From assembly GCA_046759765.1 (NCBI GenBank), contig JBHICV010000003.1, forward strand, positions 1-44,962: DNA of 44,962 bases, read 5' to 3'. Shown one piece after another: positions 1-44,962 of this stretch. The stretch's first letter is position 1. Every line of letters begins with the position of its first letter. A program made the translations under genes and the position numbers. Source of the stretch: Acidimicrobiia bacterium (lineage in GTDB: Bacteria > Actinomycetota > Acidimicrobiia > Spongiisociales > CAZKJJ01). The notes beneath the pieces were generated by a model that saw only the letters and a program-made list of their open reading frames with translations, was not told the DNA's origin and ran no database searches.

Positions 1-627
1 GACCGTTTCACCCGGCACTACCTCGGCGACGATCTCCTGTTTTCCGCCGTCAACCTGACGCGCAACACGCAGCCTTCCAGAGAGAAGCAGGTAGGCATCG
101 TCGCCGATGTCGCCCTCGTTGAAGAGGACCTCGCCGGAGGGCAGGTGCACCGTCGTGATCCCGGAGGAGATGAAGGCCAATCCCTCCGGGTCGGCATGAC
201 CGAATAGGAGCGCCAGCGCACGTCGGAGCTGTCTAGATCTGAGTCGTTCCCGCGCATTCTCGGCAATCCGAACCGCGACCTCTGGATGCCTTTCGATCAG
301 CTCCCCGAACCCTTCCGCGTCCAGACCGACGAGCGCCGACTCGGTGGCTGCGACGATGGTTGCGGTTCTCGCACCCCCGGCGGTCAAAGCCAGCTCGCCG
401 ACGACCTCACCTGCTTCGATCCTCGCCAGCAGCTGCGGACCCGCTTCTTGCTCGAGCACCACAGAGAGCGCGCCGCCCGCCACGAAGAAGATCTCGTCGG
501 CTTCCTCACCCTCGCGGGCCAGAACCTGGTCGGCGTCAAGACGGACGAGCCGCAGATGCGAGGAGAGGTTGGCAAGGTCGCTCTTTTTTGTCCCCCTGAG
601 CAGGTCGATCTGGGCGAGTAGCTCCAC
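1..627 (-). CDS. Tandem cyclic-nucleotide-binding domain protein, N-terminal part (probably cNMP-patatin/NTE family); runs off the left edge
   Basis: Not in the ORF track. Manual translation from GTG 627: VELLAQIDLL...REGEEADEIFFV...GEVVGELALTAGGARTATIVA, then a second repeat LFNEGDIGDDAYLLLSGRLRV...PGETV. In-frame ATC at 642 follows GGAGGAGG. The patatin domain is inferred, not seen. Confidence 0.8.
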   Translation of the reverse strand, partial: MELLAQIDLLRGTKKSDLANLSSHLRLVRLDADQVLAREGEEADEIFFVAGGALSVVLEQEAGPQLLARIEAGEVVGELALTAGGARTATIVAATESALVGLDAEGFGELIERHPEVAVRIAENARERLRSRQLRRALALLFGHADPEGLAFISSGITTVHLPSGEVLFNEGDIGDDAYLLLSGRLRVARQVDGGKQEIVAEVVPGETV

Positions 628-689
628 AGGGTCTTGATTGATGGCGCCTCCTCCGACCCGAAACGCTACACCTAGCTCTGCCCACAGAT

Positions 690-716
690 TCAGGATTAAT
701 CAGCTCCTGCCGATGA
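690..716 (+). promoter_or_regulatory. Possible sigma28 (FliA/WhiG-type) promoter
   Basis: TCAG-N15-GCCGATGA versus consensus TAAA-N15-GCCGATAA, upstream of the GGGAGG RBS and ATG 735. Confidence 0.4.
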
Positions 717-734
717 AATATCGGGAGGTAGCAG

Positions 735-2744
735 ATGTCTACGGACGCCACGGCAGCGCCCGAACGCTGGAACAGTCGCCCCGTTCTGGCCGCCCTCCTC
801 CAGGCGGCCGCGCTCGCCGTTCCCATCATCGCCGCCGTGACGACGAGCGTCGTTCTCAGCATGGCGCTGCCCCAGCCGCGCTCGCTCCTACCTGCGGTGG
901 TCTGGTGGGTAGTGGTCTTCGGAGGAGCGACCTTGGTTTTGTGGGGGGTTGACCGACTGGCCCGGAGGCTCATACCCCTGGCCACCCTCCTTCGACTCAC
1001 GCTGTTCTTCCCCGACCGGGCCCCGTCACGCTTCCGAGTGGCCCTTCGGTCCGGAAGCAGCGTCGGCAATCTGACGGCGCTCAGAGCCCGGCCGGGTGAG
1101 GGCTCCCAGGCGGCTGCCCAGATCCTCACTTTGGCGGGGGCCCTCAACAGGCACGACCGGAGGACTCGCGGTCACGCGGAGCGTGTGCGCGCCTACGTCG
1201 ATCTGATCGCCAAGGAGATGCACGTCTCGGAAGAGGGCCGGGATCGGCTGCGATGGGCGGCCCTGCTCCACGACATTGGCAAGCTCGAGATCCCGCGTGA
1301 GATTCTTAACAAGAGCGAGCCGCTCCGCGACGACGAGTGGGAGCTGCTCCAGCAGCACCCCAACCTTGGTATGCGTATTGCCGCCCCCCTCATTCCCTGG
1401 CTCGGATCCTGGGCCGATACCATCGCTCACCATCACGAGCGCTTCGACGGCGCCGGCTATCCCCGCGGGCTGTCCGGCGAAGACATCAACCGGGGCGCCC
1501 GAATAGTGGCGGTAGCGGATGCTTTCGACGTCATGACCAGCGCCCGCTCATACCAAAAGCCGGTCAGTGCGGTGGCGGCTCGAGCCGCGCTGGAAAAGGA
1601 CGCCGGTCGTCAGTTCGATCCCGCGGTCGTGCGGGCTCTCTTCAATGTCTCACTCGGGCGCCTGCGGTGGATCGTCGGACCTATCTCATGGTTGGCGCAG
1701 GTACCGATCCTGTCCGACCTCCACGGAATTGCCAGCTGGACGGGATCTGCGCTTCAGACCGCCGCGGGCGCGGCTGCAGTGATACTGGCGGTGGGCGGCG
1801 GTCTGGTCGGGTTCCCGCTGGTCACCGAGGCTTCGGAGCCACTCCCGGTCGCGGTAGCACCGACTGATGGCGGCCCGCCGGATTCTGCTCCCGTCGCCCA
1901 GGGCCCCTCGGGCCCAGCAGGGAGTGGCACGCCCCTGAGTCCCACGACAACTGAAGGCGAAGAAACTGTTCCGTCTTCAACCTCAACGGCACCTGGAACC
2001 ACGGCTACAACCGAGCCGCCTGCCACGACCATCTCAACCTCCACGACGGCTTCGGTGACAACCATTCCGCCCCCAGTGACCAGCACCTTGGCGGCTACCA
2101 CCACGACCAGCACGACGGTGCCGGCGACGACCACGAGCAGCACGACGCTGCCGGGGACTACCACCACTACCACCACGCCGGCTGTGCTCGTTCTCTACTT
2201 CCATAACGATCCAAGCCCTCCTAGCACCGATACGCCCTCCCATGTCGTACTGCCAATGAGCTCGAGCACACCCACCGCCTCCCAGCTCTACAACTACGAC
2301 GACGATCGTGACGAGGAACCTGGCCTGCTAATCCAAAAGACGGGAGAGGGGTTGGGGGAGTTCGATCCCACGAAGTATCAGCTCTGGTCGATGAGCACGG
2401 GCTCCGGCATGAACCTCGAAGGGCAGGTAACGCTCCGCCTGTGGAGCACCAGCAAGGACTTCGAATCGGATAAAGCCGGGGAGGTAGTCGCCCGGCTGAT
2501 GGACTGCGACAGCTCCGGGTCGGGATGCACGTGGCTCGCGCAGGGATCACTCGCCCTGGGTTCCTGGAACGGTGGGTCCTCGAACTGGGTGTCCAGAACC
2601 ATCGATCTCGGAACGATCAGCACAAGCGTGGGCGGCGGCCGCACGCTGCGGCTCAAGGTAGTCGTGGGCGACAGCTCCGACGACGATATGTGGTTTGCCT
2701 ACGACACAAGTTCCTTAAAGAGCTGGCTGAAGATCAGCTCCTAG
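735..2744 (+). CDS. Membrane-anchored HD-GYP (c-di-GMP phosphodiesterase-type) protein with Thr/Ser/Pro linker and C-terminal extracellular domain
   Basis: TRGHAERV, LLHDIGK, HHERFDGAGYPRGL and VADAFDVMT motifs; N-terminal TM helices, a further TM and a T/S/P-rich stalk. Confidence 0.9.
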   Translation: MSTDATAAPERWNSRPVLAALLQAAALAVPIIAAVTTSVVLSMALPQPRSLLPAVVWWVVVFGGATLVLWGVDRLARRLIPLATLLRLTLFFPDRAPSRFRVALRSGSSVGNLTALRARPGEGSQAAAQILTLAGALNRHDRRTRGHAERVRAYVDLIAKEMHVSEEGRDRLRWAALLHDIGKLEIPREILNKSEPLRDDEWELLQQHPNLGMRIAAPLIPWLGSWADTIAHHHERFDGAGYPRGLSGEDINRGARIVAVADAFDVMTSARSYQKPVSAVAARAALEKDAGRQFDPAVVRALFNVSLGRLRWIVGPISWLAQVPILSDLHGIASWTGSALQTAAGAAAVILAVGGGLVGFPLVTEASEPLPVAVAPTDGGPPDSAPVAQGPSGPAGSGTPLSPTTTEGEETVPSSTSTAPGTTATTEPPATTISTSTTASVTTIPPPVTSTLAATTTTSTTVPATTTSSTTLPGTTTTTTTPAVLVLYFHNDPSPPSTDTPSHVVLPMSSSTPTASQLYNYDDDRDEEPGLLIQKTGEGLGEFDPTKYQLWSMSTGSGMNLEGQVTLRLWSTSKDFESDKAGEVVARLMDCDSSGSGCTWLAQGSLALGSWNGGSSNWVSRTIDLGTISTSVGGGRTLRLKVVVGDSSDDDMWFAYDTSSLKSWLKISS

Positions 2745-2768
2745 AGAGCGGGCGGGAGCCGCTGGACG

Positions 2769-3281
2769 TCACTCCTGCGAGTGTCTCTTTTGTCGAGGCC
2801 CTGCGCGTTCGGTCGGCGTCGCATGGGGCGGCGCCTCGGCCGGAGGCTCGAAAGTGCCGAGGTCTATCGCCTCATCGGCCGCAGACAGCTCGGCGAAAGT
2901 CGTGCTGCGCAGCTCGTCGATCATCGCTCCCTGAGCTCGGGTCCAGGCAACATGGATGGGGCAGACGTCCGTCCAGCCGCAGGGCCCGCCCCTGAGCACG
3001 CATCGCTCCAACAGGATGGGCCCCTCGGCGGCCTCGACCACTTCCAGCAAACTCAGCTCCGCGGGGGGCTTGGCGAGTGCATAGCCTCCGTCCGGCCCCG
3101 CCAGGGCTGTCAGGATCTTCGCTCTAACCAGATCTGCCAGGATCTGGGTGACGTACGGCTGGGGGATGTCCATGTCTGTGGCGATCTCGCGCGCTTTGCG
3201 CCGATCACCGTCCGCGACACGGGCCAGATCCAGCACTGCCCGGACCGAGTAGTCGCCCTTGCGGCCCAGCGCCACTTGCAT
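2769..3281 (-). CDS. Rrf2-family (IscR/NsrR-like) Fe-S transcriptional regulator
   Basis: wHTH with GPDGGYALAKPP, ISLLEVVEA-like segment (LSLLEVVEAAEG) and C-x6-C-x5-C-x2-H cluster ligands. Confidence 0.92.
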   Translation of the reverse strand: MQVALGRKGDYSVRAVLDLARVADGDRRKAREIATDMDIPQPYVTQILADLVRAKILTALAGPDGGYALAKPPAELSLLEVVEAAEGPILLERCVLRGGPCGWTDVCPIHVAWTRAQGAMIDELRSTTFAELSAADEAIDLGTFEPPAEAPPHATPTERAGPRQKRHSQE

Positions 3282-3295
3282 TATGTATTCCCGGC

Positions 3296-3378
3296 CTAAA
3301 CGTTTAGTACGTTACTTGACGTTGAGCGCGAATGCGACTATAACCTACTCAACGCTTAGTTAGCAGCTAAACGTTTAG
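3296..3378. promoter_or_regulatory. Operator array: two perfect (3296-3307, 3367-3378) and two degenerate (3315-3326, 3348-3359) CTAAACGTTTAG palindromes
   Basis: Read directly from the sequence; arranged as two pairs, each with a 19-bp offset, mirror-symmetric around the promoter. Confidence 0.8.
3316..3344 (+). promoter_or_regulatory. Housekeeping sigma70-type promoter of the oxidoreductase operon
   Basis: TTGACG (3316-3321)-N17-TATAAC (3339-3344); AGGAG RBS at 3377-3381. Confidence 0.75.
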
Positions 3379-3389
3379 GAGCCGGCCCG

Positions 3390-4352
3390 ATGGCAGTGCT
3401 GCACAGGACAGAGGTTCGACAGGCCGAGGCTTCGTACCTAGGTGCTGGTGCTGCGTCCGTTGGCTGGACCCTCTCCGGCCTGGGGCGAAGCCTCCTGACC
3501 GCAGCCGCTCTGACTGTGGGTGCTGAGCTCCTCCTGCATCGTCTGGCGCCACCTGTCCTATCCCAGGTCGTTCCCGGATCTTCGCTGAATGTGACCGTGG
3601 CATCGGCCGGCGAGCTGGCTGCCAGCTCGGGGGCCGTGCTCGTGTTTGCAGCCGCAGTTGCTCTGGCACTCAAAACGCGGCGTTTGGGGCCGCCGTTGTT
3701 GGGCGCCGCCGGGACGGTGCTGCTCGCATCGATCTGGACCGCCCCCGTGACGGGGGTACTCGTTCATACCGCCGTAGCCGCGGCGGCAGCCGCCGTCGGA
3801 ATTGCAGCGGTCCGCCGTCGCCAGGACCTGTACTCGACGGCCGTAGTCATGGCCGCCTTGGCCGTGGTCGTGAGCCATTTGTCGCTGTTAGTCGACGCTG
3901 CCTGGCCGAGCCGCGCAGTCTCGAGCGCTGTCGCCGCCCGTGGTATCGCGGAGCTGCTGATTGTTTCCGCGGCACTTATTCTGGCGGCGTCGCTTCTGGC
4001 GGAGGGGTCGCCCGGCCTATGGGTGTGGACCGTGGCGGCCGGATCGGCGATAGTCGTGGCGGGGGCCCTTACCTTTCAGCCCGGCTTCGCCGCGATCGGT
4101 GCGATCTGGGCGCTAGGAGCGACGCTCTCACTGCCGCCCTTGTTGTACATCGCCGCAGCCGGCGCTATCGGCCTTCTGGTTGCCGGCTGGTCGGCTTCGC
4201 CCGCGACCCGCCCATTGGCCGCGGCCGTGGTGCTCTTCGGAACGGCCGGGATTCAGTCCCAGGTATTGCATCACGACCTCACGGCGATCGTGGCCCTCAG
4301 CGTGCTGGCCGGGACCATCGGGGGCAAGACCATCAGCGGTGAGGAGACCTAG
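3390..4352 (+). CDS. Polytopic membrane protein of unknown function (about 10 TM), first gene of the operon
   Basis: Ala/Leu/Val-rich helices throughout; RBS present; stop 2 nt before the nxrA start. Confidence 0.8.
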   Translation: MAVLHRTEVRQAEASYLGAGAASVGWTLSGLGRSLLTAAALTVGAELLLHRLAPPVLSQVVPGSSLNVTVASAGELAASSGAVLVFAAAVALALKTRRLGPPLLGAAGTVLLASIWTAPVTGVLVHTAVAAAAAAVGIAAVRRRQDLYSTAVVMAALAVVVSHLSLLVDAAWPSRAVSSAVAARGIAELLIVSAALILAASLLAEGSPGLWVWTVAAGSAIVVAGALTFQPGFAAIGAIWALGATLSLPPLLYIAAAGAIGLLVAGWSASPATRPLAAAVVLFGTAGIQSQVLHHDLTAIVALSVLAGTIGGKTISGEET

Positions 4353-4354
4353 CC

Positions 4355-7300
4355 ATGCAGGTATCCCGGCGCCAGTTCCTCCAGATGGGAGCGGTAGCCA
4401 CGGTCGGCGCGGTCTCATATCCGCTCCTCCGCCAGCTCGAGACGGTGGATAGTGTCGGGAATCCGCTCGAGGTCTACCCGTATCGCGACTGGGAGCAGGT
4501 CTATCACAAGCAGTACGCATACGACTCCAGCTTCACCTTCATCTGCTCGCCGAACGACACCCACGCCTGTCGCCTGCGGGCGTTCACACGGAACGGAGTA
4601 ATCCAACGAATCGAGCCGAACTATGACGTAGGCCGCTACACCGACCAACTCGGCAACACCGCCTCCGTGAAATGGCACCCCCGAGGCTGCAAGAAAGGAC
4701 AGACCTTTCACCGTCGGGTCTACGGACCATATCGACTGCGATTCCCGATGCTTCGCAACGGCTGGAAGCAGTGGGCCGACGACGGATTCCCGGAGCTCAC
4801 CCCGGATGCACGGGATCGGTACATGTTCACGAGCCGGGGCACCGACTCTTTCACTCGACTCACCTGGGACGAGACCTACGACTACATGGCGCGCGGTCTG
4901 ATCAACGTCGCCGAGACCTACTCGGGTCCCGAGGGTGTCAGAAGACTGGAAACCGAGGGCTACCAGCCGGAGATGATCGACGAAATGGGCGGCGCCGGTA
5001 CCCGCACGATGAAGCTGCGCGGCGGCATGGGTCTGCTCGGCGTCATCGGCAAGTACGGCATGTATCGGATGAGCAACACGCTGGCACTACTCGACGCCCA
5101 TGTTCGCGGCGTACGACCGGACGAGGCCAAAGCCGGTCGAAACTGGTCGAACTACACGTGGCACGGGGACCAGGCACCCGGCCATCCGTTCGTGCATGGC
5201 CTCCAGACATCGGAGCCCGACTTCAACGATCTGGCCAATTCGAAGCTGACTATCCAGGTCGGGAAGAACCTGGTGGAGAACAAGATGCCCGAGTCACACT
5301 GGTTCTCCAACATCATGGAGCAGGGAGGCAAGATCGTCACGATCTCCCCGGAATACAGCCCTCCCGCTTCCAAGTCGGACTACTGGCTTCCGGTGCGGCC
5401 CGGTCTCTCAGACACCGCCATCTTCCTCGGAATAACCAAGCTCCTCATGGACCGAGAGCTCTACGACCGTGACTTCGTCCTCCAGTACACCGACTTCCCG
5501 CTCCTGATCAGAACCGACACCCTCGAGCGCATACGAGCCAAAGACATCTTTGCGGGCTATCGGCCCGGTCTGGTTTCGGACGGGCCCAGCTTCCGGGAGC
5601 AGAAACTCACCGAAGAGCAGTACGAAAAGGTCGGCTTCGACTTCGTGGTGTTCGACGAGGGGACGCAGTCACTGCGTGCCATCACCAGGGACGACCTGGG
5701 ACCTCGAATGGTGGACAGAGGAATTCGACCCCAGCTCTCTTACCGGGACACGGTCCAGCTCGTCGACGGCTCCGAAGTCGACGTGCTCACCATCTGGGAG
5801 GCGTATCGCGACCATCTCTCGGACTACGACCTTCAGACGGTCCACGAGATTACGGGAACGCCGGTGGAGCTCATCGAACGGCTGGCAGGAGACATCGCCA
5901 CCATCAAACCGGTTGCGATCCACACCGGCGAGGGCATCAACCACTGGTTCCACGCCACCCTCCATAACCGAGCCACCTACCTCCCGATCATGCTGACCGG
6001 CAACATCGGCCTGCCGGGAGCCGGCAGCCACACGTGGGCCGGCAACTACAAAGCGGCCCTGTGGCAATCGGCCGAGTGGTCGGGTCCCGGCTTCAAGGGA
6101 TGGATCGCGGAGGACCCCTTCGCCCCCAACCTGGATCCCTCAGCTGATGGCAAAGATGTCGCGGTTCACAACTACGCCAAGGACGAGGAGCCTGCCTACT
6201 GGGACCACGGTGACCGAGCGCTGATCGTCGACACGCCGGCGTTCGGCCGGAGGAACTTCACCGGCCAAACCCACATGCCTACCCCCACCAAGGTGATCTG
6301 GACCTCCAACGTCAACCTGATCAACAACGCCAAGCACGCATACCTGGTCATCAGGGACGTCAATCCGATGGTCGACATGATCATGACCCAGGACATCGAG
6401 ATGACGGCGTCGTGCGAGCTGTCCGACTTCGTGCTTCCCGCTAACTCGTGGGTCGAATTCCAGACGTCCGAGGTAACGGCCTCCTGTTCCAACCCATTTC
6501 TCCAGATCTGGGGTCGGGACGGAATCCAACCCCTATTCGATTCCGAGGACGACCTAATGATCATGGCCAAGACGGCAGAGCGGATCGGCCAGATCCTCGG
6601 GGATCAGAGGTTCTCCGACTACTGGAAGTTCGCGCTCGAAGACCAAGCTGAGGTCTACCTCCAGCGGCTTCTCGATGCGTCCGCCACCACCAGGGGATAC
6701 CAAGTCTCGGACATCCAGGCGGGCAAATACGGCGAGCCGGGTGCGGCCCTGATGATGTTCCGCACCTACCCGAGGATCCCGTTCTGGGAGCAAATTCACG
6801 ACAACGTCCCGTTCTTTACCGAAACCGGACGACTCCACTCCTATGTCGACATTCCCGAAGCCATCGAATACGGCGAGAACTTCATCGTCCATCGCGAAGG
6901 CCCGGAAGCCACCCCGTACCTTCCCAACGTCATCGTGTCCTCCAACCCCCTTATCCGGCCCGAGGACTACGGCGTTTCCCGGGACGAGCTGGATCCCGAC
7001 CTGCGCACCGTCCGCAACATCAAGCTGCCCTGGTCTGAGGTGCGCAATACAACTAACCCGCTCTGGGAACAGGGCTTCAACTTCTACTTCCTCACCCCCA
7101 AGACCCGTCACACGACCCACTCCAGCTGGGCTGTCACCGACTGGGAGGTCTTATGGGGCAGCAACTTCACCGATCCCCATCGGCGAGACACGCGATATCC
7201 GCACGTCGGTGATCGCGAGGTGCACATGAACCCTCAGGCCGCCCAGGATCTCGGACTTGCCGACGGAGACTACGTCTGGATCGATGCCAATCCCGCCGAT

Positions 7301-7801
7301 CGGCCGTACCCGAACTACGACCCGAACGACACGTCCGACCCCTTCCACAAGGTCGCTCGGCTGATGCTGCGCGTGAAGTACAACCAGGCTTATCCGTACA
7401 ACGTCTTGATGGCCAAGCATGGGTACTGGCTGGCCACGCAGAAGACCGTCCTCGCCCACGAGACGCGGGCGGACGGACGAGCGGTATCCGAAGACACGGG
7501 ATATCAGTCCAGCTACCGGTACGGCTCACACCAAAGCGTCACCAGAGACTGGGCGATGCCTATGCACCAGACCGACACCCTTTTCCACAAGCAGAAGATT
7601 GCGGTCGGATTCATGTTCGGAGGCGAAGCCGATAACCACGCCATCAACACCGTCCCCAAAGAGACGCTGGTGCGGGTGACCAAGGCGGAACCCGGAGGTC
7701 TAGGCGGGGCAGGGGTCTGGGCGCCGGCAGAAAGTGGTCTGTCTCCGGGCAACGAGGACGAGAGGATGAACCGGTATCTCGCCGGGGGGTATGTGACATG
7801 A
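4355..7801 (+). CDS. nxrA: Molybdopterin oxidoreductase alpha subunit, periplasmic-type nitrite oxidoreductase/nitrate reductase (anammox/Nitrospira NxrA-like)
   Basis: Tat motif SRRQFL; Fe-S motif C-x3-D-x3-C-x39-C (CSPNDTHAC...PRGC); Mo-ligand Asp in YTWHGDQAPGHP; 1148 aa; colinear with anammox NxrA as recalled (GGMGLLGVIGKYGMYR, KNLVENKMPESHW, HREGPEATPYLPN, NTVPKETLV). Confidence 0.9.
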   Translation: MQVSRRQFLQMGAVATVGAVSYPLLRQLETVDSVGNPLEVYPYRDWEQVYHKQYAYDSSFTFICSPNDTHACRLRAFTRNGVIQRIEPNYDVGRYTDQLGNTASVKWHPRGCKKGQTFHRRVYGPYRLRFPMLRNGWKQWADDGFPELTPDARDRYMFTSRGTDSFTRLTWDETYDYMARGLINVAETYSGPEGVRRLETEGYQPEMIDEMGGAGTRTMKLRGGMGLLGVIGKYGMYRMSNTLALLDAHVRGVRPDEAKAGRNWSNYTWHGDQAPGHPFVHGLQTSEPDFNDLANSKLTIQVGKNLVENKMPESHWFSNIMEQGGKIVTISPEYSPPASKSDYWLPVRPGLSDTAIFLGITKLLMDRELYDRDFVLQYTDFPLLIRTDTLERIRAKDIFAGYRPGLVSDGPSFREQKLTEEQYEKVGFDFVVFDEGTQSLRAITRDDLGPRMVDRGIRPQLSYRDTVQLVDGSEVDVLTIWEAYRDHLSDYDLQTVHEITGTPVELIERLAGDIATIKPVAIHTGEGINHWFHATLHNRATYLPIMLTGNIGLPGAGSHTWAGNYKAALWQSAEWSGPGFKGWIAEDPFAPNLDPSADGKDVAVHNYAKDEEPAYWDHGDRALIVDTPAFGRRNFTGQTHMPTPTKVIWTSNVNLINNAKHAYLVIRDVNPMVDMIMTQDIEMTASCELSDFVLPANSWVEFQTSEVTASCSNPFLQIWGRDGIQPLFDSEDDLMIMAKTAERIGQILGDQRFSDYWKFALEDQAEVYLQRLLDASATTRGYQVSDIQAGKYGEPGAALMMFRTYPRIPFWEQIHDNVPFFTETGRLHSYVDIPEAIEYGENFIVHREGPEATPYLPNVIVSSNPLIRPEDYGVSRDELDPDLRTVRNIKLPWSEVRNTTNPLWEQGFNFYFLTPKTRHTTHSSWAVTDWEVLWGSNFTDPHRRDTRYPHVGDREVHMNPQAAQDLGLADGDYVWIDANPADRPYPNYDPNDTSDPFHKVARLMLRVKYNQAYPYNVLMAKHGYWLATQKTVLAHETRADGRAVSEDTGYQSSYRYGSHQSVTRDWAMPMHQTDTLFHKQKIAVGFMFGGEADNHAINTVPKETLVRVTKAEPGGLGGAGVWAPAESGLSPGNEDERMNRYLAGGYVT

Positions 7802-8109
7802 CCGATCGCAAGCGCCCATTGCGCATTCCCCTGACAGTGACTCCGCCCACGGGGACGGCGAAGGCTGCCGAGGCCTCCGATCCTTATCAGCCGGTCGCGT
7901 TTGGAGTGCCCACGCCCGGCCACGATGGACTCGAGGCCATGGCTCGGACGTTTATCGCCGAGTTCGCCCTCCTCGGCTGGCCTCGTAGCCGGATTGCCCG
8001 GATGTTCCGGATCCCCCGCTACGTGGCGGCACACACGGTGTACCGGCAACGGGGCCCGGTCTTCGTCGAAGAGCTCCTCGATGATGTCCTCGGGCCGGAA
8101 GGAAACTGA
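7798..8109 (+). CDS. Small hypothetical protein between the alpha and beta subunits
   Basis: ATGA overlap with the nxrA stop; ends 1 nt before the nxrB ATG; DPxxxV...MARTFIAEFALLGW core. Confidence 0.75.
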   Translation: MTDRKRPLRIPLTVTPPTGTAKAAEASDPYQPVAFGVPTPGHDGLEAMARTFIAEFALLGWPRSRIARMFRIPRYVAAHTVYRQRGPVFVEELLDDVLGPEGN

Positions 8110-8110
8110 C

Positions 8111-9352
8111 ATGCCATCCGTCTACAACTGGCAGCTCGGCAGGGAAATGGCCTACCGGTTCGAGGGTGGGCAGCCGGAGTGGCAGTTCGCTGCCATCTTC
8201 AACATCAACCGATGTCTGGCCTGTCAGACCTGCACACTGGCCTGCAAGTCCACCTGGACCTTCTCCCAGGGCCAGGAGGACATGTGGTGGAACAACGTCG
8301 AGACCAAGCCTTATGGCGGCTATCCCCATTACTGGGACGTCAAGACCCTCGAACTGGTCGAGCGGGCCAATCCCGGAGGTCAGTCGTGGGACGGGACCGA
8401 AACGGCCGCCTCCCCCTACGGGACCTTCGAGGGAGCCACGATCTACGAAGCGGCCCAGCTCGCCGGTCAAGGCGAGCAGGCCGTCGGATACCTGCCCACC
8501 GAAGAGGAGTGGACTTCTCCCAACATCCACGAGGACTCACCGGTGGCGGGAGCCCCACTCGCCGAGGGCGCGGTGTTGCCGGAGCACCAAACCTGGTTTT
8601 TCTACCTACAGCGAATCTGCAACCACTGCTCGTACCCGGCGTGCCTCTCAGCCTGTCCCCGCAACGCTATCTACAAGCGTCCCGAAGACGGGATCGTTCT
8701 GATCGACCAGGAGCGCTGCCGGGGCTACCGGAAGTGCGTCGAGCAGTGCCCATACAAGAAGCCGATGTATCGACCCGACACCCGAACCTCGGAGAAGTGC
8801 ATCGCCTGCTACCCGCGCGTGGAAGGAAGCGATCCGCTCTCGGGGGGACAGCCGATGGAGACTCGCTGCATGAGTGTCTGTCCGGGTCAGATTCGACTCC
8901 AAGGGCTGGTCCAGACCGAAGCCGACGGGAGCTGGACGCCCGATGAGACCAACCCGCTGTACTACCTGGTCCACACCGAAAAGATGGCGGTCCCGCTCTA
9001 TCCCCAGTTCGGCACCCAGCCCAACGTCTACTACATACCCCCGCGCTGGGTGCCCAGGCCCTACCTACAACAGATGTTCGGTCCGGGTGTAGACCGCGCC
9101 ATCGAGGCGTACCGGCGTCCGTCCCGCACCGCGCAGGCGGTCCTTCAGCTCTTCCGGGCCTCGCAGTCGATCGTCTTCTCATTCGAGGTGATAGAAGGCC
9201 TCAAGGTTTTCGAGATCAACATCGACGGCCAGCCGCTCGAAGTGTTCAACGACACGATCGTCGGATACGGACGGGACGGCTCGGAGATCGTCCGCACCAC
9301 GGTGGTGGAGGAGCAGTACGAGCGCCCGAACCAGTTCCTCAATTCGATCTGA
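8111..9352 (+). CDS. nxrB: Fe-S beta subunit (NxrB/NarH family)
   Basis: True start MPSVYNWQLGR at 8111; four cluster motifs CLACQTCTLAC, CNHCSYPACLSACP, CRGYRKCVEQCP, CIAC...CMSVCP; WWNNVETKPYGG. Confidence 0.92.
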   Translation: MPSVYNWQLGREMAYRFEGGQPEWQFAAIFNINRCLACQTCTLACKSTWTFSQGQEDMWWNNVETKPYGGYPHYWDVKTLELVERANPGGQSWDGTETAASPYGTFEGATIYEAAQLAGQGEQAVGYLPTEEEWTSPNIHEDSPVAGAPLAEGAVLPEHQTWFFYLQRICNHCSYPACLSACPRNAIYKRPEDGIVLIDQERCRGYRKCVEQCPYKKPMYRPDTRTSEKCIACYPRVEGSDPLSGGQPMETRCMSVCPGQIRLQGLVQTEADGSWTPDETNPLYYLVHTEKMAVPLYPQFGTQPNVYYIPPRWVPRPYLQQMFGPGVDRAIEAYRRPSRTAQAVLQLFRASQSIVFSFEVIEGLKVFEINIDGQPLEVFNDTIVGYGRDGSEIVRTTVVEEQYERPNQFLNSI

Positions 9353-9361
9353 GGAGGCGAG

Positions 9362-10123
9362 ATGGCAACGACCGCAGAGGAGAGAGCCCTCGCAAGAGCG
9401 ACCTTCTACCGCGCACTCGCCCTGGCTTTCTCCTATCCCACCCCGGAGGTGACTGCGGAGATCCGGGAGGCTTTCACGACGGCCGCCGTCGCCGCAGAGC
9501 TGATAGACGAGTCGACTCGCGCCAGTGTCACAAGGGCCCGGGCAGCCCTCGAGCCGCTCCGACCAGCCGACCTCGAGAAGGCATACCAGCAGACATTCAC
9601 CCTGAGCTATTCGGAGGACTGCCCGCTGTACGAGACGGCGTTCTCCGCCCGCCACCTCTTTCAGCAGGCACAGCAACAGGCCGACCTGGCTGGGACCTAT
9701 CAGGCATTCGGCGTCAGAGGCCGAATCGAGCGACCGGACCACCTCGCGGTCGAGCTGGAGTTCTCCTACCTCTTGGCTCTTAAGGAAGCTCGGGCCCGCC
9801 ACGAGCAGGAGGGCGATCACATCCAGATCTGCCGGGACGCCTCTCGGGCCTTTCTCCGCCAGCACCTGGCACGGTGGGCTCCGCTGGTCGGCCGGCGGGT
9901 TGCAGTCACGGGCGCCGGCACCTGGTACGAGGTCGCGGCCCGTGCCCTGGAGACGTTCGTCGCCTGGGAGCAGCGCTTTCTCCGCGTTGGGGCGATCGAG
10001 ATGTTTCGAGACGAACCGATCATCATTGCCGAGGAGCCGGGCGAGATGACGTGCCCGGTGGCAGAGGAGGCCTTCGCGGAGCTCCTCGATTCGCCGTGGA
10101 AGGAACACGACCGTGTCTCCTAG
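9362..10123 (+). CDS. TorD/DmsD-family maturation chaperone
   Basis: CPLYET, ERPDHLAVELEF and FLRQHLARW motifs; GAGGAGG RBS. Confidence 0.9.
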   Translation: MATTAEERALARATFYRALALAFSYPTPEVTAEIREAFTTAAVAAELIDESTRASVTRARAALEPLRPADLEKAYQQTFTLSYSEDCPLYETAFSARHLFQQAQQQADLAGTYQAFGVRGRIERPDHLAVELEFSYLLALKEARARHEQEGDHIQICRDASRAFLRQHLARWAPLVGRRVAVTGAGTWYEVAARALETFVAWEQRFLRVGAIEMFRDEPIIIAEEPGEMTCPVAEEAFAELLDSPWKEHDRVS

Positions 10124-11153
10124 CTCGCTCCGCAAATCCAATTGGATCCGGTCGGTCGCGGCGGTACTAGTCGGGCTGGCCCTCGGCCTGTTACAGGTCA
10201 TTCCGGTGCGGTCGCAGACCCTCCATCTCGAGGCGCTCCGGACTACGGAGCCGGTCCCCATTGATCGACCCTGGGCGGATATCTGGGACAGAGCGGCGAG
10301 TCAGGAAGTTCCGCTCTCCGCGCAAAACGTCGCCCCGCCTTTCGGAGGAGGTGGCGTGTCGTCGGTGGTGGCCCGCGCTCTCTACGACGATGATCGCATC
10401 TACCTGTTGATGGAGTGGGCGGACAACGATGTTGACGACGCCGTCAACGGAATCGCGCTGTACTCAGACGCGGCCGCCGTTCAGTTCCCGGCTATCCCGG
10501 GAACAGCTCCTCCATACACGATGGGAGCTCCGGATGTCCCGGTGAACATCTGGCAATGGAAGGCGGTCTGGCAGGCCGATCTGGATTCCGGTTACGCCAC
10601 GACTCAGGATCGCTTCCCCGATTCCTACGTCGACTATTACCAAGGCGGCGACGACCCCCTCTACCGGCCGGCCGAGGCGGTCGGTAACCCGCTGGCGCAG
10701 CGATCACGTGGCTCTCCGATCGAGAACCTCCTGGCTGAGGGCTTCGGTTCGCTGACGACTGCGCCCACCCAGGACGTAGACGGATCGGGTGCCTGGCAGT
10801 CGGGGCGATGGCGGGCCCTTTTCGTTAGAGGGCTTGCTGCTGGAGAGGAGGGCTACGCTCGCTTCTCGGCCGGCGAGCCGACTCTGGTGGCGTTCGCGGT
10901 CTGGGATGGGGGGGCCGGCGATCGCAACGGCGAGAAGTCGATTGCTCCCTTCATTGACCTGACGCTCACCGACGCGACTATCGGCACTCCCGGGGTTCCC
11001 CCGACGGCAGGGGGCTCGCCGTGGCTGTTGGTAGGGGCGTTGCTGATCATCATGCTGGTCGCAGCGAGGCTTGCAACCTTCGGCAGGTCGGGCTCCGCTC
11101 GCGTGGAGGAGGCGAACGAAGTCCCAACCGGAGCTGACGGGTCAGCCAGATGA
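10113..11153 (+). CDS. nxrC: Heme-b gamma subunit (ethylbenzene dehydrogenase gamma/NxrC-like) with C-terminal TM anchor
   Basis: N-terminal signal peptide; YSDAAAVQFP, TMG (Met ligand), VNIWQWKA, EGFGSLT, AFAVWDG..GDRNGEKS (Lys ligand); hydrophobic WLLVGALLIIMLVAA near the C-terminus. Confidence 0.85.
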   Translation: MSPSSLRKSNWIRSVAAVLVGLALGLLQVIPVRSQTLHLEALRTTEPVPIDRPWADIWDRAASQEVPLSAQNVAPPFGGGGVSSVVARALYDDDRIYLLMEWADNDVDDAVNGIALYSDAAAVQFPAIPGTAPPYTMGAPDVPVNIWQWKAVWQADLDSGYATTQDRFPDSYVDYYQGGDDPLYRPAEAVGNPLAQRSRGSPIENLLAEGFGSLTTAPTQDVDGSGAWQSGRWRALFVRGLAAGEEGYARFSAGEPTLVAFAVWDGGAGDRNGEKSIAPFIDLTLTDATIGTPGVPPTAGGSPWLLVGALLIIMLVAARLATFGRSGSARVEEANEVPTGADGSAR

Positions 11154-11178
11154 CGCAATAAGCAGCTGCGCGTGTAAA

Positions 11179-11197
11179 GTAGCGCTCCCAGCGCCAC
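11179..11197. promoter_or_regulatory. Imperfect inverted repeat, candidate antitoxin operator
   Basis: GTAGCGCT-CCC-AGCGCCAC, 10 nt upstream of the antitoxin ATG. Confidence 0.35.
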
Positions 11198-11207
11198 TCT
11201 GACGACA

Positions 11208-11450
11208 ATGGCAACTATTCAGATTCGCAACGTGCCGGAGGACGTTCACCGGGTTTACCAGCTCCGGGCCGCCGCTGCCGGCCAGAGCCTACAGGAATAC
11301 CTGCGGTCGGAGCTGATTGCGAACGCCCGAACCGCGGCGCCTGCAGAAATCGTGGCTGAGGTCGAGTCCAAACTCCGAGAGGAGGAGGGAGAGGGCTTCG
11401 CGGGGATCTCGTCGGCGCCGTTCGTTGACGAGGATCGGGAGTCGCATTGA
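11208..11450 (+). CDS. vapB: FitA-like ribbon-helix-helix antitoxin (VapB)
   Basis: MATIQIRNVPEDVH...RAAAAGQSLQEYLR; overlaps the PIN gene start. Confidence 0.88.
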   Translation: MATIQIRNVPEDVHRVYQLRAAAAGQSLQEYLRSELIANARTAAPAEIVAEVESKLREEEGEGFAGISSAPFVDEDRESH

Positions 11451-11863
11451 GGGTTTACGACGCTTCGGCAGTGGTGGACGCGCTGGTGTCCAAGTCGTGG
11501 ACGGGTGTCCGGGCCCGCAGGCTGCTCGCAGCCGAGCCCGCCATACGCGCGCCGGAGGTACTTTCGGCCGAGGTGGGATCAACTCTTAGGCGGATGTGGC
11601 GGGAGGGTCTGATCGCCCACTTCAGGGCCCGCGCCGCTCTGTATCAGATGAGGCGGCTGCGAGTGGTTCGGTATCCGTTCGAGCCTTTCGCCGAGCGGAT
11701 CTGGGAGCTGAGGGAGAGACTGTCGCCATACATGGCCTGGTACGTGGCCTTGGCGGAGCGGCTCGACGTCCCTTTGGTCACGGCCGACCAGCGTCTTGCC
11801 CGGGTTTCGGGGCTCGACTGTCCGATCGAGGTGTTACCGGCCGAGCCGCTCGTTGTCACGTGA
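11447..11863 (+). CDS. vapC: PIN-domain VapC toxin, one catalytic Asp substituted
   Basis: VYDASAVV, AEV and YVALAERLDVPLVTADQRL; YMAW where YDA is expected. Confidence 0.88.
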   Translation: MRVYDASAVVDALVSKSWTGVRARRLLAAEPAIRAPEVLSAEVGSTLRRMWREGLIAHFRARAALYQMRRLRVVRYPFEPFAERIWELRERLSPYMAWYVALAERLDVPLVTADQRLARVSGLDCPIEVLPAEPLVVT

Positions 11864-11945
11864 ATCATCACGGAGGGGAGGATCAACTGAAGACGGTGGT
11901 GACGGGAGGAAAAGCACCTGTGCGTGACTGGATGCGGAGCGGCTG

Positions 11946-13163
11946 ATGGAGACATCGAACGACATCTTTGCCAAGGCAAGCGCCTTCACCAGGGCGCAGA
12001 GCGCGAAGGCGGAAGGCTGGTATCCCTACTTTCAACCGATCTCCTCCGGGGCCGACGCCGAAGTGACGATTCGCGGCCGCAAGGTCGTCATGATTGGGTC
12101 GAACAACTACCTCGGGCTTACCCAGCACCCATATGTGATCGAGATGGCACAGAAGGCGATCTCGGACTACGGCAGCGGATGCACCGGCTCCCGATTCCTC
12201 AACGGCAACCTCGAGCTGCACGAGGAGCTCGAAGAGCGTCTAGCGCGGTTCATGGACAAGCCCGCCTGCCTCGTGTTCTCTACCGGCTACCAGACGAATC
12301 TGGGAACGATCGACGCGCTCGCGGGACGCCACGATCGGGTTCTTTCCGACGCTATGAACCACGCCAGCATCTTTGATGCCAATCGCCTCTCGTTCGCGAA
12401 GGCCGTCAAATACCGGCACAACGATCTGAGCGACCTCGAGCGCCTTCTAAAGGAGGACAATGGACTCGGAGGGACGCTGGTCGTCACCGACGGCGTGTTC
12501 TCGATGGAGGGCGACCTCGCCGAGTTGCAGGGAATGTCCGGCCTCCGAGACCAATACGGCTTCCGTCTCATGGTGGACGACGCGCACGGCGTCGGCGTCA
12601 TGGGCGCTAATGGGCGGGGAACGGCCGAGCACTTCAGAGTCGAGAAAGCAGCGGACATCATCATGGGCACTTTCTCCAAGTCGCTTGCTTCGATCGGTGG
12701 TTTCATCGTTTCTGACGCCCACGTCATCGACTATGTGAAGCATCACAGCCGGGCTCTCATCTTCTCGGCGAGCCCCCCTCCTGCGGCCGTGGCGGCGGTG
12801 ATCGCCGCGCTCGACATCATCGAAGCAGAGCCCGAGCGAAGGCAGCGGCTATGGGAGAACGTAAACAAGATGCGCGACGGTTACAGGCAGATCGGGCTCG
12901 ATGTCGGTCCTTCCGAGACCCCGGTCATCCCCCTGGTCATCGGCGAGGAGGGTCACACGTTCTACTTCTGGAACGCGCTCTTCGAGGCGGGCATCTTCAC
13001 TAATCCGATAGTGCCGCCGGCGGTCCCACAGGGTAAATGCTTGCTGCGAACTTCGTACATGGCCACACACACGACCGAGATGCTCGACCATGTTCTCGAC
13101 GTGGTGGCTGCCACCGCGGACCGGGTCGGACTGACCAAGACCGCAGCCTCGCCCGCGCTCTGA
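11946..13163 (+). CDS. spt: Alpha-oxoamine synthase, probable serine palmitoyltransferase
   Basis: GSNNYLGL, GCTGSRFLNG, STGYQTNLG, DGVFSMEGD, DDAHG and GTFSKS (PLP Lys); adjacent to a bCerS-like gene. Confidence 0.75.
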   Translation: METSNDIFAKASAFTRAQSAKAEGWYPYFQPISSGADAEVTIRGRKVVMIGSNNYLGLTQHPYVIEMAQKAISDYGSGCTGSRFLNGNLELHEELEERLARFMDKPACLVFSTGYQTNLGTIDALAGRHDRVLSDAMNHASIFDANRLSFAKAVKYRHNDLSDLERLLKEDNGLGGTLVVTDGVFSMEGDLAELQGMSGLRDQYGFRLMVDDAHGVGVMGANGRGTAEHFRVEKAADIIMGTFSKSLASIGGFIVSDAHVIDYVKHHSRALIFSASPPPAAVAAVIAALDIIEAEPERRQRLWENVNKMRDGYRQIGLDVGPSETPVIPLVIGEEGHTFYFWNALFEAGIFTNPIVPPAVPQGKCLLRTSYMATHTTEMLDHVLDVVAATADRVGLTKTAASPAL

Positions 13164-13166
13164 GGC

Positions 13167-14288
13167 ATGACCGTCCGGGTCGAAGCGGTTACCTCCCGCA
13201 GCGACCTGCGCGACTTCCAGCTGGTGCCCTGGATGGTATATCGGGGAGTATCCCAATGGGTACCACCGCTGCTTACGGAGGAGAGAAAGCTCCTCGATCC
13301 CGCCAAGGGCCATCCGTTTCACGAGCACGCCGATACTGCGCTGTTCTTGGCTCGCCGCAACCGTGACATAACAGGGCGGATAGCCGCCTGCGTCAATCAT
13401 CGCCACAACGAGTTCCACGACGACAGAATCGGATTCTTTGGATTCTTCGAGACCCTGGACGACCAGGAGACGGCGGATGGCCTCCTCGACGTCGCCGGTG
13501 AGTGGCTCTCGAATCGAGGGATGAGTGACATGCGCGGCCCCGCCTCCTACTCAGTGAACGAGACCTGTGCACTGCTGGTCGAAGGCTTCGACAGCCCACC
13601 CGTCATCCTCATGTCCTACAACCCGGCCTACTACGTGGACTTGCTCGAGAAAGCAGGTTTCGCGTCAGTGCAGGAGATGGTGGCCTACCGGATCCACGAG
13701 GCGGAAATCGGCCGGCGCGACGATCTCGCCACATTCGCCGCGCGGATGAAGGAGCGACGGGGGATCCAAGTCCGCACGGCAGATCTAAAGAACCTAAAAG
13801 CCGAGCTGGGACCGGTCCGTCGGATCTACAACGAGGCCTGGGCCGAAAACTGGGGTGCCGTGCCGATGACCACCGCCGAGATCGAGCACCTGGCCAAGAG
13901 CCTCAAACCTCTCTTGAAAGACGGCCTGGCGCTGATTGCTGAAGTCGATGGCGACGCTATCGGCTTCGCTCTATCAGTTCCAGACATCAACCGGGCTATT
14001 CACGGCGTGAACGGCCGGCTCCTCCCGTTCGGGATCTTCAAGCTGCTGTGGGAGGAGCGCAAAATCGACAGTGTGCGGACGTTGGCGCTGGGCATCATTC
14101 CCGAATACCGGCGCAAGGGTGTGGATGCCGTGCTTCTGGACGAGATGATCCGGGGGGCGACCTCGGCGGGCTACTACTCCTCCGAGATGGGCTGGGTGCT
14201 TGAAGGAAACCAGGCCATGCGCCAACCGTTGGAGCGCTTGGGCGCCGAGATCGTGAAACGCTATCGCTTCTACGAGCGACCGCTCTGA
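13167..14288 (+). CDS. Two-domain GNAT N-acyltransferase, bacterial ceramide synthase-like
   Basis: PW.VY....WVPPL..E...LDP...PF.EH, GRIAA, GFFGFFE, YNPAYY, YNEAWAENWG and SEMGWVLEGN; 3 nt after spt. Confidence 0.75.
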   Translation: MTVRVEAVTSRSDLRDFQLVPWMVYRGVSQWVPPLLTEERKLLDPAKGHPFHEHADTALFLARRNRDITGRIAACVNHRHNEFHDDRIGFFGFFETLDDQETADGLLDVAGEWLSNRGMSDMRGPASYSVNETCALLVEGFDSPPVILMSYNPAYYVDLLEKAGFASVQEMVAYRIHEAEIGRRDDLATFAARMKERRGIQVRTADLKNLKAELGPVRRIYNEAWAENWGAVPMTTAEIEHLAKSLKPLLKDGLALIAEVDGDAIGFALSVPDINRAIHGVNGRLLPFGIFKLLWEERKIDSVRTLALGIIPEYRRKGVDAVLLDEMIRGATSAGYYSSEMGWVLEGNQAMRQPLERLGAEIVKRYRFYERPL

Positions 14289-14304
14289 GGCAGGGAGGCC
14301 CTTC

Positions 14305-15054
14305 ATCAGCGAGGGTCTGCGTCGCCTGAGGACCGGCGTCCCGCTGGCCGTCGCCGGTGTGGCAGTCGTCGTCATCGGGCAGGTGGCCACTCTGGCGTTC
14401 GTCGGTGGACTGTCGGCGGGCGCCGGCGTCGAGGCGGGCAGGTTGCTATCTAAGTCGCGACCGGCTTTGTTAGTCGGCGCGGTTCCCCTAGCCGGAGCGA
14501 TCCTGGGCTTCCTTGTTGGGCTTTGGGCCATTCCGATTGCCTTTCTGGCTTGGTGGCTGGCGGTGACCCAGCCTCGAGAAGCCTGGGCGCGCGCGGCTGT
14601 TCTCGCTCTTTTGGTAGGAGGGGGAGCGGCCGCATTGGGTCATCTACTAACCGTCGACAGGTGGCGAGAGTGGCTAATAGTGCTCGCCGTTTCGGTGTTT
14701 GGAGGTGAGTCGGCAGCCTGGCTGATCGGCTCGAAGTTGGGACGGCACCGCCTGGCGCCGAAGCTCAGTCCCCGGAAGACGTGGGAGGGAGCTGCCGCGC
14801 AGGCTCTTTTCGGTCTGGCTACCGGACTGGTGGCGACTATCTGGATCCCTCTCGGGGAGGCGATCCTGCTGGGACTTGCGGGAGGAGTGGCCGGCCAGAT
14901 CGGTGACCTGGCGGAGAGCTGGTGCAAGCGTAAGGCCGGAGCGATCGATTCCGGGACAACCTTCGGTGCGCAGGGGGGCTTCCTCGACCTGATAGACGGT
15001 TTCCTGGGGTCAGGCTTGGCGGTCGCAGCCCTCGCCCCGATCCTGACTGGGTAG
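14305..15054 (+). CDS. Phosphatidate cytidylyltransferase (CdsA) family membrane protein with divergent signature
   Basis: LAPKLSPRKTWEG and GDLAESWCKR...DSG...GGFLD.ID. Start is either ATC 14305 (GGGAGG 6 nt upstream) or GTG 14359. Confidence 0.8.
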   Translation: MSEGLRRLRTGVPLAVAGVAVVVIGQVATLAFVGGLSAGAGVEAGRLLSKSRPALLVGAVPLAGAILGFLVGLWAIPIAFLAWWLAVTQPREAWARAAVLALLVGGGAAALGHLLTVDRWREWLIVLAVSVFGGESAAWLIGSKLGRHRLAPKLSPRKTWEGAAAQALFGLATGLVATIWIPLGEAILLGLAGGVAGQIGDLAESWCKRKAGAIDSGTTFGAQGGFLDLIDGFLGSGLAVAALAPILTG

Positions 15055-15057
15055 TCG

Positions 15058-15858
15058 TCAGCCGCCGCCTTCCCAGAAGATGAGGACGTCGAGATCGTCG
15101 TTCAGGGAATGAAAGCTATGAGCCAGCGTGGCCGGCACGAACATGACCGAGTCGGGACCGATCTCTAGATCAAAGTCCTCCACCCTGAACGTCCCCCGAC
15201 CGGACACGACAAAGTTGATCTCGTCGAATGTGTGGATGAGAGGATCGTCACCTCCGACTGACGCCGGGAGTCGATAGAGGCCGAACCGAAGGGTGGGAGC
15301 GCTCAGGAACACGTTCCACGTGTTACGGCTGGGCGCACCGGTCGTCAGCTCAGACAGCTGGAAGGCTTCGGTTGTCTTTGCCTCGGCGTCGGTAGGCGTA
15401 GAGGAGAACAACACGACCGTCCGCAAGTCATCCGTGATCGGCTCGAAACGATGCTCGACTCCGGCGCGGACGTACACAATGGATCCCGGAGAGACCGGTA
15501 TGGGCTCGTCCTGCACCACAAGCTGGGCCTCTCCCTCCACTATGTAATACACCTCGTCCTGTCCGTGAGGCGACTGGGTGTCTGAGGCAGCGGACGGGAG
15601 CGAGTAGACCCCCACGCTCATCGTCGGAACGTCGAGAAACTCTGAGTATCGACCGACAGATTCCTGCATCAGGTCCGGGAGGTCCCAGAACTTGAACCCG
15701 GGCAGCTGTGCCTCAGATGTAGGAGCTGCGGACGGCACCGAGGTCTCCGAGCTGGTCGTGGCGGCCTCCGACGGTAGCGGGAGGTCCGTCGGGGTGGTTA
15801 CACCCGCACAAGCGGCGAGCCCCACCAGGATGGCTATGCCGGCGAGCCGCCGATTCAT
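15058..15858 (-). CDS. Lipoprotein with two cupin domains
   Basis: Lipobox LAAC; PHGQDEVYY...VEHRF and IHTFDEINF...LAHSF. Confidence 0.85.
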   Translation of the reverse strand: MNRRLAGIAILVGLAACAGVTTPTDLPLPSEAATTSSETSVPSAAPTSEAQLPGFKFWDLPDLMQESVGRYSEFLDVPTMSVGVYSLPSAASDTQSPHGQDEVYYIVEGEAQLVVQDEPIPVSPGSIVYVRAGVEHRFEPITDDLRTVVLFSSTPTDAEAKTTEAFQLSELTTGAPSRNTWNVFLSAPTLRFGLYRLPASVGGDDPLIHTFDEINFVVSGRGTFRVEDFDLEIGPDSVMFVPATLAHSFHSLNDDLDVLIFWEGGG

Positions 15859-15953
15859 GAAGCGAGAAGGTAGCTCCGTTCTTCATGTAGTTGCCGAGCC
15901 CGGAAATTCAGGGTCTGATAGTTGTAACACGGCCTAGAGTCCTTTGCCGGCTC

Positions 15954-16985
15954 ATGAGCAAACTCGAACTGTTCGACCCACACATCGCGTCCGAAGAACA
16001 GCTGCGGGCGGTCCACGACCTTTACGTCGAGACTCACCTGGAGCGGTTGCCTGACGATCCCCCGCAGCCGTTTGCGGAGATCGTCGAGGAGTGGAAGCAT
16101 CAGCCGTCGTTTCGCCAGGTAACCAGGTGGGCGGTCTGGGACGGCTTGGTGGCGCTGGGCAGCTCGGTGGTCAGTGTCGAGCACCTGGATCAGAACAAAG
16201 ACCAGGCCTGGTTTTGGGCCCACGTCCGGAAACCACACCGTCGCGGCGGCCTGGGCACTCGGCTGCTGGCTCCCGCACTGGAGCTGGCGCATAAAGAGGA
16301 TCGACCCAGGCTGGCCACGTGGACTTGGGACGGCAGCGACGGAGAAGGCTTCATTTCCTGGCTGGGAGGCGATCGGCGACTATCGGATCGGACCAGCCGG
16401 GCGTGGGTCAAGGATGTCGATGCGGATCTGATGCGCATGTGGGTGGAACGCGCTCCGGAACGAGCGTCCGACTACGAGCTGGTCTCTTGGGAGGGTCCGG
16501 TGTCGGATGATTTGCTGCAGGCCTACATCGATGTGCTCGACGTGATGAACACCGCTCCCCGCGAGGACTTCGAGGAGGAGGACTGGCACTGGACGCCAGA
16601 GCAGCTGCGGGACTGGGAGAACGCGGCGATCGAACGCGGGCTCACCTGGTGGGTCATGTCCGCTCGCCACCAGCCAACGGGGGAGTTGGTAGGGGTCACG
16701 AACATCTTCTTTCCTCCCCACCGTCCCTACCGCGCCGATCAGGGTGACACCGGTGTCGACCCCGAGCACAGGAACAAGGGACTCGGCCGCTGGCTCAAGG
16801 CGGCCATGTTCCTCAAGCTCATCGAGGAAAAGCCGGAAGTAGATCGCATCGACACCGACAACGCCGACTCGAACGAGCCGATGCTGGCGATCAACACGGA
16901 GATGGGGTTCCGGCCCCTGATTACATCTGCTGTCTGGCAGGTTCCGCTGGAGAAGGCCGAGGCGGCGCTAGCGGGCCGCGGCTGA
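15954..16985 (+). CDS. Tandem GNAT acetyltransferase
   Basis: VRKPHRRGGLG and TGVDPEHRNKGLG acetyl-CoA loops, NEPMLAINTEMGF; start set at MSKLELF. Confidence 0.85.
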   Translation: MSKLELFDPHIASEEQLRAVHDLYVETHLERLPDDPPQPFAEIVEEWKHQPSFRQVTRWAVWDGLVALGSSVVSVEHLDQNKDQAWFWAHVRKPHRRGGLGTRLLAPALELAHKEDRPRLATWTWDGSDGEGFISWLGGDRRLSDRTSRAWVKDVDADLMRMWVERAPERASDYELVSWEGPVSDDLLQAYIDVLDVMNTAPREDFEEEDWHWTPEQLRDWENAAIERGLTWWVMSARHQPTGELVGVTNIFFPPHRPYRADQGDTGVDPEHRNKGLGRWLKAAMFLKLIEEKPEVDRIDTDNADSNEPMLAINTEMGFRPLITSAVWQVPLEKAEAALAGRG

Positions 16986-17005
16986 CTCAGCAGGCGCCTT
17001 CGCCG

Positions 17006-17069
17006 AATCCCCTCCGCCCTTCGGACACCTCCACCAATACCCCGGCCTTGACACCTTGCGGAGGGGATT
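17006..17069. repeat. Intergenic 12-bp inverted repeat (REP-like)
   Basis: AATCCCCTCCGC (17006-17017) / GCGGAGGGGATT (17058-17069). Confidence 0.6.
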
Positions 17070-17121
17070 AGCGGGAGGGTCCGTGTTGACAGAAACGCGT
17101 TAAGGCGATCAGAGTCTGCGG

Positions 17122-18351
17122 GTGCCGCTGACCCGAGCCGAGCTGGCTGAGCTGGATGCTGCCGATCCGCTTGCTCACTTCCGCGACGAGTTCTTCCTGC
17201 CGGATGGCGTTGTCTACCTCGACGGGAATTCCCTGGGAGCGCTGCCGAAGAGAACGGTCGATCGGATCTCAGAAGTAGTTCGGACGGAGTGGGGAGAAGG
17301 GCTGATACGCAGCTGGCACGAGTGGATAAATCTTCCCCGACGAGTTGGCGACAAGATTGGACGCTTGATCGGTGCGGACGAGGGCCAAGTGATCGTGGCC
17401 GACTCCACCTCCGTGAACCTGTTCAAGCTGCTTGCCGCCGCCCTCACGTTCCGCCCGGACCGGCGAGTCGTACTCACAGAGCAGGGCAACTTCCCGACCG
17501 ACGTCTATATGGCGCAGGGGCTAGTCGAGCTCCTCGGCGGTCGCCACGGGATCAGACGGGTCGGGGCCACCGATCTAGTGGCCTCACTCGACGGTGACGT
17601 GGCCGTCCTGCTGCTGACCCATGTCAACTATCAGACAGGGTCCTTTCACGACCTGGCTGCGGTCACCGAAGCAGCCCACGCCGCAGGCACAATCGTGATA
17701 TGGGACCTGTCGCACACGATCGGAGTTGTTCCTGTTGGTCTCGACGAAGCCAAAGTCGATCTGGCGGTCGGCTGCGGCTACAAATACCTGAACGGCGGAC
17801 CGGGGGCGCCTGCCTTTCTATACGTGGCCCGGCGCCTACAAGACCGGATAAGTCCCGCCCTGGCCGGTTGGATGGGCCACGCCTCTCCCTTCTCCTTCGA
17901 GGATGATTATCGGGCCGCCTCGGGCATCGATCGGCACTTGGTCGGAACACCGCCGATTCTCTCCCTCGTGGCTCTCGAAGAAGCAGTCGATCTGTATCTC
18001 GAGGCCGATCCGGTCGAGATCCGGGCCAAATCAATTGCGGTTACCCAGACCTTCATCGATCTCGTTCGTCAGGAATGTGGCGACGAGCTAACACTGGCCA
18101 GCGACGAGAACCCCGAGCGACGCGGAAGCCAGGTCTCGCTCCGTCATCCGGAGGGATATCCAATTATGCAGGCGCTCATCGAACGGGGCGTCATTGGGGA
18201 CTTCCGGACTCCCGACATCCTTCGATTCGGATTCGCCCCTCTCTACCTAAGTTTCACGGACGTCTGGGACGCCGTTGCGATCATCAAGGAGACTCTCGAA
18301 TCACGGGTTTGGGACCACTCTGATTACCGGGCTCGCCGCACCGTTACTTGA
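17122..18351 (+). CDS. kynU: Kynureninase
   Basis: YLDGNSLG, NFPTDVY, WDLSH, GCGYKYLNGGPG and RGSQVSL. Confidence 0.95.
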   Translation: MPLTRAELAELDAADPLAHFRDEFFLPDGVVYLDGNSLGALPKRTVDRISEVVRTEWGEGLIRSWHEWINLPRRVGDKIGRLIGADEGQVIVADSTSVNLFKLLAAALTFRPDRRVVLTEQGNFPTDVYMAQGLVELLGGRHGIRRVGATDLVASLDGDVAVLLLTHVNYQTGSFHDLAAVTEAAHAAGTIVIWDLSHTIGVVPVGLDEAKVDLAVGCGYKYLNGGPGAPAFLYVARRLQDRISPALAGWMGHASPFSFEDDYRAASGIDRHLVGTPPILSLVALEEAVDLYLEADPVEIRAKSIAVTQTFIDLVRQECGDELTLASDENPERRGSQVSLRHPEGYPIMQALIERGVIGDFRTPDILRFGFAPLYLSFTDVWDAVAIIKETLESRVWDHSDYRARRTVT

Positions 18352-20662
18352 GAGGTACTTCTACCGGTTCGGTCCCGACCTCGAATCCTTCTCCACGAAC
18401 TCGGACGTGAAGGTCGGGCCCCCGCACGACGGATAGCCTCACGCGGTCGTCGGTGCAATCGATCAACAGCCAGCTGTTGCGGATGCACAGGCGAAACCGA
18501 ATCCCTTCCCACGCGGCCGGCAGACGAGGGTCGAGATCGATGGAACCGCTGCTGATCCTGAGCCCGGCAAAGCCGTGGATCAGCCCCATCCAGACCCCGC
18601 CCGTCGATGCGAGGTGAACGCCGTCCGCGGCATTCCCGTGCAGGTCGCCGATGTCGACGAAAACCGAGCGCCGGAAGTACTCCAACGCCAAGTCTGTGTA
18701 GCCCACCATGGCGGCCGAGATGGCCTGGATGGGAGCAGAAAGCGACGAGTCGCCGGTCGTCAAAGGATCGTAGTAGTCGAAATTGGCGCGTTGCAGCTCA
18801 GGTGGAAACTCATCCGGAACCAGGTATTGAGCCAGTACAACATCCGGTTGCTTCAGCACCTGATACCGATAGATCGTCAGCGGATGGAAGTGCAGGAGGA
18901 GCGGATACTGGTCCTCCGGGACACCCTCGAAGTCCCATACTCGCTTCTGTAAGAAGCTCTCATCCTGAGGCGTGATGCCCGTGTCGTCGTCATAGGGAAT
19001 GAACATGGCTTCGGCCGCTCGCAGCCATTTCTCGGGCTCTTCGGAAGTCAGCCCGAGCTGATCCGACAGCTGTTCGAACCGGGCCGGTTGCTCGCGCCGC
19101 ATCCGCTCTACGCACGCGACGGCGAACCGAAGATTGAAGCGTGCCATCACGTTCGTGAAGGCGTTGTCGTCGACCAGAACCGTGTACTCGTCGGGTCCTG
19201 TGACCCCGGAGATATGGAAGGAGTCGTTGCGCCAATAGCCCAACCCCTCCCATAGTCGGGCCGTCTCGACGGCGATCTCCACTCCCAGCTCCCAGAGCAG
19301 TTCCTCGTCGCCGGTCGCTTCGATGTAACGGGCCAGGGCGTGCACTACTACGGCGTCGATGTGATACTGAGCCGTGCTGGCCAGGTAGTAAGCGGACGCC
19401 TCCTCCCCCGTGATCGTGCGCCACGCGAAGAGCGCTCCGGGAAGCGAGAGCTCCCGGGCGCGAGTGCGGGCCTGCGGAAGCATGGCGTATCGGTGTCGGA
19501 TGAGCTCTGCCGCTGCTTCGGGACGAATGTGGGTGAGGAACGGTAGGACGAATATCTCGTTGTCCCAGAAGTAGTGGCCCTCGTATGCCCTGCTCGTAAG
19601 CCCCTTGGCGGGTACTTCCGCGTCCTTTATTAGCGCCGCGGACTGGAAGAGCTGAAACAAGCTCCAGCGCACCGCTTGCTGGAGCTCCGCATCAGAGTCG
19701 ATCTCGACGTCGGCTTCTTCCCAAAACCGGGCCAGTACTGCCTCGTGCTCAGCAGCCACCCCTTCCCAGCCGGCTGCCACGGCCTCGTCGAGGGTCGAAG
19801 TAGCCTTGAGCGCGAGGTGTCCATCACCTGTGTGGTAGGTCGTGAACTTGGTGATTCTCACCGGCCGGCCGGGGGTGGTCTCGAAGCCGAGGCGGACCTC
19901 GCCTCGATCGCCGTCGTGGTATGACGTGAGTCGAAACTCGTTCTCACGATCGACGGCGTGATCGACCCCGCATGCGAGCGAGAGCCCGCTTCTCGCCGTC
20001 TCGTAGGTCGCCAGTAAGCGCCCTTCCTCCGCCGAGTGCCCGTTTACCTCGAGAACACGATGCGTCCACCCCGGAGCTCTTCGAGGGTCGTGCCTTGGAT
20101 CGAGAGGCACGAAGACCTCGAAGGCTTGTTGGTTAACGACCGACGAGAAAACCTCGACTGCTGCCTCGCGATCGACGTCTATCTCGATGTTCATTGCCAT
20201 CAGGTGTCGGTTCGATAGCGAAACGAGTCGTCGGGTCATCACCTGCACGTTGGTGCCGGTCCCGGTCGTCGCTCCTACCACTTGCTCCAACCAGCCCCGA
20301 CGTAGATCCAGCTTCCGCCGGCACACAAAGCCCGCCACGCCGAACCGCAGCGGTTCACCGTCGACATGGACATCGAGCAGGGTGGCGTCCGGCACGCGCA
20401 CGATCGTCTGTCCCTTGGTCGCGTAGCCGTAAGCGGGCTCCGGGTATGTGATTCGCCAGCTTTCGTAGAAGCCGTTGACAATCGTTCCCGGTTCGTGATT
20501 CGGCTCGCCCTGGTCATAGGTTCCGCGCACCCCGAAGTAGCCGTTCGAGAGGGCGAATAGGGTCTCCGAGCGAGAAACTAAGTCCTCGCGGGGCTGTGTC
20601 TCGATCACCGCCCACTCGTCAACGGGGTAAATGTCTCGAGGGATATCGATGGGTCGGCCCAT
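18344..20662 (-). CDS. Glycoside hydrolase family 65 (trehalose/maltose/kojibiose phosphorylase-like)
   Basis: LFALSNGYFGVRG, KGLT..YEGHYFWD, VTGPDEY, KQPDVVL and DSSLS. Confidence 0.93.
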   Translation of the reverse strand: MGRPIDIPRDIYPVDEWAVIETQPREDLVSRSETLFALSNGYFGVRGTYDQGEPNHEPGTIVNGFYESWRITYPEPAYGYATKGQTIVRVPDATLLDVHVDGEPLRFGVAGFVCRRKLDLRRGWLEQVVGATTGTGTNVQVMTRRLVSLSNRHLMAMNIEIDVDREAAVEVFSSVVNQQAFEVFVPLDPRHDPRRAPGWTHRVLEVNGHSAEEGRLLATYETARSGLSLACGVDHAVDRENEFRLTSYHDGDRGEVRLGFETTPGRPVRITKFTTYHTGDGHLALKATSTLDEAVAAGWEGVAAEHEAVLARFWEEADVEIDSDAELQQAVRWSLFQLFQSAALIKDAEVPAKGLTSRAYEGHYFWDNEIFVLPFLTHIRPEAAAELIRHRYAMLPQARTRARELSLPGALFAWRTITGEEASAYYLASTAQYHIDAVVVHALARYIEATGDEELLWELGVEIAVETARLWEGLGYWRNDSFHISGVTGPDEYTVLVDDNAFTNVMARFNLRFAVACVERMRREQPARFEQLSDQLGLTSEEPEKWLRAAEAMFIPYDDDTGITPQDESFLQKRVWDFEGVPEDQYPLLLHFHPLTIYRYQVLKQPDVVLAQYLVPDEFPPELQRANFDYYDPLTTGDSSLSAPIQAISAAMVGYTDLALEYFRRSVFVDIGDLHGNAADGVHLASTGGVWMGLIHGFAGLRISSGSIDLDPRLPAAWEGIRFRLCIRNSWLLIDCTDDRVRLSVVRGPDLHVRVRGEGFEVGTEPVEVPLK

Positions 20663-20700
20663 CGTCGACGGAAGCTAGCCCCTGGCGCGCGTTTTGTCGG

Positions 20701-21357
20701 TCATTCAGCCACCACTAGTCGGCGGAGCGAGTCGAGGTCGATCTCGTCGAGACTCGCTACCACCATGTCGGCTCCGGCCAGAAACTGACCGCCGCCGTCT
20801 CGGTCGACTCCTACGCAGGAGAAGCCACCCCGCTTGGCGGCTTCGACGCCCGCCTCCGCGTCTTCGAACACGACGCATGTGGTGGGTTCAAGGGACATCC
20901 GCGCGGCGGCCTCGAGAAAGATGTCAGGCTCCGGTTTCCCGTGCGGCACATCGCCTCCCGTGACGACCGCAGCCATTTGATCAATCAGTCCGATCTTGCG
21001 CAGAACCTGAGGTGAGTTACGGCTTCCGGAAGCGGCGGCCAACCGGAGGCCGGCTGACGCGGCGTGGTGCACTAGCCGTGCTGCGTCGGAAAACGGAGAC
21101 AGTTCGACGCTCTCCAGCTGTTCCAGGTAGTAGCCCTGTTTGATCTCACCTGCCCGGGTGATCACATCCTCGGTGGCATCTGCCATGACGCCGCGTACGC
21201 CGTCGAGCCGGCTCTTGCCATCGACCTTTGCCCGGTAGATGTCCGGATTGAAGGAGTAGCCGAACTCAGAGAACATCCGCTTCCAAGCCTCGTAGTGGAG
21301 CGGCACGGTGTCGGTGAGAACGCCGTCGACGTCGAAGATCAGACCTCGGAGGCTCAT
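20701..21357 (-). CDS. pgmB: Beta-phosphoglucomutase-family HAD hydrolase
   Basis: FDVDGVLTDT, GKPEPDIFL and VFEDAEAGV; ATG overlaps the P450 stop; next to GH65. Confidence 0.88.
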   Translation of the reverse strand: MSLRGLIFDVDGVLTDTVPLHYEAWKRMFSEFGYSFNPDIYRAKVDGKSRLDGVRGVMADATEDVITRAGEIKQGYYLEQLESVELSPFSDAARLVHHAASAGLRLAAASGSRNSPQVLRKIGLIDQMAAVVTGGDVPHGKPEPDIFLEAAARMSLEPTTCVVFEDAEAGVEAAKRGGFSCVGVDRDGGGQFLAGADMVVASLDEIDLDSLRRLVVAE

Positions 21358-22604
21358 CGGATCCGAACGGGCAGCCGCTTGATACCGTTGATGAAGTTTG
21401 ATCGGACCCTCTCGACCTTGCCGGCTATCTCTATCTGGCTGCCGCGGCCCAGCAGCTCTTCGAAGAACACCCGGACCTCGAGTCGGGCCAGCCAGTTGCC
21501 CAGGCACAAGTGCGGTCCGCCTCCCCCGAAGGTGACGTGACGATTGGGCTTTCGTCCGACGTCGAAGTTGTATGGATCCGAGAACACCTCCTCGTCGTAG
21601 TTAGCGGACAAGTACCAGGTGACGACCTTGTCCCCTGCCTTGATCTCGACGCCCCGGATCTCCGTGTCTACGGTCGCGGTGCGCCGGAAGTGAATCTGCG
21701 GGCACGCCCACCGCAGGATCTCCTCGGTGGCGGTCGGCATCAGCGACGGGTCGGTTCGGAGCCTTTCGGCTTGGTCGGGATATTCCGTAAAGGCCAGCAC
21801 CCCTTGACTCAGGCTGTGTCGGGTGGTCTCGTTTCCCGCGATCAGCAAGAGGAGGAAGAAGGTGTTCAGCTCCTGGTCGGTGAGGGGCTCGCCCTCCACT
21901 TCGGCCCCGACCAGGATCGAAGTCACGTCACCTGCCGGGTGGCGCCTTCGGGCCGTCGCAAGCTTGTCGACATAGGAGAAGACCTCGAGGCTGAAGGGGC
22001 TCCGGAAGGGCAGCAGCCGGTATGGATCCGTGTCGTCGCGGTCGAAGATCACGTCGGTGAAGTCGGGGTCGGCGTGGTAGATGATCGCGTCGGCCCATTC
22101 GAAGAGCCGCGGCGCGTCGTCATGTGGCACCCCGAGCAGGTGGCTGAGCATCCGGATGGGAAGGGCTCGTGCGACCTCCTCTACGAAATCGAACTCACCG
22201 AGGGCCGCTGCCTCGTCGAGGATCTGGCGGACGATGGTCCGCGTCGTGTCCTCGTGGGTCGCTACGGCTCGGCGAGAGAACGATGGGTTGACGATCTTCC
22301 GCAGCTCGGTGTGCCGGGGCGGATCGGTCTCCAGCATGGTTCGGCGCGTCTCCAGCGCGTCGGAGTCCAGCTCTTCAAGCTCGGTCCCGCCGATCTCCGA
22401 CGAGAATGTTCGATAGTCGCGGTGGACATCGACCAGATCATCCCAGCGTGTAATGGCCCAGAACCCGGAATTGGGGGCCGGCTCGTTGTGCCAAGACACA
22501 GGTGCCTCCTGGCGCAGGCGGCGGAATTCGGTGTGGGGAATACCTTGGGCGTAGACGTCATGGGAGAGGATGTCGACGTCCGCAAGGGTGTTGGTGCGAG
22601 TCAC
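21354..22604 (-). CDS. Cytochrome P450 (CYP124/125/142-like)
   Basis: AGNETTR, EEILRW and FGGGGPHLCLG heme motif. Confidence 0.93.
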   Translation of the reverse strand: MTRTNTLADVDILSHDVYAQGIPHTEFRRLRQEAPVSWHNEPAPNSGFWAITRWDDLVDVHRDYRTFSSEIGGTELEELDSDALETRRTMLETDPPRHTELRKIVNPSFSRRAVATHEDTTRTIVRQILDEAAALGEFDFVEEVARALPIRMLSHLLGVPHDDAPRLFEWADAIIYHADPDFTDVIFDRDDTDPYRLLPFRSPFSLEVFSYVDKLATARRRHPAGDVTSILVGAEVEGEPLTDQELNTFFLLLLIAGNETTRHSLSQGVLAFTEYPDQAERLRTDPSLMPTATEEILRWACPQIHFRRTATVDTEIRGVEIKAGDKVVTWYLSANYDEEVFSDPYNFDVGRKPNRHVTFGGGGPHLCLGNWLARLEVRVFFEELLGRGSQIEIAGKVERVRSNFINGIKRLPVRIR

Positions 22605-22652
22605 AACCCACCGTAACGATTGACCGAAATTGTATGACTTGGAGGAGGGGAA

Positions 22653-23387
22653 TTGTCGGAACCGGCTGCCGTAGAGGCTCCAACGACGTTCGGGTGGCGG
22701 GGTCTCGGGATGACGGCCGCAGTCGGGATGGTGATCTGGCTGATAGCAGGCTTCTTCTTACTTGGAGGGGTAGACCCCTTCGCCGCTGGGTTTGCGTTGA
22801 TCTACGGAGTGATCTCGATCCTTCTACGCCGAGAAGGCCGAGTGGGTCCGATCGCGCTGCTCATCGTCTCCGGACTGCTCGTCCTCATGATCGCAATCAT
22901 CGGGTCGGCTGACCTGGTGCATCCCGAGTCATGGCGAGGATTCGTCGGCACCCTGGGCGTGCTCCTGTTGGCCGCAACCGGGGTCCTGGCGGGAACCGGC
23001 GTCCTGCGCGGCTGGGGTATTGACTGGGCTGCTCGCATCGGCGTTTCAGCAGCCGCCATCCTGATAACCGGAGTCGTGCTGGGGCTGGGCGCGGCCGCCT
23101 CTCTGGAAAACGACACCGCCCAACCAGGCGACCTCGTGGTGACGGCTCAGGACGTGAGGTTCCACTCGACCGGGCTCGTCGCTCCCGGCGGCACCGTGAG
23201 CGTGTTCGTAAAGAACCAAGATCCCATACGCCACACGTTCACGATTCGTGCCCTGGGCGTCGACCTCGAGTTGCCTGCCGGCACCGACCGGCGGACCACT
23301 TTCGAGGCGCGTGAAGGTACCTACACCGTCGTTTGCGACATTCCCGGACACGAGGCTATGTCCCTCGCGCTCACGATCGAAGGCTGA
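22653..23387 (+). CDS. Membrane protein with C-terminal cupredoxin domain
   Basis: About 5 TM helices, then NQDPIRHTF...CDIPGHEAM (His/Cys/His/Met type-1 Cu set). Confidence 0.85.
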   Translation: MSEPAAVEAPTTFGWRGLGMTAAVGMVIWLIAGFFLLGGVDPFAAGFALIYGVISILLRREGRVGPIALLIVSGLLVLMIAIIGSADLVHPESWRGFVGTLGVLLLAATGVLAGTGVLRGWGIDWAARIGVSAAAILITGVVLGLGAAASLENDTAQPGDLVVTAQDVRFHSTGLVAPGGTVSVFVKNQDPIRHTFTIRALGVDLELPAGTDRRTTFEAREGTYTVVCDIPGHEAMSLALTIEG

Positions 23388-23443
23388 GGGCATAAAGACC
23401 GCCCGGGAGCGTTGCAAACGACAGTCGGACATAGGATTGCCGC

Positions 23444-24406
23444 ATGCCGGCAGTGTTCTCAGACCCATTGACACTCCCACGAGTAACCGCCCCGGACCCC
23501 GCGGCGACGGTGTGGCGGCCGGTCGACCGCGTTGTCACCGCGGTCCGCACACTGGAGGGAGAAGGCTTCGAAGTGAGGCGTCCTTTCCCAGGGGCCATCA
23601 ACTTCATCGAGGCCGACCCCTTTCTTCTCTTCGACCACATGGGTGGATCCGAGCTGGCGCCCTATGAAGCCAAGGGGGCGCCGGATCATCCTCACCGCGG
23701 CTTCGAGACCGTCACATACATGATTGACGGACAGATCGAGCATCGTGACTCCACCGGCGGCGGCGGCATCATCTTCGGGGGCGACACGCAGTGGATGACG
23801 GCCGGAGCGGGCATCGTCCATTCGGAGATGCCCACTCACGAGATCCTCGTCAACGGTGGTGTCATGCACGGCATTCAACTTTGGGTGAACCTTCCCCGGG
23901 CCAACAAGCTCGTTACCCCTCGATACCAGGACCTCACGGGGGACGGCCTGACTCTTCTCTCCTCCGAGGATGGGGCTTCGCTGCTACGGGTGATCGCAGG
24001 TGATCTCGACGGCCACTCCGGCCCCGGCCAGACGTACACCCCGATCACGTACGTTCATGCGTCGGTGGCTCCGGGGGCGGAGCTAAGACTGCCGTGGCGA
24101 TCTGACTTCAATGCTCTCGCTTACTCCCTTGTCGGTGAGGGGTTGGTCGGGATAGAGGGAGTGCCGCTCGCCGAGGGCCAAATGGCCGTCTTTGGTGCGG
24201 GCGACGGCCTTCTATTGCGCGCCAAGGATCGCCAGCCTCTCCCAGCCAAGTACCTGGAGATTCTCCTGCTCGGCGGTCTCCGGATCCGAGAACCGATTGC
24301 TCATTACGGACCGTTCGTGATGAACACCAGGGAGGAGATCCTGCAGGCAATCGAGGATTATCAGACCGGACGGATGGGAAGCATCCCTGCCAAGCCGTCT
24401 AACTGA
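23444..24406 (+). CDS. Pirin family protein
   Basis: DPFLLFDH, HPHRGFETVTY, WMTAGAGIVHSE, QLWVNLP and YGPFVMN. Confidence 0.95.
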   Translation: MPAVFSDPLTLPRVTAPDPAATVWRPVDRVVTAVRTLEGEGFEVRRPFPGAINFIEADPFLLFDHMGGSELAPYEAKGAPDHPHRGFETVTYMIDGQIEHRDSTGGGGIIFGGDTQWMTAGAGIVHSEMPTHEILVNGGVMHGIQLWVNLPRANKLVTPRYQDLTGDGLTLLSSEDGASLLRVIAGDLDGHSGPGQTYTPITYVHASVAPGAELRLPWRSDFNALAYSLVGEGLVGIEGVPLAEGQMAVFGAGDGLLLRAKDRQPLPAKYLEILLLGGLRIREPIAHYGPFVMNTREEILQAIEDYQTGRMGSIPAKPSN

Positions 24407-24418
24407 GGACGGCCGCGA

Positions 24419-24476
24419 GGGGTTGGGGCACTTCTCCCTTATCTCGGCTACGGTATCTCCCTAATTCCCCAACCCC
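24419..24476. repeat. Intergenic 10-bp inverted repeat
   Basis: GGGGTTGGGG (24419-24428) / CCCCAACCCC (24467-24476). Confidence 0.5.
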
Positions 24477-24518
24477 GGCCTCGGCTCAGGGTCGGACAAC
24501 TATGTGATCTGGAGGGAT

Positions 24519-25226
24519 ATGGGTTCCGAGTTCGAATGGCGAGGACGCTTCGGGCCGATGAAGCTCACGGTTTCGGACCAGACCTTCGTTCCGTCGACGG
24601 TCTCGGTATTGATGGCCGAGGCCCTGGAGGTCAAGGAGGGAGACACGGTCATCGACGCAGGATGCGGCTCAGGGATTCTCTCCATAATTGCGGCCAAGCT
24701 CGGCGCACACCGGGTGATCGGAGTCGATACTGCACCGGACGTTGTCGAAGTGGCTTCTGCCAACGCAGAGCGGCACGGCGTCTCCGAGGTGACAACCTTC
24801 CTTCATGGCGACCTATTCGGACCAGTAGAGGAGGACGTGCGGGCGGACGTGATCATCGGTGACGTGTCGGGAATACCGGATGAGCTGGCGGCTGTGACCG
24901 GATGGTTCCCCGGCGGAGTCGGCGGCGGCCCACACGGATCCGAGCTTCCGATTCGAATGCTCGAGGCCGCCAAGCGGCTCCTCGCGCCCGGCGGCAAGCT
25001 CTTCCTTCCCACCGGATCGCTTCAGGACGAAGGCTCCATCCTGTCGATTGCCAAGGACCTCTACGGCAAGATGACGAAGATCGTGGAGAAGAACATCCCG
25101 TTCCCTTCGCAGCTGGCGGAGGCACCAGAGGTGCTGAGGCTGATCCGCGACAAGGTGATCAGCTTGACGCCGCGGGGATCGCGCTATGTCTGGACGGCCC
25201 GGGTCTGGGAGGCCGCGGGCTCCTAG
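24519..25226 (+). CDS. Class I SAM-dependent methyltransferase (PrmA/HemK-like fold)
   Basis: VIDAGCGSGILS, HGDLF and LAPGGKL. Confidence 0.85.
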   Translation: MGSEFEWRGRFGPMKLTVSDQTFVPSTVSVLMAEALEVKEGDTVIDAGCGSGILSIIAAKLGAHRVIGVDTAPDVVEVASANAERHGVSEVTTFLHGDLFGPVEEDVRADVIIGDVSGIPDELAAVTGWFPGGVGGGPHGSELPIRMLEAAKRLLAPGGKLFLPTGSLQDEGSILSIAKDLYGKMTKIVEKNIPFPSQLAEAPEVLRLIRDKVISLTPRGSRYVWTARVWEAAGS

Positions 25227-25233
25227 GGTCAGC

Positions 25234-25282
25234 GTTCCTGTCAATCGGCGCGTCGGAAAGCGACGCGTGGATTGACCGGAGG
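25234..25282. repeat. 49-bp hairpin element between convergent genes (may also act as terminator)
   Basis: GTTCCTGTCAATC-GG-CGCGTCG-GAAAG-CGACGCG-TG-GATTGACCGGAGG. Confidence 0.65.
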
Positions 25283-25287
25283 CGAGC

Positions 25288-26118
25288 TCACTGTCCGGCC
25301 AGGTACTCCTTCGTCGCCGCGTAAGCCTGCTCGATCCGTTCCGAGATGACCGAGAAGTCCGAATAGCGGAGCTTCGCCGGGTCGTTGTAGCGCGGCTCCG
25401 GGTCGCCGGTCGGCAGAACGTGCACTTCGATGTCTCCCGGAAGCATGGCCATGTCCCTGCTGAACCGGTGCCGGCGGGCGATCTCGAAGGCCACCATCGC
25501 CACGTCCCATGGCCGGGCTGGCGGCTCGAGCGGAGCGTCGATGTGACCGACGTGCATGACATAAATGACGCGTGTACCCAGCTCAACGGCCCGGGAGATT
25601 GGGATGCTATTGACCACGCCTCCGTCGACGTAGTGCCGACCACCGATTTCGACAGGCGGAAGCAGTCCCGGGACCGCCGAGGAGGCGAGAATTGCGGGGA
25701 TCAGAGGGCCGTGACTGAACCAGTGCTCTGCCGCGTCCTCGATACAGGCCGCGACACACTGGAACGGAACTGTCAACTCACTGAAGTCTCGCACCGGCAA
25801 GAACTCTTCGAGCATCTGTCTGAGCGGATCACTCGAATGGAGATGCGTGCGGTGTTTGATGATCGTCGTCGCTCTCGTCCAGAGCGACGACTGAAAGACC
25901 TCGGTGTTGGGTAGGTGGAGCCACGTCGACTCCAGCTTCTCCACCATCGCCGAGCTCGGCTCCGAGGCGACAGCTACCCCGTTGAAGGCGCCGACCGAGT
26001 TGCCAACGACCAAGTCGGGCAGTACTCCGGCCTCGATCAGGGCTTTGAGCATGCCCACCTCGAAAGCACCACGGTGTCCGCCTCCACCCAGCACGAACCC
26101 GATTTTGGAGCCATTCAC
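25288..26118 (-). CDS. Patatin-like phospholipase
   Basis: GGGGHRG, GNSVG (GxSxG) and DGG. Start set at GTG 26118; ATG 26130 is an alternative. Confidence 0.92.
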   Translation of the reverse strand: MNGSKIGFVLGGGGHRGAFEVGMLKALIEAGVLPDLVVGNSVGAFNGVAVASEPSSAMVEKLESTWLHLPNTEVFQSSLWTRATTIIKHRTHLHSSDPLRQMLEEFLPVRDFSELTVPFQCVAACIEDAAEHWFSHGPLIPAILASSAVPGLLPPVEIGGRHYVDGGVVNSIPISRAVELGTRVIYVMHVGHIDAPLEPPARPWDVAMVAFEIARRHRFSRDMAMLPGDIEVHVLPTGDPEPRYNDPAKLRYSDFSVISERIEQAYAATKEYLAGQ

Positions 26119-26183
26119 GCCGGCGAGCATAACCCTCGCTGCCGCGGGTCGATCGCGAAAGGTAACCTTCGCGTACAGCACTC

Positions 26184-27203
26184 ATGCTCCCTCCGCGAAT
26201 CGTCCGCCGGCTCTTCGTGGCGCCACTGGTGGCGCTGGGCGGCCTCGTCCTGATTGTCCTCTTCCCGATAGTCGTGCTCATCGCGTTGGCTTACGACCTC
26301 CTGGATCGCCATGGTCTTCGGGCCACCAGGCTGGCGACGCTTGTCTTCCTGATCACGGTTTACGAGGTCGCCGGGCTCCTAGCCCTCTTATTGCTCTGGA
26401 TCGTGAGTGGGTTCGGGCTAGCCATGAAAACGAGCCCCATGCAACGGGCTCATGTGGGCCTGTCGAGGTGGTGGTTGAACGGAGTAACGAGGTCGATCCG
26501 CGGCCTGCTCGGAGTCCGCATCTCTTATGAGCAGCAAACCAGAGCCACCGGCCCCGTAATGGTCTTTAGTCGTCATGGCGGTCCGGCCGATTCGGTGTTC
26601 CTGGCCCGCACTCTGCTGGTCGAGTTCAGCCGCCAGCCACGAATCGTGGCCAAGAGAGAGTTGCAGTGGGCGCCCTTCATGGACACAGTTTGCAACCGCC
26701 TCCCGAACCATTTCGTCGATCGCAAACCGAAAGATCGGCAACACGAGCTCGACGCAATCGAGCAGCTGGCCGCCAGCATCGACGACACCGGAGCTCTGAT
26801 CCTCTTTCCGGAGGGAGGCAACTTCACCGCCAGACGTAGGGACCGGGCCATAGCCAGCCTCCGCGGCAAGGGCAACAAGACGCAGGCGGCCTGGGCCACG
26901 CAGATGCCCAACCTGATCGCCCCGCGCCCCGGCGGAGCGTTAGCGGCCATGCGGGGCGCACCCGCCGCCGAGGTCGTATTCGTTGCTCACTCCGGGCTCG
27001 AGGACCTGCAGTCCGTGCGCGACATCTGGGAGGCTCTGCCTCTAAACCGAACCCTCAAAGGTCATTACTGGCGAACTACCCCCGAAGAGAGACCCACCGA
27101 CCTGGACCAGCAAGTTGCGTGGCTGTACCGGTGGTGGGCGCAGATCGATCTCTGGATCGAGAAGAACCGGCCCGAAGACGTCACGCCGGCGCCCCCAGTC
27201 TGA
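26184..27203 (+). CDS. PlsC-family lysophospholipid acyltransferase
   Basis: HGGPAD (HX4D), AKREL and FPEGG; N-terminal TMs. Confidence 0.88.
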   Translation: MLPPRIVRRLFVAPLVALGGLVLIVLFPIVVLIALAYDLLDRHGLRATRLATLVFLITVYEVAGLLALLLLWIVSGFGLAMKTSPMQRAHVGLSRWWLNGVTRSIRGLLGVRISYEQQTRATGPVMVFSRHGGPADSVFLARTLLVEFSRQPRIVAKRELQWAPFMDTVCNRLPNHFVDRKPKDRQHELDAIEQLAASIDDTGALILFPEGGNFTARRRDRAIASLRGKGNKTQAAWATQMPNLIAPRPGGALAAMRGAPAAEVVFVAHSGLEDLQSVRDIWEALPLNRTLKGHYWRTTPEERPTDLDQQVAWLYRWWAQIDLWIEKNRPEDVTPAPPV

Positions 27204-27228
27204 TCTCGGGCACGGGTACGCTCTCCCG

Positions 27229-28077
27229 ATGGGCGCTCCTGATCCCGGCTTCTTCGGGCCGGCCAGCATCACCTGGCGTGTGAACCAGGAGATAACCGTG
27301 CTCTTCGGCGGAGCACGAGCACTGCTCATGCACGCCGCTCATCCGCTGGTCGCGGCCGGCGCACGGCAGACCGCCATGTACCAGAGAGATCCATGGGCCC
27401 GGCTACTTCGAACCATCCAGCTCCAGAGTGCGGTCACCTTCGGTAGGAAGGAGGACGCTAAAGAGGCCGCCGATCGCATAAATCAACTCCACCGACGGGT
27501 ACATGGTGTCGACTCAGCCACTGGCGAGCGTTACGACGCGCTCGACCCTGGGCTATTGCTGTGGGTTCATGCCGCGCTCGAGGTCTCCTCGCTTTACTTC
27601 TACGAGCGAACGGTGCAGCCCCTTTCGGAGGCTGAAAGGCAGGCTTACCACGAGGAAGGATTCGTTGCCGCCGAGCTGGTCCTCCTCCCTGCCAGCTGCA
27701 TCCCACCGACGATCGGCGAGCTCGAGACTTACGTGGGCGACACGATCGCGTCCGACCGCCTCCTGCTAACAGATGTTGCCCGAGATGTGGCCCGCATGGT
27801 CCGCTCTGGACCGGTCCCGCTCCACATCAGGCCGCTGTGGAGATTCATCTCATTCGCGGCCTTCGGAACGCTGCCCGAGCCGCTCCGCGACCTTTATGAG
27901 GTGAAGTGGTCGTTGGCGCAGTCTTTGCTGCTGGACGCGAACCTGCGGCTGGTACAACGCGGGAGGCCGTGGCTGCCGCGGCGCTTCAGGTTGATCAAGC
28001 CGGCCCTCTGGGCCAGCGAACGCCTGGAGCAGCCCAAGGAAGGCTTGGGCGCTCCCAGCTCGGCCCTGATCCGATAA
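27229..28077 (+). CDS. MpaB/DUF2236-family ER-bound oxygenase-like protein
   Basis: GFFGPASITWRV, ALLMHAAHPLVAAG, INQLHRRVHG and YDALDP.LLLWVHA. Confidence 0.88.
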   Translation: MGAPDPGFFGPASITWRVNQEITVLFGGARALLMHAAHPLVAAGARQTAMYQRDPWARLLRTIQLQSAVTFGRKEDAKEAADRINQLHRRVHGVDSATGERYDALDPGLLLWVHAALEVSSLYFYERTVQPLSEAERQAYHEEGFVAAELVLLPASCIPPTIGELETYVGDTIASDRLLLTDVARDVARMVRSGPVPLHIRPLWRFISFAAFGTLPEPLRDLYEVKWSLAQSLLLDANLRLVQRGRPWLPRRFRLIKPALWASERLEQPKEGLGAPSSALIR

Positions 28078-28200
28078 CGCCGAGTCGAACAAAAGCATCC
28101 CGACGTGGTTTTCGGGTTGCTACCACCGATCGCCCATATAGCCTGATTTTCGCGAACCGGAAGAGTCCGGTTCACGTTTAGGGGATGAGGAAGCGGGGAG

Positions 28201-29775
28201 GTGCCGATGGGGGCGCAGGCCCAGGCTGCGGGCTTGATAGTTCCGCGCCCATCGTGGCTCTCGCATCCCAGCATTGCGGTGGCCGGCTCCGCGGTCCTGC
28301 CCGGGCTCGGTCAGGTCTTCGCAGGTCGTTGGGGCCGAGGCCTGGCGCTCATGACTCCGACTGTCGTGATCGGCGTGGGGTTGGGCGGGTTGGCGGCGCG
28401 AGGCCGTGGAGACATCATCGGGCTGCTTCTCACCCCCGACTTTCTTTGGGGGGTCTTCGTAGCGGACATGCTTGTACTCGCTTGGCGGCTGTTCGCCATT
28501 TTTGACGCCTATCAGCTGGCCCGGCATCAGCATCCGGGACCGCCGGGAGCTGTGGCCGCCGGTACCTTGTCGACAGCGGCGCTCTTCGTGGCCGTGCCCC
28601 ACCTGCTGCTTGGGTCCTCGGCGCTCGCGGCGGCAGATCTGGTGACTTCGGTCTTTCAGCCGGCACCGGTTTCGGTGGCGGCACCGGCGACCACGCAACC
28701 CGCACGGGTTCTCGGTCAGAGCGTTACCACGCCGGCCACGACGTTGCCCCCGACGACGACCCTCCCGCCCACTTCGACCGCTCCCCCCACAACGATCCCG
28801 GGCTCTTTCGTGGCCGGCATTCCTCCACCTCCCATATTCGCCGAGACGCAGGAGATGGCGGCGGCTATTGCCGAGATCAATCCGATGTCGGGCGTAGATC
28901 GCATCACAGTCCTCTTGGCGGGCAGGGATGCCGGGCCGGGCCGCGGCGGCGGAAGGACCGACGCAATGATGGTCGTCAGCTTGGACATTCACACGGGCCA
29001 AGCGCTGATGTTCGGTTTCCCGCGCAACATGTCCTGGGTGCCGCTGCCCACCTGGCTGCAGGACACCTTCGATCCGGAATGCAAGTGCTTTCCCGAGCAG
29101 CTGAACCACCTCTATGTCCGGACGAAGGACTGGACAGAGACATTCCCGAACGAGGTCGACCCCGGCATGGCAGCGCTGAGGGAAGTGCTCGAGCACCTGA
29201 TGGGGATTCCGATCGACTACTACGTCCGAGTCGATATGAGAGGGTTCGCGGAACTGATCGACGCCCTCGGTGGTGTCACCGTCTACGCCCGCGCCTCGAT
29301 CGAGGACCGAGTCTCGCCCGTTCGCGAAGAGGAGGAGTGGATCGAGGTCAGCGTCACTCCGGGACGGAACCATCTCCACGGCAGGGAAGCCCTTGCTTAC
29401 GTCCGTTCCCGCTATGGCAGCTCGGACTACAACCGGATGGCCCGCCAGCGCTGTGTACTCAGCGCGCTGGCGGCTAGAGCGGATCCGCTCAGGGTGGCCG
29501 CGCGGCTTCCGAGAATCGCCAAGGCGATCAAGTGGCACACCGTTACCGACATCGACTTGGCGCTTCTGCCCGTCTTGGCTACGCACGCCGCCCGCATCGA
29601 TGCTGAAGACGTAGCCACGGTCGGCTTCGTGCCCGACTATTACGTCGCGGAGGTGATCGACGGCCGGTGGGCACCCGACGTCGAGAGAATCCGGCGGACC
29701 GTCGACGACATGTTGAGAGGCGACTATCGGTCGATCCTCGTGACGAGCGGAGGCCAGAGCGAATGTGGCCCATGA
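28201..29775 (+). CDS. LCP (LytR-CpsA-Psr) family glycopolymer transferase
   Basis: LLAGRD, RTDAMM, FPRN, IDYYV and ALAYVRSR..SDYNRMARQ; N-terminal TMs. Confidence 0.92.
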   Translation: MPMGAQAQAAGLIVPRPSWLSHPSIAVAGSAVLPGLGQVFAGRWGRGLALMTPTVVIGVGLGGLAARGRGDIIGLLLTPDFLWGVFVADMLVLAWRLFAIFDAYQLARHQHPGPPGAVAAGTLSTAALFVAVPHLLLGSSALAAADLVTSVFQPAPVSVAAPATTQPARVLGQSVTTPATTLPPTTTLPPTSTAPPTTIPGSFVAGIPPPPIFAETQEMAAAIAEINPMSGVDRITVLLAGRDAGPGRGGGRTDAMMVVSLDIHTGQALMFGFPRNMSWVPLPTWLQDTFDPECKCFPEQLNHLYVRTKDWTETFPNEVDPGMAALREVLEHLMGIPIDYYVRVDMRGFAELIDALGGVTVYARASIEDRVSPVREEEEWIEVSVTPGRNHLHGREALAYVRSRYGSSDYNRMARQRCVLSALAARADPLRVAARLPRIAKAIKWHTVTDIDLALLPVLATHAARIDAEDVATVGFVPDYYVAEVIDGRWAPDVERIRRTVDDMLRGDYRSILVTSGGQSECGP

Positions 29776-29816
29776 GCCCGGCTAGGTTGGCCCCGATTTC
29801 CTAGGAAGAGGCTCGG

Positions 29817-30455
29817 GTGGAGGCAGCAGATGCCCGACTTGTCGGTTTCGTGCTCCTCTCCATCGTGATCGGAGTCGTCGTGGAGGCCATAGGGTCCGGC
29901 CGCGGGAAGTTCACTTCCGCCTTTTGGAGACTGCCGCTCGACGACAAACTCGACCACATCGCTCAGCATCGCAACGAGTGGTGGCTGATGGGCAGCACTT
30001 GGGTGGCGATCCTCGGGGTATTGACCGCGGGGATGGTGGGTCTCGCCTGGCTGTTGGCTGCGTCGGGACAAGGAACGCTCGCCTGGGTCAGCTTGGGCGC
30101 CTATCTGATAGGTGTCGGCGCCTGGCTTTGGGGGATCTTCGTGCAGACGCCGGTCACCTGGACGGCCGCCTCGCAGCGGCGAGAGACCGGCTCCACGCCG
30201 GGGTGGCTCCAACCATTCTGGCTGGCCGCGTTCATGGCCGAGCTCAGCTTCTTGATCCTCACCAACCTCGCCTACGCGGGGATGGGGGTGGCGATCATCG
30301 CCTCCAGCTTTCCTGCCGTATGGGCAGGATGGGTTGCAGTCGGCCTCGGTGTACTTATACCGGTAGGGGTCGTGATCAGCCGCGCCGGCTTCCCCCATCT
30401 TGCGCTGATGGCACCGATCGTGTTCGCAGTGGCCCTCCTGATCGAAGGGTTCTGA
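29817..30455 (+). CDS. Hypothetical membrane protein (about 6 TM)
   Basis: Hydrophobic helices; fills the gap between neighbours. Confidence 0.7.
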   Translation: MEAADARLVGFVLLSIVIGVVVEAIGSGRGKFTSAFWRLPLDDKLDHIAQHRNEWWLMGSTWVAILGVLTAGMVGLAWLLAASGQGTLAWVSLGAYLIGVGAWLWGIFVQTPVTWTAASQRRETGSTPGWLQPFWLAAFMAELSFLILTNLAYAGMGVAIIASSFPAVWAGWVAVGLGVLIPVGVVISRAGFPHLALMAPIVFAVALLIEGF

Positions 30456-30481
30456 GCCGCCGGCTTGAAGAGGGCCGTGTG

Positions 30482-31201
30482 TTACTTGAGGCTCCGGCCT
30501 CCCCCGATCACGTGTACGGCGCCCGTTACGTAGGAGGACTCCTCTGAGAGAAGAAAGGCCACTAAGTCGGCGATCTCCTGCGGCTTGGCCATCCGCCCCA
30601 GCGGTACAGCCTCGATCAGCTTGCGGCGGACGTCCCCTGGAATCTTCATCGTCATCTCAGTAGCGACGAGGCCAGGTGCGATTGCGTTGACGCGAATACC
30701 GGGTGCCAGCTCGAGGGCCAGGGCCCTGGTCATACCGACCAGGCCGCCTTTCGACAGTGAATAGTTGAACTGACCGAAATTGCCGAGATAGGAGCGGGAA
30801 CTGATGCTGACGATCGAGCCGCCGTCCGAAATCCTCGGGAGAAGCTCCCGCGTCAACTGATAGGCGGCGCCGAGGTTTACCTCCACGACCGCTTCGAACT
30901 CCGCGCGGGTCATGTTGACGAGCCGAGCATCACGCGTGATCCCGGCGTTGTTGACTATTCCCCACAGCGAACCCTCGAACTCGGCCACGGCCAAGGAGAC
31001 CGCACTCCTTCCTTCGGGCTCCGTGAGATCTACTGCGACCGGCAGCACGCTGGCCCCGGCTTCCGCCACGGCGGCGGCGGTTTCCTCGACAGCCTCGTCC
31101 CGGTCGGCCAGCACGAGCGCATAGCCAGCCCGAGCGAGCTGCTCTGCGGTGGCGCGGCCGATCCCGACGGCTGCTCCCGTTACCACCACTACTCCGTTCA
31201 C
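30482..31201 (-). CDS. SDR oxidoreductase, 3-oxoacyl-thioester reductase (FabG-like)
   Basis: VTGAAVGIG, NNAGITRD, GQFNYSLSK and NAIAPG; GTG start overlaps the upstream TGA. Confidence 0.92.
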   Translation of the reverse strand: MNGVVVVTGAAVGIGRATAEQLARAGYALVLADRDEAVEETAAAVAEAGASVLPVAVDLTEPEGRSAVSLAVAEFEGSLWGIVNNAGITRDARLVNMTRAEFEAVVEVNLGAAYQLTRELLPRISDGGSIVSISSRSYLGNFGQFNYSLSKGGLVGMTRALALELAPGIRVNAIAPGLVATEMTMKIPGDVRRKLIEAVPLGRMAKPQEIADLVAFLLSEESSYVTGAVHVIGGGRSLK

Positions 31202-31659
31202 GGCAGAGCTTTCCCTACGTGTCCTGCGCCCAGGCGAACGACTTCTCCGCTGGGCCCACCCGCCTCTAGGAGTCGTCGGGCCCAGCGTGCGACGAGCTCG
31301 GGCGGAGACGCCGGCTCGGTGGCCAGTACGTTGGCGGCGATCCCCTGTTTGCGGGTCTCGAACGCCAGGGTGCGAGCTCCGGAAAGCAGACCGCAGGCCA
31401 CCATTGCCCGCCCTGCTCCGAGCTGTCCGAGTAGATCCGCTGCCTGGACTATGTACGTAACCGGGCCGCCTGCGCGGGCGGCCTGCTGAGTCAGCTCGAA
31501 GGCTTGGCTCAGCTCGGCCGCGATATCGCTCCATGCGTCCGTGACTGCGGACGGCACCAGTACCAGGCCCTTGTCGATGGCAGCCGGCGTGATTTCCGAG
31601 GCGAGGGCCTCGCGCAGAGTTTCGTAGTCGTCCGGAACCTGCAGGAAAGCCTCGGTCAC
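31198..31659 (-). CDS. Degenerate SDR-like protein lacking NAD-binding and catalytic motifs
   Basis: GLLSGARTLAFETRKQGIAANVLA parallels GLVGMTRALALELAPGIRVNAIA of the neighbour; GTGA overlaps at both ends. Confidence 0.7.
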   Translation of the reverse strand: MTEAFLQVPDDYETLREALASEITPAAIDKGLVLVPSAVTDAWSDIAAELSQAFELTQQAARAGGPVTYIVQAADLLGQLGAGRAMVACGLLSGARTLAFETRKQGIAANVLATEPASPPELVARWARRLLEAGGPSGEVVRLGAGHVGKALP

Positions 31660-32894
31660 GACATCGGTCCCGCCACCAGACCTGCTGCTAGGAGGTCCTC
31701 GATCTCCTGCGTGGGACACCCGAGCTCCTCGAGCACTTCACGACTGTGCTGTCCGAGGGCGGGAGGCGGCCGGTCGGCGATTGCCTTGCCGCCGTCTAAC
31801 CACAGGGGCGAGCCTTGAACTGTCACCCATCCGGCCCGCGCGTGGTGGTAGGTGACCTCCATCTCGCTGTGGACAGTCTGTGCATCGGAGAAGACCTCCT
31901 CGAAGCTCATGATCCTCCCTGCCGGCAGTCCCGCCGCGGAGAGTCGCTCGAGCCAGGCCTCGGTGGTCTCGGTACGGAGCACGGCTTCCACGATCGCCGC
32001 CAGGCGCTCCCGATTGGCGCCTCGCAAGTCGTTGGTGGAGAAGTCGGGGTCTTGGGCCACGACCTCCGGCAGTTCCAGGGTTTCGCATAGTCGCTGCCAG
32101 TGGCGATTGCTGACTATGGCCAGCAACAGCCATCCATCGGAGGTTCGGAAGGCTTGGGTCGGCGCCGTGAAAGGCGATGCAGTTCCGACGCGCGGAGGCT
32201 GGCGGCCGGTGGCGAAATAGAGCGCGTTCCATGTTGCCTGCATGGCGATGAGCCCGTCACGAAGGGAGATGTCGATCCGGCGTCCCCGTCCCGAGGACTC
32301 CTCGCTCCGAAGCGCAGCCGAGATGGCAAGGGCGGCGTTAGTTCCTGCGTAGACATCGGCGACGTTGGTGGCCGTCTTCTGTGGCTCCTGGCCCTCTTCG
32401 CCGGTGATGCTGATCATGCCCGACTCACCTTGGAAGATCAGGTCGATACCCGCACGGTCCGACCCCGGACCGTCCGGGCCGAAAGCCGAAATCGCGCAGT
32501 AGATCAAAGAGGGGTTAGAAGGCGCCAAGTCGTCGTAGCCCAGTCCCAGGCGCTCGGCCACTCCCTTGCGGAAGTTGTGCACGAGAACGTCGGAGCTGCC
32601 TATCAGCTCCAGTACCCACCTATGGGCGCCTTCGTCCGTGACATCCACGGCCACACTTCGTTTTCCTCGATTTACGGACAGGAAGAAACCGCTCTCGTCC
32701 TTGAGAAACGGGCCGAGCTGCCGCGACATGTCTCCCTCGACGGGTTCCACCTTCGTGACGTCTGCGCCCAGGTCGGCCAGCAGCATTCCGCAGAAGGGAG
32801 CCGCCACCAGGTTGCCAAACTCGACGACGCGGACACCCTCCAGGGGCGGTGGAGTCGTGTCGGTGGGTTCTCCGGCGGTCACGCCGGGCGACAA
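31656..32894 (-). CDS. CaiB/BaiF family III CoA-transferase
   Basis: LEGVRVVE, LLADLGADVTKVEP, NRGKRS, HNFRKG and SAFGPDGP. Confidence 0.93.
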   Translation of the reverse strand: MSPGVTAGEPTDTTPPPLEGVRVVEFGNLVAAPFCGMLLADLGADVTKVEPVEGDMSRQLGPFLKDESGFFLSVNRGKRSVAVDVTDEGAHRWVLELIGSSDVLVHNFRKGVAERLGLGYDDLAPSNPSLIYCAISAFGPDGPGSDRAGIDLIFQGESGMISITGEEGQEPQKTATNVADVYAGTNAALAISAALRSEESSGRGRRIDISLRDGLIAMQATWNALYFATGRQPPRVGTASPFTAPTQAFRTSDGWLLLAIVSNRHWQRLCETLELPEVVAQDPDFSTNDLRGANRERLAAIVEAVLRTETTEAWLERLSAAGLPAGRIMSFEEVFSDAQTVHSEMEVTYHHARAGWVTVQGSPLWLDGGKAIADRPPPALGQHSREVLEELGCPTQEIEDLLAAGLVAGPMS

Positions 32895-32913
32895 TAGCGC
32901 TGGGGTTCATCTC

Positions 32914-33022
32914 GTTCTTGTGACGGGAAACAACCGTATAGGTAGTTAGACGTCACATGAACAGGCCGCCTTATTTCTTGTGGCGCGCGACGACGGTATG
33001 GGTAGCTAAACGTCACAAGAAC
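32914..33022. repeat. Tandem pair of 49-bp hairpin elements (60-bp period)
   Basis: 32914-32962 GTTCTTGTGACG...CGTCACATGAAC; 32974-33022 TTTCTTGTGGCG...CGTCACAAGAAC. Confidence 0.8.
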
Positions 33023-33037
33023 CAGGGACCGATCGGG

Positions 33038-34246
<1,209 letters not shown>

Positions 34247-34357
34247 CTCGCGCTCGCCCTTAGGGTAGACGGTGGCACGACGGGCGTCCCGGGGTTCTTC
34301 CGTGGCTGCGGAAAGCTGCCCTGTTGGTGCCGTTCATCCGAGTGTGCGACTCAAGGC

Positions 34358-35362
34358 TTACGCGGTCACCCCCTCGTCGAGTCCCCGGGGCTCGAGGACC
34401 TCCCAACCCTCGTCGGCAAAGGAGCCGCGCACGTTGAAGAGAACACCGTCAATAGTGGCGGCAAATCCGAGGCACGGGAGCGAGCGCTGGCCGAGATCCC
34501 AGTCCGTCTCGGGAAGAAGGAGCGGCACCGTGAATGCCCTCACGAGCAGCGGGTCGACCGTAAAGGACGCCAGCTCGACTAGTTGTTCGTTGCACGTCTG
34601 CTCGAGGAAGCTGAGCAGTTCGACCTCCCCCGGGAAGGGCTCTCCATCGACGGCGGGGTGGACGGCTACGCCGACGTGCTCGAAGGAGTGCTCGTCCTCG
34701 CAGGGTATAGGTGGGGAGGTTCGGATCGAAGAAGCGTCGCTGTCCAGACAGGCGCCTTCCGGGAGCTCCCAGCGGAACGAATCAGGATCTTCGAAGATCG
34801 AGCCCTCCCGGACCAGGTACTCAGCGTCAGACAGGTTCTGGTATACGACGCAGGCGTGATAGCGCTCACCAACCGCCCACTCCGCCTCGTCGGGGAGATA
34901 CAAGACTGGCTCGAGCGTCGATGTCGATGCCAGGAAGCCCACTTGCGTGGAGAATTCGCGGTAGCAGATGTCCCACAGCTCGTCGGCCAGCTGCTCCGGA
35001 TACGGCGCCTCCGGAGGCTCCTCGCGCATAGAGGTGAAAAAGACCTCGTGCGTATGGGGCTCGCTACAAGCAACCACCAACCGGCTGCCATAGGGAGCAT
35101 GTGGCAACCGAGCGCTCGTATCAGGACCGAGGTTGACGCAATCGCCTGCCTGCCAAAGGTATACGTCCGTGCGGATAGTGGTGGGTGGCGACGTCGGAGG
35201 CGTCGTCTCCTCCACGGGCGGCTCGGTGGCGGGGGTCTCCGGCTCTGAGGTTGGGGGAGGCAATGTAAACGGGGACTCAGTGGTCGCCGTCCCACCTGAG
35301 CAGGCTGCCAAAACCAGCAATGTCGCACCCAGCACCGGCACCCACCTGCCGTTCTTACTCAC
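34358..35362 (-). CDS. Septum-formation family lipoprotein
   Basis: Lipobox LAAC, P/T linker, and two repeats GDC...CSEPHTHEV...C / GAC...CEDEHSFE...C. Confidence 0.8.
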   Translation of the reverse strand: MSKNGRWVPVLGATLLVLAACSGGTATTESPFTLPPPTSEPETPATEPPVEETTPPTSPPTTIRTDVYLWQAGDCVNLGPDTSARLPHAPYGSRLVVACSEPHTHEVFFTSMREEPPEAPYPEQLADELWDICYREFSTQVGFLASTSTLEPVLYLPDEAEWAVGERYHACVVYQNLSDAEYLVREGSIFEDPDSFRWELPEGACLDSDASSIRTSPPIPCEDEHSFEHVGVAVHPAVDGEPFPGEVELLSFLEQTCNEQLVELASFTVDPLLVRAFTVPLLLPETDWDLGQRSLPCLGFAATIDGVLFNVRGSFADEGWEVLEPRGLDEGVTA

Positions 35363-35756
35363 TGAATGCCTCCCGTATGAAGCTGGGGAGCGGAACAGGG
35401 CGGCCCGTCTCGGCATCCAGCGTCACGTATACCTCGTGACCGGAGGCGACCAGACGCGCCGAGGTCTCCTCTGTTATCTCGAAATCAAAGCGCAGCGAGG
35501 TACGACCAAAGTCACCCGCCTGCACGGTCGTCACGAGCGTCTCGCCAATCCTCCCCGCCGAGCGAAAGTCGCACTCCGCGTGCGCGACTACGGGCTCAAC
35601 CCCCTTCGATGCCATCGTGTCGTGTGGAAGCCCCACCTGCTCGAAGAAGTCGGTCAGAGCATCGTCGACGTAGACCAGATAGTTGGCATTGAAAACAATG
35701 CCCTGCGGATCCGTGTCGGAGTATCGGACCTTCCGACGATAACTAACAGACGGCAC
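35355..35756 (-). CDS. Acyl-CoA thioesterase (4HBT/YbgC family)
   Basis: VRYSDTDPQGIVFNANYL and GRTSL. Confidence 0.92.
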   Translation of the reverse strand: MPSVSYRRKVRYSDTDPQGIVFNANYLVYVDDALTDFFEQVGLPHDTMASKGVEPVVAHAECDFRSAGRIGETLVTTVQAGDFGRTSLRFDFEITEETSARLVASGHEVYVTLDAETGRPVPLPSFIREAFSE

Positions 35757-35887
35757 GCCACAACTCCATCAGCCGTTGGCGCGAAGATACCTCAGTCTGG
35801 AAATTGCCCAAGACCTAGACGACTTACGCCGCGCCATATACGTTGTCGCCTATAGGCTTATGACAGGACGAGAAGAGAGGGGGTGAC

Positions 35888-36358
35888 GTGGTGACTCTCC
35901 AGCTTGACGGTCCGCCCGGCACGCTAGCCGGCCGGCCCGTTCGGTTCTGTACTGTGTGCTGCCGCTTCAACCCGCTGCCGGGGTCCCTGTGTCCCACGTG
36001 CCGGGACACACGACGACAGCACGTTGTCGCTCCGGCCCTCTCCATATCGCTCCGGCGCCGATTCCGCTACGTGGCGAAGATCCTGGTTTCGTTCCTTGTC
36101 CTGGCTCTGGTTGCCAGCGCCGTGATAGCCGGAACGGGTGGCGCGCTGCTGGCAGTGGGCTTCTATATCACTATCTCGGCCATCGTGCTTGCGATCGGCA
36201 GGTCCGTGAGCCGGCGAAGCAAGTGTAAGGAATGCGGCTCCTACGGCGCCAACACGCCCAGCCCGGTTGAAGCCAGTCCCGGGGTGCCGCTGGTGGTTGG
36301 CGCCGATCACCTGCGGTGCGCCTCGTGCGGGGCGTTAGCCGCGTCACCCACTTCGTAG
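35888..36358 (+). CDS. Hypothetical two-TM protein with four CxxC motifs
   Basis: CTVC, CPTC, two TM helices, CKEC, CASC. Confidence 0.6.
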   Translation: MVTLQLDGPPGTLAGRPVRFCTVCCRFNPLPGSLCPTCRDTRRQHVVAPALSISLRRRFRYVAKILVSFLVLALVASAVIAGTGGALLAVGFYITISAIVLAIGRSVSRRSKCKECGSYGANTPSPVEASPGVPLVVGADHLRCASCGALAASPTS

Positions 36359-36431
36359 ACGCCCGGCTACCGTTTCCCGCGGCGAAGCAGGGACGAAAAC
36401 CAGGTCAGAGTCGGCCGGTTAGCCTGACCAG

Positions 36432-36656
36432 GTGGCCAAGCAGGACGACGTCATTCGTGTTCAGGGCGTTGTCAAGGAGACACTTCCCAACGCGATGTTC
36501 AGGGTGGAGATCGAAGGCGGTCTCGAAATTATCGCCAGGCCGTCGGGCAAGATGAGGCGGGGACGGGGTATCCGAATCCTGCGAGGCGACAAGGTTGACG
36601 TCGATGTCTCGGCATACGACCCCAGCCGTGGAAGGATCGTCTGGCGATATCGGTGA
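36432..36656 (+). CDS. infA: Translation initiation factor IF-1
   Basis: [24 protein letters not shown]...SGKMR...IRILRGDKV...[12 protein letters not shown]. Confidence 0.95.
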
Positions 36657-37567
36657 GTAGCCGACCGAGCACCACCCTCGTGTCGTTCGTGATTCTCTCG
36701 CGACCGCACTTTCTGGCCGGTGCAGCCCTTCTGTATGCGGTCGGCGCCTCCGCGGCGTATGCAGCCGGAGCGACTATCTCCTGGGACGTCTACTGGATGG
36801 GCCAGGCGATGGTCACCTCCATCCAGCTCGTTACCCATTACTCCAATGAGTTCTTCGATGTGCCGTCGGACCGCGTGTCGGAGAACCGGACTTGGCTCTC
36901 GGGTGGCAGCGGCGTGCTCACCGATGGGCGGCTAACCGTCGATGTTGCGCTGCGGGCGGCGTCCGTCAGCGCCGTAGTGGCCGCGGCGCTGGTTGTGTGG
37001 GTCTATCTCTCCGAGCCGATCGCGGGACTCATCGGTACGGTCGCGCTTGGGGCCGGCTGGTTCTATTCGGCGCCTCCTCTCCGTCTGGAAGCGTCGGGAC
37101 TCGGCGAGCTGGTGGCCACGCTGACGGTTGCGGTCCTGGTCCCGGTCACCGCCTCGCTTCTCCAGTTCCAGACGGTGCCCACGCCGCTGTGGTGGGCGGT
37201 GGCTGGCCTGGCCTTTCTCCAATTCGGCATGATGCTTTCCTTCTCGATTCCGGACTGGCTCAGCGATAAGCAGGCCGGCAAACTCGTCCTCGCCGCCAGG
37301 ATCGGCCCGGGCGCCAGCCGCCGGCTGCTCTCTGTAGCACTGGTAGCGGGATTCGTCGTGCTGACGGCGGGCGTCGCAGTCGGGTCCCTTCCGAAGTTGC
37401 TTCTTCCGCTGCTTGTCCCGGCGGCCTTGGCGGCCGTCGGTCAAGCCTTAGCGGCAGTTCGTGGACGCAGCGTCGTGATGGTAACGGCCGCCGCTGCCAC
37501 CCTCCTGCTCGCGGCCGTGGCCACCCTGGTGGCGTTCATCGTCCTAGGCAGGAACCTCGCGGTCTAG
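36653..37567 (+). CDS. UbiA-superfamily prenyltransferase (MenA-like)
   Basis: [33 protein letters not shown] and [11 protein letters not shown]. Confidence 0.88.
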
Positions 37568-37568
37568 G

Positions 37569-39248
37569 GTGGCGCCGCTCATGAACGCATTTGAGCTCTC
37601 AGATCGGTTGGTCACTGACATCGCCCGCGCCCAGCCTGCGCTTGCTACCAGCCACGGCATCGACAGTTACGACGACCGCTGGGGGGACCTAAGTCCGGAA
37701 GGCCATGCGGAAGTCGAAGCGATCCTCCGGGATTATCAAGAACGGTTCGAAGCGCTACCGGGGACGGGAGATCCTTGGTCGGATCACCCGGTCGCCGTAG
37801 CGCGGGCGTATCTCGAGACGCGACTCGATTTCTACGTGGAGCAGGAGCACCTGAGGGATCTGAATAGCGTGGCGTCGCCAGTCCAGACTTTTCGTCGGGT
37901 CTTCGACATCATGGATACCGACTCCGAGAACGGATGGGTCGCAATTGCTTCCCGGCTCGAAGGACTACCTGCCGCGATCGAGGACTATGTCAACACTCTC
38001 GAGAAAGGCAGGCAGGAGGGAGTGACAGCCGCCCGCCGGCAGGTCTTGGCCGCCCGCGAGGAGGCCAACGTAAACGCGGGCCCTGAGTCCTTCCTGCTCA
38101 ATCTCCCCGGAGCGCTGGACGAGGCGGGCATGTCGAACGGGATCGCCCCACGTGTCCATAGCTCCATCCCGGCCGCGCAGGCCGCCTTCGGCCGGCTCGC
38201 CGACTACCTCCACGAGACATACCTGCCCTCGGCACCGGATGCGGACGCCGTTGGTCGAGATCGCTACGAGAAGTCGGCTTACCGATTCTGCGGAACTCAT
38301 CTCGATCTCTCCGAGACCTACGAGTGGGGATGGGAGCAGGTCCACGGCTTGCGGCAGAAGGCGAGCGACGTGGCGCGGGAGATCGACTCTCGTGTGTCCC
38401 TAGCGGAGGTCATGGAGCTGCTCAAGACCGATCCCGCTCGAGCGGCGTCGAGCCCCGCGGAGTTCGTGGAGATAATGCAAAAGCGCCAAGACCAGGCGCT
38501 GGAAGACCTCTCCGGCACCCATTTCGACATACCCGACGCGATCAGACAGGTGACCGTCAGCATCGCCCCGAAAGGCGGTTCGCTGGGGGCCTACTACTCG
38601 CCGCCCACCGAGGATTTCGCCCGTCCGGGATCGATTTGGTACTCGGTGGGTGATCAGCGGATCTTTCCTCTCTACGACGAGGTCTCGACTGCCTATCACG
38701 AGGGGTTCCCCGGGCACCATCTTCAGGTCGGATACATCATGGCTCTCGGCGACCGGCTCAGCCGGCTGAGCCGAACGTTTGCCTGGTGGTCAGGATCGGG
38801 TGAAGGATGGGCGCTATATGCCGAGTGGCTGATGGGCGAGCTCGGCTACTTCGAGGAACCGGACTACACCCTCGGGATGCTGCTTAACCACCTGTTTCGG
38901 GCCTGCCGGGTTGTGATCGACATCGGGTCTCATGTCGGCTTCTCAATCCCCGAGCACAGCCCCGTCCGACCGGGTGAGCCCTGGTCCTTCGATGCCGCAG
39001 TGGAGCTCCTGGAAGAAGTGGCCTTCATTCAGGCGGCCAATGCCCGCTCGGAGGTAACCCGTTACCTCGGCTGGCCCGGACAGGCCATCGCTTACGAAGT
39101 CGGCGAGCAGGCGATCCTCGAGCTGCGCGACGCGAAACGACGCCGCGACGCAGACAAGTTCTCGTTGAAGGACTTCCACACCCAGGTGCTGAGCGCCGGA
39201 AGCGTGGGGCTCGATCTGCTCAGGGCCTTCGTTCTGTCTGAGGACTAG
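37569..39248 (+). CDS. DUF885 family protein (putative metallopeptidase)
   Basis: YHEGFPGHHLQ, EGWALYAE, RACRVVID and EVTRYLGWPGQA; ATG 37581 is an alternative start. Confidence 0.9.
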   Translation: MAPLMNAFELSDRLVTDIARAQPALATSHGIDSYDDRWGDLSPEGHAEVEAILRDYQERFEALPGTGDPWSDHPVAVARAYLETRLDFYVEQEHLRDLNSVASPVQTFRRVFDIMDTDSENGWVAIASRLEGLPAAIEDYVNTLEKGRQEGVTAARRQVLAAREEANVNAGPESFLLNLPGALDEAGMSNGIAPRVHSSIPAAQAAFGRLADYLHETYLPSAPDADAVGRDRYEKSAYRFCGTHLDLSETYEWGWEQVHGLRQKASDVAREIDSRVSLAEVMELLKTDPARAASSPAEFVEIMQKRQDQALEDLSGTHFDIPDAIRQVTVSIAPKGGSLGAYYSPPTEDFARPGSIWYSVGDQRIFPLYDEVSTAYHEGFPGHHLQVGYIMALGDRLSRLSRTFAWWSGSGEGWALYAEWLMGELGYFEEPDYTLGMLLNHLFRACRVVIDIGSHVGFSIPEHSPVRPGEPWSFDAAVELLEEVAFIQAANARSEVTRYLGWPGQAIAYEVGEQAILELRDAKRRRDADKFSLKDFHTQVLSAGSVGLDLLRAFVLSED

Positions 39249-40186
39249 CCGCACGCCTCCGAGAGGATTGGGTAAGGGTTCGTTGGCATGTTGTATTCGG
39301 GATGGACTTCGAAATGAAGGTGCGGGGAGGAGCCTCGTGCGTTGCCTGAGGCACCGACTCTGCCCATCATGTCGCCGGCCGAAACCCGACCCTGCTTCCC
39401 AAACTCAGATAGATGGGTACCGATGTACAGCACGCCGTCGTCGCCCTCGAGCCAGAACTGAAGTCCTCCGCGGGACCCGTCGACCTGCTCTACGACCCCG
39501 CTGACGGGCGCTAACACGGGCGTCCCCAGCGCCGCGTACAGATCGTTGCCTTCGTGAAAGCGGCCACCGTTGCGTGGGAAGCCCCAGTCGTTGATGAAGG
39601 TGGCTCCAGGCACGGGGCATACCCAGCCTGAGCCGGGTATTTGCAGCACCTGGCCGATGTAGATGAGGTTGGGGTTGCTGAGCCCGTTGGCGTCCACCAG
39701 AGCTTGCACGGTGGTCCCGTGCTGCCTGGCGATCTTGCCCAGCCAGTCGCCCCGCTTGACCGTGTGCGTGGTGCTCCCCTCGGACACCTCAGGTTCGAAA
39801 GCGGGCGGTGGCTCGCCTTCTATGAGCAGGCGGTTGCCCGGGTAGATCAGGTTGGGGTTCGGGAACCCGTTGATTTCAGCGATCTGCTCGGCAGTCGCGT
39901 TGTAGAGCTTGGCGATCTTGATGAGCGTCTCACCGGGCTGAACTACGTGGTAGATCGGTTCGGGCTTGGGGTCGGGGATGATCAGAGTCTGACCGATGTA
40001 GATCAGGTTTGGGTTGGAAAGGTCGTTGGCGTCCACCAGGTCCTCAACCGTGACCCCGTGCTCGGCGGCGATCTCCGACAGCGTGTCCCCCTTGGAGACC
40101 GTGTAATCGACGGACGCCGCCAGCATCACCAGCCCGGCCGCCCCCAAGGCGGCCGCGGCGCGAACCCTGCGCGACAAACGACCCAC
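39245..40186 (-). CDS. Peptidoglycan endopeptidase with three LysM domains and an M23 domain
   Basis: Three YTVxxGDTL..IA...NPNLIY.GQ-type repeats; HEGND and PHLHFE. Confidence 0.94.
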   Translation of the reverse strand: MGRLSRRVRAAAALGAAGLVMLAASVDYTVSKGDTLSEIAAEHGVTVEDLVDANDLSNPNLIYIGQTLIIPDPKPEPIYHVVQPGETLIKIAKLYNATAEQIAEINGFPNPNLIYPGNRLLIEGEPPPAFEPEVSEGSTTHTVKRGDWLGKIARQHGTTVQALVDANGLSNPNLIYIGQVLQIPGSGWVCPVPGATFINDWGFPRNGGRFHEGNDLYAALGTPVLAPVSGVVEQVDGSRGGLQFWLEGDDGVLYIGTHLSEFGKQGRVSAGDMMGRVGASGNARGSSPHLHFEVHPEYNMPTNPYPILSEACG

Positions 40187-40227
40187 AACGCGGGAATCGG
40201 CACGCAGGACCGCGGCCTTGAGACAAC

Positions 40228-40336
40228 GTTCTTGTGACGCTCATCCACCTATACGGTGGATTCCCGTCACAGAAACCGGGGTGCCCCGTTTTGGTGACGC
40301 CTATCCACCTATACGGTGGATTGCCGTCACAGAAAT
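40228..40336. repeat. Tandem pair of 49-bp hairpin elements (60-bp period)
   Basis: 40228-40276 and 40288-40336, each GTTYTKGTGACG-NNN-ATCCACC-TATAC-GGTGGAT-NNN-CGTCACAGAAA. Confidence 0.85.
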
Positions 40337-40347
40337 CGACGGGAACC

Positions 40348-40671
40348 TCAGCGGAGGCCCGCCGCCTGCTCCACCCAGTCCTGGGCTCGGGCCTCCGAGA
40401 CGCCGGCGACCTCGGAGACATGAGCGGGGCTGGAGGCGGCCAGGTCTGAGAAGCGGCGAATGCCGGCGGCGGAGAGTCGCTCGGCGTACGTGGGCCCGAT
40501 TCCGTGAATGGCGGTGAGATCGTCGGGTGGGCGAGGCGCGGGAGTGCGGAAAGTGGGCGGTTCGGGCTCTCTGGCCACCGTGAGTGACACGATCCGGTCG
40601 CGCATCAGCCAGACGGCAGCTCCCAAGCCGGCCAGGACCCCGAGTGCTTTGATCAATCTCCTCACACGCAT
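40348..40671 (-). CDS. Small membrane-anchored helix-hairpin-helix protein
   Basis: N-terminal TM; DDLTAIHGIGPTYAERLSAAGI...WVEQA; GTG 40665 is an alternative start. Confidence 0.8.
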   Translation of the reverse strand: MRVRRLIKALGVLAGLGAAVWLMRDRIVSLTVAREPEPPTFRTPAPRPPDDLTAIHGIGPTYAERLSAAGIRRFSDLAASSPAHVSEVAGVSEARAQDWVEQAAGLR

Positions 40672-41375
40672 GCCCCCCAGTGGTGCCACCCGCTCGAGTA
40701 GACGAGGTGGGCAGCAACGGCGATGTTGGCTTCCGGATCGTACACATCTGCTCCCGCCCACCCAGCCGCTTCCGCCCGAGCATCCCAGTATTTGAAGAGG
40801 TGCTGGAAGAGGCCGCCGGCCCCGGTGCGTTCGTTGGTTGCCGCGGCTTCGCCTCCGCTCTCGCAGTCGATGACCTTTAGGGCGAGGTTGACGTCCTCCG
40901 GGTTGAAGTACTGACCGACAAGACCACGCCATTGTTCGACGGATGCTCGGAACGACGAGGGAACGGTCGTAGTAGTCGACGTGGTATCGGGAGGTGGAGC
41001 GGGCTGGGTGGTAGGCGACGGCTGGGGCTGGGTGGTGGCGGTGGTCGTCTGGGGCTGGGGCTTGGTGGTGGTGGTCGTCGTCGTAGTGGTTGATGTAGGT
41101 GTAGTGGTCGTCGTTGGAACCGGTTCACCGAAGTCCAGCTCATACGATTCGTACGTGTCCGAGGACGAGGTAGCGCCGGTCTCGAGGCCGGTAACAAGCG
41201 CCATGGCCGCCACGCGACCGGATAGCGATCCCCATTCGGAGCCCACCTGAACGGTGGTAGTAGTGACCTGCCCGGATTCCTCGCTCGAACCGTCCGGTGA
41301 AAAGGCCGCGAAACCTGCGATGGCCAATGACGCCAAGACGACCCATGCTGAAAAGGCCGTCACGCGAAGGAGCAT
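40662..41375 (-). CDS. Secreted lytic transglycosylase (SLT/Rpf-like) with Thr-rich linker
   Basis: VIDCESGG (catalytic Glu), GAGGLFQ, DPEANI and GWHHW. Confidence 0.85.
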   Translation of the reverse strand: MLLRVTAFSAWVVLASLAIAGFAAFSPDGSSEESGQVTTTTVQVGSEWGSLSGRVAAMALVTGLETGATSSSDTYESYELDFGEPVPTTTTTPTSTTTTTTTTTKPQPQTTTATTQPQPSPTTQPAPPPDTTSTTTTVPSSFRASVEQWRGLVGQYFNPEDVNLALKVIDCESGGEAAATNERTGAGGLFQHLFKYWDARAEAAGWAGADVYDPEANIAVAAHLVYSSGWHHWGACV

Positions 41376-41529
41376 GCAAGACCGCCCTAATCTCCTAATA
41401 CGCCAGCGCGGCCCAGAAAGTGGGCCTCAGCGAAAGGCTAGGAGGTTCCGCGGGAGTACTTCAAGCCCTTTTCCTCCAGGATCTGGAAGAAAAGAGCCGA
41501 TCTGGCGGGTCCGGTACCATCGATCGCCA

Positions 41530-42549
41530 ATGAAGGCCGATTACTTCCTGCCTCCAATGAGCCTCACGAAAGTGGCCTCCGAGACCCGCAGAATCGAGCA
41601 GTTGGGCTTCGACGGTCTGTTCACCGCCGACACCACCCATGACCCCTTCCTGCCGCTCGTCACGGCGGCGGCGTCCTCGGAGAGGATCGATCTGGGTACC
41701 GGAATCGCAGTTGCTTTCGCCCGCTCTCCCATGACCGTCGCCCAGACGACATGGGACCTCGCCGACGCCAGTGGGGGACGTTTCATTCTCGGGCTTGGTC
41801 CCCAAATCCGTGCACATATCACGAGGCGTTTCAGCATGCCATGGGTCGCTCCGGCCGCTCGGATGCGGGAGTATCTGGAAGCCATCCGGGCGATCTGGGA
41901 TACGTGGCAGAACGGGGTCCCGCTTCGTTTCAAGGGCGAGCACTACAGCTTCACGTTGATGACGCCGTTCTTCAATCCCGGACCGATCAAACATCCGGAC
42001 GTGCCGATCTACATCTCGGCCGTGAACCCGTTGATGAGCCGACTCGCCGGCGAGCTATGCCAGGGGATCCACGTTCATCCCTTCCATACCCCCCGCTATC
42101 TCACGGAGGTGATCGCGCCCGAAGTGGCACGTGGAGCCGCGGAAGCCGATCGTGAGCCAGAGGAGATAGCGCTGGCCGCGGCCGTTTTCGTCGTCTCAGG
42201 CAAAACCTCGGCGGATCGTGAAGCGAGCGAGTGGTTTGTGCGCCAGCAGATCGCTTTCTACGCCTCGACGCCTGCTTACCGTCGAGTCCTCGACCTCCAC
42301 GGCTGGGACTTCGGAGAGAAGCTCACGGCCATGTCCAAGAGAGGCGAGTGGGCTCAGATGGCCGGCGTCATCTCGGATGACGTGCTCCACGAGGTCGCGG
42401 TGGTGGTACCCCTCGGCGAAGTGGGGGCGGCCATCGCGGAGCGCTACGAGGGGGTCTTGTCGCGAGTGGCCATATACGAGAACCCCGGGCTCGCTTCGCT
42501 CAGTGACGAGGACTGGTCCGAGCTGGCCGTCGGAATCAAGGCCGGATGA
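41530..42549 (+). CDS. F420-dependent LLM-class oxidoreductase
   Basis: HDPFLPL, GTGIAVAFARSPM, GRFILGLG, TLMTPFFNPGP, HPFH and QIAFYASTPAY. Confidence 0.92.
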   Translation: MKADYFLPPMSLTKVASETRRIEQLGFDGLFTADTTHDPFLPLVTAAASSERIDLGTGIAVAFARSPMTVAQTTWDLADASGGRFILGLGPQIRAHITRRFSMPWVAPAARMREYLEAIRAIWDTWQNGVPLRFKGEHYSFTLMTPFFNPGPIKHPDVPIYISAVNPLMSRLAGELCQGIHVHPFHTPRYLTEVIAPEVARGAAEADREPEEIALAAAVFVVSGKTSADREASEWFVRQQIAFYASTPAYRRVLDLHGWDFGEKLTAMSKRGEWAQMAGVISDDVLHEVAVVVPLGEVGAAIAERYEGVLSRVAIYENPGLASLSDEDWSELAVGIKAG

Positions 42550-43658
42550 AAGTCGTCGTCGGTACCGTTGCGATCATCTTGGCGGCGTGCTCGTCCTCGC
42601 TCTCGGTCGAGCCGGGCCTCCCGTCGGAGACCATCCCACCGCCGGTGCTCTGGTACGAGTCGGCGGTAGCTTCTCCGCCCGACGGTGCTGTCGTCGTGGA
42701 CCCTGACCTTGAGATAGAAAGCTCACCGTTCCTGGAGCTCGGGTTCGGCGGCGATACGTCGTTCACCCACGGCTTGGCTGCCCGAGACCCGTTGCGCGAG
42801 GTACTTCCCCTTCTTCGCGTACCGGACTTGACCTTGGTCAACCTCGAGACTGCTGTCGCTGAGCCTTCGTTCGGAAGCGCCCGCGACAAGGAGTTCACCT
42901 TTCGATCACCACCTCAGAGCGTGGATGTACTCCGAGAGGGCGGCATTGACGGGGTAGCGCTGGCTAACAACCACGCGCTCGACTTTGGGCGGGAAGCGCT
43001 GGGTCGCACCCTCGAGCTCCTCGATGCGGGCGGAGTCGGAAGGGCCGGAGCCGGTGGGAACGCGGCGGAGGCCTACGCGCCGATGGTGTTCGTGCGGGAG
43101 GGAACCCGGGTGGCCGTGCTGAGTTTTTCGAGAATCCTGCCTGGCACGTGGGCGGCTCTGTCCGACCGGGCCGGTGTGGCCAGCGGCCACGCGATCGACA
43201 AGACGGTCAAGGCAATTGAGGATTCATCCCAAGTGGCGGATGTCGTGGTGGTAATGGTCCATTGGGGTCTCGAGCTGGCCGCGTGTCCGCTGCGATATCA
43301 GCGTGAGCTCGGCCAGACGTGGATCGAAGCCGGAGCCGACCTGGTGGTCGGCAGCCACCCTCATGTTCTTCAGGGAGTCGAGAGGGTGGGGGAGTCTTGG
43401 ATCGTCCACTCCACCGGCAACTTCGCCTTTCCTTCCGCGAACCGCGAGAGTGCAGACACCGCTCTTTTCCGCTTCACGTTCCACGATGACACGGTGAGCC
43501 TCACCGTCGATCCGCTCCGCATAGTCAGTGGACGGCCGCAGCCGGCCACCGAGGTGGCTGCCGCTCGGATACTCGATCAGCTGTCCAGGCGGTCATTCGG
43601 GTTCGAGTTCACGGCCGACGGCTCCGCGGTGACGAATCCGAACGCAGGACGGTGCTGA
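42546..43658 (+). CDS. CapA-family metallophosphoesterase lipoprotein
   Basis: Lipobox LAAC; GD, VNLET, LANNHALDFG, HWGLE and GSHPHVLQ. Confidence 0.9.
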   Translation: MKVVVGTVAIILAACSSSLSVEPGLPSETIPPPVLWYESAVASPPDGAVVVDPDLEIESSPFLELGFGGDTSFTHGLAARDPLREVLPLLRVPDLTLVNLETAVAEPSFGSARDKEFTFRSPPQSVDVLREGGIDGVALANNHALDFGREALGRTLELLDAGGVGRAGAGGNAAEAYAPMVFVREGTRVAVLSFSRILPGTWAALSDRAGVASGHAIDKTVKAIEDSSQVADVVVVMVHWGLELAACPLRYQRELGQTWIEAGADLVVGSHPHVLQGVERVGESWIVHSTGNFAFPSANRESADTALFRFTFHDDTVSLTVDPLRIVSGRPQPATEVAAARILDQLSRRSFGFEFTADGSAVTNPNAGRC

Positions 43659-43663
43659 GGCCT

Positions 43664-44317
43664 TCAAGCTCCGAGGAAGGGAAGCGGCTCTTCGGGCATT
43701 CGGTTTTCAAGGTGTCCGACATCGTTGACGGCCACCACTCGAGGGCCTGGAAACCGGATAATGCTTATCGATCCGTTAGCCAGCGGTCCGAAGGGACCCC
43801 GGAAGAAGTTGGGCTCCTTACCCAGGCCGGCTGCCCAGGTGATCAGTGACAGGCTGACTCCTGCGTGCGCTCCGACGGCGATAACACCACCCTCTTCGGT
43901 AGCAGCTAGCTCATCGAACGCGGCGCGGGCTCTTCTGGCAACGTCTACCCATTGCTCTCCCCCCGGCCGGGGCACGTCCTCCCCGTTCCGGTAGCGCTCC
44001 CAAAGGTCTGGCCATCCTGCCGCGATCTCGGTGGGGAGGAGTCCGGTCCACTCGCCGTTGGCAATCTCCCGAAACCTTGGCTCGAGCTCAACTTCCAGAC
44101 TGAGGCGCTCCGCGAGCGGAACCATCGTGTCGCGGGCGCGGCGCAGGTCGCTCGATACGATCCGCGAGATCGGGTATCCGCCCAGCCGGGACGCAACCAA
44201 CTCGGCCTGTTGATGGCCGAGCTCGGACAGCGGGGTGTCGCTCTGGCCGATGAAGCGGTGCTCGCGGTTGCCTTCAGCTTCCCCGTGGCGCACCAAGAAG
44301 AAGGTCGTGGACGCCAT
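43664..44317 (-). CDS. Histidine phosphatase family protein
   Basis: LVRHGE, SSDLRRARDT, REIANGEW and AHAG. Confidence 0.92.
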   Translation of the reverse strand: MASTTFFLVRHGEAEGNREHRFIGQSDTPLSELGHQQAELVASRLGGYPISRIVSSDLRRARDTMVPLAERLSLEVELEPRFREIANGEWTGLLPTEIAAGWPDLWERYRNGEDVPRPGGEQWVDVARRARAAFDELAATEEGGVIAVGAHAGVSLSLITWAAGLGKEPNFFRGPFGPLANGSISIIRFPGPRVVAVNDVGHLENRMPEEPLPFLGA

Positions 44318-44962
44318 CAGTTGAGGACCGCCAAAGCGGTATCGACTCTCGGATCGGCGGCGGCCGTCCGGAGGCCGTTGTCTGAGAGCGAAATCATCGA
44401 GACGGGACCCCATCTTGACTGATGGGCCTCTTCCACGCTCACGGAATGGCCCCTGGTCCGGAGTCCGTCGATGACCGCACCGGGCATCGTTGCCTCTAAG
44501 TGAAGGTCGTCGTCTGTATCAATGATCCAGCGTGGTGCGGCTTGAGCGCCGGCCGGCTCCTCGCCGAGCCGGAAGAGCTGGGCGATCACTTGGATGAGGA
44601 GCTGAGGCTGGTGGTAGCCGCCCCGCGTTCCGAGCAGCAGGCGTAGCTCACCGTTGTGCGTCCAGAGAGTCGGCGAGAGAGTGTGGAGGGGTCTGCGACC
44701 CGGCTTCAGCTCGTTGGGATGGCCCTCACGCAGGTTGAAGCCCGCGCCCCGGTTGTGCAGTAGAAATCCAGCATCGCCGGCACCGATTTCGCTTCCCAGC
44801 CCCGTGAAGTTGGACTGGATGAGGGAAACCCCCAGGCCGGCCGAGTCGACGACGCAGAGGTAAGCGGTCCCGCCCGGGGCGTCGGAGCGTTGGGGCCATT
44901 CGGCTTTCGAGTCCCGGTGGATTCTCTTTTGCCGGTCGGACAGTCGTTCCCGATCCAACAGG
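44317..44962 (-). CDS. ggt: Gamma-glutamyltransferase family, C-terminal part; start lies beyond the right edge
   Basis: GGTAYLCVVD (Thr nucleophile), SLIQSN, LHNRG, RPLHTLSP, GTRGG and AADPR. Confidence 0.88.
   Translation of the reverse strand, partial: LLDRERLSDRQKRIHRDSKAEWPQRSDAPGGTAYLCVVDSAGLGVSLIQSNFTGLGSEIGAGDAGFLLHNRGAGFNLREGHPNELKPGRRPLHTLSPTLWTHNGELRLLLGTRGGYHQPQLLIQVIAQLFRLGEEPAGAQAAPRWIIDTDDDLHLEATMPGAVIDGLRTRGHSVSVEEAHQSRWGPVSMISLSDNGLRTAAADPRVDTALAVLN

Follow-up and report, generated by a model that had tools for sequence, protein, structure and literature searches.

Does an operon resembling those for anammox nitrite oxidoreductases (NXRs), found in what appears to be a heterotrophic actinobacterium, encode an enzyme that oxidizes nitrite, reduces nitrate, or acts on something else? 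Metagenome surveys routinely score such genes as 'nxr' or 'nar', and nitrate reduction or nitrite oxidation is then deduced from the totals. The window analysed here is a stretch of 44,962 nucleotides, and its source genome was recovered from a hydrothermal-vent metagenome. A first-pass annotation had placed a complete, anammox/Nitrospira-type NXR-like operon at positions 3390-11153. Inspection of open reading frames (ORFs), Pfam matches and motifs located every feature of that description at these positions: a Tat-signal alpha subunit with an Asp-type FS0 motif, a four-cluster beta subunit, a TorD chaperone and an EbdC-like gamma subunit, all tightly coupled (Table 1).

Operon organization and subunit features

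The genes are arranged in the order membrane protein, alpha, 103-aa ORF, beta, chaperone and gamma, with successive junctions formed by a 2-nt gap, a 4-nt overlap, a 1-nt gap, a 9-nt gap and an 11-nt overlap. A purine-rich, Shine-Dalgarno-like stretch lies 5' of every operon start. The operon is complete in that genes for A, B, C and the chaperone are all present. A gene for a partner linking it to quinol or cytochrome is missing from the vicinity, and neither NXR-T nor cytochrome genes occur in the operon itself. RNA and tRNA scans of the whole window returned no match.

Table 1. Features of the operon region, with positions in the window, strand and supporting evidence
Feature	Position	Strand	Evidence
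Rrf2-family regulator, 170 aa	2769..3281	-	PF02082 110.7 bits; divergent from operon
Polytopic membrane protein, 320 aa	3390..4352	+	hydropathy, about 8-10 hydrophobic helices
Alpha, catalytic Mo-bisMGD subunit, 1148 aa	4355..7801	+	7B04_B, Pfam, motifs
Conserved small ORF, 103 aa	7798..8109	+	tblastn across related loci
Beta, Fe-S subunit, 413 aa	8111..9352	+	7B04_A, PF13247
TorD/NarJ-type assembly chaperone, 253 aa	9362..10123	+	PF02613, TIGR03482
Gamma, EbdC-like haem b subunit, 346 aa	10113..11153	+	PF09459 EB_dh, 7B04_C

The subunits were said to track anammox NxrA/B closely, and the scores agree. All three align collinearly and over their full length with the NxrABC enzyme of Kuenenia stuttgartiensis (KsNXR; PDB 7B04; PMC8387239): alpha with chain B at 1694.4 bits (residues 1-1145), beta with chain A at 589.9 bits (residues 2-413) and gamma with chain C at 113.4 bits. 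The next-best solved enzymes, among them PcrAB-like 4YDD and EbdABC 2IVF, score 171 and 151 bits for alpha, 198 and 189 bits for beta, and at best 63 bits for gamma.

Alpha carries the twin-arginine signal SRRQFLQ at residues 4-10. Pfam matches comprise TAT_signal and Molybdopterin (PF10518 at 18 bits, under its cut-off of 22.7), and an RR pair lies within the first 45 residues in 80 of the 83 related alpha sequences. TatC and MoaA are encoded elsewhere in the host genome. The FS0 motif reads C64-x3-D68-x3-C72-x39-C112, and residues 267-286 are YTWHGDQAPGHPFVHGLQTS. C64, D68, N67 and D272 align with Cys67, Asp71, Asn70 and Asp275 of KsNXR-A, for which PMC8387239 describes roles in FS0 ligation, Mo ligation and nitrite/nitrate binding. 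By this alignment, D272 is the predicted Mo-ligand Asp and N67 the predicted substrate Asn, and both are invariant in a 13-sequence alignment. The FS0 position is Asp in 75 of the 83 related alpha sequences and Cys in 8; the Tepidiforma group has Cys, not Asp. Judged by its sequence features, the window alpha is a Tat-exported enzyme of the Asp-type FS0 lineage, sharing with the Kuenenia enzyme the Tat signal, an FS0 site of three Cys and one Asp, the Mo-ligand Asp and the substrate Asn.

The remaining subunits extend this likeness to a four-cluster beta and an EbdC-like haem b gamma. Beta has 15 Cys in four groups, consistent with three [4Fe-4S] clusters and one [3Fe-4S] cluster; it has no signal peptide and would cross the membrane together with alpha. 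Gamma matches PF09459 (EB_dh) at 107.7 bits, and its M137 and K275 are candidate axial haem ligands, aligned with the Met and Lys named as haem ligands of KsNXR gamma in PMC8387239. By hydropathy, residues 14-32 form a signal-like N-terminal helix and residues 305-323 a hydrophobic one near the C terminus that is a candidate membrane anchor, whereas a Brocadiaceae gamma (L080) stops 14 residues past the domain, too short for a helix. The chaperone matches PF02613 at 65.2 bits.

All four proteins score below the cut-offs of the NCBIfam type II DMSO-reductase models (TIGR03479 / 03478 / 03482 / 03477), with 314.8 bits against 984.75 for alpha, 256.2 against 480.7 for beta, 82.4 against 152.3 for the chaperone and 129.3 against 169.85 for gamma. 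These models are nonetheless the best-scoring, and by this measure the operon proteins are relatives of the curated subfamilies, not members. Such family-level matches, together with those to EbdABC, would fit an enzyme with a different substrate, such as selenate, chlorate/perchlorate or some organic compound; type II members with an EbdC-like gamma are known that use these, and PcrAB-like 4YDD and EbdABC 2IVF are indeed the next solved relatives. However, the scores of these relatives are 9-10 times lower than that of the NXR with alpha and about threefold lower with beta, and the window alpha keeps the invariant N67 and D272. We consider activity on another substrate very unlikely.

Canonical NarGHI belongs to the same superfamily, follows a similar A/B/chaperone logic and is found in other genomes of the host order (L093, L094). 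In contrast to the window alpha, with its Asp-type FS0 and Tat signal, the NarG proteins of these relatives carry H-x3-C-x3-C, lack a twin-arginine motif in the first 80 residues, and share about 25% identity with it over about 360 residues. The window alpha and beta reach 122 bits (cut-off 1084) with NCBIfam narG and 170 bits (cut-off 524) with narH, and an EbdC-like haem b protein (PF09459) stands in place of NarI. On these comparisons, the window enzyme is not a canonical NarGHI.

Two operon genes had been passed over in the first-pass annotation. The 310 nt separating alpha and beta contain the 103-aa ORF, which overlaps the alpha stop through an ATGA, ends 1 nt 5' of beta, and encodes neither a signal peptide nor a hydrophobic helix. 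It has a tblastn match in 62 of 83 related loci, directly 3' of alpha in 61, and a homologue was not found in three Brocadiaceae-type loci. No Pfam or NCBIfam family matches it, and its Atlas matches are all 'hypothetical protein' clusters. The second gene encodes the membrane protein at 3390-4352, whose stop precedes the alpha start by 2 nt. It has no Pfam or NCBIfam match, and all of its Atlas leads fall below threshold. Positional homologues (307-339 aa, 8-12 helices) occur only at the nearest loci (L001, L002, L003, L017 and L004) and have in common a C-terminal TRhLAA...HHnLTA motif. Both the 103-aa ORF product and this clade-specific membrane protein are candidates for a role in assembly of, or electron transfer with, an enzyme of global importance.

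The divergent Rrf2 regulator scores 97.4 bits with TIGR00738, exceeding the cut-off, and falls below the equivalog cut-offs for IscR, NsrR and RirA. Its C94-x6-C101-x5-C107-x2-H motif is typical for Fe-S-binding Rrf2 sensors. Of 80 related loci, 13 have a homologue upstream of alpha, as does the same-family genome G006. L001, L002, L003 and L017 have the same order as the window, namely Rrf2, membrane protein, A, small ORF, B, chaperone and C.

Organotrophic housekeeping genes flank the operon, as they do the relatives' loci, and the flanking genes are different at each related locus. Those of the nearest loci include a TetR regulator, methylmalonyl-CoA mutase, thiolase, beta-eliminating lyases and alcohol dehydrogenase, with no cytochrome or nir/nor genes among 10 ORFs of L001, L002 and L017 (L003 excluded). 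G006 has only Rrf2 and alpha in common with the left side of the window. Neither these ORFs nor G006 point to conserved respiratory neighbours.

Host identity and contig integrity

The operon had been attributed to a heterotrophic actinobacterium, and the host genome bin (G000) bears this out. Its host rpoB (contigs C98/C48) is 78-86% identical to those of genomes titled Acidimicrobiia or Acidimicrobiaceae, the remaining window genes find their best matches in the Acidimicrobiia genome G004, and the contig encodes Septum_form and Transglycosylas (PF06737) domains, which are typical of actinobacteria. A 16S gene was not found in the host genome. The host is Acidimicrobiia-like, apparently actinobacterial and heterotroph-like, and presumably monoderm; unlike the anammox setting of NXR, it would have no anammoxosome.

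A chimeric or mis-binned contig, with an operon from Chloroflexota or another organism, would also produce this picture. The bin contains a second, foreign rpoB (the two are 47-66% identical mutually) and two moaA genes. Moreover, the nearest alphas, at L001, L002, L003 and L017 (83-85% identity), include that of L003, whose genome is titled Chloroflexota and has an rpoB of 1252 aa that is Chloroflexota-like. Parts of alpha and beta are also covered by no long single Logan contig, and many short contigs of related organisms are found instead; this fragmentation is due to the abundance of related genes in the samples.

Against such an artefact, the operon is embedded in a 45-kb contig whose ends lie 3.4 kb and 34 kb away and whose other genes resemble those of G004. 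Among the 30 contigs in the bin that measure at least 20 kb, only two have a lower tetranucleotide distance; composition is uniform, and so is GC3 (0.74-0.82 in the operon vs 0.67-0.81 in the flanks), in keeping with the native codon style noted earlier. Contig depth stays even, at 8-12, over both flanks and the less conserved operon genes. The operon-flank junctions are spanned piecewise by Logan contigs that come from sequencing runs on two further samples: a single X1 contig covers 8792-15119 with zero differences, and X1, X2 and X3 contigs tile 1-5045. The 83-85% variant is also present in G001, G002 and G004, which have Acidimicrobiia-type rpoB genes, and in the same-family G006, and 12 of 103 high-quality Acidimicrobiia genomes, some of 1-9 contigs, carry NXR-like genes. 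Taken together, these observations make misassignment of the operon very improbable. The second, foreign rpoB does mean that the NirK and oxidase genes on other contigs of the bin may belong elsewhere.

Phylogeny and distribution of the enzyme type

Alpha trees were computed with IQ-TREE on 46 of 96 rows and with FastTree on all 96, Nitrospira being absent from the rows. Alpha falls inside a 39-row clade with Brocadia and Nitrospinota NxrA (SH-aLRT 100 in IQ-TREE, with which FastTree agrees), a clade from which NarG and the remaining type II enzymes are excluded. The anammox/Nitrospira-type designation thus stands for the clade, but not for the branch: alpha lies outside a 5-row anammox/Nitrospinota sub-branch, in another sub-branch made up mostly of Chloroflexota, where it nests with L004 and Dehalococcoidia rows with starred support. 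No organism in this sub-branch is named as a nitrite oxidizer among the 96 rows. Identity is about 62% to Brocadia NxrA, which sits in the other sub-branch, and 63-64% to the alphas of Nitrospinota loci L037 and L054 of the same enzyme clade. Periplasmic NXR of Nitrospina and Nitrospira faces outward like the window enzyme, the Nitrospira comparison being drawn from the literature (PMC10732223, PMC11009272, PMC11604079). Operons in Chloroflexota MAGs (Dehalococcoidia, Tepidiforma-type) are NXR-like and related to that of the window, and horizontal transfer with Chloroflexota probably explains the module, whether it was acquired or shared in this way. As a separate observation, most cultured organisms that carry a name in the clade are anammox bacteria or nitrite oxidizers, which counts against a nitrate-reduction reading.

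The rarity implied by the first-pass annotation was not borne out. Close relatives occur in at least 598 species genomes from many phyla, and in a class sample of 121 Acidimicrobiia genomes an NXR-like alpha is present in 14 and canonical narG in 8. The enzyme type is widespread in non-nitrifiers, and the window is a further case of an already known type. Both genes occur together in one genome of the sample (G033), where about 0.9 would be expected by chance; therefore, there is no complementarity signal, and a complementary distribution as a hint of equal function was ruled out in this sample. Among 21 relatives, NXR-like genes occur in five (G000, G006, G016, G018 and G024) and narG in four, the two sets being disjoint. 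These tallies include the unpublished G009 and G020, which have haem-copper oxidase and cytochrome c matches and no NXR-like, narG or RuBisCO match; no conclusion rests on them.

In the literature searched, no paper deals specifically with Acidimicrobiia enzymes of the NXR type; supplementary trees of the cited papers may include actinobacterial sequences. PMC13335318 mentions 'nxrAB' in passing for Actinomycetota UBA5794 MAGs, a call that may reflect the one KEGG orthologue common to NarG and NxrA (PMC12361377).

Direction of catalysis and significance

The caveat that direction cannot be read from sequence holds. We hypothesize that a Tat-exported NxrABC-type enzyme interconverts nitrite and nitrate at the outer face of the cytoplasmic membrane, and that its host, a heterotroph, would most likely use it to respire nitrate, or else reversibly; to this sequence-based reading we give an even chance. 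Nitrate reduction or reversible use is favoured because of several features. A search for RuBisCO found none in G000 (92% complete) or in four relatives that bear NXR, and no canonical narG was found in G000. The genome encodes a NirK-like enzyme fused to a cupredoxin (contig C83; 291 bits, just under the cut-off of 296). Added to these are the conserved Rrf2 regulator, the organotrophic flanks, and the presence in the clade of known nitrate reducers according to PMC10732223. RuBisCO is the marker of CO2 fixation searched here, and its absence leaves autotrophy possible; one published reference, by its title, describes a strain of Acidimicrobiia that fixes carbon through roTCA. NirK is reported in nitrite oxidizers too (PMC11009272). 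Co-occurrence of NirK and NXR among the 21 relatives was uninformative, with NirK-like matches of at least 240 bits in G000, G008, G013, G018, G019 and G025 and only G000 and G018 common to both sets.

In the mechanism we propose, the chaperone would load the cofactor in the cytoplasm, and alpha-beta would be exported via Tat and then dock on the membrane-tethering gamma. Electrons would pass along Mo - FS0 - FS1-4 - haem b and be exchanged with high-potential carriers, for which small c-type cytochromes or cupredoxins of the genome are candidates; the membrane protein at 3390-4352 is the sole possible partner encoded in the operon. The weakest step is direction, presumed to be nitrate reduction or reversible use by a facultative organoheterotroph, with the nitrite product passing to the extracytoplasmic NirK-cupredoxin enzyme and the adjoining Fe-S Rrf2 regulator perhaps controlling the operon. 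Canonical chemolithoautotrophic nitrite oxidation is not proposed. Two further observations count against the nitrate-reduction reading. The closest characterized enzyme, Kuenenia NXR, is described as catalysing both directions (PMC8387239), and G000 encodes two A-type-like haem-copper oxidases, one divergent one and seven class-I cytochrome c domain matches, which would suit aerobic nitrite oxidation.

Indeed, the enzyme might be a nitrite oxidoreductase in vivo, providing supplementary or main energy under aerobic conditions through haem b, a cytochrome c or cupredoxin, and a haem-copper oxidase. NXRs are its closest solved and named relatives, and the oxidases and c-type cytochromes are in the genome. 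An outward active site is described as energetically favourable in pNXR nitrite oxidizers (PMC12998223), Met/Lys haem b ligation is said to confer a high potential (PMC8387239), and in other MAG studies relatives from non-nitrifier phyla were proposed to oxidize nitrite (PMC10732223, PMC11604079). However, Nitrospina and Nitrospira nitrite oxidizers are autotrophs, whereas the window host has no RuBisCO match. Its genome is also small and heterotroph-like with a single copy of the nxr operon, and its alpha sub-branch, with no named nitrite oxidizer, stands apart from that of anammox bacteria and Nitrospinota. We regard nitrite oxidation as possible, but less probable than nitrate reduction or reversible use. 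A bolder proposal, that Acidimicrobiia at vents gain energy from surface nitrite oxidation with the membrane protein and the 103-aa protein as NXR partners, is speculative and seems to us unlikely; if true, it would describe the first nitrite-oxidizing actinobacterium and a new wiring of NXR into the respiratory chain.

With either direction, the window shows on a well-supported contig that Acidimicrobiia carry NXR-type operons, which are commoner than narG in the class sample. Should these enzymes oxidize nitrite, heterotroph-like actinobacteria would be a source of nitrate at vents and in other settings; should they instead reduce nitrate, nitrification is overestimated by many 'nxrA' counts.

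Organization of the operon and identity of its products

The six open reading frames (ORFs) at 3390–11153 are carried on one strand, with no more than 11 nt of gap or overlap between neighbours, and each of their starts is preceded on the 5' side by a purine-rich stretch resembling a Shine-Dalgarno sequence. When compared with all solved structures, the alpha, beta and gamma subunits match best to chains B, A and C, respectively, of the NXR of Kuenenia stuttgartiensis (KsNXR, PDB 7B04), with scores of 1694, 590 and 113 bits. The runners-up for alpha among solved structures are 4YDD, a type II DMSO-reductase-family enzyme (171 bits), 2IVF, ethylbenzene dehydrogenase (151 bits), and E. coli NarGH (106–112 bits). 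In NCBIfam, the operon proteins score under the cut-offs set for narG, for narH and for the models of the type II subfamily, and therefore are relatives, not members, of these curated sets.

Features of the operon and of neighbouring genes in the window
Feature	Position	Strand	Basis or remark
HD-GYP-type protein, 669 aa	735–2744	+	PF13487
Rrf2 regulator, cluster-binding	2769–3281	-	divergent from operon
Polytopic membrane protein, 320 aa	3390–4352	+	hydropathy; no family by Pfam/NCBIfam
Alpha subunit, 1148 aa	4355–7801	+	7B04 chain B match
Small ORF, 103 aa	7798–8109	+	between nxrA and nxrB
Beta subunit, 413 aa	8111–9352	+	7B04 chain A match
NarJ/TorD-type chaperone	9362–10123	+	
Gamma subunit	10113–11153	+	EB_dh (PF09459); 7B04 chain C match
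Cupredoxin, 244 aa	22653–23387	+	C-terminal PF13473 domain

The motifs that the first-pass annotation had read in alpha proved exact (C64-x3-D68-x3-C72-x39-C112, and YTWHGDQAPGHPFVHGLQTS at 267–286), and its four-cluster beta subunit is borne out by 15 cysteines in four groups. Excerpts of the KsNXR report (PMC8387239) assign Asp275 as the Mo ligand, Asn70 to the positioning of substrate, Asp71 as the Asp in the 3Cys/1Asp ligation of the alpha-subunit Fe-S cluster FS0, and Met155 and Lys305 as the haem b ligands. In our alignments these five residues correspond to D272, N67, D68, M137 and K275 of the window proteins. The FS0 position is Cys rather than Asp (C-x3-C-x3-C) in 8 of 83 related alpha subunits (L006, L009, L012, L013, L014, L019, L054 and L061), which include the Tepidiforma group and one Nitrospinaceae locus. 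Alpha begins with a twin-arginine signal (SRRQFLQ), and gamma has an N-terminal signal-like helix and a C-terminal hydrophobic helix (305–323). The alignment to the Kuenenia protein starts at residue 2 of the 413-aa beta, which makes a longer frame with a TTG start at 7901 unlikely.

The least expected detail is the 103-aa ORF together with the clade-specific membrane protein. The small ORF is kept in 62 of 83 related loci from many phyla and has no match in the other 21, including the Brocadiaceae-type loci L068, L074 and L080 and the Nitrospinota locus L054. It belongs to no known family in Pfam or NCBIfam; some of its Atlas structural neighbours fall in Nitrospinota rotamase-domain clusters, with every score under the bar for naming a family. 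The membrane protein is translationally coupled to alpha and is found only in the nearest relatives and in L004, the next closest locus. Its homologues (L001 8961–9980, L002 9066–9989, L017 9028–9978) are weakly conserved overall and have in common a C-terminal motif with a His-His pair. It has fewer conserved His residues than a dihaem cytochrome b would need. The HD-GYP-type gene lies upstream of the Rrf2 regulator and is not kept beside the operon in relatives; the top domain-level NCBIfam match of its product, to a NosR-family c-di-GMP phosphodiesterase model, is far under the cut-off.

Host and contig integrity

With its 44,962 bases, the window makes up the entire contig C3 of a metagenome-assembled genome (MAG), G000. 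This MAG comprises 2.73 Mb in 308 contigs and is 92% complete and 2.4% contaminated. It holds two rpoB genes with a mutual identity of just 47–66%, so some of its contigs derive from a second organism. One rpoB (contigs C98/C48) is 78–86% identical to those of the genomes carrying L017 (Acidimicrobiia), L001 (Acidimicrobiaceae) and L002; the other (C208/C163) is 62–66% identical to that of every one of five genomes searched. The L002 genome is titled Kiloniellales, and its rpoB is 79% identical to, and in the same 1121-aa length class as, the Acidimicrobiia-type gene of G000. Given an rpoB of this type, the title is probably a misassignment, unless the bin is mixed.

Window DNA outside the operon matches 15 places in the Acidimicrobiia genome G004, which account for nine of the ten strongest hits; in Chloroflexota genomes only four to five places match. 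The contig encodes Septum_form, Transglycosylas (PF06737), LysM-M23, luciferase-like monooxygenase, GH65, thiolase and CoA-transferase proteins. Of the 30 contigs that reach 20 kb, it has the third-smallest tetranucleotide distance from the bin mean, and operon GC3 falls inside the range of the flanks, in agreement with the native-looking codon style described earlier. Three sequencing runs, all from a single study and labelled hydrothermal vent metagenome, contain most of the stretch. Positions 1–5045 are tiled piecewise by contigs from runs X1 (2256–3245 and 3286–4449), X2 (1–2670 and 3721–5045) and X3 (2718–3697), and a single X1 contig spans 8792–15119 with zero differences. Independent support comes from X2 and X3 only, as X1 is possibly the source sample itself. 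Contig depth is 8–12 in both flanks and sums to 68–175 at the beta start (8005–8671, runs X1–X4), which shows that the same vent metagenomes contain numerous related beta genes of the NXR type, at least 95% alike over these positions. On the question of chimerism, composition, GC3, depth and bridging contigs speak for integrity. The feature is real: an intact operon, with good support, on a contig of Acidimicrobiia-like character.

Export, electron partners and direction of the reaction

The NarJ/TorD-type protein would help load the cofactor in the cytoplasm, alpha and beta would then leave the cell via Tat, and the C-terminal helix of gamma would tether the complex. This helix is retained in the nearest relatives, unlike in the gamma subunits of Brocadiaceae (L080) and Nitrospinota (L037), which end 14 and 3 residues past the domain, respectively. 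G000 encodes TatC (on C25) and MoaA. Two full-length moaA copies are present, on C282 and C5.

Neither in the window nor in the nearest loci does the operon have a gene for a quinol-oxidising or cytochrome partner next to it. Elsewhere, G000 has seven matches to the class-I cytochrome c domain and three members of the haem-copper oxidase family. One of the three, L097 (480 aa, C133:180–1622, minus strand), is divergent and distantly cbb3/NOR-like; it scores 162 bits for cbb3 CcoN against a cut-off of 583, and may be either an atypical oxidase or an enzyme of NOR type. G000 also encodes cupredoxins; the one in the window has a weak match to the nitrosocyanin model and is a possible high-potential electron carrier.

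Part of one published account (PMC10732223) describes the clade as containing nitrite oxidisers, anammox bacteria and nitrate reducers, with direction unassignable from sequence, and the KsNXR excerpts (PMC8387239) report that the Kuenenia enzyme catalyses both reactions. We prefer nitrate reduction or reversible use, which for a heterotroph we consider about an even prospect. This preference follows from the finding of neither RuBisCO nor canonical narG in G000, and from a NirK-cupredoxin fusion, the Fe-S Rrf2 regulator and organotrophic genes. The fusion, L098 (533 aa, C83:4465–6066, minus strand), is a NirK-like Cu nitrite reductase with a C-terminal amicyanin-like cupredoxin; its score is 291 bits (cut-off 296).

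Relatives and distribution in Acidimicrobiia

A word-indexed search with alpha returned 2353 proteins at E <1e-30, the nearest of which (80–85% identity) belong to MAGs bearing the names Chloroflexi or Actinomycetota. At least 598 confirmed relatives emerged from a scan in which each species was represented by a single genome; the best 80 of them comprise Chloroflexota (34), Actinomycetota (5), Planctomycetota, Omnitrophota, Nitrospinota, Elusimicrobiota, Acidobacteriota, one archaeon and others. In an exhaustively searched 50%-identity library, the entire group is a single representative with 64% identity to alpha, followed by full-length clusters with SAR202/Chloroflexota names (46%) and Gaiellaceae names (42%).

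Two alpha trees were rooted on canonical NarG from same-order relatives: a FastTree of 96 rows (the window, 80 loci, 3 relatives, 2 NarG and 10 cluster representatives) and a quick IQ-TREE (LG+G4) of 46 of these rows. In both, the window groups with L001, L002, L003 and L017 (support 100), L004 is the next to join (99), and all are placed amid Dehalococcoidia and Tepidiforma-type rows. The resemblance to anammox NXR put forward in the first-pass annotation holds in part: the enclosing clade (99–100) includes Brocadia and Nitrospinota rows, but these form a separate five-row sub-branch (99) outside of which the window falls. The grounds for provisionally taking this as the 'Nitrospira/Nitrospina/anammox' clade are the 7B04 match and literature excerpts, the trees being built without Nitrospira or Kuenenia rows. 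The enzyme clade is known and very widespread, and the window operon adds one member.

Among 20 relatives searched, G006, of the same family, carries the window's variant (83–84% identity), and three same-order genomes carry a 59–60% variant that forms its own basal branch in the trees. An NXR-like alpha (E ≤1e-150) occurs in 14 of 121 class genomes sampled and in 12 of 103 of high quality, some assembled in 1–9 contigs; identity is mostly 57–61%. Canonical narG was found in only 8 of the 121, and thus the rarity implied at first does not hold, the NXR-like alpha being the commoner of the two in this sample. With 14 such genomes, NXR-type enzymes that face outward recur within this actinobacterial class, and the window variant looks like a second lineage, common to Chloroflexota too.
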